Source: Torpedo marmorata (lineage: Eukaryota). Taken from it: DNA of 64,000 nt. Under the pieces are notes generated by a model, which saw only the letters and a list, made by a program, of their open reading frames with translations, was not told where the DNA came from and made no database searches. Shown in pieces: positions 1 through 64,000 of this stretch; position 1 is the first letter of the stretch, and every line of letters starts with the position of its first letter. Position numbers and translations under genes: made by a program. The stretch covers positions 122,388,001 through 122,452,000 of the forward strand of contig OZ360221.1 in the NCBI GenBank assembly GCA_977017645.1. The letters run 5' to 3'.

Positions 1-672
1 TTTAGATGTAATAAAGAGGGTCTTTTGTAGACTCTTCATGGTTTTGTCCAAAAGTTTATGATTTTTGGTTGAAAGTTAAAAAATTTTTAGATAAAGTATT
101 TAAGATTGTATTTCCAATGGATCCTATGATATTTTTGTTTGGAGATATTAGAAAATTTAGTATTAAGATGAAATTAAATATGTATCAAAAAGAATTTTTG
201 CGAATTGCTTTAGCTGTTTCAAAGAAATGCATTGCTATTACTTGGAAATCTGATTTAGATTTAGGATTAGAAGGATGGCATGCAGAACTTCGTTCGTGTA
301 TACCACTTGAAAAAATTACTTATAATTTACGTAATAAATATCATTTCTTAAAAATTTGGAGCCCATATAGGAAAGCTGTTGGTTTAAGGATTTGAAGATC
401 TCTGGATATCGGATCTACTGGCATACTTGACCTCCATAATAGAATTAGTTTATAGATTGGCATTCTCCTTACTCTATCTTTTTCTTTCTTTTTCTTCTTC
501 TTTTTCTATTTTCATTTTATTTTTATTTTTTATTAGATTAGTGGGGTTGGGAAGGTTGGGGAGGGGAGGGAGGGGGGGGTAAAAATGTATCACAAATAAT
601 TTGATAATTTTATATTCTATTTTATGTATTTTGTGATGTAAAAATTTTAAATAAAATATTTTTTAAAAAAAG
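1..672 (+). mobile_element. L1-clade LINE 3' end (ORF2 C-terminus, 3'UTR, A-rich tail)
   Basis: ORF 69-395 (..RIALAVSKKCIAITWKS..IPLEKITY..KIWSPY) is an L1 ORF2 C-terminus. A G-rich tract, AATAAA and an A-tail follow at ~650-672. Paralogous to the copies at 53.0-53.6 kb and 59.2-59.9 kb. Confidence 0.85.
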
Positions 673-1084
673 AAATAGGATCAAGAGTAGGCCATCCGGC
701 CCATTGAGCCTGCTCTGCCATTCAATGAGTAGTTTAATTAGCAATTTTATAGCTTATTTCTCCTTAATAGTTAGTTTTAATCAGTCCATAAAGAATAAGG
801 TGCATTCATTCTTTCTACAAACATTTTACATCACGCAGTCTTTTCCTCCACAAGCCAAGGCTTCTTTCACAGACCTGGCTGACTGTCAATCAATGTCTTT
901 TTCTCTGTGCATCCTGTCAGAGGCAGGACTAAAAATAAGGAGCAAAATTACCGGTAAGTCATTATTTTTTTTGTTGGGATCACTATTTTGCGAGACTTTC
1001 TATTTGTCAGAGATAGTTGATAATTCTGTAGAATTCTTTGTCCTCACATGATTTACTGTAAAAATGTTGCAGAAGATGAGGCTT

Positions 1085-1905
1085 TTTCTTTCTTTTCTTT
1101 TTAAAATATTTTTATTGAGTTTAACATATAAACAAACATACAAGAAAAAAAAAAGAAAACATATAATCATACAAATTCAAAGGAAAAACAAGCAAATGAA
1201 ACTACATTAACCAGTTCCCAAGTTTAAATATAGAACAAGTTATGAATATGTTATAAATTCATGTTAAAACTCATATTCCAAATTATTGACTAAAATATAA
1301 AATTCCAAAAAAAAAAGAAAAAAATTCTGAAAGCTAATTTTAATCTAACCCCTCCCTCTATAAAAGGTTAACTTTATAACAAAGTGAAAAGAGAAAATGG
1401 ATCAGATAGCGATCTCCAGATCTCGGACAGAGAATCCTCGGAACATTCACGTTTACTAATTCTTCCAATCATGACAGTATTCTATAAATGGGCCCCATAT
1501 CTTTAGAAATTGAAATTTTCTATCTTTAATATTATATCTAATTTTCTCCAAGCTCAGTTAAGACATTACATCCTGTAACCACTGTCTATGTATCGGTGAT
1601 GAATCGTCTTTCCATTTCAATAAAATTGCTCGTCTGGCTATCAACGTGGAAAAGGCTAGAACTTTCTCCTGAGATGCACAGAGGTATATTTGGTTCACGT
1701 AAAAAACCAAACAAAGCAATTAACAGACATGGTTCTATTTTAATCTTAAAAATCATCGATAAAGTTTGAAAAATATTTTTCCAAAATCTCTCTAAATTTG
1801 GGCATTCACAATACATATGAATCAGTGAGGCTTCAAAAATGTTACACTTCTCACATAGTGGATCAATATCTGCATAAAAACGAGATAATTTATATGCATA
1901 TATAA
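1085..1905 (-). mobile_element. L1 LINE 3' fragment (minus); a short plus-strand L1 piece follows at ~1905-2080
   Basis: T-rich tail on the left. ORF 1586-1816 (CECPNLERFWKNIF..LIALFG) is ORF2 C-terminus. ORF 1913-2101 (..EDW..SSFCARHCLLQFKVVHR) is an ORF2 zinc-finger-region piece on the opposite strand. Confidence 0.7.
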
Positions 1906-3469
1906 CGATTTATTGGATATAAGATCAGTCCCTATGGCAAGGATTAAGAATGACTGCGAACGTGATTTAAATATAACATTTTCAGACGAAGACTGGTATC
2001 ATACTCTTAGCTTGATTAACAGCTCTTCTTTCTGTGCAAGACATTGTTTATTACAATTTAAGGTGGTACATAGAATCCATAAGGCTTTTTGTTTTCATTA
2101 ACATTGAAACCAATTTTTAAACAGTCACACTGTAACATTTTCCTTAAGGTATTCAGAAAAATGTGCCCAAAAAATTCTAGAAGTTGTATTTTATTCATGT
2201 ATAGATGTGAGATGTGGACTTGTGGTTGTACCTTCATCATTAACATGCTGTCCTCTAAATATTGCTGCAAATTCCTTATAATTGTACAGGTTGCTGGTTT
2301 GTATTGACTCAAGATTATTATTTTCATCGTGAATAATGCCAGCTACCAGCATTAAGCATGTTGAACTTTGCAGCTAATCAGGGATGCCCAAAGTAGTTTC
2401 ACAAGGTAACTCTGTATTCAGTTTACTTTAGCCAATGAAAATATTCCTTTATGGTTCTCTGCTGAAGCATAAAATATGCTTTACAACCATACATAACACG
2501 CAGAATGGTCAGACAGTTAAAAACAGGTCATATTTGAAAAATTCACAACAAACTTTCTCGGCAATACATAAGAACAAGAAATAGGAGCAGGAGTAGGCTA
2601 TCTGGCCCGTCAAGCCTGCTCCGCCATTCAACGTGATCATGGCTGATCTGATGATAGGCTCATCTCCACCAACCTGCCTTTTCCCCATATCCTTTAATTC
2701 CCTTACTATGTAAAAATCTATCCAACCTTGTCTTAAATATATTTACTGAGGTCGCTTCCACTGCTTCAATGGGCAGCGAATTCCACAGATTCAACACTCT
2801 CTGGGACAAGCAGTTCCTCCTCATCTCCATTCTAAATTTATTACCCTGAATCTTGAGGCTATGTCCCTTAGTTCTGGTCTCCCTTACCAATGGAAACAAC
2901 TTAACTACCTCTATCTTATCTATGCCTTTCATAATTTTATATATTTCTATAAGATACCCTCTCATTCTTCTAAATTCCAGCGAGTATAGTCCCAGACGAC
3001 TCAATCTCTCCTCATAGCCTAACACCTTCATCCCTGGAATCAACCTGGTGAACCTCCACTGCACCACCTCCAAAGCCAGTACATCCTTCCTCAAGTCAGG
3101 GGACCAGAACTGCATGCAGTACTCCAGATGCGGCCTCACCAGTATCTTGTACAGTTGCAGCATAACTTCCCTGCTCTTAAATTTAATCCCTCGAGCAATG
3201 AAGGCCAACATTCCATTTGCCTTCTTGATAGCCTGCTGCACCTGCAAACCAACCTTTTGCGATTCATTCACAAGCAATCCCAAGTCCTTCTACATCGCAG
3301 CATGCTGCAATTGCTTGCTATTTAAATAATATTCTGATCTTCCATTTTTCCTTCCAAAGTGGATAACCTCACATTTGCCAACATTGTACTCCATTTGCCA
3401 GATCCTTGCCCACTCACTTAACCTATCTATATCTCTCCGTATCCTCTGCACAATTTACTTTTCCACCTA

Positions 3470-4742
3470 CCGTATATTTCGGCGTATAAGTCGACCGGCG
3501 TATAAGTCGACCCCCCTTTTTCAGCCTCATTTTAATGGTTTTATGGTATATCCGGCGTATAAGTCGACCCCAAAAATCTCGATGCCTGAGATGTTGCGCA
3601 TTGACCGGCGTATAAGTCGACCCCCAATTTTCAGGCTGTCTGGGCCTCCCAGCAACAACCCAAAATTTGTTACAACATCCCAATCGCCAAGTAACAAAGC
3701 TGTAAATTAAGCAAGTACCGGTAAGTAAAAAAAACAGTAAAATAAACCTTTGCTTCTGGCCGGGAAGATGCAGGTGCGGCGACGTCTTTCTCCCGAGCAG
3801 GAGCGGGGACTCATTCTCCCGAGCAGTAGCGGGGAGCTCGTTCTCCCGAGCAGGAGCGGGGAGCTCGTTCTCCCGGGCAGGAGCGGGGAGCTCGTTCTCC
3901 CGGGCAGGAGCGGGGAGCTCGTTCTCCCAGGCAGGAGCGGGGAGCTCGTTCTCCCAGGCAGGAGCGGGGAGCTCGTTCTCCCAGGCAGGAGCGGGGAGCT
4001 CGATCTCCCAGGCAGGAGCGGGGAGCTCGTTCTCCCAGGCAGGAGCGGGGAGCTCGTTCCCCCAGGCAGGAGCGGGGAGCTCGTTCTCCCAGGCAGGAGC
4101 GGGGAGCTCGTTCTCCCAGGCAGGAGCGGGGAGCTCGTTCTCCCAGGCAGGAGCGGGGAGCTCGTTCTCCCAGGCAGGAGCGGGGAGCTCGTTCTCCCAG
4201 GTAGGAGCGGGGAGCTCGTTCTCCCGAGCAGGAACGGGGAGCTCGTTCTCCCAGGCAGGAACGGGGAGCTCGTTCTCCCAGGCAGGAACGGGGAGCTCGT
4301 TCTCCCGAGCAGTAGCGGGGAGCTCGTTCTCCCAGGCAGGAACGGGGAGCTCATTCTCCCGAGCAGTAGCGGGGAGCTCGTTCTCCCAGGCAGGAACGGG
4401 GAGCTCGTTCTCCCGGGTAGGAGCGGGGAGTTCAGGCTCTACAATTGTAGAATGTCTGGGTGGTTTATGGCGGCGCCCGGCAGTGGGGAGGTGTCGGGGA
4501 GCGGCGGCGCCGGCGGTGGGGAGGCGCTTCCAGGGTCGACCTATATGCCGAATCGTGTTTTCAGGGGTCGACTTATACGCCGAATCGTGTTTTCAGGGGT
4601 CGACTTATACGCCGAATCGGCGTGAACTCGATTTTGAGCTGATTTTAAGGTCTCAAAAGTATATCCGGCGTATAAGTCGACCCCCGTTTTTTGAGACATT
4701 TTTGAGGGTTTCAAGGGTCGACTAATACGCCGAAATATACGG
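3470..4742. mobile_element. Non-autonomous Tc1/mariner (Tc2/pogo-like) MITE
   Basis: TIRs CCGTATATTTCGGCGTATAAGTCGACC ... GGTCGACTAATACGCCGAAATATACGG. TA TSD at 3468-69 and 4743-44. Multiple subterminal CGGCGTATAAGTCGACC copies in both orientations. Confidence 0.9.
3788..4430. repeat. 27-bp GC-rich minisatellite (~24 copies) inside the MITE
   Basis: Unit GGGGAGCTCGTTCTCCCAGGCAGGAGC. It produces the spurious repetitive ORFs 3707-4354 and 3750-4625. Confidence 0.95.
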
Positions 4743-5039
4743 TAATTTAGTGTCATCAGCAAACTTAGATACACTTCACTCTGTCCCCTCTTCCAGACAG
4801 TAAATAATAACAATATACCTTTCTCGACAATTGTGATATGTCTTCAGTTTGCACTCCCAATATTTCATTCTTCTTAATGGTGCGACAATCAATAAATTCC
4901 TCATTAAGCTACCAGACTGTTTTCAGCTGCTTTCATTGACATTGCTGAGAAAGATAATCACATATGTTTCCTCCCAGAAGACTGGAGAATTGACAAGTTC
5001 TACCAAAATAACAAACAGATGCCACATCCAATGTTCATT

Positions 5040-5759
5040 CCGACAAAGTTTGAGGTGTTGTTCTTTGAAAGGTCGAATCTAAGCACTTAACAGCATTAAT
5101 CCCTGAAAGTGGCCACATAAGGCAATAGGGTGGTAAACAGGTTTATTGTATGCTTGCCCTTATTGGTCAGAGCACTGAGTATGAATAAGGAAGTCATGTT
5201 GCAGCTGTATAAAACTTTGTTTGAGCCACATTTGGACTATTGTGTGCCATTTTGGTTGCCCCATTAATTGAAGGTTGTGGAGGCTTTGGAAAGGGTATAG
5301 AAGAGATTTACCAGGATGCTACTGTGATTAGAGGGTATGGAGTATGAGCTATGCGGAGAAGTTGGACAAAGTTGGGTTGTTTTCTCTGGAGCGTTGGAGT
5401 CCGAGGGGTGTCCTGATAGAAACGTATAATATGATGAGAGAAATATATAGGGTAGACAAATCAATCTTTTTTCCAGAGTAAAAATATCAACTATTAGAGG
5501 GTGTTCATTTCAGGTGAGGGGGAAAGTTTAAAGATGTAAGGGGCAAGTTTTCTTCACATAGAGGGTGTGGTATGTGTCTGGAACAGGCTGCCATGAGTGG
5601 TGGAAGCAGATACAATAGTAGCATTCAAGTGAAAAAGCATGGAATGGAGGGGTATGGATTACATGCAGGGTGAAGCAATATAGATTAGTTTGGCATTGCG
5701 TTCAGCATATACATCATGGGCTGAAGGACCTGCTCCTGTACTGTATTGTTTTATGTTCT
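5040..5759 (+). mobile_element. Degenerate CR1 LINE 3' fragment
   Basis: Remnants of LYKTL..PHLDYC..FW codons and a CR1-type 3' tail ending TGTATTGTTTTATGTTCT. Confidence 0.7.
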
Positions 5760-7385
5760 CCTCACATCTCCCATCTCCTCCACTTCCCTCATTTCTGCTC
5801 TGACCCCGCCTCTCCCCAAACAGAACAGAGGGAGTTCTGTGGGATTCTCTTTCACTGCTCCCCATCTGCAACCCCTGCTGCTCTCAAGCTCTACGACCAC
5901 GTACTCACCCAGACTCGATTCCACAGCCACGTTGCCTTCCTCGCTACTTGCCACCATCTTGTGCCTCCTGGTTTCCAGCTTCGATTCCAGGCCTCGCAGT
6001 TTGGCCCTCGCAAGGACCTCAGGTACCTACACAGCATCGACTGCTGCTCTCTCCACTTCTCCCGACGACTCCTACGCACCACCCTCGCCTGGATGCGGAG
6101 ATACCAGCGGCAACTCGCCCTCTCACTGCCACAGCTCCGGACCTCGCTGGCCATGGCCTGCAGCGGACCCTTCCTATGCCGACAAATACTACAAACCCTC
6201 TAAATCCCACAACTACCTGGACTACACTTCCTCACACCCTGTCCCCTGCAAGGATTCCATCCCCTTCTCTCAATTTCTCCGTCTCCACTGCATCTGTTCC
6301 CAAGATGAGGTCTTCCAGTCCAGATCTTCCGAAATGTCTGCCTTCTTCCACAAACGTGGCTTCCCCTCCACCACTATCAACTCAGCCCTCACCCGCATCT
6401 CCTCCATTTCCCGCTCATCTGCCCTGGCCCCCTCTGCCCCCAGACGCAACAAACATAGAATCACCCTCATCCTCACCTACCACCCCACCAGCCTCCGCAT
6501 CCAACACATTATCCGCCGGAATTTCCGGCACTTACTATAGGATCCCACCACCAGACACATTTTTCCTTCTCCTCTCGGCTTTCCGCAGGGACCGCTCCCT
6601 CCGCGATTCCCTTGTGCACTCATCCCTCCCCACCCATCACAACTCCAGCACCTTCCCCTGTGCCCGCAGGAGGTGCAACACTTGCGCCCACACCTCTTCC
6701 CTCATCACGGTCCGGGGCCCCAAACAGGCCTTTCAAGTGAAGCAACACTTCACTTGTACATCCAGAGAACTTATTTACTGCATCCGGTGCTCCCTTTGTG
6801 GCATTCTCTACATCGGAGACCAGTCGTAGATTGGGAGATCGCTTCGCTGAGCACCTCCTCTCCATCCGCAACAGCGATATCCCAGTAGCCAACTATTTCA
6901 ATTCTGAGTCACACTCCCACACTCACATGTCTGTCCATGGCCTTATGTACTATCCCACCCAGACCACCCGCAAATTGGAGGAACAACACCTTATTTTCTG
7001 TCTGGGCACTCTCCAGCCAGATGGCATTAACATTGACTTTTCTGCTTTCCACTAAACCTGCTTGCCTTTCTTTCCCCTCCCCTCTTCCCTGTCCTTCCAG
7101 TTCTTCCACCCACCCATCCATCCCTCCTCCCCCTCGTTGCTGCTGTCCCCTCCATCTTTTCTCCACCTATCATCTCCTGCCTTTGCCACCCCCCTTCCCC
7201 CCCCCCACTCTTTTGTTCGGATGCCTGCTGGCATTTTATCATTCTTTGATGAAGGGCTCAAGCCCGAAACGTCGATTATGTATCTTTACCTTCGCTACAT
7301 AAAGGACACTGTTTGACCTGCTGAACTTCTCCAGCATTTTGTGTTTTACTTCAACCACGGTGTCTACAGATTTTTGTGATTTACC
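5760..7385 (+). mobile_element. Penelope-like element (PLE), internally deleted: N-terminal region, post-RT region, GIY-YIG and terminal repeat with hammerhead motif
   Basis: ..HNYLDYTSSHP..KDSIPFSQFLRL..CS.. (post-RT region) and FTCTSRELIYCIRCSLCGILYIG/ETSRRLGDRFAEH (GIY-YIG). HHR motif at 7240-7280. Confidence 0.85.
7239..7280 (+). ncRNA. Minimal type-I hammerhead ribozyme-like motif (PLE-associated)
   Basis: TTGATGA-A-GGGC-TCAA-GCCC-GAAA-C-GTC: core with stem II GGGC/GCCC and a GUC cleavage triplet. Confidence 0.65.
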
Positions 7386-8210
7386 TCCAGAACAGACGTA
7401 GAGTCCCTTGGTCCTTAGCTTTCACACTATCAGCCTTTACATCCAGCACATTTTTCATTTCTATCAGCTACAAAGTGATTCCACCACCAGTCACTCTCTG
7501 CAAGAACCACTCGTTCATCCCTCCCCACCCATCCCTTTCCATCCACATCCACTTTCCCCTGCAACTGTCGGAGGCGCAACATCTGTCCTTAAACCTTCTC
7601 CCTCAATGCCATCCGAAACAGCCCTTCCAAGTGACACAGAAATTCACATGCATCTTCTCCAACCATGTTTATTGCATTAAGTTCTTGATGTGGGCACCTC
7701 TACATTGGTGATATCAAGTGCAGACTAGCGGACTGCGTTGCCCAGCACCTGTGCCCTGTCCGCAATGGCCATCTGGAACTCCGTTGCAAGCCATTGCAAA
7801 TCTCTCTCCCCATTCCCACACCAACATGTCTGTCCTCCACTCCATTTCTGCCAGGGTGAGGCCAAATGCAATCGAGAGGAACAGCACCTCATATTCTGCC
7901 ATGGTAGTCCATACCCAATGGCATGTACATTTGAATTCTCCAATTTCCAGCACTCCCTCTGTTCCTTTCTCTCTCCTTCAGATCCACCCAAGCCCCCTCA
8001 CACACACTCTTCTTACCAATAAACCCCCATCCCTGTTACCCAGTTTCTTTCCCCTCCCCCAGCTGATTCCATCTCCAAAACGCCATCCATTTAAACCACT
8101 AAGCTCCCCAAACCCTTCTCTTACTGTTCCCATCTGCCCAGTCATCACCTCCCTATCTCATCTGATTCCATACTTTGCAGCCCTTCATTATCTCCACTTA
8201 TCAGCTCTGC
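7386..8210 (+). mobile_element. Older degenerate PLE GIY-YIG fragment
   Basis: PKQPFQVTQKFTC..NHVYCI and ..EEQHLIFC, homologous to the PLE at 6.7-7.0 kb. Confidence 0.65.
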
Positions 8211-8450
8211 TTGGGAAAGCATGCCACTCTTCACAAGAATATAAGAAAATCAGAGCAGGAGTCAGCCACCAGGTCGTTCAAAACTGCTTGTAATTCAATA
8301 TGATCATGGCTGATCTATGCTCGCTTCAACTTCTCTTTGTCCCAATTTTCCATATCCCTCAACTCCTTGATCTTTCAAATATTTACCCACCTTTAATATC
8401 TCATGATGTAATCTTCATCACCATTGGGGGCAGAGAATTATAAAGATTTA

Positions 8451-8628
8451 CCGTATACTCGTGTAATCGTCGAATTTTTTAGACTACTTTTTTGGGCCAA
8501 AAAAGGGGGTGTCGACTTTTACATGGGTCAAACTTTTGATTTTGGTAAGTACCTGCGTCGTTCAAGGCGTTTGGAGCTCGGATGGCCACAGTAAGTCCGC
8601 GGTCGGGGCATCGGGAGCTCGGATGGGC
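8451..8628. mobile_element. Truncated Tc2-like MITE end
   Basis: TA-CCGTATACTCGTG.. terminus and a GGGGGTGTCGACTT subterminal motif. No second TIR found. It is followed by a minus-strand Rex1 fragment (~8626-8710). Confidence 0.55.
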
Positions 8629-9989
8629 TGTTTTGATAACGTCTGTAATGGCCCTGGTGTAATGATTCAGATCTTCAGCTGAGTTCTTGAACACCGCCCA
8701 ATCCATTGTCCTGAGGCATAAAGTCATATAAAGAGACATTAAAACTTGGTGAAGATGTGTTTTTAAGAATGGGAAGGTTTAGTAAGGAAATATTAAGACC
8801 AATGACCACTGAGTGCACACTACCTTTAGTGGGGACCAGCTCCCTCATCACTGTCGGTTTACTCATTATATTGTTATTTTAATTGGCCATCTCCATCATG
8901 TCTAATTCAGACCAACAATGTTGATGGCAAAACTTCTCGTATTCCTGGGCTACGTTCAGGTCTGTTAGTTCTAGGACTGCCCACGTGAATTCTAACATTC
9001 CAAGTCAAAGAGTCACAGAGCAGGGAACAGCCCCTTCGGCCCACCTCGTTTATGCCAACCAAGTTGGCATTCTGAACTCGTCCCATTTTCCTGCATTTTG
9101 GTCCATATCCTCTGAAAATTCAAAAATGGCAGCGCTGCTGCTGGTGTGAACCCAGGATGAGTGGCGATTGCTCTTTTGCGGGGTCCTTCTGCTCAGTCGT
9201 TACACCGATGGCCAATATAGGTTTAAACCACCTGAAGAACTGGGCTAGCGGTGTTTTTTTTTTTAAGCAATGGAGAACCCATGGAGGTCTGTGCCCAAGA
9301 TGGCACCCATGTTTAGCAGCCCAGACCACAAGGGTTGCGGGCTCCGGGGCAGCAGTGAAGCTTGGGAGAAGACCATAAAGGGTAGGAGACCACAGCAACC
9401 GTCCATTGACGGGCTCGGTGGCTAACCAACACCAGGCTGTGGGATGTCTGAGGGCTCTGGAGAACCAGGTGTTGGGACCAAGATTCATTTGGGTGTCAAT
9501 GGCGAGCAGCGCTCCCAAAGGGGCTCAAGTTTAACATCTTCCTAATTGAATCAGGAGTTCGGAGCCAGGAGCCAAAGAGGGTGACTTGGATGCCTGGAGC
9601 TTGAGTTCACCACTTGTGCTGGTGAAGGTACATGGAACAGATTCAAAAGGTTCAAGGAATGACAACCCTAGATACGTGTTTGTAGTAAAAATGTGCAATT
9701 TATTTACAAATGGGAAACAATTACAAAACAGGAGACAGCACTCGGGCACACAGACTGATCATGCTAGCATGCAGGTTACCTAAGCTACAAGTACCTACGG
9801 AAGGTATCTAGAACATCTGAGGTAAAAACAAACAGTACCTGCCACCCCTCCCTCCAATGTACGGGTATGGTACACGGATCAAAGCTATCTAGCTACAGAT
9901 TCAAATGTACAAGTTAAACGGGGCACACCATAATTATTCATCCTAGTGCACGCCAAGACTGTGTCCCACCTCTTTTACAGCACACACCT

Positions 9990-10622
9990 TAAGATTCAGT
10001 TTACTGTCATGTAATAAAGACAGTGCAATATTACATGAAATTTGTTTTTGTCTGCCATAAGGCAGACAGATTCGCCATTGGCAGAAATTGCCTGAAGCGC
10101 CTCTTACAGTCAGAGAAAGAGAAGCAAAAGAGAGTCCCGTCAGAGTCACCGAGTGTCTGTGGATTCGCCTCCAGCGCTTCAGCAGCCACACAGAGTCCAG
10201 TCCAAACCATCAGCAGCCCGGGCTCCAGATCCGAACCTCCATCGACACGATCAGGAACCCTTTCACTGCCCTCAGCACCCTATCGCATCCTAATTCCAAT
10301 ACCTGGAACCCCTTCAGTCAGTCTTGAGCCAGTCTCCAGCCTGGTGTGAATCCCTCAACCACAGTCGCCAGCAGCCCACAGCCTGCGTGGGTTCTTCGCC
10401 TAGTCACGAACAGCCTGCCATCAGTGTGTTTCTTCAACTGCAGAACCCCTCACTAGTCTGCCGTCATGGTCACCTTCCCATGGGTTATCTCCTCTGCTTC
10501 TTCTCAAATGGGGGTGGGTGGGGTGGTCTCTGTTTTTTGGTGCCCTGCGCCAGTCCTCTGCTTCCCCGTAGTCTGCAACCCCTCATGGCTGTTGCTGATC
10601 CTAGGCACCACCATCTTGGGCG
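9990..10622 (-). mobile_element. Non-autonomous retroelement (SINE-like or Rex1-type termini)
   Basis: The minus strand starts CCAAGATGGTGG and ends ..CATGACAGTAAACTGAATCTT, resembling the Rex1 tail (CATGACAATAAATTCT at ~40125). Confidence 0.45.
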
Positions 10623-10659
10623 CAGTATTTTTAAATGAAAGCACCATCAGCTCCATTAA

Positions 10660-11200
10660 CAGTAAAAACACAATGCTGGAGAAACTCAGCAGGTCAAACA
10701 GTGTATATAGCAAAGATAAAGATACATAACTGACGTTTTGGGCTTGAGCCCTTCATCAAGGTATGGAAAAATGTTGGCAGGCATTCAAAAAAAAGGTAAG
10801 GGGAGAGGGGTAGGGGGAGGAGCACGGTCCCAAAAGCAGGAGGTAATGGGTGGAGAAGGGAGGGAGGGCACAGCAGCAAGCAGGGGGAGCAGGGTGGCTC
10901 GGTGAATAGAGAGGGAAGTGGGTGGAAAGCTGAGGGAAAGAAGACCAGGGGAAGGGAACGGAGGGAGAATGGAGAGTAGATTAGCAGAAACCGGAGAAGT
11001 CGATGTTAATGCCATCCGGCAGGAGAGTGCCCAGATGGAAAATCAATTGTTGTTCTTCCAATTTACGGGTGGTCTTGGTGGGATAGTACATAAGGCCATG
11101 GACAGACATGTGAATATGGGAGTGGGATGCAGAATTGAAATGTTTGGCTACTGGGAGATCCTTGTTGCTGATGCGGACAGAACGAAGGTGCTCAGCGAAG
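10660..11200 (-). mobile_element. PLE 3' fragment with hammerhead-like motif (~10725-10765)
   Basis: Reverse complement of the 6850-7350 region. The core reads CCTTGATGAAGGGCTCAAGCCCAAAACGTC. Confidence 0.8.
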
Positions 11201-11819
11201 CCTTTACGAAGCTGACGGCAGTCGGACAGGGAGGCTGGACCCTGAGGGAGCGCTGTGACTCCGCTCCCTGCTCTCCACGGGTCTGCACCAGTGCTGCCAT
11301 TACAGCAGCTCTGGCAGCGCCGCCAATTTTTTTTCTTTTACAACTGCTCCTCCAGCACTGCCCGCGGATCACAGCCAGGAGAGGAAAAAGAGAGCGAGGT
11401 GAGCACATGTTCTCATTTTTATCTACCTGGGGGCTTGAGGCCAGCCCAGGTAATGACCCACTTGAATTCAGGTTAGGAATATGATCAATTGAAAGGTGGT
11501 GTAAACTGTGGGCGGATCTGATATTCATGGACATGGGGGTAATGGCCTTCGACCTATTTCTTGTCCGACTAGTGAGGTGACCCTCCACGTTATACCACTG
11601 GAACAGACAGGAGGTTTTGGGGCACAGGAGCACAGAAGGCAGTGGCTTCGGAAGTGGTGGCTGGATCCACGGACACTATATCTCTGAAGGGACTCCGTTT
11701 TTCTTCTCCTTCTCTTGTGTGTGGGGGCACTGGACAAGTGAAGCTTGTTTGTGCGCTATTACGGGTAAACAAATTTTGTGTATTTATGTACATGAAAATA
11801 AAGGAACTGTGAATCTTGA

Positions 11820-13310
11820 AGCCTTTCCATATATATGTCCAAATTTCTTATGAATGTCGAAATTGCATCCACTTCTAAAATTTCCTCCAGCAGCTCGTTC
11901 CAGATATGGACCACCCTCTCAGTGAAGACCTTGCCCCTCAGGTCCCTACAAAATTTCTCCCCTTTCACTTTAAATCTTTGTCTCTAATTCTAGAATCATC
12001 TACCCTGGGAGCATTCATTTACCCCTCATGATGTTATAAACCTCTATAAGATCACATCACAGACTCCTATACTCTAGGGAATAAAGACCCAGCCCATCTC
12101 ACCTCTCCCTAAAACTAAAGCCTTCCATTCTCAGGAATATTTCATTTCAGGAGGAATAGAATATAAGAGCAGGGATGTGATGTTGAGTCTTTATAAGACA
12201 CTGGTGAGACCTCACTTGGAGTACTGTGAGCAGTTTTGGGTCCTCATTTAAGAAAGGATGTGCAGACGTTGGAGAGGGTGCAGAGAAGGTTCACAAGGAT
12301 GATTCTGGGAATGAAAGAGTTGTCATATGAGGAGTGTTTGACAGCTCTTGGCCTGTTCGCAATGGAATTTAGGAGAATGAGGGGTTATCTCATTGAAACA
12401 TTTTGAATGTTGAAAGGCGTGGACAGAGTAGATGTAGAAAGGTTGTTTCCCATGGTGGGAGAGTCCAGGACAAGAGGGCACAACTTCAGGATTGAAGGGT
12501 GTCTGCTTAGAACAGAGACGCGGAGGAATTTCTTCAGCCAGAGGGTGGTAAATCTGAGGAATTTGTTGCCACATACGATTATGGAAGCCAGGTCATTGGG
12601 TGCATTTAAGGCAGAGATTGATGGATTCTTGATTAGCCAGGGCATCAAAGGTTATGGGGAAAAGGCTGGAAAATGTATCAGCTCATGACAGGGCAGACTC
12701 AATAGGCTGAATAGTCTACTTCTGCTTCTATGCCTGATGGCCTAATATCCTGGCAAATCTCCTCTGTACACCTTCCAATATAATGATGTCCTTCTCATAG
12801 CTGGGCCATCTCCCCAACTAATCTAGATCCTGTTATAAACTAGGAAATCCTTCCTCACTGTCCACTACATCATAAATTTTGGTGTCATCCCCAATTTACT
12901 ATTCATGTTAACTATATACCCATTCAAATCGTTAACAAACAACAATGTGTGCAGGGGTTGTAGGTTAATTGGGATGTTTGGGTGGCACGAGCTCTTGGAC
13001 TGAAAAGGCCTGTTACCGTGCTGTATGTCTAAAAGAAAAATTAATGCAACCAGCACTGACCCCTGCAGCACACCGCTGTTCATATGCCTCCAAGCAGAAA
13101 AAAATTCATCAGGTACAACCTTCTGCCCCCTTCCACCAAGCCAACCTTGAATCCAATGGGCCAGCTCCCTTTCAACCACGTGATCTAGCCTTCCAGACTA
13201 ACTTGCCACGCGGGACCTTGTCAAAAGCCTTGCTAAAGTCCATGTATACAATGGCTTTTGCCCTGTCCTCATGAATCCTCTGTCACCTCTTCAAGGATTT
13301 TAACTTCATT
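11820..13310 (-). mobile_element. Degenerate CR1 (minus) with a plus-strand CR1 3' fragment inserted at ~12141-12745
   Basis: ORFs 11759-11968 and 12865-13179 (minus) and 12407-12688 (plus) are CR1 RT/C-terminal pieces. AATAT flanks both sides of the insert. Confidence 0.7.
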
Positions 13311-14355
13311 TTGTGTAGATTAAGTTGCATATATGTGGATTATTTTAACGTAGTGTAGACGCTGCACACTGGCTACCAACTGGACTTGATTGACCAATGT
13401 CTCTCCAACATGCAAGCAAGGAGGGAGGCAGCAGAAAGGATATGATACACCGGTTAGCCTGACATCAGTGGTTGGAAAGATGTTGGAATCAATTGGCAAG
13501 GATGAAGTTACGGAGTACTTGGAGGCACATAACAAGATCAACCAAAGCCAGCATAGTTTCCTTCAGGAAAATTTTTGCTTGACAAACCTATTGGAATTCT
13601 TTGAAGAAGTGAAAAGCAGGCTCGATAAAGGAGACGCAGTTGATGTTGTGTCTTTCAGTTTTCAGAGGCCTTCGACAAGGTGCTGCTTGTGAGGCTACTT
13701 AACAAGATAAGAGCCCATGGTACAACAGGAAACATACTAGCATGGGTGGAGCATTGGCTGATTGGCAGGAGGCAGAGTCGGAATACAGGGATCATATTCT
13801 GGTTGATTGCCAGTTGCTTGTGGTGTTCCCCAAGGGTTGTATACTAATAATTTAGTTCATGGAATGAATAGCTTTGTGGCCAAGCTTGCAGATGATATGA
13901 AGTGGAGGAGCAGGTAGAGTTGAGGAAGTAGGGAGGCTGCAGAAGGACTTACACAGATTACAAGAATGGGCAGAGAAATGGCAAATGAAATACAATGTTG
14001 AAAAGTGTATGGTCATGCACTTTGGTAGAAGAAATAAATGGGCAGACTATTATTTAAATGGGGAGAAAATAGAAAATTCCCAGATGCAAAGAGACTTGGG
14101 AGCCCTTCTGCAGGATACCCTGAAGGTAAATTTGCAGGTTGAGTCAGTAGGCGTTTTCAGACCGCCAACATCTTGTGTCCCGGGAAAAGTTCCAGCGAAG
14201 CCTGGACCTCCGGGTTCTTTCAGACTGCAGCGTAACTTACCTGGAGAAGCAGCAACCAGGCAATTTAAGGGCGGTCCCGCCTCCAACGATGACGATGCGA
14301 GTGACGCGTTACGCAATCACAGGAAGTCCCACCAGAAGTTGCATCGCGAAGTTGC

Positions 14356-15881
14356 ATTGGCGAACGGATTTGACTTACGGATGCTGGCCCTGCAACTCTG
14401 TGCCTTTGTCACGAAGCAGGCATCAATCCTCAACATAGTTGTGAATGGTATGTTGCAATTAATGGCCGAGCAAGAAAGCTTATTCTTGGAGCATACGAGG
14501 AGATGGATGAAGCAGGAGGAGGATAAGCAGGCTGAGTTGTCTCGTCGTAGACAGAGGGCTATTGTGTTTTTTTTGAATGCCATTTTAAAACTAGAGCAAT
14601 TTGGAAGAGAGATAAAACACAGGGACCCGTGCTCTGGGAAAATATCGAGTGCAAATTTGATGATGTGGAGTGGCGTGCACATTTTCGAATGTCTAAGAGC
14701 ACCTTCAACTATGTATCCGAGCTCCTGGAGCCAGAATTGAGGCGCAAGGTAAAAAACTTCATAAGGCCTCTGGAACCTCGGGTCCGGCTTGCCATCGCTT
14801 TGTGGTGGTATGCCACCCCTTGTGAATATCGATCCATCAGTGTTCTTTTTGGTGTGGGTATATCCACTGTGAGCATGGTTGTATCCCAAGTGATTCTCGC
14901 CTTGAGGTCGACCCTTATGAAACGTTTCATTGAGCTGCCAACAGGTGCATGCCTCCAGGAGACAATCAACGGGTTTGCAGAGAGAGATTATCCTATGTGA
15001 GCTGGTGCCATCGACGGCACACATATTCCCATCGTTGCCCCGCAGGAGGACGAATCAGCCTACTACAACCGTAAGGGGTGGCACTCCATTTATTCTTCAA
15101 GTTGTTGTTGACCATGAGTGTCGGTAAGGAACATCCTGACCTTGCTAAAATCTTAAGTCTGGGGAGTAATTGTCTTCAGTATGACAATCAATACATTGTG
15201 CTTTTGTGTTTGCAGCTTCACGGATGTGTATGTGGGGTGGCCTGGCCGTACACACGATGCTCGTGTTTTAGCCAACTCGCCCATTTACAGGAAGGCTGAG
15301 GATGCGGGCGGGTATCTGTTCCCACGGGAAGTAAGTAAATGTCCCTCACTAGACCATGATGTGCGCGTAGCTCAAGCATCTGCAAACTGTTCCCTTTGCG
15401 GCGTGTGCACGGATTGGTTACAAATGTGTGTGGAACTTACATCTCTGCTTTGCTTTGCCAACAGGTATCCATGTCCGTTAACAACGTTGAAATCCTCATG
15501 TATCTGGTCGGTGACCCTGCCTACCCTCTAAAGAATTGGCTGATGAAGGGGTTTACACACCGAGCTCGCAATCAGCAGAAGCGCAAATTCAACAAGCGTC
15601 TGAGCTTGGCACGGATAGTGATGGAGAATGCCTTTGGACGGCTTAAAGGTCGTTGGAGGCATTTGAGCAAGCGATTGGACATCAGTACCGCTTTCGTGTC
15701 CGATGTTGTTATTGCCTGTTGCATCCTGCATAATATATGTGAGATTAACAAGGATCACTTCTTGCCAGAGTGGAACATCACTGAGGAACAGGTTCTCCCT
15801 CAGCCAGAGAGAGATCCTATTTGTGGGTCAACAGTGCGAGCTGCCCAGGCTGTCCGCGAGGCTATTATGTCCACTTTGTAA
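14356..15881 (+). pseudogene. Harbinger DDE transposase (HARBI1-like), 3 exons: ~14356-15123, 15216-15330, 15465-15881
   Basis: Motifs WRAHFRMSKSTFNY, RLAIALWW, GAIDGTHIP, YYNRKGWHS, FTDVYVGWPGRTHDARVL, LVGDPAYPL, ENAFGRLKGRWR, ACCILHNIC. GT-AG introns at 15124-15215 and 15331-15464 keep the frame. There is a TGA at 14998-15000 and frameshifts at ~14570 and ~15090. The start position is approximate. Confidence 0.88.
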
Positions 15882-16165
15882 AAAAAAAGGGAAACAATGT
15901 AGCTTTAACGTAAAACTTTATTGAAAGATGTAACAGGTCAAGTAGTGCAATTCAAATATGCAATAGAGATAGAAGGTGTAACTTCAGCCGTTGTGCAAAA
16001 TTTAACAAGGCACGTAGTGCGATTAACAGTTGTTAAAGAGGTATAAAATGTTTTAAAGGTTAAAGGATTAATGTAATAGACATTTGTAACCGTTAAACTG
16101 ACATTTTTGTTGGAATGTGCTGCAATAAAAAAAATTAACAGTAACAGGACATTTCACACTCTGAC

Positions 16166-17467
16166 TTAATTGTCATGCGGGTATTGTAGATAGGATGAGG
16201 AGGAAGGGAACGACTCAATGCCTTCCTCATATTGAGGCCTGCGGCCCTCCCCAGGTGCTGGGGTGGCAGACGGGTATGGGGGGTATTGCTGGGGCTGCTG
16301 TCTTGGGTTAAATGGGGTGGATAGAAGTTGCTGGGAAGGAGACAGAGGAAGAATGCGGGGGGACCGAGGATGCATTGCAGATTGGGGTGGGCGGAGGCGT
16401 TGAGCAGCAGGGTTACTCATCAGGCGCATTATCTCGCGCATGTATCCGGTCTGCTCATGAATATCGTCCTGAAGGTTCGTCAGCATGCCAGCAAACCTGT
16501 CCATGCTGCTCCCAAAGGTACCACTCTGCTCGTCAAGCAGGCTCTGATACTGGCCCATCGTCCTCTCCTGCTGCATGAGGTCGCGCTCCTGGTCCTCGTC
16601 CTCCATCTCCCTCAGGAACGCACGCATCTCCGAAGTTACCTCCTGAGCCAGGGTTAGTCTCCTTCTCTTCCCTCTCCTCTCCGATCCTGCAGAGCAAAGT
16701 GTAACATAGGAAATAAGTCAATTACTTATCACTGAAAAAAGTGACCAAGCAAACACTTTGGAAAGACGCACAGAACAGACACTCTGAGACAAATGGTATT
16801 CATGCGCAATGGAGTGTTACCGTCTTCCTGATGCGCCTCTAACATGGGCGTGCTGGTGGCAAACGAGGTGTCCATGCTCCTGTCCCTCTCCGATGGCAAG
16901 GGCTCTGGGGTCCTCACGCTGGTGGATGGTGTCGCGCTGCGGGAGGGCTCAAGCTGTGAGGGTCGTCCTCCGGGGGGTTCTCTACCCCACTTGCTTGACC
17001 TGCTTCACCTGGGTCGCAGGAAGCTTCGATCACACTGGGGGTGGATGCCTCGCAGCGGCCACCCCGCGGGGTTCCAGTGTCATGGGAGGTTGACGACGCC
17101 GCAGAGGTGCCTGCTTCGGTGGAACAGGTCTCTGGCCTGACCATGTTAGCCAGCAGGGACAGAGGGGATGCTGCCATGCTGACTCCCCAAATCTGATAGG
17201 CCATCTGCAAGTAAGGCCACTCCAATCGTCCTCAGCCGCTCCTACAATTATGGTCATTGACCTGCAGGAACTTCTTGCGCAGGTTTTTAAGTTTGTTAAT
17301 TACCTGCGTCTTGGGTTTCTCAAAGCCTGCTTCCTGCAGCTTGACTACTATCAGCTCCTACATTCGACCATCCTTCACGGTACGTGAAAAATGCCTGGCA
17401 ACATCGGGATTCCCCCCGTATTGAGAGCAGCTCCCTGACCTCGGAGTCACCCCCAGTTGCCAGCCAT
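16166..17467 (-). pseudogene. Harbinger Myb/SANT-trihelix DNA-binding protein, 2 exons (17467-16821, 16686-16166)
   Basis: MAGNWG..EVRELLSIR..KLQEAGFEKPKTQVINKLKNLRKKF..WPY (trihelix). The GT-AG intron 16820-16687 joins in frame (EDG/SERRGKRRR) to ORF 16166-16627. Frameshifts and stops are present. Confidence 0.8.
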
Positions 17468-17476
17468 GATATGAAA

Positions 17477-17588
17477 TGCTGATTAAAGGTCTATATTGCT
17501 TTTTAAAAAACCCTGCTGATTAAAGGTCAATACTGCTTTTTAAAAAACCCTGCTGCTTAAAGGGCTGTACTGCTTTTTAAAAAACCCT
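17477..17588. repeat. ~37-bp tandem repeat (3 copies) upstream of the Myb-like gene
   Basis: TGCTGATTAAAGGTC..TACTGCTTTTTAAAAAACCC x3. Confidence 0.8.
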
Positions 17589-20500
17589 ACCAGTTAAGAC
17601 TGTCAGAATGCACTGTGCTCTGACAGATGATCTGAAATCAAAACTCTTGAATTGAAAATGCGGTACAGCACGTTGCAACCACGCTTCCCACACTAACCTT
17701 ATCTGAACACCTCTCTGCACTCAAACTTCCCGCCGGTGTGACGCAAGCACGCACGCGCTGACGTAACATTACGAGGTGAGCCGTTTGGTTTTTCAGACCG
17801 CCAGAGGACGGCTGCCGGGCTCCGAGAGTACCCCCGACTAGGTCTCGGAGCCCGGTTGATTTTGACCCGCCATGCCTGGTTGGCCCTTTTCAGATTGGAC
17901 ATTTTATAGGTAAGTTGCCGGGAAATCAGGACGGTCTGCCCACATGCACTCGGCGGTGTGAAAAGGCCTAGTGATGAAAGCAGCAAATGCAATGCTGGCA
18001 TTCATTTCAAGAGGAATAGAATATAAGAGCAGGGATGTGATGATGAGGCTTTATCACTGGTGAGACGTCACTTGGAGTACTGTGAGCAGTTTTGGGCTCC
18101 TCATTTAAGAAAGGATGTGCAGATGTTGGAGAGGGTGCAGAGGAGGTTCACAAGGATGATTCTGGGAATGAAAGAGTTGTCATATGAGGAGCGTTTGACA
18201 GCTCTTGGCCTGTCCGCAATGGAATTTAGGAGAATGAGGGGTTATCTCATTGAAACATTTCGAATGTTGAAAGGCGTGTGTGATGTTTCTTCTATTACAA
18301 TAAAGAAACTTGGGTAATTTTTAAACAACTACATTTATTAACTAAAGCAAACAGCACGAAGAACAGAACACACACAGACAAGACCTCATGTGGAGGCATC
18401 CATCTTGATTCTACCCAAGATGCAACAGGTTTCTCAAGATGCAACACCAACTCGTCTCTGACTCCTCCTGGTGGTAGCACTCTATCACTACATACCCGTT
18501 TCTTGAGATGTTTAATCTAACATGACACACTAATACAGTATTCAGTTCAATTTAAAGTTCAACACAAACATAAACACAAACATCAGCGACACAAACTTTT
18601 TAAAGTGTGCAGTTCTTTTTCTTTCAGAGATTCAGTCTGTCAGATGCTTTGATAACACGTGTGGATCTTCTTAACACAGGTGCTTGTGTCGGCTCTGCTG
18701 GTCCACTATTGTCTAGCACTGGTGGTGTTTCCTCTGTTGCTGTGCAGGCTGGATCTTCTGCATCTGTCTGTTCCTGCAGTGTCTCTTGCGTTTTCAACAG
18801 GCTCTTTCGATTCCTCCTCAGTATTTGACCATCCTCTGCGCTGACAGTGTAGGATCTTAGACTTACTTCCTCCAGAACAGTAGCCTTTTTGTCCCAAGTG
18901 TTGGAATCTCTGAGTCTCATTGCGTCATGTTGCGCCAGTGGCCCTTAGCTTCTCGCTGACTTGTCAGTCTGATTTTTGTCTCCCTTGCAGACGCTTTTGT
19001 TTCCGTTCGACATCTCTGTTCTTGTTTGGGTCTGCAGAGTAGGGAAGTGTGGTGCGTAGTCTACGTCCCATCAGAAGCTCAGCGGGTGACATGCCATGTT
19101 CAAGTGGCGAAGCTCTGTAACTCAATAGAGCTAGATACAGATCTGATCTGAACCACTGTCTAGTGCTTTCTTGAGCAACTGTTTAACTATGTGAACTCCT
19201 TTCTCTGCTTTACCGTTTGACTGTGGATGCAGAGGACTTGAAGTCACATGTCAAAAATAATACTCTTCTGCAAAGTTCTGGAATTCTCTACAGCTGTAGC
19301 ATGGTCCATTGTCACTGTAGACAATTTGAGGAATTCCATGTCTTGCAAAGATCGATTTCATATATTTGATCACACAAGCAGCAGACATGCTAGGAAGCAG
19401 CGCTATCTCGGGATAGTTCGATAGATAATCAATAACCAGCAAGTAATTATTTCCATCCATGTAGAACAGATCAGTCCCAACTTTCTGCCATGGTTCTGCT
19501 GGTACGTCAGTTATTATCATGGGTTCCTTTGCCTGCTTTGCGTGATGTTTCAAACAGGTCTCACAGCTGGAAACCATTCTGTCAATGTCCGCATTTATCC
19601 CTGGCCAAAAACCAGCATGACAATTCTGCTCTGTCTGAGTAGAAGCCCATTGACAACACTCAGCTCAGCTCTGATGTATGGCTGACATTCACCTCTCGGC
19701 CATCCTTCATTCAGATTCTTGATAACCTTCTGTAGAACTGTGTCCTTTTCTGTTTCAGCTGCGATCTGCTTGGATTTCATGTCAGATACGAGAAGAGATT
19801 CAGTGATCAGATTCACGTGGAGATTCACATCTGTCTCTGTGGAACTCTCAATGTGTGCTTCACTCTGCGTCGTTGCCCTGGATAACGCATCAGCTAACAC
19901 AATACGTTTCCCTGGTGTGTACACCAATTCAAAGTCATAACGTTGCAGCTTCATCATCAGTCTTTGGATTCTTGGTAACATTTCACTGAGATTTTTCTTC
20001 ATTATCGCTATTAATGGCTTGTGGTCTGTCTCTGCTACGAATGTTGGTAGACCATACACATCTGTGAAATTTCTCGAGTCCATAGACCAGACCGAGACAC
20101 TCTTTCTCGATCTGTGCATATTGACATTCAGATGTTGTCATCGTCCTTGATGCGTATGCTACTGGCCTCCAATCTTCTCCCACAGCCTGAAGTAGTACGG
20201 CACCTACTCCATCTTTTGAAGCATCCGTAGATATTTTCGTCCTTCTGGATGCATCAAAGAACGTCAAAAGTACTGGTTCTGTAGTTAGAATGGTCTTTAA
20301 TCGCCCCCATTCTTCCTCGTGGGTGTCTGTCCACTTGAATTCACATTTGTCCTGTAACAACTTCCTTCGGTACATTGGTAAATTCATACCAAACCTGTCT
20401 TCCAAAACAATGAAATTGATCATTCCCAGCACTCTCAATACGGCTTTTTTTTCAGTGGGTTTGGGCATCTCTAAAATTGCTTTCACCTTGCTCTTGTCTG

Positions 20501-20911
20501 GCTCCACACCTGCCTCTGACAGATTATCTCCCAGAAAGGTGATTTCCTTCACACCAAACTGACATTTTTCTGTGTTTAACTTTAATCCATACTTCTGGAT
20601 GCGTTGTAGCACTTTGATGAGCCTCTCGTTGTGTTGTTCTTGAGTGGATCCTCATAGGATCACGTCATCCATGTACACACGAACGCCGTTTATGCCTTCT
20701 ACGATGTGCTCCATTGTCCTGTGGAACACTTCCGGAGCTGAGGAAATTCCAAAAGGTATCTTCACACAGGAATATCAGCCAAACGGTGTATTAAATGTAC
20801 AGTATTCTGTGCTATCATCGTGCAGTTTTATTTGCCAGAAGCCCTGGGATGCATCCAATTTAGTGGAAAAACTTTGCACCTGCCATCTCACTTGTAATTT
20901 CATCCCTGGTC

Positions 20912-23549
20912 CATCTGGGTGCATGTTGAGTACATCTGGGTGGAGATTAAGAATAACAAAGGGAAAAAAAATCACTGGTGGGTGTTGTCTATCACCCACC
21001 AAATAACTGTAGTACAGTGGCACAGACAATAAACAGAGAGATAAGTGAGGCATGTAAGAATGGAACGGCAGTTGTCGTGGGGGGACTTTAACTACCATGT
21101 AGATTGGGAAAATCAAGTTGGTCGCGGGTGTCTGGAAGAAGACTTCATAGAATGCATCCGTGATAGCTTTCTTGAGCAGCATGTTAAGGAACCAACAAGA
21201 GTGAATGCTATTTTGGATCTAGTATTGTGCAATGAGATAGGTAGAGTAAATGATGTAATAGTTAGGGACCCTCTTGAAAATAGCGATCATAGTATGATTG
21301 AATTTCTCATTACAGATGGAGGGGGAAATAGCTAGATCTAAAACGAATGTATTATGCTTAAACAGGGGAGACTATCACAGGATGAGGGAGGAATTGGTCA
21401 GCATGGACTGGGAGCACAGGCTAGTTGTTAGAACAGTTGAGGAACAGTGGAAGATTTTCAAGGAGATTTTTCACAATGCTCAACAAAAATATATTCCAGT
21501 TAAGAATAAGGGTAGCAAGATAGGGAAGAGTCAGCCGTGGTTAACTAAGGAAATAAAGGAGAATATCAAATTTAAAAGCTCAGGTGTACAAAGTTGCAGA
21601 GTAGTGGGAAAATTTAAGACAACAAGGGACAACAAAGCAGGTAATAAGAAAGGGGAGAAAGGAATATGAAGGTAAATTGGCACAAATTATAAAAACAGAT
21701 AGCAAAAATTTTTATAAATATATAAAACGGAAGAGGGTGGCTAGAGTTAACATAGGACCCTTGGAAGATGAGAAGGGGAAATTGATATTGAATAATGAGG
21801 AAATGGCCGAGGCCTTGAACAAATATTTTGTGTCATTCTTCAAGGTGGAAGACTCGTCCAGCATGCCAAAGAGTGGAGATAGGGATGCGAATGTTGGTGA
21901 AGGCCTTGATAAAATAGTTGTTACAAAGGAGGTAGGGATGAACAAACTAATGGGACTAAAGCTGGACAAATCCCCTAGTCCTGATGAAATGCATCCCAGG
22001 GTTGAGGGAAATGGCAGAAGTTATAGTCGATGCATTGGTGGTCATATACCAAAATTCTCTGGATTCTGAGCAGGTCCCGGCAGATTGGAAGACAGCAAAT
22101 GTCACACCACTTTTTAAGAAGGGATGTAGGCAGAAGACTGGGAACTATCGGCCAATTAGCTTAACGTCTGTAGTTGGAAAAATGCTTGAAGCTGTCATTA
22201 AGGATGAAATAGTGAGACATTTAGAACTAAGGGGTTCAATCAGGCAGACGCAACATGGGTTTAGGAAGGGCAGATCTTGTTTGACAAACTTGTTAGAGTT
22301 CTTTGAGGACATAATGGGTGCGGTAAATAGAGGGGAACAGGTTGATGTTGTATATTTGGATTTTCAGAAAGCGTTTGATAAGGTGCCGCACAAGAGACTT
22401 ATCAGTAAGTTACAGGTGAATGGAGTCCAGGGAAGTATATTGGCATGGATTGAGGATTGGTTGTCTGACAGGAGGCAGAGAGTCGGGATAAATGGGTGTT
22501 TTTCTGATTGGCAGACAGTGGTAAGTGGGGTGCCGCAGGGGTCAGTGCTGGGCCCACAACTGTTCACATTTACATTGATGATTTGGAGGAGGGGACAAAA
22601 TGTGGTGTAGCCAAGTTTGCGGATGATACTAAATTGAGTGAAAGAGCAAATTGTACTGAGGATGTGGAGAGTCTGCAGAGGGATATAGTTAAGTTAGGTG
22701 AGTGGGCAAAGGTCTGACAGATGGAGTACAATGTTAGTAAGTGCGAGGTTATCCACTTTGGCAAGAAAAATAAAAGAGCAGAGTATTATTTAAATGGTGA
22801 AAAACTGCAGCATGCTGTTGTGCAGAAGGACTTGGGAGTGCTTGTGCACGAATCGCAAAAAGTTGGGTTGCAGGTGCAGCAGGTTATTAAGAAGGCAAAT
22901 GGAATGTTGGCCTTCATCGCTAGAGGAATTGAATTCAGGAGCAAGGAGGTAATGTTGCAACTGTACAAGGTACTGGTGAGACCGCACCTGGAGTACTGTG
23001 TGCAGTTCTGGTCTCCATATTTGAGGAAGGATATACTGGCCTTGGAGGCAATCCAGAGGAGGTTTACTAGGTTGATCCCTGAGATGAAGGGGTTGACTTA
23101 TGATGAAAGATTAAATCGTCTGGGATTATACTCGCTCGAGTTCAGAAGAATGAGAGGAGATCTAATAGAAACATATAGAATTATGAAGGGGATGGATAGG
23201 ATAGAGGTAGGAAGGTTTTTTTCACTGGCAGGTGAGACCAAAACTAGGGAACACAGCCTCAAGAATCGGGGGAGTAGATTTAGGACAGAGATGAGGAAAA
23301 ACAGTTTTTCCCAGAGAGTGGTGAATTTGTGGAATTCTCTACCCAGGGAAGCAGTTGGGGCTGCTTCATTGAACATATTTAAGGTTCAGTTGGATAGATT
23401 TTTACATAAAAAAGGAATTAGGGGATATGGGAAAAGGGCAGGTAGGTGGAGTTAGGTCATTGATCAGATCAACCATGATCTTATTGAATGGTGGGGCAGG
23501 ATCGATGGGCCGGTTGGCCTACTCCTGTTCCTAATTTCTTATGTTCTTA
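20912..23549 (+). mobile_element. 5'-truncated CR1 LINE (EN remnant, RT, C-terminus) inserted in Gypsy RT
   Basis: GDFN, ILDLVLCN, YRPISLTS, YLDFQKAFDKVPH, SGVPQGSVLGP, FADD. ORF 22721-23455. TGGTC flanks both ends. Confidence 0.92.
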
Positions 23550-25000
23550 TGGTCGGAATCTGATAATGTTTCCTCTTTATATTGGCATTCAAGTCTTTTG
23601 GGTCCATGCACACGTGTAGGTCACCGTTCTTCTTTTTGACACACACCATTGAATTCACCCGTTCTGTGGGCTCCTCCACTTTCTTTATGACCCCTAGTGC
23701 CCTCATTCGGTCGAGCTTTTCTTTTAGTGGCGCTGGAACCCGCCTCGGGGCATGCACTACTGGCTGTGCGTCCTCCTTTAACTGTATTTTATAGGTGAAT
23801 GGTAGAACTCCAAACCCCTTGAGGATGTTCCGTGCATTGTCACTGTTAATGTGGTACACCCTCTTGACTAGGCTTAAGTTTTCACATGCTTTGTCACCAA
23901 GCAGTGCATAATGTCCATCTGGGACTACTGTGAACCTGAGGTGGTGCTCTTTATCTTTAACTTTCACCTTGAGTTTACATGTACCTTTCGTGTCGATGCT
24001 CTGTCCATTGTTGGCTTTGAGCAGTACAGGATTTGCATGGATGTATAGCTTTATCTTCATTGCCCTGATGTCGCGCTAACAGATCAAATTGACCATTGCC
24101 CGTGTCCAGCTTGAAAGGAATATTTGTTCCATTTGTATGCAATGACACAGTCCACTTATCCTGCTTGACACTGTTCACTTCCTGCACTACCATGCCCACA
24201 AAAAGTGTATCACTGAGAGCAGTTTATTCCATAGTGTGTACACTTTTACTTCTGTCTTGTTTCCCTTTGGAAAAACATTGCTTTGCATAGTGATTCTGCC
24301 CTTTGCACTAATTACAGACTTTCCCTTAAGCTGGGCATTGTTTGGGCACATGCTTAGTGCCACATCGTTTACAATTGAATGTCTCTCCATCTTTTTGTTG
24401 TTTCCTATATCTCATATTTTGTTTGTGTGAGTGTCCAGATACTGTGGCTATGACTATGCCTTCATATTCACTGGCTTTTACACTATCACCAAACTTTTTC
24501 GCGTGCTGCAGAGCTAATTCACTGGCGTGGCATATCTTCATAGCTCCAGCTAAGGTAAGCTCTGTCTCTTGCAGCAACCTCTCTCTCACTTTCTTATCAT
24601 TAATTCTGAACACAATTTAAGTCTGTTAAAAAAGTATGAAAGCTCTCTCCCTGCAGCTGCGTGCGCGAGCGAAACACGTACCTCTAAGGTTTCATTTTTC
24701 TTTGGTGAACAGTGTTCATCAAACATCTCGATAACCTTGTCGAATTTGCTCTGGTCTTCTGCCTCGGCAAAAACAAATGTGTTGAAAACCTCTAGAGCTT
24801 TAGGTCCCGCCATGGTAAGTAGCATTGCAATCTTCCGTGTATCTGGTTTGCTATCGATTCCAATGGCTTGCAGGTACAGCATGAATCTTTGTTTAAACAA
24901 CCTCCACTCGTAGTCGACATTTCCAGTCCATTTTACAGCGCCAGGAGCTTTTAAACTCTCCATATTTTCTCTGCTAATATCAACTGTTACTCACTATGCA

Positions 25001-25179
25001 CACTCCTGGTTGTTTCTTCCACTCCTGGTTGTTTCTTCCACTCCTGGTTGTTTCTTCCACTCCTGGTTGTTTCTTCCACTCCTGGTTGTTTCTTCCACTC
25101 CTGGTTGTTTCTTCCACTCCTGGTTGTTTCTTCCACTCCTGGTTGTTTCTTCCACTCCTGGTTGTTTCTTCCACTCCTG
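25001..25179. repeat. 19-bp tandem repeat (~9.4 copies) overlapping the Gypsy PBS
   Basis: Unit CACTCCTGGTTGTTTCTTC, with near-identical copies. Confidence 0.95.
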
Positions 25180-25229
25180 ATACCATGTGATGTTTCTTCT
25201 ATTACAATAAAGAAACTTGGGTTCTTTTT

Positions 25230-26789
25230 CAATCTTTTTATTAATCATATTATAGGTAAACAATACATGAGGAGAGTAGGAGTACAAAATCAAGAAGAAA
25301 ACAAAAACTATATATATCATCATTTGATACAGGTAGTCCTCGACTTACGACCTACGCGAGTTACGTCCACCCACACATAAGACCGAATTTTTTTTTGTAT
25401 TAAAAGCACTGTAAAAATGTTGAGATTCTTTATTACAGTATTAACTTGAAGTTCATAAAAATCGCAAAATAAAGTGTGCGACGATGCTGAACGCTCACAG
25501 CTTAACGCTGCTCAGCAGCATGTTTAAACTCGTTAGAAGTAATCATTGGACTCGGGCGTCAGGCAGGAGCGGCGGCTCAATGCGGGATCAATGGCCGTCT
25601 TCGTTACCCATAATCCCCCACGCAGCTGGAACCGCTCTGCCAGTGCCAGGGAAACGCAGAGCGGTTCCAGCTGCGTGGGGGATTATGGGTAACGAAGACA
25701 TGTTCGGGGTGTCGGGAAGCTCGGATGGGCGGGCGGCCCAGGCAAGGATCCACGGTCGGGGCATCGGGAGCTCCGGTGGGCGGGCAGCCCAGGCAAGGAT
25801 CCGCGGTCGTGCGGTCGGGAGCTCCGGTGGGCAGGCGGCCCAGGCAAGGATCCGTGGTCGGGAGCTCCGGTGGGCGGGCAGCCCAGGCAAGGATCCGTGG
25901 TCGGGAGCTCCGGTGGGCGGGCAGCCCAGGCAAGGATCCGTGGTCGGGAGCTCCGGTGGGCGGGCAGCCCAGGCAAGGATCCGTGGTCGGGAGCTCCGGT
26001 GGGCAGGCGGCCCAGGCAAGGATCCGCGGTCAGGAGCTCCGGTGGGCGGGCGGCCCAGGAAAGGATCCGCGGTCGGGGGGGCGTCGGGAGCTCGGATAGA
26101 CGGGCGACCCAGGCAAGGATCCGCGGTCAGGAGCTCCGGTGGGCGGGCGGCCGAGGCATCGGGAGCTCGCATGGGTGAGTTGTTTCATAAGGATGGGTTT
26201 CCCTTGAATTAGCTAGGACCAAAATCTAAGTAAATACAACAACTAGAGCTGGAAACAAGGCTTTAAACTGAAAATAATGTTGATGGTGGTGGTAGTGGGG
26301 GTGGCAGCAGACATGCGCGGCAGGATGAATCCGACTTTCGACCAATCCGAGTTACGACCACTCCTTCGGTCCCAATTATGGTCGTAAGTCGAGGACTACT
26401 TGTTTTACATATTGCATTACACCACAATTAACGAATATATTCTCAACTCCTCAAACTGAAATCTTTTTTAAAAAAAGGATTTTTATTTATTATATTAAAC
26501 CCCACCTCATCTAAAAAACAAAAACAAAAAAAAAACTGAGCAGCCTATCCTGAGAATTTATTAATAAAATTAATCGTCTGGTCTTCACCAACAAAGAGAA
26601 AGAAAAGAAAAGAAAATATAGTCCGGAAGGGAAAATAATTATACTAAGTAGGTCATGTGGTAATAATTTATAAAAGGTCGCCAAGTCTCTTCAAATTTAA
26701 CAGAAGTATCAAATGTAGTAAGACTCCTAACTTTCTCTTAACTTAAACATGAAATAATTTGAGAGAACCATTGAGTCAAAGTAGGTGGA
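25230..26789 (-). mobile_element. L1 3' fragment inserted in the Gypsy 5'LTR
   Basis: 13-bp TSD TTGGGTTCTTTTT (25217-29, 26790-802) at a TTTTT/AA L1 endonuclease site. L1 ORF2 C-terminal codons at ~26660-26780. Confidence 0.8.
25330..26402. mobile_element. Tigger/pogo-like MITE with an internal hairpin and a 43-bp minisatellite
   Basis: TIRs CAGGTAGTCCTCGACTTACGACC / GGTCGTAAGTCGAGGACTACTTG, with TA on the left flank. Tandem GGGAGCTCCGGTGGGCGGGCAGCCCAGGCAAGGATCCGTGGTC at ~25715-26170. Confidence 0.85.
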
Positions 26790-28124
26790 TTGGGTTCTTT
26801 TTAAACAACTACATTTATTAACTAAAGCAAACAGCACTAAGAACAGAACACACACAGACAAGACCTCATGTGGAGGCATCCATCTTGATTCTACCCAAGA
26901 TGCAACACGATTCCCAAGACGCAACACCAACTCGTCTCCGACTCCTCCTGGTGGTAGCACTCTATCACTACAGCGAGGACAGAGCAGATCTGGAAAGGTT
27001 GTTTCTCATGGTGGGAGAGTCTAGGAAAAGAGGGCACAACTTCAGAATTGAAGGACGTCCCCTTAACAGAGATGCAGAGAAATTTCTTTTGCCAGAGGGT
27101 GGTGAATCTGTTGAATTTGTTGCCACAGGTGGTTGTGAAGGCCAAGTCACAGGGTATATTTAAGGCAGAGATTGATTAGCCAGGGCATCAAAGGTTATGG
27201 GGAAAAGGCCGGGGAGTGGGGTTGAGTAGGAGAATGGGTCAGCTCATGATTGAATGGCAGGGCAGACTCGATGGGCTGAATGACCAATTTCTGCTCCAAT
27301 GTCTTATGATCTTAAGCAAGGAGTGAGGGATATCCTCATGACCATACTCTGCCATGTGGCAATTGAAGCTCACATGCACAGGTGCCAATTAGTATCTAAG
27401 CACCTGCTTCTCCACATGAAATACAAACATATACAGTAGTTGTGATGTACAGTAGCCCAAATGCATTATCTCCTTCCTCCCTTCTTAAATGGAAAGTCCA
27501 CGTCTCACTGATGCTCTTCTCTCCAGTCTCCATTTCCTGACTCTGACCATGTTCCCTGACCTGTTCCTGAACCCTGGTTCCATTGCACAACTGTCTCTAA
27601 CAAACGAATGGCCCCAACACAAAAATGACCTCTTTTCAGCTACACTCCTACCCGTTTCCATGGCCTCTGGCTCCAACTGCACGGTTAGCCCTGCTCCAAT
27701 CCCCACCCTTTTCCCAGTTCCTGCCTCTGGCTATACATATTTCCAGCTCCACCCACACAGCTACCCACAATTATGGCCACAAAGGCTATTTCTAATATCC
27801 GGGTAGCCACTTCTTTACCATTACCCTCACTTTGCCAGAATAATATTTGGCCAATTTAGGAAAGCTGTATAGAGATTTTGTAACATTATACAGTATGAAA
27901 ATAAGCCTTTCAGCTCTCCTCATCTGTACTGATCAAGTTATCTTCCTGAGCTCGCGCTATTTGCCTATATTCCGGGAGAGGATATTAACATCAGTGTCCT
28001 CTCCCAGAACAATATTTCCAAAATTTGGACCCTATTTACAGTCAGTCAGCTTCATTGTGTAGGGCACAGCTACAGACTCCTGAGGTATACACACTTGTAA
28101 GAGCTCTATCGTAGGATGAGATTC

Positions 28125-29320
28125 ATCCAGACCAGAATGAATATGCAACAGATGTCACCGACGTCATCAAGACCTGCGTGGATGAGTGTGTGCCCACGCG
28201 CAAATACCAGGTGTTCCCCAACCAGAAGCCCTGGATGAATCAGAGAATTCGCAACCTGCTGAGGGCGAGAACAAGGACGTTTAAGGCCAGGGATCGGGAT
28301 CTTTACAAGAAGTCCAGGCACGACCTGCGGAAGGCCATCTCTGAAGCAAATTGGCAATTCCGGAGGAAGCTAGAGACAGAGAGAGATACACACCAGCTAT
28401 GGCAGGGAGTGCAGGCCATTACAGCCTCACTAAAGACTGCTGTGATGCTTCACTACCCGATGAGCTGAACACCTTCTATGCCCGCTTTGAGAAGAAGAAC
28501 TAAACAGTGCCTACTAGAATCCCTGAAAAGGCTGAGGACCCTGTGATATCTGTCTCTGAGGGCGACATCAGAACATCATTCAAGAGGGTGAACCCTCGCA
28601 AGGCATCAGGCCCGGACGGCGTACCTGGCAGGGTACTGAAAATCTGCACCAACCAACTAGCCAGAGTGTTCACGGACATTTTCAACCTCTCATTGGGGCA
28701 GTCAGAGGTTCCCACCTGCTTCAAAAGGGCATCCAAGAAGAATAGTGTGAGCTGCCTCAACAACTACCGCCCAGTAGCACTAACTTCTACTGTGATGAAA
28801 TGCTTTGAGAGGCTGGTCATGGCCAGAATTAACACGTAGCTAAGCAAAGATCTGGACCCACTGCAATTCGCCTATCGTCACAATCGCTCCACAGCAGATG
28901 CAATATCGCTGGCTCTCCACTCAGCTCTGGATCACCTCGAAAACAGCAATTCATACATACGGCTGCTCTTCATCGACTACAGCCCGGCCTTCAATACTAT
29001 TATTCCCTCAGTGCTGGTCAAGAAGCTACAAACTCTAGGCCTCTGTACCCCCCTCTGCAACTGTATCCTTGACTTTCTCATCGGAAGACCAGTCAGTACA
29101 AATTGGAAACAACGTCTCCTCCTCAATGATTATCAACACAGGCGCACCGCAAGGATGCGTTCTTAGCCCACTGCTCTACTCGTTATACACCCATGACTGT
29201 GTGGCCAGGCACAATTCCAATGGTTTATCTTACATACCTGTTTGGCTGCAGCAAGTAAGAATTTTGATGCATCTGTGCATTGTAATTATGTATATGACAG
29301 TAAGCTCTCATCATTATGAA
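28125..29320 (+). mobile_element. Rex1/Babar LINE fragment
   Basis: [59 protein letters not shown]. Closely similar to 38.2-39.3 kb. Confidence 0.88.
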
Positions 29321-29407
29321 ATTAACTTCCTGTAACATTGTTTGAAATGATTAACGTTAATCTGTCCTCAGACCAGTATTCACAACATTTATGATCTACC
29401 TTATAGG

Positions 29408-30738
29408 CAGGGCCGGCGCCAGACTATTTTGCGCCCTAGGTAAGGCCAACTACTTTCACCCCCCCAAAAAAATTGCCAACTTTGATGTTCAAAAACAGAT
29501 GTTTTGTAGAAAAAATGAAAAGCACAAAACTTGAAACTGCTAAATTTATTTTAAATTGCAAGAAAAAGTAATACATTAATCTTTGATTACCTTTCTCAAA
29601 TACAAAAGAAAATATTTTGGCACACAAATCATTTTGAACTAAAGGGCACTCAGTAGAATGCATACCTCTGCCAAGGGAAGGGCAATACAACATTAAAACA
29701 TTTTACTTCACACACCTTTAAGTCTATATACCTTTCAGTGTCCATTTTTTTCCCACAAAAATGATACAGTATGAAAATGCCCCTTTGGCCCATCAAGTTT
29801 GCTCTGACTTTCCCGTAACCATTTTTACAAATCTGTGCTATTCTCTTTTTTTATTTTCCCACATTTCTATCATTTCCCTCAGATTCTACAACTCACTTAC
29901 ACACTACAGCAATGGCCAATAATCTACCTGCCCACATCTTTGAGATTCGAGAGGAAACTGATGCATCCAGAGGAAGCTCACATGGTCACAGGGAGAATGT
30001 GCAAACTGCACACAGACAGTGCCAGAGTTCAGGGAAGAAGCCAGATCGCTGGAGTTGTCAGGTAGTAGCTCTAATAATTGCTGCACTGTGAGACAGCATC
30101 AACTATAGCAATAATAAAGTTGATTACATGTCTTTTTAAGAACTGCCTGGAAGGATAGTATATCCATATTACACAACAACAACTGTGAGAACTTGTAATA
30201 CATCGATAGAGAACCCTGAGCAAAATGTAACTATACCATAGAATACTACAGCATAGAAAACAGGCCATATAATATATGCATTCATACAGTATAAATAAAG
30301 AACTGAAAGAAATGAATATTACCTTTATTCACACCTTCCTTCAAAGCCCGCCACACTACTCCACTCAACGTCAACTGAAGCGCTGCCAATCGCGCCAGAA
30401 CGACGCGCCTGCGCTAAACATTCCCTCGTCTGCGGGCCCACCGCGCACGCGCCAACCGGCCCCAGTAACTAACCCACCGCGCATGCACCAGCTGGCCCCT
30501 GTACTCAAATCCATCGCGCATGCACCAGCTGGCACTCGTGCATGCGCACAATAATAAAGATGGCCGCGCCCAGGCTAACAGACCCCGGAACGCCGACAAA
30601 TAAAGTACACTTTCGCACATTTAGCCTCTACACACCGGACGTCTGGCCACCCTGACTGCGCCCCTCTGAAGTCTGCGCCCCTCTGAGGTCTGAGCCCTAG
30701 GCAGCTGCCTAGTTCGCCTAGTGGTAGCGACGGCCCTG
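29408..30738. mobile_element. Non-autonomous hAT element (contains SINE/CR1-tail fragments at ~29770-30100)
   Basis: Termini CAGGGCCG../..CGGCCCTG and a perfect 8-bp TSD CTTATAGG (29400-07, 30739-46). Subterminal GCGCCCC repeats. Confidence 0.88.
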
Positions 30739-33700
30739 CTTATAGGGCTCATCATTTGCAGTCAACATTGTGCAGTATCGAATAAATCCCTTTTGATCTT
30801 TTAAGTGTGAATAGTTAAGAAATACAAGGCATGACTGGCTTGACAAAGTAAGTAACTGTTAAGAAATTGAAAAACTAATAAAGCTAATACGTAAGACATG
30901 AAAGTGTTATTAACCGCAATAAGGATCTTTGGTTTTGTAATTACCCGAAAAGATGTACAGCACTGTGATGTCTCTTTTTTGAAATGGCTCTCTATGCAGT
31001 GACCATTTGTGTCATAAAGCCTGAAGTCTAGCACATGTGAAGTAGCACATGTGGAGAACAGAACAGTCCCCCTGCCCCCAACAGCTATCAGGGTCTTGAA
31101 CCAGCTTTCTTCCAATCTCTTGGTCCTTCCTGTACTAGCCTAACCAGAACACTACTCCAGGAGAGCAAAGATCTATCTGCACCATTGTAACATCACATTT
31201 TGTGCAGCAACTGCAACTATTCTTCCCTTGTGTGATAATTTAATTTATATATTGTTTATTATTTTACGTACCAGTGTCGCTGCAGCAAAGAAGAAGAATT
31301 TCAGAGCATTTGTACATTGTAGTTATGTGTACGGCAATGAACTCATCTCACACTCCCTCCTTTGGGAAAATGTTAATGAGGACAGATTGCACACGACCAG
31401 ATTTAAGGAGTTGTCTGTCTGATTTACGACACACCTGCAGAAGGGCTCAGGCACGAAACGTCTTGTGCTTTCTTTGGCGGCTGCGTGACCTGCTGGGTGT
31501 CTGCAGCACTTTTGGGCAGTGCAGATTCAAAAATTCTCTCCTGCCGTTATCAGACTTCTCATTGTTTACTTTAGATTCCAGTACCTGCAGTTGTTGTGAT
31601 TTTCTCTTAAGTTTTATTTCATGACCTTCCTGTAAATCGCCCTGGGATGTTGGACCATGTTAAAGGCTCCACGTAAATAAAAGTTGATGTTGCAAGAATA
31701 GGAATGAAGAAACGACTGGGGCGTATTTCCTCACTCACACGAACCACTCCTCATGTGACAAACAAGTCGTGGTTGTTCATTTGCCCGCTGTGTAATAAAA
31801 AAAAACCTCCATCTTGAAAAAATAAACTACAGTATGCCGATAAATGAGTGAATGAATTTTACAAGTCGCCCTCCAAAACATCAGCGGGAAACAGTTTTCA
31901 CATACAGAGCAACTCGTGAAGCTCACAATACTGCTTGCCCTTGCAAAAGTAAGAAGTTTTCAATGCCATGGCAGTTGAAATGAGATCCCATTGTTTCAGC
32001 ACTCCCCGACACAAGGCCTTTTCACACCGCCGAGTTCATGTGGGCAGACCGTCCGATTTCCTGGGAACTTACCTGTAAAATGTCCAATCTGAAAAGGGCC
32101 AACCTGGCATGGTGGGTCAAAATCAACCGGGCTCCGAGACCTAGTTGTTGTGGATACACGCAGTCTTGGTACGCCGCGTATGACGTCATACGCACTATAT
32201 AAAGCGTGGCGCGGGAAACCATTGTCAGATTCGTAATAAAGGATGAATGAAGCACTACGTCTCCGTGTGCTTGTGTATATCTAAACCTAGGATACACTAC
32301 AGATTGGCGACGAGGATCGAAACGAACTTCCCTAACAAGGAAAGGGAGGAGAAGAAAAGAAGAACGAAAACCTACCACAACAGTGAGCCCCACAGGCTCA
32401 CTCACAGAGAAGAAAGAAGGAAAAATGCGGGAAACGACTCAAAATGGCGGACAGCCGTTTCGGAGAGTACAAAGACTCAGAAGACTGGTATGACTACATT
32501 GAATGATTCAATATGTACTGTATTGCCCACAATGTAGTTGATACACCAGTAACCAAGAGGAAACAAGCTCTGTTTCTAAGTGAAGTGGGAAGCAAAACTT
32601 TTAAACTTATGAAGTCCCTTTTGGCACCTGAAAGACCAAGTGCTAAGACTTATGATAAACTATGCACGGTAATAGGAGAACACCTATTTCCCAGACCAGT
32701 AATTATTGCAGAACGTTATAAGTTTTATTCCAGAAAGCAAATGACAGGCGAGCCAATAAGCGATTATTTAGCTGAATTACGCAGGCTATCAGAACGTTGT
32801 GAGTTCAGAGAATTCTTAAATGATGCATTAAGAGACCGATTGGTCATGGGTTTGGCTGACCGCAACACCCAGCAACGATTACTAAGCCTGATTTAGATAT
32901 TAAGTCTACTTATGCTACAGCGTTGAGTTTCGAAATGGCCAGCCAAAATATTGATATTATACAAGGAGAACCCTCCACTGTAGGGTTGGTTACAAAACCT
33001 AACCGACAGCAATGTTTCCGCTGCGGGAAAAGCAACCACAGCCCTGACAACTGTTATTTCAAAAAGGCCAAATGCCATTATTGCGACAAAGAAGGGCATT
33101 TTAAATCCAGATGTCCAAGCAGAAAATTGCTATACCAAAAAAGTAATAAACAAAAGCAAAAATATAGCAGACAACCTTCCAAAGTAAAAAAAAATTAGAG
33201 AAAAAGACGAAACCCCTAGCAGTGAGTCTACTAATGACTCGGAAGAGGAAAAAGCGGTTGATATAACACAGGCAGTGGATGTAATGCATGTCCGCAGTGT
33301 GGGGGACAAGAAGTCTGAAATTTATGTAGATGTTAAGATCAATGGCAAACATATTCGAATGGAATTAGACACCGGAGTATCGGTAACTCTAATGCCAAAA
33401 AACATATTATTCGAATTGTTGCCCAACCTTACCATAAAACAATCTGACATACTACTAAGAACAGTCACAGGGGAAAAAGTCAAAGTGATTGGTAAATGCA
33501 AAGTTAAGGTCGAATATAAGGGTAAGATCTCAAAAGACTTACCCATCGTCATTATTGACGCAAAGGGAAAAGCCTTGTTCGGAAGGAACTGGTTATCACA
33601 CATCCAATTGGATTGGATGGAAATAGGGTCAGTACTGAAGATACAGACGGAAAATGAACCAAAACTGACACAAGTGCTGAAGAAGTATCAAACCTTATTT

Positions 33701-34285
33701 GGGAAAAGCCTGGGGAGAATCAAAGGAGCTGAAGCAAAATTACAATTGAAACCTGAAGCTGAACCAAAGTTCTATAGCCAAGGACAGTGCCTTTTGCAAT
33801 AAAAGGAAAAATTGAGGCGGAACTCAACAGATTAGAAAACGAGGGAATCATTGAAAAGCTTCAATATAGTGACTGGGCAGCTCCCATTGTGCCAGTCCGA
33901 AAACCGAATGGAGAAATCCAAATTTGCGGAGATTATAAAGTCACTGTGAATCAAGCTCTGCAAGTACCGGAACATCTCATGCCAAGAGCGGAGGAATTAT
34001 TCCAATCCCTAAATGGTGGGAAAAAGTTCACTAAGCTGGATTTATCTCAAGCGTATCAACATTAAATTGGATGAAACATCAAAGAAATATGTGGCAATCA
34101 ATACCCATTGGGGATTATTCACGTATACGAGAATGCCATACGGAATATCAGCAGCTCCTGCAATATTTCAAGCAATCATGGACAAATTATTGCAAGGGAT
34201 AAATGTAGGGTGCTACCTGGATGATATTATTATCACAGGGCGGGACGATGCAGAGCACTTATCAAACTTAGAAAAAGTCTTAGAC

Positions 34286-35847
34286 AATAGACAATAGGAG
34301 CTGGAGTAGGCCCTTCGGCCCGTCGAGCCAGCACCGCCATTTTACAGATCATGGCTGATCACTACTATCAGTACCCCTTACCAGCCTTATCCCCATAACC
34401 CTTAACTCCTCTGCCCACTAGAGTCTTATCTAACTCTCTTTTGAACATAATCAGCGAATCTGCCTCTACCACTCTCTGTGGCAGAGCATTCCACAGATTC
34501 ACACTTCTCTGGGTAAAAAAATTTTTCCTCATCTCCGTCCTAAAGGGCCTTCCCTGTATTCTTAAACTATGCCCTCTAGTCCTCGTCTCTCCCATCATTG
34601 GGAACAAGTAATCTGACTTCACCCTGTCTATCCCCTTGATAATTTTGTATACCTCAATCATGTCCCCCCTCATCCTTCTAAACTCCATCGGATATAAGTC
34701 CAGTTTTTCTAACCTTTCAGCATATGTCAACCCTGCCATCCCTGGAACTAACCTTGTAAATCTGCGCTGCACACCCTCTATAGCTAGTATGTCCTTCCTC
34801 AAATTTGGAGACCAGAACTGGATGCAATACTCCAGGTGGGGTCTCACCAGGGCCCTGTACAACTGCAGAAGGGCGTCTCTGCTCCTATACTCCAATCCCC
34901 TCTTTATGAAAGCCAACATGCCATTTGCCTTCTTCACAGCTTTCTGAACCTGCATGTTAGCCTTCAGTGACCGGTGAACAAGTACACCCAGATCCATTTG
35001 CACTTCCCCACTCCCTAGCTTGTCTCCATTTAAATAATACTCAGCTTTCCTATTACTGCCCCCAAAATGGATAACCTCACATTTGCTCACATTGAACTTC
35101 ATCTTCCATTCTTCAGCCCACTCCCCCAACCTGTCCAAGTCTCTGCATTTTCCTGACATCCTCTTCACACTTTACACCGCCACCCAGTTTAGTGTCATCT
35201 TCAAATTTGCTCATGTTATTAATAATCCCATCATCCAAATCATTTACATAAATGACAAACAAATGAGGACCCAACACCGATCCCTGCGGCTCTCCACTCG
35301 TCACATCCTGCCATCCTGAAAAAGACCCGCTTACCCCAACCCTTTGTTTCCTATTTCTTAACCAACTTCCTATCCATGTCAGCACCTTACCTTCAATACC
35401 ATGCTCCCTGATCTTGCCCACTAGTCTCCCGTGCGGTACCTTATCAAAGGCCTTCTGGAAGTCCAAATACACCACATCCACTGGCTCTCCCAAGTCCACC
35501 CTTTTTGTCACATCTTCGAAAAATTCCAGAAGGTTAGTCAAGCATGACTTACCCTGAAGGAATCCATGCTGACTAGCCCTTATACTATTATTTCTGCCTA
35601 AGTGTTCTGCTATTACTCCTTTTATGATAGATTCCAATATCTTCCCCACCACTGACGTCAGGCTGACCGGTCTATAATTTCCCGTTTTCTCCCTCCCTTC
35701 TTAAAAAGCTGCACCACATCAGCCACTCTCCAATCCACAGGGACCTCCCCCGAATCTATGGAGCTTTGGAAAATGTCGACCAGTGCCTCCACAATTTCCA
35801 GAGCAACCTCTTTAAGTACCCTGGGATGCAGCCCATCAGGCCCTGGG
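34286..35847 (-). mobile_element. CR1 LINE 3' part inserted in the Gypsy RT
   Basis: ORFs 35113-35652 and 34368-35168 carry CR1 RT/C-terminal motifs, with the tail AATAGACAATAGGAGC on the left. Confidence 0.92.
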
Positions 35848-36954
35848 GACTACAACAAGCGGATGTCCGCCTGCGCAAAGACAAATGTGTATTTATGGTA
35901 CCCTCCGTAACGTATTTGGGATTTACAATTAACAGTGAAGGCGTACAAATGAATGCGGCAGGTACCGAAGCCGTCCGCAGAGCACCCTGCCCAACAAACA
36001 GAGCAGAACTACAATCGTTCTTAGGTTTAGTCAACCATTATCAGAAACACATCCCAGACATGTCCACCCTGTGCAACCCACTGAACCAGTTGCTAAGAAA
36101 AGACCAGAAATGGTGTTGGAGTACTAAAACAAATGACGCCTTTAACCGGTTAAAGAAACTATTAACCTCAAGCAATAATGTACTCGTCCACTACGATCCG
36201 AACAAAGACGTGACCCTAGCGGTGGATGCCTCACCAGTGGGTTTAGGAGCAGTGTTATCACAAATCACCGAAAAGGGAGAACAACCAGTGGCTTACGCAT
36301 CTCGGTCCTTGACAGCTTGTGAACGCAATTATGCACAATTGGAAAAAGAAGGACTGGCCATAATATTCGGAATCAAAAGATTTCACCAATACTTGTATGG
36401 GAGGAGATTCACCTGAGTAACTGACAACAAACCACGAAGTTTAATTTTAGGGCCTAAAAAGGGCATTACGGTATTAGCGGCAACAAGAATCCAAAGATGG
36501 GCCATAATGCTCGCCGCTTACGATTATGAGTTGAAACATAAACCAGCAACACAAAACGGACATGCTGATGCTTTATCACGTTTACCACTACCAGAAACGA
36601 AACAAACAGAAGAGATAATCCATTGGACAGCAGAGGCAACAGCTGTTAACCAAGAACAGCTTCGCCATCTGCCCATTACAGCCAAAATAATCAGCAAAGA
36701 AGTAAGAAACGAACCAACACTGGCCAAAGTCTTGTATTTTACATTAAATGGATAGCCAGAAGGGGACACTATTTCTCCAGACCTTAAGCCTTACTATACC
36801 CGACGTAATGAGATAACTATCGAAGAAGGTTGTTTATTGTGGGGTGCCAGAATGATTATTCCAAGAAAATGGCAGAAAGACATACTTGCAGAGCTTCATG
36901 ACAATCATCCTGGAATGGTCCGAATGAAAGCGTTAGCACGAATGCATGTTTGGT

Positions 36955-39900
36955 GTCTGCAAAATGGTGCCTTGCACCGGCGACTCTTTGCGTGCAGCTC
37001 TGACGGGAATAATCAAATATTTCCGTTCAGTACTTCTAAAATTCAGACAAACAAGGAACACAAAAGCAAACTTACCCTACAACGTGGATGTCCAAAGATC
37101 GCTGGCAGAACTAGGAATCGGCACCGCGGGACCTTTAAACAACTCACGCAAGTACAGCTGCAACACTGCGGGAGTTTTAAACGGCCAGAGAACGGGCCAT
37201 TTAAACTTCGCGGGAGTCGCAAACAGCAGGCACTCGGCACATTTACAAATTGCGCAGGATTTAAAGGGACAGCGCACGGTCCGTTTAAACACTGCGGGAC
37301 CTACCGGCAGCGGACCCAAGGGCCAGGTAAAGAAGTCCCGACCACGTGGACGCAGAGGGGGGCTACAAGTCAAGCTGAGACGCGGGGACCTGAAGCTTCC
37401 GCTCCCTACCATCATCCTGGCCAACGTACAATCCTTGGAGAACAAATATGATGAACTCCAAGCCAGACTTCAACATCAGAGTCATCAGGGAGTGCTGCGT
37501 GATGTGCTTTACAGAAACGTGGCTAAACAAGGACATTCCGGACACGGCGCTACAGCCCAAGGGCTACACCCTCCATCGCTCTGACCGAACACCGGCGTCT
37601 GGAAAAACCAGGGGAGGCGGCATTTGTGCCATCATCAATTCATCGTGGTGCACAGACGTGACGGTCATGTCCCAGTCCTGCTCCCCCGACCTGGAACATC
37701 TGGCAATCAAGTGTCGCCCATTCTATCTGCCGAGGGAATTCACCGCCATCATCCTGGTCGTAGTGTACATTCCGCCCCAGGCTAACGTCAGGCTGGCACT
37801 GGAGGGACTGAGCACTGTGATAAACAGCCATGAGACAGCACATCCTGATGCCTTCCCGATCATTGTGGGAGACTTCAATCAGGCCAATCTGAAGAAGTCA
37901 CTGACAAACTACCACCAACACATCACTTGCGAGACCAGGGGAACCAACACACTCGACCACTGCTACACCACCGTGAAGAACGCATACCGAGCCATACCAC
38001 GACCGCACTTCGGCAAGTCTGATCACCTGGCTGTACTTCTACTCCCGGCGTACAAGCAGAGACTAAAGACCACAGCACCAGTGGTGAGGACGGCGAAAGT
38101 GTGTTCGAGGGAGGCAGAGGAGCATCTTCAGGACTGCTTTGAATCGGTGGACTGGAACATATTCAAGCACTCAGCCATAGACCTAAATGAATATGCAACA
38201 TGTGTCACCGACTTCATCATGACCTGCGTGGAGGAGTGTGTGCCCACGCGCAAATACCGGGTGTTCCCCAACCAGAAGCCCTGGATGAATCAAAGAATTC
38301 GCCACCTGCTGAGGACGAGAACAAGGGTGTTTAAGGCCAGGGACCGGGATCTTTACAAAAAGTCCAGGCACGACCTGCGGAAGGCCATCTCTGAAGCAAA
38401 GTGGCAATTCCGCAGGAAGCTGGAGACAGAGACAGATACACGCCAGCTATGGCAGGGAGTGGAGGCCATTACAGCCTACAAAGCGAGGGCGAACACTATA
38501 GACGGCTGTGACGCTTCACTACCCGATGAGCTGAACACCTTCTACGCCCGCTTTGAGAAGAAGAACAAAACAGTGCCTAATAGAATCCCTGAAAAGGCTG
38601 AGGACCCTGTGATATCTGTCTCTGAGGGCGACGTCAGAACATCATTCAAGAGGGTGAACCCTCGCAAGGCGTCAGGCCCTGACGGCGTACCTGGCAGGGT
38701 ATTGAAAATCTGCGCCAACCAACTAGCCGGAGTGTTCACAGACATTTTCAACCTCTCATTGCGGCAGTCAGAGGTTCCCACCTGCTTCAAAATGGCATCA
38801 ATCATCCCAGTACCCAAGAAGAGCAGTGTGAGCTGCCTCAACGACTACCGCCCAGTAGCACTAACTTCTACTGTGATGAAATGCTTTGAGAGGCTGGTCA
38901 TGGCCAGAATTAACACATACCTAAGCAAAGATCGGGACCCACTGCAATTCGCCTATCGCCACAATCGCTCCACAGCAGATGCAATATCGCTGGCTCTCCA
39001 CTCAGCTCTGGATCACCTCGAAAACAGCAATTCATACATACGGTTGCTCTTCATCGACTACAGCTCGGCCTTCAATACCATTATTCCCTCAGTGCTGGTC
39101 AAGAAACTACAAACTATAGGCCTCTGTACCCCCTTCTGCAACTGGATCCTTGACTTTCTCATTGGAAGACCAGTCAGTACGAATTGGAAACAACGTCTCC
39201 TCCTCACTGATTATCAACACAGGCGCACCCCAAGGATGCGTGCTTAGTCCACTGCTCTACTCGTTATACACCCATGACTGTGTGGCCAGGCACAATTCCA
39301 ATGCCATATACAAGTTTGCCGATGACACCACAGTTGTCAGCAGAATCACAAACGGCAATGAGGAAGCGTACAGGATGGAGATAGATCAGCTCGTTGAATG
39401 GTGTAATGATAACAACCTTGAGCTCAACGTCAGCAAAACCAAGGAGATGATTGTGGACTTCAGGAGGAAGTCAGGGGAACACGACCCAGTCCTCATCGAG
39501 GGCTCAGTCGTGGAGAGGGTCAAGAACTTCAAATTCCTGGATGTCAACATCTCCGAGGATCTGTCCTGGAGCCTCCACGTGGATGCAATCACAAAGAAGG
39601 CTCGCCAGCGGCTATACTTTGTGAGGTGTTTGCGGAGATTCGGTATGTCACCAAAGACTCTCGTAAACTTCTACAGGTGTACCGTGGAGAGCATTCTGGC
39701 TGGTTGCATCACTGCCTGGTATGGAGGCGCCAACTCCCAGGACAAGAGTAAACTCCAGAAGGTTGTTAACTCGGCCTGTGACATCACAGGCACCAAACTT
39801 CACTCCATCGAGGACATCTACATGAGGCGGTGTCTTAAAAAAGCAGCCTCTATCCTCAAGGACCCCCACCACCCAGGCCATGCCCTCTTCACTCTGCTTC

Positions 39901-40148
39901 CATCGGGAAAAAGGTACAGGAGCCTAAAGACGAGCACTCAACAGCACAAGGATAGCTTCTTCCCCGCTGCCATCAGATTCCTGAATAATCAATGAACCAA
40001 AGACACTGCCTTACTTTTTGTGCACTATTGTTTATAATTTTTTATAGTAATGTCGTTAGATGGTTAATATGAATTTTAATTGCACTATGATGCTGCTGCA
40101 AAACACCAAATTTTATGACTTGTTCATGACAATAAATTCTAATTCTGA
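36955..40148 (+). mobile_element. Near full-length Rex1/Babar LINE (APE endonuclease + RT) with few frameshifts
   Basis: ILANVQSLENK, CFTETWL, RGGG, VYIPP, GDFN, TLDHCYT, GKSDH (EN); ORF 37448-39247; RT with [24 protein letters not shown] (39150-39995). Tail AATTCT repeats. Confidence 0.92.
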
Positions 40149-40292
40149 TCAATGGACATTGATATCGAACAAACCGTACAAAAGTGTGGCACTTGTCAAG
40201 AAATGCAACCCAAAGCCCCACAAGCCGAAGCAAACCCATGGAAATGGCCCTCACGACCATGGCACAGAATTCATGTGGATTTTACAGGTCCA

Positions 40293-40532
40293 CCTATCAT
40301 GTCCTGCCTTTGCCATCCCCCTTCCCATCCCCCCCCCTCACTCCCCCCCCCTCACTCTTTTGTTCGGACGCCTACCGGCATTTTCTCATACTTTGATGAA
40401 GGGCTCAAGCCCGAAACGTCGGTTCTGTATTTCTACCTTTGCTACATAAAAGACACTGTTTGACCTGCTGAGTTTCTCCAGCATTTGTGTTTTTTACTTC
40501 AACCACGGTATCTACAGATTTTCGTGCTTTAC
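40293..40532 (+). mobile_element. PLE terminal-repeat fragment with hammerhead-like motif (40387-40428)
   Basis: Nearly identical to 7165-7385. Reads CATACTTTGATGAAGGGCTCAAGCCCGAAACGTCGGTT. Confidence 0.82.
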
Positions 40533-40659
40533 CCCCCTTAAAATCCCGAGTTGGCGAATTACCTGCAGATAATGGTGCAGTGTGAAAAGCTCGCGAGTCC
40601 AGCATTCCCTGTAGGTTTTCCCGCTTCCTTGGTAGGTTGGCGGTGTGAAAAGGCCTACA

Positions 40660-40897
40660 GTTTGCACTGGACATGACTTAATTTGCGGGTCTCACGTGAT
40701 GCCGTCTCATGACGTCACTGCGCCTGCGTGAGGGCAGCTGGCAAACGATCACGTGGTCGTCGATGTTGACGTGACCGGGAAGGTGAAAGGCGAAAGGGGG
40801 TTGGTCCACAAATGGACGATAGTTGGTTGTGTGCTGAGTCAGTTCAGAACAGTGAGTAGAGTCCAGTCACAGTGGACACCAAACAAAGCGGGTAAGT
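40660..40897 (+). promoter_or_regulatory. Putative CpG-rich host promoter and first exon ending at the donor CGG/GTAAGT (40891/40892)
   Basis: TCACGTGA 40692-99, TGACGTCA 40710-17, TGCGCCTGCGT 40719-29, TCACGTGG 40749-56, TGACGTGA 40767-74, CCGGGAAG 40775-82. Non-repetitive and CpG-dense. Confidence 0.55.
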
Positions 40898-41479
40898 AAG
40901 ATTGAGATCGACGAAACTTGGCCAGAGATTTTGAGTTCGTGCCTCAGATGATATTGCCCCGGAATCATGCCCAAGGTCGATTCCCCGACTTGGTGCCCGA
41001 TGAAGTGTCTTCGAGCATCTGGCTCTCGGGCACCAACAAATGCACTTCGTGCTCTCAGGCCTGTTGACTGGAAGCCTTTGTAAATTATAAACTACTTTTT
41101 AATGTTGTGTTCAACTTGGGCAGCGTAGATTTAAAAATAATAGGTCTTTCATAAATTGTAGATTGGCATTGAAGGATGTTATTCAATCAATCCACTGTAT
41201 CTCTGCTAATAATTTGAAAGATTTGACGTGTGTATCCTCGCATTTTGTCAGTAACTCATCATCCTTGACTTTAAATAATTATTGAACTCGCGTTTAGAAT
41301 TTTCTAAGGAATCAACGTACTCCTTTTCGGGTGTTGCAACAAAAAATGTTGGAAACACTCAATGGGGTAAGGCAACACGTGTGTATGGAGAAAAAAGAGT
41401 GACGTTTTAGGTTTATTCTGTTAACCGGAGGGAATGTTTTTTACACCCTGTTAAAACTTTTGATCGTTTTGAAAATTAG

Positions 41480-41895
41480 ATATAGAACAGGACAGTACTT
41501 CGGTCCATCTAGTCCATGCCGAACCATTATTCTGCCGAGTCCCATTGACATCCGCCTGGATCATAGCCCTCGATACCCCTCCCATCCACGTACCTATGCA
41601 TTCTTTTCTTAAATGTCAAAATTGAGCCTGCATTCACACTTCGGCTGGCAGCTCGTTCCACAATCACCACTCTGCGTGAAGAAATTACTTCTAATGTTCC
41701 CTTTGAACATTTCACCTTTCACCCTTAACCAATGTTCTCCAGTTCTTGTCTCACTGAACCTCAGTGGCAAAAGCCTGCTTGCATTTATTCTATCTATACC
41801 TCTCATAATTTTGTATACCTCTATCCAATTTCCCCTCATTCTCTAATGCTCCTGGGAATGAAGTCCTGTCCTATATAACCTTTCCCTGTAACTTG
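41480..41895 (-). mobile_element. CR1 3' fragment
   Basis: ORF 41609-41839 (MRG..IEVYKIMRGIDR..) plus CR1 tail. Confidence 0.8.
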
Positions 41896-44339
41896 GGTAA
41901 TATGGTGTTGTTAAGGAGTTTAACCTGACTTTGACTCCTCAGAACTACAATCTTCCCTGCTGTAAATGGACACACCCTCAATTGAGTTGCCTGTGATAAC
42001 AAATTTGCAAAGTTGAAGTTCCAGCTTCCAGATCAGAAGGAACTAAAATGATGGTCTTTCTGAGTTTATAATTTTATTATTGGAAGTATGATTGTCTTGG
42101 AGATGATGGAGTGGTTTGTGTGGGCACCGAAGAGAGAAACTTGAAAGTGGTGCGTGCAAATGATGTTTGAGTGGATTCGCCACAGGTACAAAAGGACCAG
42201 ATTTTGCAAGTTTTCTATATTGCAACGTGTATAATGGGGAGGACTAAATTCTTTCCAGAAATTGGTACAATTAATGGGGAGCTCAAAACTTGAAAAGGCT
42301 TATGTATTTCAAGTATATTGAATAACTGACTGCTGAAATAGGTTGGGAGAGTTGTAAACTAAAGTCCCGATTCAATGTGAAATGCAAGTCTAGGTTAAGG
42401 AGTATTGTCGAATTTAAATACAATCGAACTAGACAATTTGACAATTCTGAAATTTGTTGAACTGCTATGGCTTTTTGATCTATTAAAAATTTCTTATTGG
42501 CAGTCAAAGTATCTGAGTAAAAGCACAGTGGTAACTGAAACATCTGAAAATCTGGTTGCAAGCTCAAAACTGGGAAAATAGTAGGGATCCTGTCTTGAGG
42601 TAGAAGAAGGTTTCAACAAAAATGATGGGTAGTAGGGACAGTTAAGAGCAGTAGAAGGATGTTCATGGGAACTTTGGAACTGTAAGCAGTGCTGCAGGGG
42701 ATGGGAGAAATTGGCTGCAAAGTAAAAGACTAAAGAAGAGTTCAAAGGAATCAGCTGGAATCAATTTTGTAGTGGGATTTGAAATGGATACATCGTAATT
42801 TAGGCCTCACAGTTTGGCCCCCGCAAGGATTTGAGGTACCTGCACTGCATTGACTGTTGCTCTCTCAGATTCTCTCGACGATTACTTCAATAACGGAACT
42901 TAGAATCAGGAAGGAAAATGCTATCTGTTCTGGAGTGCAATATTACACAGATTTGCATGTATGTAAATACCTGTGTAAACTTTACAAATTTCATTTGCAT
43001 ACTGCCATTTCGCAATAGACCATGGTAATATTTCAATCCCACTATGACTCGCTTTATGACAGTGAATGATTTGTTCTATTTATATATTTTTTCAAATACA
43101 ATCTAGTTCCCAAACTGTAACTACCTCAAAGAATGCTTGCTGATGTCTGAGAAAGACACAAGTGCTGAACTAACTAGTTCTCAGCCTTCAGGCTCTCGAT
43201 GTGGCTGCTTTGCTGCTGATTCTTGAAAGAAAACTTGATTCTGTTTTTATTCAACAGTGGACTTTAGCCTTCATTTGGTATATATGCAGAAGATGCACTT
43301 AGCTGAGATTTATTTTCAGATGTTTGCTCAGAATTTGGTATTTGATTTTGTAATGCAAGCTTTGTCAATAATGTTTCACAGTAATTGTTTCAGCCAAATG
43401 CTCACCTTGGTCTAAACTTAAAACAGAGAAGCAAGATTAAGATTTCCCATTTTAACATTTGTTCCATCAATAACATTTCAAAAAATAAAGGGTTCCTTTT
43501 GTGGTGTTAACATGACTTTAAAGTCATTTTGAAACATTCCAATAGCATAGACTTAAGATTTAATATTCATCAAGCCATCAGGCATTTTTTGGCTAAGAAC
43601 TACACACCTCAACCACTTTTGTATGGAAAAATGTTTCAACTTGTTCCTTTGATTTCTCTCCTGAATGGGCTATCTTAAATTTTAATTCTCTGGGCTAAGA
43701 TTCCTCCACTGACAGAAAAAAGTTCTCATCCCTGTGAATTTCTTCTTTCAGAAAAATTAAAGAAAAATGTTAGATCACTGGTGAATCTTATATTTCAGAG
43801 AATATAGAATTATGGGAGGGGAATTTGTTGAGAGGAGGGAGAATTAAAAAGAGGATATAAAGAAGCAATAGAGGAATTTAGACAGGATAAGCGAGTGGGG
43901 AAAAATCCAGCAAATGGTGTATAATATGGGAAAATATGAATTTATTAATTTTGTGAGGAAAAATGAAGAAGAAACATTATCTAATGAGCAGTTTCTAGTT
44001 AAAGATGGATCTTGTGCATGATTTGCATAAGGCTGGTATTCTGGCACAGTAAGTCATTGTATGAGTTTGCAAAGTGCAGTCGAGTCCCGGGAAGTGTGAA
44101 AACAGGTGCCACACAAAAGATTATTTTGCAAGATAAGAATTCATGGTATTTGAGGTAATATGTTAGCCTGGACAGAGGACAGGCTGACCAGCAGGAAGCA
44201 GCAAGAAGGAATAATAGTGTTTTTTTTAGGTTCCCTACTTGTAGCAAGTGAGGCAATGGAGTTGTTTACAATACATATGAGTAACTTAGAGGAAAGAAGT
44301 CAGTGAGTAGAAGCTATCTTTTCCAGCAATAGAAGGGAC

Positions 44340-46165
44340 TTAGAAGAACCTAAAGAGAGCATGAGAATGGCTTCTCAAGCAGGATTAAGGAAAACCGAGG
44401 TGTTCTACATGTAAGTGAAGAACAGGAGGATGATTGAAGTGAGAGAAGGACTGCTCGGAGATGTGGGGGGTGGGAACTTCTGCCTTGAGGTGGAGGAGGT
44501 AGGTAGGGGAGGTCCAAAATGAATACTTGGCTTCAAGGGAGAGGGGCCTTGGTGAATGTGAGGTTAGCACAGAACAGGCCAATATGCCAGAACGTTAAAG
44601 GGGTAGTGTTGAAGCTTCTGATAAACTTTAGGATTGATAATCCCCGGGACCAGACGGGATATGCCCCAGATTACTATGGGAAGTGAAGGAAGAGATGCTG
44701 GTGAGTTGACGATGATATTTGCATCCTCCCTCGCCACAGGAGTGTTATTGGAATATTGGAGGATGACAAAATTGTTCAATGTTGAAGAAAGGTAATGGGG
44801 AGAATCCGAGGAATTATAGACCAGTAAGTTTTGTGTCAATAGTGGTTAAATTATTGGAGTGGATTCTTATAGACAGGATTTATGTGCATTTGGAGAAGCA
44901 TAGTCTTATTTGGGATAGTCAGAATGTCTTTGTGAGGGGCAGGTCATGCATCACGAGGTGGTGCGAAAAGAAATTGATGACTGAAGAGCAGTGGATGTGA
45001 TATGTCTGGATTTTAGTAAGGTGTTTGACAAGGTTCTCCCATGGTACGCTCATCCAGAAAGTTACAAGACATGGGATCCATGGAAATATGACTCTGTGGA
45101 TTTGGAATTGGTTTGCACACAGAAGGTAGAGGATGTTAGTGGAAGGAGCATATTCTACCTGAAGGTTGGTGACTACTGATGTTCCACAGGAATGTGTTCT
45201 GAGACTTCTGCTCTTTGTGATTTTTATGGAAGACTTGGATGAGGAAGTGGGTCAGTAAGTTTGCAGATGACATGAAGGTTGGAGGTGTTGTGGCTAGAGC
45301 AATAAAATTATATGTTACAGTAGGATGTAGACAGGATGCAAAGTTGGGAAGAGAATGACGGGATGGAGTTCAATACAGACCAGTATGAAGTGATACACTT
45401 TAGATGATTGAACTTAAATGCAGAATGCATGGTTAACAGCAGGATTCTTAGTAGTGTGGAGGAACAGAGAGATCTTGAGGTCCAAGTCCATTGATCTCTT
45501 GACGTACCACACAAGTTGATAGAGTAGTTTAAAAAACAAATGTGTTGGCCTTCATTTGTCAGGAGTTGAGTGCAAGGGCTGTGAGGTAATGTTACAGCTC
45601 GAAAAATTATGGGTTTTCACTTAGTATTGTGTTCAGTTCTGCTCGCCTCATCATAGGAAGGATGTGGAACTTTAGAGAGGGTGCAGAGGAGATTTACCAG
45701 GATGCTGCCTGGGTTAAAGATCATGTCTTATAAGGATAGGTTGAGTAAGCTTAGGCTTTTTGTTTGGAGTGATAGAGAATGAGAGGAGACTTAAGATGTG
45801 TATAAGATTATGAGGGGCATAGATAGGGTGGACAGCCAACGCCTTTTTTCTAGGGCGGCAATGGCCTATACCAGAGATCATCTGTTCAAGGTGAGTGGAG
45901 GAAAGTTTAGGGGCAATGTCAGAGGTAGGGTTTTGTTTGTACAGAGAATTGTGGGTGCCTGGAATGCATTGCTGAAGGTGGTAGTAAAGACTGGTGCCTT
46001 AAGGACATTTGAAAGACTTAGATGGCACATGGATTTTAGAGGAATGAAGGGTAATGGGTTGTGAGGGAGGGAAGGGTTAGATTCGTTTGGATCAGGTTTA
46101 CATAGGTCAGCACCACATTGTGGGCTGAAGGTCCTTTTCTGTGCTGTACTGTTCTATGTTCTATT
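44340..46165 (+). mobile_element. Degenerate CR1 LINE (RT to 3' tail)
   Basis: NYRPVS, LDFSKVFDKV, FADD, YKIMRGIDRVD and the tail TGTACTGTTCTATGTTCTA. Confidence 0.8.
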
Positions 46166-47410
46166 ATAAAAATAAAGGGGAGATGTGCAGTGAAGAGGAT
46201 ATAAAGTGGTTACAGGGAGATATTAATAGATGAAGCAAGTGGGCAAAATGTTGGTAATTGCAGTATAATGTGTGAAAATGTGAAGTTGTGCAGGAAACTA
46301 CAACTCGAAGGAATTTTGGGATCCCCTTGCATGAAGTTCAGAAATCCAGCAGCATACAAGTGTAGCAGACAATCAGGAAGGATAATAGAATGTTGGGTGA
46401 AATTTCAAGGCAGTTGGAATATGAGAGTAAGGAAGCATACTGCAACAATACTGAACTTTGTGAGACTGAATCCTGAGCACTGTATGCAGTTTTGGTCCCC
46501 TTAAGAAGGATGTTACTGCCTTGGAAGTAGTGCAAAGAAGGTTTACAAGCCGCACACGCCGCGATGCCGAACTCTTCTTCCGTCGCCTCCTCCTCCGGGC
46601 TCACTTCCATGACTGACTCTCCACCAAGACCCTTTCTCCCGCTTCAAGCCTTCTTCCTCTTCCTGGACACCTCGTCCTGGCCAGCTGCCCGCTCTGGACC
46701 TTTTTATTTCCAACTGCCGCCGAGACATCAACTGTCTCAACTTTACCACCCCCCTCTCGTATTCCAACCTCACCTCCTCAGAATGCTCTGCCCTCCACTC
46801 TCTCTGCAACAATCCCAACCTCACCATCAACCCGCAGACAAGGGTGGTTCGGTGGTGGTCTGGTGCACTGACCTCTACCTTGCCGAGACAGCTCTCAGAC
46901 ACCTCCTCCTATCAACCCTTCCCACAGGACCCCACCACGACACATCAAGCCACTGTCTCCAACACCATCTCCAACCTCATCACCTCTGGTCACCTCCCCT
47001 CCACGGCCACCAACCTCATTCTCTCCCACCCCCGCACTGCCCGTTTCTACCTTCTACCCAAGATATACAAACTCAACCATCCGGGCAGACCCATTGTTTT
47101 TGCCTGCTCCTGCCCCACCAAACTAGTTTCATCTTACCTTGACTCTATCTTTTGTCCCCTGGTCCAATCCCTCCCCACCTACATCTGCGACACCTCACTT
47201 TCCCTCCATCTCCTCAATGACTTCAGATACTCCGAACCGGACCGCCTCATCTTCACGATGGACGTCCAATCCCTTTATACCTCCATCCCCCACACAGAAG
47301 GTCTCAAAGCACTTCGCTTCTTCCTGGACCAAAGACCCAACCAGTCACCCTCTACCACCACCCTTTTCCGCCTGGCAAAACTTGTCCTCACTCTAAATAA
47401 CTTCTCCTAA

Positions 47411-47773
47411 CAATCTTCTATCTTCTTTATTCCTTTCTGTGACCATTTATTAAAAAATTGATTATCTTTTGTAAAAGGTATTCTGTATCAATGACGTTTT
47501 AGGTGATATAGTTCCTTTCATCCCTATCTCATCATTAATCTTATTCTAAGCATTAATCAAATGTTTTAGTAACGGTGTTTCTTTCACACCTGTCAATAAT
47601 TTTGAGTTCCATTTATATATAAATTTTGGTACCTTTTCTCCTATTTCTCCAAGCTCTATTCCAAACCAAAGCCGGAGAAATAATGTTAAAATTGTGGGAC
47701 TCCCAGAAGATTATGAAGGGACAAATTCAAGATTGGATTCCAAACATTCTGGGTAGTGGAAACTTCCCTTATG
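47411..47773 (-). mobile_element. L1 fragment (minus ORF2 47411-47665) with an inverted ORF1 piece (plus, ~47670-47773)
   Basis: IELGEIGEK..FIYKWNSKL..TPLLKHL on minus and SRRNNVKIVGLPEDYEG on plus. Confidence 0.65.
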
Positions 47774-50700
47774 GAGATACTTGTTCTTGACAAGTTTCAA
47801 TTAATTTACTAACAAGTCCAATAGGTTCAAAAAAACTTTATTTACACACGTGACTTGCAGCAATCTTCAATGACTTAAATATCTTCTTTAAACGAAACAT
47901 AAACAATTCTTGATAACGATGCTTAATAAATTCCTTTAAACGATTCCTTTAAATGTCTTTAAACGACTTTAAATGGTCAATGAAACTTCTTTAAACGATC
48001 AATGAAAGATATGGCGATCTCTCACCCTCCTCCATCGCCATCTTTTTCTATTCCTTTTTCCCCGATCCACGCACACTCCACCGCGCACACTCCACGCACA
48101 CTCCACTGCACATACTGCTGTCATTTCCCAACTGCGCATGCGCCCGTCGTCACTCTAGCGCATGCGCAGAGCACTAAATAAGCCTAGCATGGCCCACTAA
48201 CCTCCGCAAGTCCTCTGAAACCCCCCGCGACCAAGGTAAGTAATCAAGTCTACGGCTCTTACACCGGCCCCTAATTATTATAATTAGACGCAATGTCTTA
48301 AATAATAATTACACAATCAATTACAAATAACAATAACCATATAACATTCAAACAATATACAAATCTTCTTTCTTCTTTCTTCATAAGACCAGAGTGTACC
48401 ATAACTCTGAATCAACAAAAGTCTGTAACCTGTGAAGTATTCAAATAAAGTCAGTTTGTATTGATCAAAGTTCCTCCGTCTCCAACAGAAGGCAGACCTT
48501 GTTAATAGGTCTATTTAGAAAGCCAGTCTTAGTTTTAATTCGAACTTGACGTACAAATCCCCTTTTGTCCTGAATAGTCTCAATATTTTTTTCAAGTAAC
48601 CAGGAGTTCTTGGAGTTGAATCGTCCATAATAATTACAATGTCTCCTCAAAGTTCTTTTATTTCCAGAATCTTTGAGTTAAAACGTAGATACAGTTTTTC
48701 TTTTGAATTTAACACGAGGCACTTCTTCAGCATGTCATTTCACTTTATTCCTTTCTTCAGCATTCCACTTCTCATGTGAAGAATTTAAACTCTTAGAACT
48801 AGAATTTGAATATTTATCTGATTCTCTCGATTTTAATAAACGAGTCTCTTTAACCACTCTGGTTTCTATTGCCTTTTCCTGCAATTCCAAATCCAATTTT
48901 GCAACTTTTAATTCAGTCTCAGTTCCTTCTGAGAAATTAATAACTTGATTTGAAGTGAAAATATCATGTGATACATTGATATTTCTATTGTCAACCCTGC
49001 TGTGGTAAACTTGAAATTTTTGAATTTTTTCATCTTGCTTGTTACATTTCTGCAATGCAATATCACTTTCTTTCTGCATTGTTAGTAGCTGAACATTCAA
49101 TTTACATTCTTGATTGTTTTCTATAATCAACTGTTTTGTGTTATTAACCAATAACTTGTTCTCTTTCAAAATATTAATCTCTTCCTCCAACCTTTTACAT
49201 TTTGATAATGCTGAATCTCTTTCCTCAATAACTGTATTCATTTCTTCAGCAGTTATTCTTTTCTGCTTTCTGACTGCGAATTTTACTTAAAATTAAATCT
49301 TTCTGTTTACTGTTTTCATGATTATCTAATATTTCCAATTCCCCTTTCAACATTTTGTTCTCTGAATTCAATTGCATTAAATTATCATTCACATTCTTCT
49401 TTATTCCATCAGCATAATTTCCTGTGTTCTCCAGTTTTACATCACATTGCAACATTTCTTCATTGACTTTGTCTGTTGTAACCTCTGAACTACAAAACCT
49501 ACTTTCAAATTTGTTCTCAGTCACTTGTTTTATTCCTGTATCTGATTCAATTACACATGAATAATCAATAGTATTATCTGCAACATCTTCTAATACTTCA
49601 TTTTCATTCATTTCTGATGTAAATAATTCTTTCAATGTTGTTTTAAATACCCTTGATTTATTTTCGCATTGATCTGTTTTCTTTTCTTCAAAAGTGATTT
49701 TCTTATTCACAGTCTTTTGCTCTTCCCTTAACTCATCAACTTTCACAACCAAAATCCTGTTAATATTTATCCCTAACTGTTCCTGAGCAATATCATTATT
49801 TCTTTCCAATGGTCCATTGATTGTCCAACCAAGCTTGGTTCTAACAGCGTAAGGTCCATTCCTTCTACTCCGTATTACTTCTAGTGGTTCCAAAACCTTT
49901 GGCACATCTGAACCAATCAGCATTTCTATCTCAGAGTTAATTTCAGGTAAATAAACATTTTTCAGATAAGACCACCGTTTAATATCATTTTGATGAGGAA
50001 TATTTCCTTCATGCACAGGCATAGTCTTCTGAGTAAATAAACTTGGAAGATCATAAAAAATTTTGTCATATAATCCAGCAACCTCTAAGCCTGAAACAAT
50101 GCTAGTTTAAACGACCTTTTCTTGTCCCATGGTTTTCAACATAATACTTGACCTTCCTTGAATATTAAGTTTGTTCATTAGTCCTTCCGTGCAAAAAGAT
50201 GCAATGCTGCCTGGGTCTAGAAATGCATATGTATGTACTATTGCATCCCCTTTCTTGGTCTTGACTTGTACAGACACTATTGAAAGTTTGCAGTTATCCA
50301 CACCGGCCCTGGTAAGACCACTTGTCTGAACCGAGGTTATAACATTGTTTTCTGTTGTTTCCTTTGTGTCTGTTTGCTCCTTTTCCAATTACTTGTTTCT
50401 TTGATGGATATGCAACATTCTAGGATATTTCAATTTGCATATGTTACAATTAATTCGCTTCTCACGGTTTTTACTGATGTGTCCTTTACACAGACAGCTA
50501 AAACATATTCTCATTTTCCTTTAATAAAGCGATCTTCTCATTATGTTCCTTTTCTAACTGTAAACACATTTCCAAAGCATGTCCACCTTGACAGAACAAA
50601 CAACTCTTTTCATCAGGCAAACTTTCCTTTTCCTTATTTACTTTGTCCTTTTCTTTATTTACAACTGACACATTAGTAGCAAAAGTACTCCTTTTCAATT

Positions 50701-52270
50701 TCGGACTAGTCTGTGAGTTCGACCTCCTTACATCTTTGTTCCCCATTGAATTGTTTCTAATATTTCCATATATTGGATCTGTTTTAATGTGCACCTGTCT
50801 TTCAAGAAAATTTACCAAGTCCTTTAAATTAGCTCTTCAACCGTAATTTTCTTGTAAATCACAAGCCAAATTTCTCCATCTATCCCACAACTTGTAAGGT
50901 AATTTTTCTAAGATGATTCGCATATTACCAGGCACTTCAAGCTCACGAATATTATCAATATCTTCCATGACATTACAACATCCTCTTTAAAAATAGAGAA
51001 TATTCTTGTAGAGACTTTACATCATTCTGTTTTATTGATGTCCATTTAAGAGCTTTATCCATATAAGCTAAAGCAATTCGATGCTTGTTGCCAAAATGTT
51101 GTTCTAGTAAAGCCTTAGCTCGGACTAATCCTCTGTCTGAATACATATGTTGACAACTCTTTACCAGTTCTTTTGGATGTCCCTTTGTGAACATTTCCAA
51201 ATAATAAAGACATTCATCATGATCTTGGCATTTATTTTCAATATTGTGTTTGAAATGATTGGTACTGAAGTGGATCACCATCAAAAGTTTGTATCTCTTT
51301 CTTGGGTAAAGAAGAGAGAGACTGTAACTGAATCAATGATGCAGCAATTTCATTTTGTCTTCCCTTGGATGACAATACAATGCTCTGTTCACCGTTTCTT
51401 ATTGCAGGTAATGTATCTGGAAACCTCACTGGTATAGTTTCTCCCATATTTCTGATGCTTGACTCAAATGACAATGAAGCTGCATCATTCGACCGAATCC
51501 AAGCCGCAGCTTTGTCCAGATGTTACCACTGGTACATGTGACTCGATACCAATATGCTCCTGAAGGATTTGTCCTTGTATTTGCAAGTCTTGTACCCCTG
51601 GTTTTAAAATATCTACCCTTTTGGTTGGTTTCTTTTCCTGTGACTCTTTTTTAAAATATAACCTTTTATTATCAGACACTTTAGATAATTTACTTCGAGC
51701 ACCAGATACCATTGAGCCTTCTATTGCTTTCTTTTTTGCCTTGGCAATAGTCATGCTTGCTTCCAGCTCCTGCTGTTCTTTTCTCTGCCTTAGCTGCTCC
51801 TTCTCTTGCCTTAGCTGCTTCTTTAGCTGCTCCTCTTTTTGTCTTATCTGCACCTCCTTTTGTCTTATATGCTCCTTTAGCTGCTCCTCATTTTGTCTTA
51901 TCTGCTCCTTCAGCTGCTCCTCCTTTTTTTTGTCTTAGTTGCTCCTCCTTTTGTTCTAAAATATGTTTATCCTTAAGCGTTTTTTGTTGTGCAAGAAGAG
52001 CAGCCAAGTTAACATCAATCTTTGTACGTGACGATGCAGAACTTGAAGTACAAGAAACTGGAGCTCGAACCAAAACTTCGTTTGCTTCTCCTGTTTTCAG
52101 CATTTGAGACATTGCTTGTATTTCGTCCTGCAGGTCATATGTTGTCTTCATACTTACCTCTTTCTCCAATTCGAATTGTACGTCCTTTGCATCTTCATCC
52201 TCTTCATTTTCTTCATCCTCTTCATTTGGTGACACAATTTCAGCCATTTCCTGGCTATCTTCTTGTTCAT

Positions 52271-52492
52271 CTAACGAAGCCGCTTCTCTTCCTTTGCCAG
52301 CTTCAATCTTGCGATGAGAACCTTTTTATTTCTACTTATATCTAGTTTCATTCGCTTCAATTCTTCTTTAATATCCGCAACCTTCATGTCTTTAATACGT
52401 TGGTCCTTAACAGCAACATCAGCGGTTGCTGCGTCAGCTACTGATACATCAGTAGCTGCTGCATCAGAGGCTGCTGCGGCCATTTTACTCAT
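52271..52492 (-). pseudogene. BEL Gag N-terminus with a SAP-like domain
   Basis: IKDMKVADIKEELKRMKLDISRNKKVLIARLKLA matches the SAP consensus (L.V.ELK.EL..RGL...G.K..L..RL). Confidence 0.65.
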
Positions 52493-52995
52493 CTTGTTCC
52501 ACCATCCTTCTAGCATACACAACACTAGCCAAATCAACAGTCCCCAATGGACCAGCGGCAGCAAATCCAATCTGTGTTCTAACTTGCCAAAGATACACAG
52601 AAGGAGTCCACAGACTTATGCCTACCACTTCAGATGACTGTAATGTGCTGCTATTCACAAACAAGTTTCCACCACAGCATCCGTCAATATTATCGCTGAT
52701 TTTCAAGAAATGGTTTCACCAACGTATTTATAGTACACTTTACTATAAGATTTGAAGTTTTAAATCCCTCTCTGATTATTACTCATGACAGATGGATGTG
52801 GATTACAAACTGCCCCCAACTCGAGGCATCTTCAACATGGCCGCCATTTTATTTTAAATATCAGTCCAAAGCACAGAGAGATTATTCTATCCTCTTTCCT
52901 TCAATTTTCTATTCTAAACAACCACTTTCATTGACTAATTATTATTGTGACTTCAATCCAACAAATAGTCACTTGGAGGCTGAGAGATACTTGTT

Positions 52996-55304
52996 TTTTT
53001 TTATTATTTTATTTAAACTTTTAAATCACAAAATACATGAGATAAAATATAAAATTATCAAAATACATGTGATATATTTTCACCCCCCACCCTCCCTCCC
53101 CTCCCCAACACCCCCCCATCCCCACTAATCTAATAAAAAATAAAAATAAAAATTAAAGTAAAATAGAAAAAAGAAAGAAAAGAATAGAATGAGGGGAATA
53201 CCTTCTAAACTAATTCTATTATGGAGGTCAAGTATGCCAGCAGATCTGATATCTAGAGATCTTCAAATCCTTTAACCCACAGCTCTCATATATGGGCTCC
53301 AAATTTTCAAGAAAATATTATATTTATTACGTAAATTATAAGTAATTTTTTCCAGTGGTATACACGAACGGAGTTCTGCATGCCATCTTTCTAATCCTAA
53401 ATCTAAGTCAGATTTCCAAGTAATAGCAATGCATTTTTTTGAAACAGCTAAAGCAATTCGCAAAAATTCTACTTGAAACATATTTAATTTCTTTTTAATA
53501 CTAAATTTTTTAATATCTCCAAATAAAAATAACAGGATCCATTGGAAATGCAATATTAAATACTTTATCTAAAAATTTTTTAACTTTCAACCAAAAATCT
53601 TGAATATTTGGACAAAACCATGTAGAATGAACAAAAGAACCATCCTCTCTATTGCATCTAAAACATAAGCCTGATAATGTCGGATTAAATTTCTTTAATT
53701 TTTTAGGTGTTAAATATAATTGATGAAAAAAATTATATTGTACTAATTTATATCTAACATTGATAATCTTCGTCATACTTAATTTACATAAATCTTTCCA
53801 ATGATTTTCATCTATATTTACATTTAAATCTAATTCCCATTTTAATCTTGATTTATGCAATCCTATTTTAGGCATTTTCCTCTGAAACAATTTATACATT
53901 TGAGAAATAAATTTATTAACATCTCCATTAGTAACTAATAATTCTAATTCATTTTGTCTCGGTAAAATCAAAGCATAACCTAATTTCTTAGTCAAAAAAG
54001 CTTTAACTTGATAATAAGCTAAACATGTATTATCTGGTATATTAAATTTATCTTTCATTCTTTGAAACGTAATAAATTTTCCAGCTTCAAAACAATCATT
54101 AATCTTCTTAATACCTTATTGAAACCAAATTTTAAGTAACTGATTATTAACAGTAAATGATATAAGTCCATTTTGATATAATGGCATATTTGAAGAAATT
54201 AATCCTCTTCAACCTATCTCTTTATCCGTCTTACCCCATACTTCTAACAAATGTTTAATAATCGGTGAATTTTTCTTTTTTAATGATATTAATTTAGAAT
54301 CCCATTTATAAATAATTTCTTCTTTAAGATTTTCTCCTATATTATTTAATTCTATTTTAATCCAAGCAGAAGATTTAGTTGAATCAAAAAATTCATTGAC
54401 AAATTTTAATTGAGCTGCTTTATAATAATTTTGAAAATTAGGAAGTTGCAATCCACCCATCTCATAATTCCAGGTTAACTTTTCCATACTTACTCTTGCT
54501 AACTTTCCTTTCCATAAAAATTTCCTAATAATAACATTTAAATCTTTAAAAAATTTTTGAGTAATTCCAAAAGGAATTGATTGAAAAAGATACTGAACTC
54601 TTGGAAAAATATTCATTTTAATACAATTTACCCTTCCCATTAAAGTTATGGGTAAATCTTTCCAATTCTCTAAATCTTTCTTTATTTTCACAAATAATGG
54701 TAGTTAATTTAATTTATATACATTTTCCAATTTTGTATCAACCTTAACCCCCAAATATTTAATTCCTTCTTTAGCCCATTTAAATTGTGTAATTTCTTTA
54801 CATCTAGTATAATCACCTTGAGATAAAGCCATTATTTCACTTTTATCAGAATTAATTTTATATCCAGATATTTCACCATATTCTCTTAATATAATAGATA
54901 GTTGTTGAAGTGATATAATAGATTTTGTCATATATATCAATACATCATCTGCAAACAAACTAATCTTATGTTCTTCCATACCAACTTTAATACCCACTAT
55001 CTTAGGATCTTTTCTAACTAATTCAGCCAAGGGTTCTATCGCCAAAACAAATAAAGCTGGTGACAGGGGACATCCCTGTCTCGTAGAACGTATCAAAGAA
55101 AATTTTGGCGATATTTGTCCATTTGTAATTACTTTAGCGGATGGTTCTTTATATATAGTTTTAATCCAATTTATAAATGTATTTCCAAAACCAAATTTTT
55201 CTAATACCTTAAATAAAAAATTCCATTCTAATCTATCAAAAGCCTTTTCCGCGTCTAATGTTACAACTAATGGTAAATCTTGTTTCTTTTTATGCAAACT
55301 AATT
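52996..55304 (-). mobile_element. 5'-truncated L1 LINE (RT to tail) inserted in the BEL 5'LTR
   Basis: LDAEKAFDRLEW, TRQGCPLSP, SLFADD, CFRCN..H..WFCP. Poly-T on the left. TSD AGAGATACTTGTT (~52983-95, ~55305-17). Confidence 0.9.
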
Positions 55305-55979
55305 AGAGATACTTGTTCTTGACGCGTTTCAATTAATTTACTAAAAAGTCTAATAGGTTCAAAAAACTTTATTTACACACGTGACTTTGCAGCAATCTTC
55401 AATGACTTAAATATCTTCTTTAAACGAAACATAAACAATTCTTGATAATGATGCTTAATAAATTCCTTTAAACGATTCCTTTAAATGTCTTTAAACGGTC
55501 AATGAAACGTATTTAAATGATCAATGAAAGATATGGCAATCTCACTCACCCTCCTCCATCGCCATCTTTTTCTATTCCTTTTTCCCCAATTCGCGCATGC
55601 TCAATGCGCATATTCCACCGCGCACATTCCACCACGCATACTGCCGTCACTTCCTAACTGTGCATGCGCCCGTCGTCACTCTAGCGCATGCGCAGAGTAC
55701 TCTACTGGCCTAGCATAGCCCATCAACCTCCGCAAGTGTTCCGAAACACGCCGAGACCATCGGAGCGCCGTGACCAATGTAAGTAATCAAGTCTGCGGCT
55801 CTTACAATGGTGTCTACAGATTTTCATGATTTACTTCTGTTTACAAGACATACCAGGTATGAGTGAGTTGTCTTATGAGGAAAGATTGGCCAGCAAGGTT
55901 TGCATCCGGTGAAGTTGAGAAGAATGGCAGGGCATGATGGGAACATAACCTAACAAGGGCTGTTAAGTGGTTAAACAGG

Positions 55980-57905
55980 AAATTCTGCAGATGCTGTGAT
56001 TGTAGCGTAAATGCAACACAAAAATGCTGGAGAAACTCAGCAGGTCACGCAGTGTCAATAGTGTTACGTACTCAGACAGCAGCAATAGAAATTAGCCAAG
56101 ACAGTGTTATATTTAAAAATAATATTTTTATTATTAATTACCAATAATATAACAACTTATCTAAGCTTAACCCCCAACTATGCGCTTATATACTTATGTG
56201 GTTGTGTGTGGCATATCCCAAACCATTACAGCTCAGGCACGATTCTGGAACGTCAGTTCAAAGTTCAGTCTCAGAAATCTAGAGTTGACACACAGGCTTT
56301 AAATTGATGCAAAGAAGTAGTCTCGATGTAGGTGGGAGAGACCGGGTGACAGACGCTTGTAAACTCACGAAATCCTTGTCGAGGTACTTCCCGAGAAATG
56401 TCCTTTCAGAAGAGTGGTAGTCAAAATTCCCCTTTTCCTGGTGTAGGGGAAACGAGACGAGTGACTTTCACAAAGCTTCCAGAACCCTTTCGTGGGTCAG
56501 CCGAAATGACCGTCACAATGGTCACAATGGGGTTTAAACAAGTTCCCTTCAAAAGTGACCTTTCCTTTGGCCACACGAAGCCACTTCAGCACAGTATTCC
56601 TCAAAGAGCTGCTGCTCCTGTGCTGCTTCCTTAAAAATGGCCCCTGATCAAACAAAGTACTGTTTCTTTAAAATGTTGGTCACATGGTCTCTGCACCTGT
56701 GTTCCAGGGGCACTTCCTCTCTCTTCAGAGTTAGTGAAAATGAGTACACGCTGTCCCAGCCTGTCAGCCCACAGTCAATCTCCAAAGTTTGTAGGGTTTG
56801 TAGCTTGATTTGTTCTCTTAAAGTGACAGTCCCACTCAAATGAAAATGAACTGGGAGCACGTAATAATAGGAAGCAAAGGGATATAACCAAGGATTTGGG
56901 CCTGAGCTCTTCATCAAGGTATGAACAAAAAACCGGGCAGATGCCTGAATAAAAAGGTGAGGAGAGGAGAAAAGGGGCAGAGGGAGGTGCACAGGCCAAC
57001 AGGAAAGAGGTCATAGGTGGATATGGGTGAGAGGGCAGGAGAAAAAAGTTGAGGTGACAGGGAAGGGGGTAGCTCGGCGGAGGGGCCTAACGGAAACTGG
57101 AGAATTTGATGTCAATGCCAAATATTAGGTGTTGGTACTCCAATTTGTAGGTAGCCTTAGTTTGGAAATGGATGAGGCCATGGACAGACATGTCATTGTG
57201 GAAATGGGGTGTAGAATTGAAATGGTTGGCCACAGGGAGGTCCCCGTTATTGCAGTGGACAAAGCGAAGATGCACAACGAAATGATCTCTCAGTCTCCGT
57301 CTAGTCTCTCCGATGTAGAGGAGGCCACAACAGTGCTTCTCTTGGAAGGACTTTTTGGGGCCCCGAATGGTGGTGAGGGAGAAAGTGTAGGAACAAGTGT
57401 AGCATTTCCTGCGTTCACAGGGATAGGTGGGGAGGGATGCGAGTACCAGAGAGTCCTGGAGGGAGCGGTCCCTGCGGAAAGCGGAGAGTAGTGGAAAAGG
57501 GAAGATGTGTTTGGTGGTGGGATCACGTCATAGGTGTCAGAAATTCTGGAGGATAATATGTTGGAAGCGTCGTTGTGTCTAGGGCACAGGGCAGATGTGT
57601 AGGAAAAAGAGGATATGCAGGTAAGGTCTGAGTTGATGGCAGTGGAGGGGAAGCCATGTTTTTTGAAGAAGGAGGAAATTTTGGATGTACTGGAATGAAA
57701 GACCTAATCCTGGGAGCAGATGCAATGGAGGCAGAGGCATTGAGAGAAGGGAATAGAATCCTTCCCGTGGACAGAGTGTGAAGAGGTGTGGTCGAGGTTA
57801 CTGTGGGAGTTAGTGGGTTGTTAATATCTGTAAAAAGTTTGTCTCCTGAGATGGAGGCAGAGAGATCAAGAAAGTGGAGAGTGTTGCCAGAGATGGATCG
57901 AGTGA
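55980..57905 (-). mobile_element. Degenerate PLE (minus) with a degenerate hammerhead motif (~56886-56925)
   Basis: PVANHFNS..H..MSVHGL..KLEYQHLIF on minus, and the terminal repeat matching 7300-7350. Confidence 0.72.
56062..56866. mobile_element. Solo LTR inserted in the PLE
   Basis: Termini TGTTACG..CGTAATA, with 4-bp TSD ATAG (56058-61, 56867-70). Confidence 0.7.
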
Positions 57906-59207
57906 AATGTTTTGAGAGGCTGAGGTTGAAGCATTATCAGCTCCTGTCTGAGCAGCGACATGGATCTGCTCCAATTTGCCTACCGTGGCAACAGATCTAC
58001 GGCAGATGCTAACTCACTGGCTCTCCAGAAAACCCTGGAACACCTGGACAGCAAAAATGCATACATCAGGATTCTCTTTATTGATACAGTTCAGCATTTA
58101 ACACCATCATCCCCTCAAAAATAATCAGCAAACTCCAAGACCTGGCCTCAATACCCTACTGTTCACTTGGGTCCTGGATTTCCTCACCTTCAGATCTCAG
58201 TCAGTGTTGATGGGCAAGAACATCTCCTCCACAATCTCCATCAGCATCAGAGCACCACAGGGATGCGTACTTAGCCTCCTGCTCTATTGCTTTACACCTA
58301 TGACTGTGTGGCTCGGTGCGACGACACCACCATATACAATTTTATTCAGGCGTTTGCCTGAATATCTTGTAGAAGAGCTTAGGCCCAAATTGTTGGTTAT
58401 GTATCTTTATCTTTGCGACGTAAAGAACGCTGCTTGACTTGCAGAGTTTCTCCAGCATTTTTGTGTAAACACCATACATACAAATTTGCTGACTATACTA
58501 CCGTAGTGAGCTGTATAAAAGGGAGCGGTGAGTCCGCAAACAGGTGGGAGATTGAAAACTTGGCTGAATGGTGTACTAACAACAACCTCTCACTCAATTT
58601 CACCAAGACCAAGGAGCTGATTGTAGACCTTAGCAAAGGAAAGCCAGAGGTTTATGATCCTGTCATAGGGGGATCAGAGGTGGAGAGGCTGAGCAACTTT
58701 AAATTCCTGGGGGTCACTATCTTGGAGGAACTGTCCTGGACCCCTCATTATTAATGCTATTGTGAATAAAGTACGTCAGCACCTCTATTTCCTCAGGAGT
58801 TTGCGGATGTTTGATATTTCATCAGAAACTTTGGCAAACTTCTACAGATGTGCTGTGGCAAGTGTGCTGACCAGCTGCATCAAAGCCTGGTATGAGGCAC
58901 CAATACCTTTGAGTGGAAAGCCCTGCAAAAGGTAGTGGACACAGCCCAGTATATCACAGGCAAAACTCTCGCCACCATCGAGAACATCTACAGGAATGTT
59001 GCCGTCAGAGCGCAGCAGCAATCATCAAGGATCCACACCATCTCGGACCTGCCCTGTTCTTGCTGCTGCCATCAGGAAGGAGGTTTGGGTGCACAGGACT
59101 CGTACCACAAGGTTCAGGAATAGTTGCTACGACTCAACCATCAGATTCCTGAACAACAGACTCATTCAGAGACTCGTTTAACATCTCATACTTACTCATT
59201 ATTTATT

Positions 59208-61201
59208 TTTTATTTTAAAAAAAAATATTTTATTTTAAAAAATTTTAAATCACACAGTACATAGTTTAAACTGAAAAATTATCGGATTACATGTGATACA
59301 TTTTCACCCTCCCCTCCCTCCCTCCCCACCTTCCCTAACCCTCCCGAAAAAAGGAAGAAAAAGATAAAGTAAGGAGAATGTCACTCTAAACAAAACTACT
59401 GTACTCCAATTTTATAGTGGAACACAGGTTGGCCAGTCAGATCCAATATGTGGAGATCCTCAAATCCTTAAACCGACAGTTTTTATATGTGGGCTCCATA
59501 TTTTCAAAAAGAAATAATATTTATCACGTAAATTATAAGTAATTTTTTCAAGTGGTATACATGAACGCAATTCAGCATGCCATCTTTCTAACCCTAAATC
59601 TACATCCGATTTCCATGTAATGGCAATACATTTCTTAGAAACGGCTAAAGCAATACGTAAAAATTCTGTTTGATACATATCTAATTTCATTTTAACACTG
59701 GTTCCTTTAATATCTCCAAACAAAAATATCATAGGATCCATTGGGAGTGTAATTCTTAATACTTTATCTAAAAACTTTTTAACCTTCAACCAAAAGTCAT
59801 ACACTTTTGGACAAAACCATGTAGAATGTACAAAAGAACCTTCCTCACTATTACATCTAAAACATAAACCAGATAATGTCGGATTAAATTTCTTTAGTCT
59901 TTTAGAGAATGGGTTGGTCAAGTGGTAGCATCTTCATTTAATTCTAAGGCTAAAGGTTTTGCTATACTAATCAATAAGAAGTTACCCTTTAAAATACAAT
60001 CGGTGGTTACTGATGCATCAGGAAGATATGTTTTAATAAACTGTCAGATATATTCAGGAATGTGGACTCTTATGAATATATATGTGCCAAATACGCAAGA
60101 TGAACAACTTATTCAAGATTCCTTTATGCATTTGTCAGAGGCAAACGATAATATTTTAATTGGTGGAGATTTTAATTGTTGTTTAGACCCAGTAATGGAT
60201 AAAACAACCAAATCAATCATTGGAACTAAAACTGCTAAAAGAATTCTTACTATGATGAAAGATCTGAATTTAATTGATATTTGGAGGAAGTTGAATCCGA
60301 GAGAAAAAGACTATTCTTTTTATTCTTCTCGACATGATTCTTATTCTAGAATAGACATGTTTTTGCTGTCATCGCAATTACAAGATAGGGTGACCCAAGT
60401 ACAATATAAGGCAAGATTAATTTCTGACCATTCGCCTTTATTAATGTCATGCATAATTCCGGAAAAAGAAAAAAATTATATATAGATGGAGGTTTAATTC
60501 TTCTTTACTAAAAAGAGCGGATTTTTGTAAATATATAAGAAGAGAAATCCAAGAATTCTTACAGATTAACTCTGATTCCATTGAGAATAAATTTATTATT
60601 TGGGATGTTTTGAAAGCTTATTTAAGAGGTCAGATAATAAGTTATTCAGCAAAAGATAAGAAGGAAAATATTCAGGAATTGGATAATTTGGAGAAGGATT
60701 GAGTTTTTGGAGAAGGATTTACAAAAAAAGAGATCAGAAGAAAAGAAGAAAGATTTAATTGAGAAAAAATGATATTATAATACGTTACAAACATATAAAT
60801 TGGAAAAACTCATTGAAAGAACTAAGCAAAGGTATTATGAATTGGGAGAAAGAGCTCATAAAGTTTTAGCCTGGCAATTAAAGAAAGAACAAACCTCTAG
60901 AACTATAACGGCTATAAAAAAAGAATTCTAAGAAAATAACTTATAAACCGTGAGAAATAAATGATTCAAGGATTTTTATTTGAATTTATATACATCTCAA
61001 GTCGATAAAGATGATTCTAAAATTAACAAATTTTTATCCAAAATTAAGATGCCCAGGTTAAATACACTTAGTAAAGAATCTTTAGATTCACCATTTACGA
61101 TGAGGGAAGTTAATGAGGTTCTTAGTTCTTTAACAAGTGGGAAATCTCCGGGGGAGGATGGTTTCCCATCAGAATTTTATAAGAAATTTAAGGACTTATT
61201 G
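59208..61201. mobile_element. L1 insertion with 5' inversion: 3' end on minus (59208-59903), EN/RT piece on plus (59904-61201)
   Basis: ORF 59460-59921 (-) is the C-terminus. ORF 59922-60485 (+) has GDFN, YSRID, SDH; KSPGEDG follows. TSD CTCATTATTTATT (59195-207, 61202-214). Confidence 0.8.
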
Positions 61202-61259
61202 CTCATTATTTATTACTGAATATTTATACTTCTGTATTTGCACACTCAGTTTGCTTGTA

Positions 61260-62268
61260 CAGTAAAATCCCCATTATCCGATGCCTACGGGGATCGCGGA
61301 TGTTGGATATGCGAATTTTCCGGTTGACTGAGACTCACTCTTACAATGCCTAACTAATACACCTGCATTAAGAATACACAGTTTAAAAGACAAAAGACAG
61401 TACAAAATGTAAAGTAATTTGGAAAAAAAAAATCAGTATTGTAGTCTTTAATTATGTAAAATTCACTTTAATCATGTAATTCCAGTAACTTACAAAATTT
61501 AAATTCGAACCTTGGTCGCTGGTGCTGTAACTGTGTTGCACTAACAGCTACACTAACCATGCCACCATCAGAATTATCCCCTCCCCTTGCACTGACAACC
61601 TGGCTCGCCTCCACGCCAGTGTCCTGGTCAGGCCCTGGGCGCAACCCGACCCGCCTCCACGCCAGTGTCCCGGTCAGTCCCTGGGCGCAACCCGGCCTGC
61701 CTCCACGCCAGTGTCCCGGTCAGGCCCTTGGCGCAACCTGGCCCGCCTCCACACCAGTGTCCCGGTCAGTCCCAGGGCGCACCTTCCTTTAAATTCAAAC
61801 CCCATTCGCGAGCGCTGTAACATCGTTGCGCTATTCGCGCTGCCGTCATAAATAACCCCTTCCCCCAAGTTTACAGATAAGGCCTTACTAATATACTTAA
61901 TAATATCCAAATAAAGACTCTTACCAGGCAGGGATAGGGAAACACTTTGGGAAAGTCGCCTGAGCGACATCGATCGGCTCTTCATCCTTGGCGCCGCCAT
62001 TTTATTCAAACACAACTTTATTGAAACTTTATTTAAACAGCTTCTGTGGGTGGGGCACGACCGGGGTACTCCGTTGGCTGAATGTTTGCTCCCATGGGCT
62101 GTATGTTTCTTCGGAGAATATTTACATTTATTTTTACAATTTTAAACTTATATTTAAAACTTTATTTAAAAAAAACCCCAACAATTTATTTATTTATTTA
62201 TGCTTTTTTTTTTTGTCGGTTGTTTGAGTTTCTGGTTAATTGAGTGCCGGATAATGGGGATTTTACTG
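61260..62268. mobile_element. Tigger-like MITE with an internal ~46-bp GC-rich tandem repeat (~61595-61780)
   Basis: TIRs CAGTAAAATCCCCATTATCCG / CGGATAATGGGGATTTTACTG and TA TSD on both sides. Confidence 0.88.
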
Positions 62269-62599
62269 TATTTCTTTATTTTGTTTACATTTATTTCTTT
62301 GAGTACAATTTAAATTTACTGGTAATTGGAAATTCTAGCTGGCATGCAGGAAAACAATCAGGGTTGTTATATGATGTCGTGTAGGTACTCTAACAATAAC
62401 TTTGAACTTCGTAATAACTCTGCAAGAGCATTCCACCTAGTCCCTCTGGCTGCAATTGTATCAATTCAATGATATACTAGCTTTGTTTTTTCTCAGTCAT
62501 AATGGACTGCTTTATGGCATTATCAAGGAAAATGTGCATCTTCAATGTGCTTTCTCTTCCTGGCATGAGACTACAGTGAGAAGGAATGTGGAAAAACAG

Positions 62600-64000
62600 A
62601 ATGGGGTTAGAAAGGAGCGAAGAATGTGTGCATCTTATCACACTAACCTGTAGAGCAAGTTCATTCTGCAACTTGTGTGGGGAAGGAAGCCACCCCAGTT
62701 TCAGGAGAAGGGAAATACAAGCCAGCCAGGAGACAGAGATACAGGAGCACAGATGGATCTCCCCCCAGCAACTCCACCAGCTTGATCTGAAGAGGCCCTA
62801 CTCCCAGAGAAGTTCGCCAAAGCTGTGGGCATGAGGGCTCAGGCTGATTGACACTGGACTGTAAGGATTGCAAACTGGAGACTCCAGTAAATCACAATGG
62901 AGATTGAAATGGCACCCCTCAATGTGCGCAGTGTCAAACGCACTATGCGCTGCGTAAATACCTTGCAATAACTTGCCAAAGTCAAGGTCGTCGTGACTTT
63001 CATACAAGAGTGTGGGCTGCCACACCTCAGGAACTATTGGAGGTGGTCGTGATGGTGACCCAAGTGGTTGTCTGTATGGTCATTGGGGGGTGTGGGTGGG
63101 GAACGATGTCACACCTCCGGTCTGGATATCTTGCAGCAGGGAGGCAACTTTGTAATCATCTAGGTTAAGGAGGTGGTTGGGGGGGCATCTCCTCATGGTG
63201 GGCCCAACAAACCACAACACCCCACTCCGGTTGATCAATGTGTATGCCTCACCCGTATGGAGAGAGGGGTTGGCCGTCTTCCAGCAGCTCCCACCGTTGC
63301 TGGCGACATCCAGGCCAATCGTTCTAGCAGTGACTTCAACTGCATCATTGATGTGGCTGGACAATCCATCGGTACTGACAGCAGACTGAACAGCTCCTCC
63401 GGACTTCTGATGGAGACGGTTAAAGATACAGAGCTGTGCGACGTCTTCAGCAACCCTGCAAATGGAGCACAGCTGCAGCCCACCTGGTCGAGATCAGACG
63501 GTTCAACCCGGTCTCTGATAGACTTCCTCTTTGTGTCAAAGGCCGTCACGGTCGGAACCACCTGCCAGTGTTTTTCTATGACCAATGCCTCCTTCGTGCC
63601 TCCTGTCACCAACAGGAGGACTAGAAGGTGGGCAGGGGAACGTGGAAACTGAACTGAAGTTGCTGACCCGAGAGAACGTAGAGGAACTAAAGAAGTACAT
63701 AGGTTGGAGAAACTCTTCTTTGATTTCACCTGTGAACTGGTGGGAAGTGACCAAGGAGAACATCGAGGTTCTTCATCCTAAAAAGTGCCCAGCGAGCAAG
63801 ACAGAGGGAGAGTGAACTGAGCCAACTCCAGACTGACCTGCAGCAACTCCTCCTTCTGCAGTTGAGTGGGGTGGATGTGAGACAGGAACTCGAGAGGTTA
63901 AAAAGTCGGCAAGTTGTGCTATATGCCTCTGAGTCCTCCAAGATCATTTTCCGATCCAGAGTCCACACAGTAAAGCAGGATGAGATGTACTCGCGCTTCT
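62600..64000 (+). mobile_element. Degenerate Tx1-clade LINE (ORF1 zinc knuckle, ORF2 endonuclease)
   Basis: FCNLCGEGSH knuckle; LNVRSVK, LRLINVYAS, DFNCI, TWSRSDGSTRSLIDFLFVS, WWEVTKENI. Runs off the window end. Confidence 0.75.

Follow-up and report, generated by a model that had tools for sequence, protein, structure and literature searches.

Acutely transforming gag-onc retroviruses are replication-defective and helper-dependent, and they carry spliced host coding sequence in frame with Gag. Another LTR element with captured host genes, maize Bs1, is low-copy and does not belong to BEL/Pao. Its chimeric ORF, which is transcribed and translated, combines segments of three host genes (passages of PMC13317346). 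According to the available text of Tan et al. (2016, PMC5131818), host mRNA can substitute part of the internal ORF of an LTR element at microsimilarity. Multi-gene chimeras are described there, including the Pao element BATUMI, BEL18_AG and a four-gene mouse "Super" retrocopy, and the resulting loci re-transpose non-autonomously. They are young, with one to a few insertions each (9 retrocopies at 18 sites), and the word "circular" is absent from that portion of the text. Dong et al. (2016, PMC4897178), in the part available, use a non-colinear exon junction as the mark of a retrotransposed circular RNA (circRNA). Their circRNA-derived copies, among them 33 mouse circRFWD2 copies with LTR-rich flanks, are described as pseudogenes, and the mechanism is left open.

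We have analysed an element in a window of 64,000 nt from Torpedo marmorata (GCA_977017645.1, contig OZ360221.1, positions 122,388,001-122,452,000, forward strand). With a probability of about 0.7, we regard it as a non-autonomous BEL/Pao element in which Pol has been replaced by spliced, in-frame pieces of BRCA1, Elongin A and back-spliced MIPOL1 that serve as translatable stuffer.

A non-autonomous BEL/Pao element and its helper

The first-pass annotation of the window had proposed an RT-less BEL/Pao element with two LTRs and a polypurine tract (PPT), and all of these were found (Table 1). RT, RNase H and the integrase core, which an autonomous element would have, are missing, and comparison with the helper family showed that ~3.2 kb of its Pol had been exchanged for ~1.1 kb. 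Membership in BEL/Pao follows from the DUF1759 Gag (weak in the window, E 0.0095), the DUF5641 integrase tail (Pfam, E 1.4e-6) and Peptidase_A17 relatives, together with paired LTRs, a PPT and a 5-bp target duplication. The LTRs end in TG...TA, not TG...CA. Target site duplications (TSDs) scored by eye were perfect in 14 and had one mismatch in 4 of the 20 readable pairs; that of the window copy is unreadable because its 3' LTR is cut. An L1-type insertion interrupts the 5' LTR, and a preference of L1 for this site was unsupported, as 0 of 34 other LTR copies were broken at that point.

Table 1. Features of the element copy in the window
Feature	Positions	Strand	Remark
5' LTR, first ~500 bp, starts TGTAAG	55306..55806	-	
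Later L1-type LINE insertion in 5' LTR, 5'-truncated, with poly(A) and target duplication	52998..55305	-	zf-RVT E 9.4e-5, under cut-off
5' LTR, remainder	52943..52997	-	
SAP domain, Gag N-terminus; common to helper	52301..52396	-	
Gag acidic tract and KEEQLRQ-type repeats; helper likewise	51764..52230	-	
Gag core (DUF1759-like, weak here) and zinc-knuckle region, frameshifted in window copy	50420..51332	-	
Aspartic protease (FLDPGS motif) to protease/RT linker, the end of helper homology	49722..50290	-	
BRCA1 mRNA piece; spans exon junction, 8.7-kb intron gone; 79-87% to host gene	49293..49721	-	
MIPOL1 exons f (part)-g-h, without introns; 83% to host gene	49000..49300	-	
Back-splice junction, MIPOL1 exon h donor exactly on upstream exon b acceptor	48999..49000	-	
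MIPOL1 exon b (part) and c (part); 81-nt in-frame deletion	48843..48999	-	
Elongin A pieces: end of large exon, then later-exon remnant	48669..48855	-	
Family ORF end and stop; likely integrase C-terminus of old backbone	48647..48668	-	inferred by resemblance
Integrase tail, helper-type (DUF5641), untranslated	48465..48646	-	
PPT	48264..48276	-	
3' LTR, shortened by second L1-like piece	47774..48263	-	

The helper family shares the LTR and the SAP-Gag with the element, is 76-81% identical to it in Gag-protease and has intact frames of ~2,050 aa with Peptidase_A17, RVT_1, rve, DUF5641 and DUF1759. Helper, paired LTRs and TSDs together support the earlier view of a mobilised, non-autonomous BEL lineage. 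The suspected SAP motif was confirmed at the Gag N-terminus of the window copy (PF02037, E 9.8e-7, above cut-off), and the acidic tract and KEEQLRQ-type repeats described along with it were both seen. Since the autonomous helper also has a SAP-Gag (copy L073, PF02037 E 2.6e-7), SAP is inherited rather than special to the element.

Counts of 20-mers in the genome gave 10,550 occurrences across the MIPOL1 junction, 2,001 for helper Pol, and 5 and 0 for the controls; as pattern counts, these are floors on copy number. The cargo has thus spread to about 10,000 genomic places and exceeds helper Pol about 5:1, which fits the parasite that the first-pass annotation had considered. The 330-kb MIPOL1 region contains four cargo copies, which would scale to about 60,000 genome-wide if that region were typical; the 20-mer count is preferred. 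The candidate numbers of the first-look searches (49,385; 39,002; 3,208) are not copy numbers and were left unused.

The insert is a mosaic of three host genes

The segment in place of Pol had been taken for a novel coiled coil. Instead, phmmer, Pfam, PDB and host exon maps identified it as coding pieces of BRCA1, MIPOL1 and Elongin A. A phmmer search of the insert against 1.84 billion proteins returned 39 matches, with aa 2-144 resembling skate BRCA1 (1.4e-21) and aa 139-270 resembling MIPOL1 (2.2e-29). Ten matches were looked up, and these comprised eight MIPOL1-named clusters, one BRCA1 and one uncharacterized protein. The Elongin A piece was recognised by Pfam (6.7e-16), PDB and homologues; its Pfam domain is present in family B and lost in family A, and a Pfam search of the family A insert found no domain. 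A word-based protein search with the insert gave 0 hits among 4658 candidates.

Host loci and exons were mapped for the captured genes. Exon-exon junctions occur in all three pieces, introns are absent, and each piece keeps its native reading frame. Intronless host sequence therefore stands in place of part of the internal ORF, as in an LTR-mediated retrocopy, and the 1.1-kb insert is captured host RNA, a mosaic of three genes fused to Gag-protease. Short shared letters are visible at several capture junctions, the most ancient of which deletion has since altered. An origin from decayed Pol or duplicated Gag was also considered and rejected, the alignment scores against helper L073 and protein sets lying within those of shuffles; one local alignment, to the Pol of L063, scored 56.5, slightly over the maximum of 50 in 15 shuffles.

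A back-splice junction within the MIPOL1 piece

At 49000|48999 of the window, the donor of a late MIPOL1 exon abuts, to the nucleotide, the acceptor of one that lies further upstream. The same host exon-h end and exon-b start meet in the window copy and in 7/7 other copies displayed. Together, exons b-h make up 780 nt that are in frame and stop-free, and in 330 kb of host sequence each of the exons, with its flanks, is present a single time. Exon a and exons i-j matched the host locus only (first-look searches, floors). Two marks of a circRNA retrocopy are present: a non-colinear junction exactly at a donor and an upstream acceptor, and, within those same floors, no parental sequence beyond the exons of the circle. 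The junction would most simply, and likely, derive from a 780-nt circular RNA, with one junction corresponding to one capture event.

Alternatively, the scrambled order could stem from template switching on a linear mRNA, or from trans-splicing or exon repetition in the transcript; the 3-nt microhomology at the junction (AG|C) would suit such an origin. Other cargo junctions are also of the microhomology type, and non-colinear junctions can arise by other routes (available text of PMC4897178). We nevertheless consider this origin improbable. Both ends lie exactly on splice sites, whereas the remaining capture junctions lie within exons; only 9 of 17,560 backward jumps with ≥3 nt microhomology would yield a back-splice junction, a chance of about 5e-4. 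Moreover, tandem copies of the exons are absent from the host, no MIPOL1 sequence beyond exons b-h was captured within the floors given above, and mouse Mipol1 makes an exonic circRNA, as stated in the available part of PMC9888537.

The introns flanking the circle contain 47 reverse-complementary repeat matches, with one weak match within 5 kb; these carry no weight in the argument. The tandem MIPOL1 repeat of copy L088 was rejected as rolling-circle evidence, its unit being ~409 nt and not 780. Transcripts of the element would mimic a MIPOL1 back-splice junction unless distinguished by sequence.

The reading frame is kept while the residues drift

The protease frame had been described as continuing into ~160 E/K/N-rich residues, with a separate ORF of 168 aa behind them. 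The first part was borne out, the frame at 50106-49246 (286 aa from stop to stop) entering the E/K/N-rich stretch. A frame of 183 aa (49286-48735) does follow. In the family the two are a single frame; of the 41 copies with both ends delimited, among 62 examined, 9 keep it uninterrupted between the protease junction and the final stop. One natural copy has a single uninterrupted ORF of 1236 aa, in which helper homology ends at aa 880 and RT, RNase H and integrase core are lacking. The predicted Gag-PR-coiled-coil fusion thus exists as a SAP-Gag-protease-helical fusion. The window copy itself is dead, with 16 frame-shifting gaps relative to the 1236-aa open copy, of which a small number are terminal or fall within the repeats.

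The 343 cargo codons contain 0 family-wide stops where 8.8 would be expected (P 2e-4), and 6/6 family-wide indels were divisible by 3, compared with 11/43 private indels. These indel counts are host-based; gap lengths relative to a family B copy were discarded, being confounded by the indels of that copy. Among the six family-wide indels, that of 9 nt in BRCA1 probably arose in the host gene and not in the element. The dN/dS of the cargo parts was 0.63, 1.04 and 0.51, and did not differ from that of private changes (pooled Fisher p 0.30). The BRCA1 and Elongin A values (0.5-0.6) lean to weak constraint at low power (66-145 codons per part). The copies analysed, 59 loci of family A and the one in the window out of about 10,000, were top hits and are non-random. 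In these, the cargo frame is conserved while its residues drift near neutrally.

The same capture could have produced a functional peptide that acts in Gag oligomerisation, in entry into helper particles or in interference with host proteins. Frame conservation, native frames in all pieces, the two lower dN/dS values and the 5:1 numerical advantage over the helper would agree with this. So would a single-sequence AlphaFold model of the insert, which predicts long helices (H84-155, H161-247; pTM 0.25) with pLDDT 80-96 in the MIPOL1 part. Yet it is the MIPOL1 helix that has the dN/dS of 1.04, the pooled ratio does not differ from that of neutral private changes, family A has lost the Elongin A domain of family B, and cargo length varies widely between subfamilies. 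Young Drosophila LTR retrocopies, moreover, are in native frame in 14/17 cases without selection (available text of PMC5131818). We thus hold a functional peptide to be rather unlikely, and the dominant modifier of helper particles suggested in the first-pass annotation finds no support in a cargo whose dN/dS is indistinguishable from neutral decay.

Under the preferred stuffer reading, the cargo would likely persist by being translatable and not as a functional domain, its helical tail protein being a tolerated passenger. Selection would most likely act on the RNA, because a stop within the cargo would leave Gag-protease whole. We propose that an RNA translated almost to its 3' end escapes a long untranslated tail and decay.

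The integrase tail is present but untranslated

The element had also been said to rejoin the end of integrase. This holds for the DNA, which encodes DUF5641, and not for the protein, as a stop precedes the tail in 57/57 copies (54 TGA, 3 TAA; 5/62 were unreadable there). Read-through of this lone in-frame stop, giving a Gag-protease-cargo-integrase-tail product, would be consistent with the frame beyond it and with a tail dN/dS of 0.04 relative to the helper. It appears very improbable, since the family-specific changes of the tail number 0 N and 1 S, as would be expected had it recently been swapped in from the helper. In addition, the stop and its preceding residues look like an old integrase end, family B retains just the last ~10 tail codons, and the stop codon differs among copies.

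History of the capture

Cargo length differs widely among subfamilies. An older subfamily, built on a different BEL backbone, has a cargo that is longer and 88-96% to host. Relative to the helper, the backbone is at 65-78% in family B and 85-90% in family A. In the tree, host and family B group together, followed by C and then A (supports 97-100, bootstrap not fully settled). We infer a single capture event on an older BEL backbone, with host RNAs likely joined by template switching of reverse transcriptase. The cargo would then have shrunk through in-frame deletions and recombined onto the Gag and 3' end of the present helper, whose family likely supplies the enzymes that copy the element.

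A bolder version is doubtful in our view: that a BEL/Pao particle packaged and reverse-transcribed a circRNA, and that the fusion is a selfish accessory protein which beats the helper 5:1 and survives a change of helper. If it were true, the element would be the retrotransposon counterpart of a gag-onc virus, with ~10,000 BRCA1 fragments across a vertebrate genome.

The history is legible as capture, in-frame trimming and backbone swap, and selection on the frame can be told apart from selection on the protein, a question that applies to non-autonomous elements. At ~10,000 copies, this LTR gene capture would make up roughly 1% of the genome if most copies are near full length. Fragments of BRCA1, MIPOL1 and Elongin A, present in the thousands, may feed small-RNA silencing of the host genes, and they will interfere with annotation and with the calling of circRNAs in these fishes.

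Comparison with known systems

The literature searched, which covered few subscription journals and repeat databases, contained no matching report. The Torpedo element resembles the retrocopies described in the available text of Tan et al. (PMC5131818) in that part of its internal ORF has given way to host mRNA, in its multi-gene make-up and in being non-autonomous. Unlike those loci, it is present in ~10,000 copies and has a long history that includes a change of backbone, and its frame has survived 15-25% divergence. Bs1, a plant element, likewise captured three host genes in a chimeric ORF; the passages of PMC13317346 mention no back-splice junction, and the Torpedo element has one. The Torpedo junction differs from the circRFWD2 pseudogenes in the available text of Dong et al. 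(PMC4897178) in belonging to an ORF fused to Gag, within a complete element that has both LTRs, TSDs and an identified helper and is ~300 times as numerous. Here a back-spliced RNA is preserved as a nucleotide-exact fossil in an LTR element whose helper shares its genome. This points to template switching by LTR elements as one of the routes of circRNA retrotransposition, the question that those authors left open. The element is thus LTR-mediated gene capture, new at this scale. It differs from gag-onc retroviruses in lacking env, in being inherited and in showing no sign of selection for the function of the captured protein.

The insert is composed of host gene pieces

The first-pass annotation had placed a novel segment behind the protease of the BEL/Pao element, where Pol would sit. 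In the window copy, the E/K/N-rich stretch of ~1.1 kb does continue the protease frame; instead of being novel, it is made of pieces of BRCA1, MIPOL1 and Elongin A, as revealed by phmmer and host mapping. The full phmmer scan with the insert returned 39 matches, insert residues 2-144 matching skate BRCA1 and residues 139-270 matching MIPOL1, and the Elongin A Pfam domain is present in copies with a longer cargo. The host loci were mapped in the same genome (BRCA1 on contig C61, MIPOL1 on C40 and Elongin A on C41). Each of the three pieces spans exon junctions, with the introns gone, and every one has kept its native reading frame. The insert is host RNA.

Features of the window copy and of its cargo
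Feature	Position	Strand	Basis or remark
BEL/Pao element	window, 5' LTR to 3' LTR	minus	paired LTRs
5' LTR	55806 to ~52943	minus	L1 inserted within
BRCA1 piece	49721-49293	minus	host gene alignment
MIPOL1 piece	49300-48843	minus	host gene alignment
Elongin A piece	48855-48669	minus	host gene alignment
3' LTR	48263 to 47774	minus	cut short by an L1-like piece

The SAP-like Gag N-terminus proposed earlier scored over the Pfam cut-off in the window copy (E 9.8e-7), as did the DUF5641 integrase tail. The window copy is dead, and its alignment to an open copy contains 16 frame-shifting gaps. Its 5' and 3' LTRs are broken at an identical LTR position: the 5' LTR holds an L1 flanked by a target duplication (52998-55305), the 3' LTR an L1-like piece (below 47774). 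Since none of 34 other LTR copies is interrupted at that position, these paired interruptions may reflect ectopic recombination or coincidence.

The MIPOL1 piece contains a back-splice junction

The MIPOL1 order is scrambled in the cargo, with aa 330-448 preceding aa 188-283. At 49000|48999 of the window, the end of host exon h is joined directly to base 1 of exon b, which lies upstream in the gene, and the same join was found in 7/7 other copies shown. Exons b-h would form a circle of 780 nt that is in frame and stop-free; each of them is present once in 330 kb of host DNA, and the MIPOL1 exons outside the circle match only the host locus. The other capture junctions lie within exons. If backward jumps require microhomology of 3 nt or more, 17,560 are possible, and only 9 of these would produce a back-splice-type junction. 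An exonic circRNA is produced from mouse Mipol1 (PMC9888537), and a preprint abstract reports host circRNAs packaged into HIV-1 virions (10.64898/2026.01.21.700838). A circRNA is the likely source of the MIPOL1 part, with a probability of about 0.85.

One locus (L088:3836-4955) carries a ~409-nt MIPOL1 stretch in tandem, back-splice junction included, within one 459-aa open frame. Inside the host MIPOL1 introns (G000:C40:64314001-64643900) there are 4 cargo-bearing copies, vs ~0.6 expected from the junction count.

The element is multi-copy and has an autonomous helper

The insert is multi-copy rather than single-copy: 40/40 scored DNA matches, the window among them, had 93-100% identity, and 150/150 protein matches at least 91%. 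The protease-side junction was identical across 9 displayed copies. Among 39 fetched copies, 22 had full LTR pairs, with a divergence of 0.6-8.8% (median 4.35%). Target duplications of 5 bp, read by eye, were perfect in 14 and had one mismatch in 4 of the 20 pairs with readable ends. The frame continuity put forward in the first-pass annotation was borne out by one natural copy, open over 1236 aa from SAP to the insert end.

A close, Pol-bearing helper family made up 14/20 fetched Pol-bearing BEL loci, most with the LTR of the element; it has the SAP domain in common with the element, and Gag-protease identity between the two is ~76-81%. Five helper loci have frames of 2043-2134 aa, and in one the LTRs are 100% alike. 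Instead of CA, the LTR ends read TATA or TAATA, and neither the element nor the helper has a TGG-type primer-binding site after its 5' LTR (L003-L039, L063-L078). Three loci (L039, L064 and L066) form a subgroup of the window's family, family A, in which the stop is TAA and the LTRs resemble those of the helper. Recent activity is suggested by the LTR pair of L039, which differs by 0.6%.

The junction 20-mer had 4,565 exact genome matches and 10,550 with up to 2 mismatches (controls 0 and 5), against 2,001 for a helper Pol 20-mer; with two degenerate positions in the junction pattern, this ratio is rough.

Subfamilies point to an old cargo on a newer backbone

The cargo of family A is trimmed and ~79-87% identical to the host, and its backbone matches the helper at 85-90%. 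The older family B has a longer cargo, closer to the host (BRCA1 ~88-94%, MIPOL1 ~93-96%, Elongin A ~90-96%), and a backbone that matches the helper at only 65-78%. The small group C shares BRCA1 and Elongin A breakpoints with family A. In a tree of the MIPOL1 part (21 rows, rough bootstrap), host and family B grouped together, followed by C and then A. Family A changes absent from 12 helper copies numbered 0 in SAP, Gag core and knuckle region, 1 in the integrase tail, and 10 nonsynonymous (N) and 1 synonymous (S) in the protease. From these comparisons, we infer that an old cargo recombined onto the ends of the present helper. The insert is covered by contigs in four public runs of other organisms, two of which contain individual contigs spanning the junction; the cargo is thus likely common to related species.

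Four loci (L139, L140, L141 and L143) have an additional, more upstream Elongin A piece ahead of BRCA1, suggesting either that the same mRNA was captured more than once or that the founder was longer. In family B frames (L089:4819-6600, L099:4971-6434) the Elongin A Pfam domain is represented by its N-terminal part, gone from family A; this region binds Elongin BC. Two short (~4 kb) group C elements, L084 and L094, have a rearranged Gag lacking the core, L094 keeping a 678-aa open frame that runs into the cargo. At L096 and L139, family A copies sit within family B copies, in opposite orientation at L096.

The cargo frame has been kept open

We have compared 343 cargo codons of 60 family A copies with the host. 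Family-wide differences comprised 112.5 N, 38.5 S and 0 stops (8.8 stops expected, P 2e-4), and private changes 312 N, 84 S and 23 stops. The absence of family-wide stops is unlikely to be due to chance, but the N/S ratio was indistinguishable from neutral (family-wide vs private, p 0.30). Family-wide indels were multiples of three in 6/6 cases, one of them probably a host-side change, and private ones in 11/43. The catalytic Asp of the protease is retained in 53/54 copies. A stop precedes the integrase tail in 57/57 readable copies and resembles the integrase end of the older backbone.

The element would use its own Gag, and perhaps its own protease, and borrow RT and integrase from the helper. 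A long untranslated tail on an RNA can trigger decay. Since a cargo stop would leave the Gag-protease length unaffected, the open frame most likely shields the RNA, for example from such decay. The main rival is that the helical tail of the fusion has a role of its own. In a single-sequence model, the insert forms long helices of high confidence and lacks a compact fold.

Comparison with known systems

Our literature search, of incomplete coverage, returned no account of this element and no back-splice junction within the ORF of an amplified LTR element. The mechanism proposed here agrees with LTR-mediated retroposition (PMC5131818), with maize Bs1 (PMC13317346) and with circRNA-derived pseudogenes (PMC4897178).
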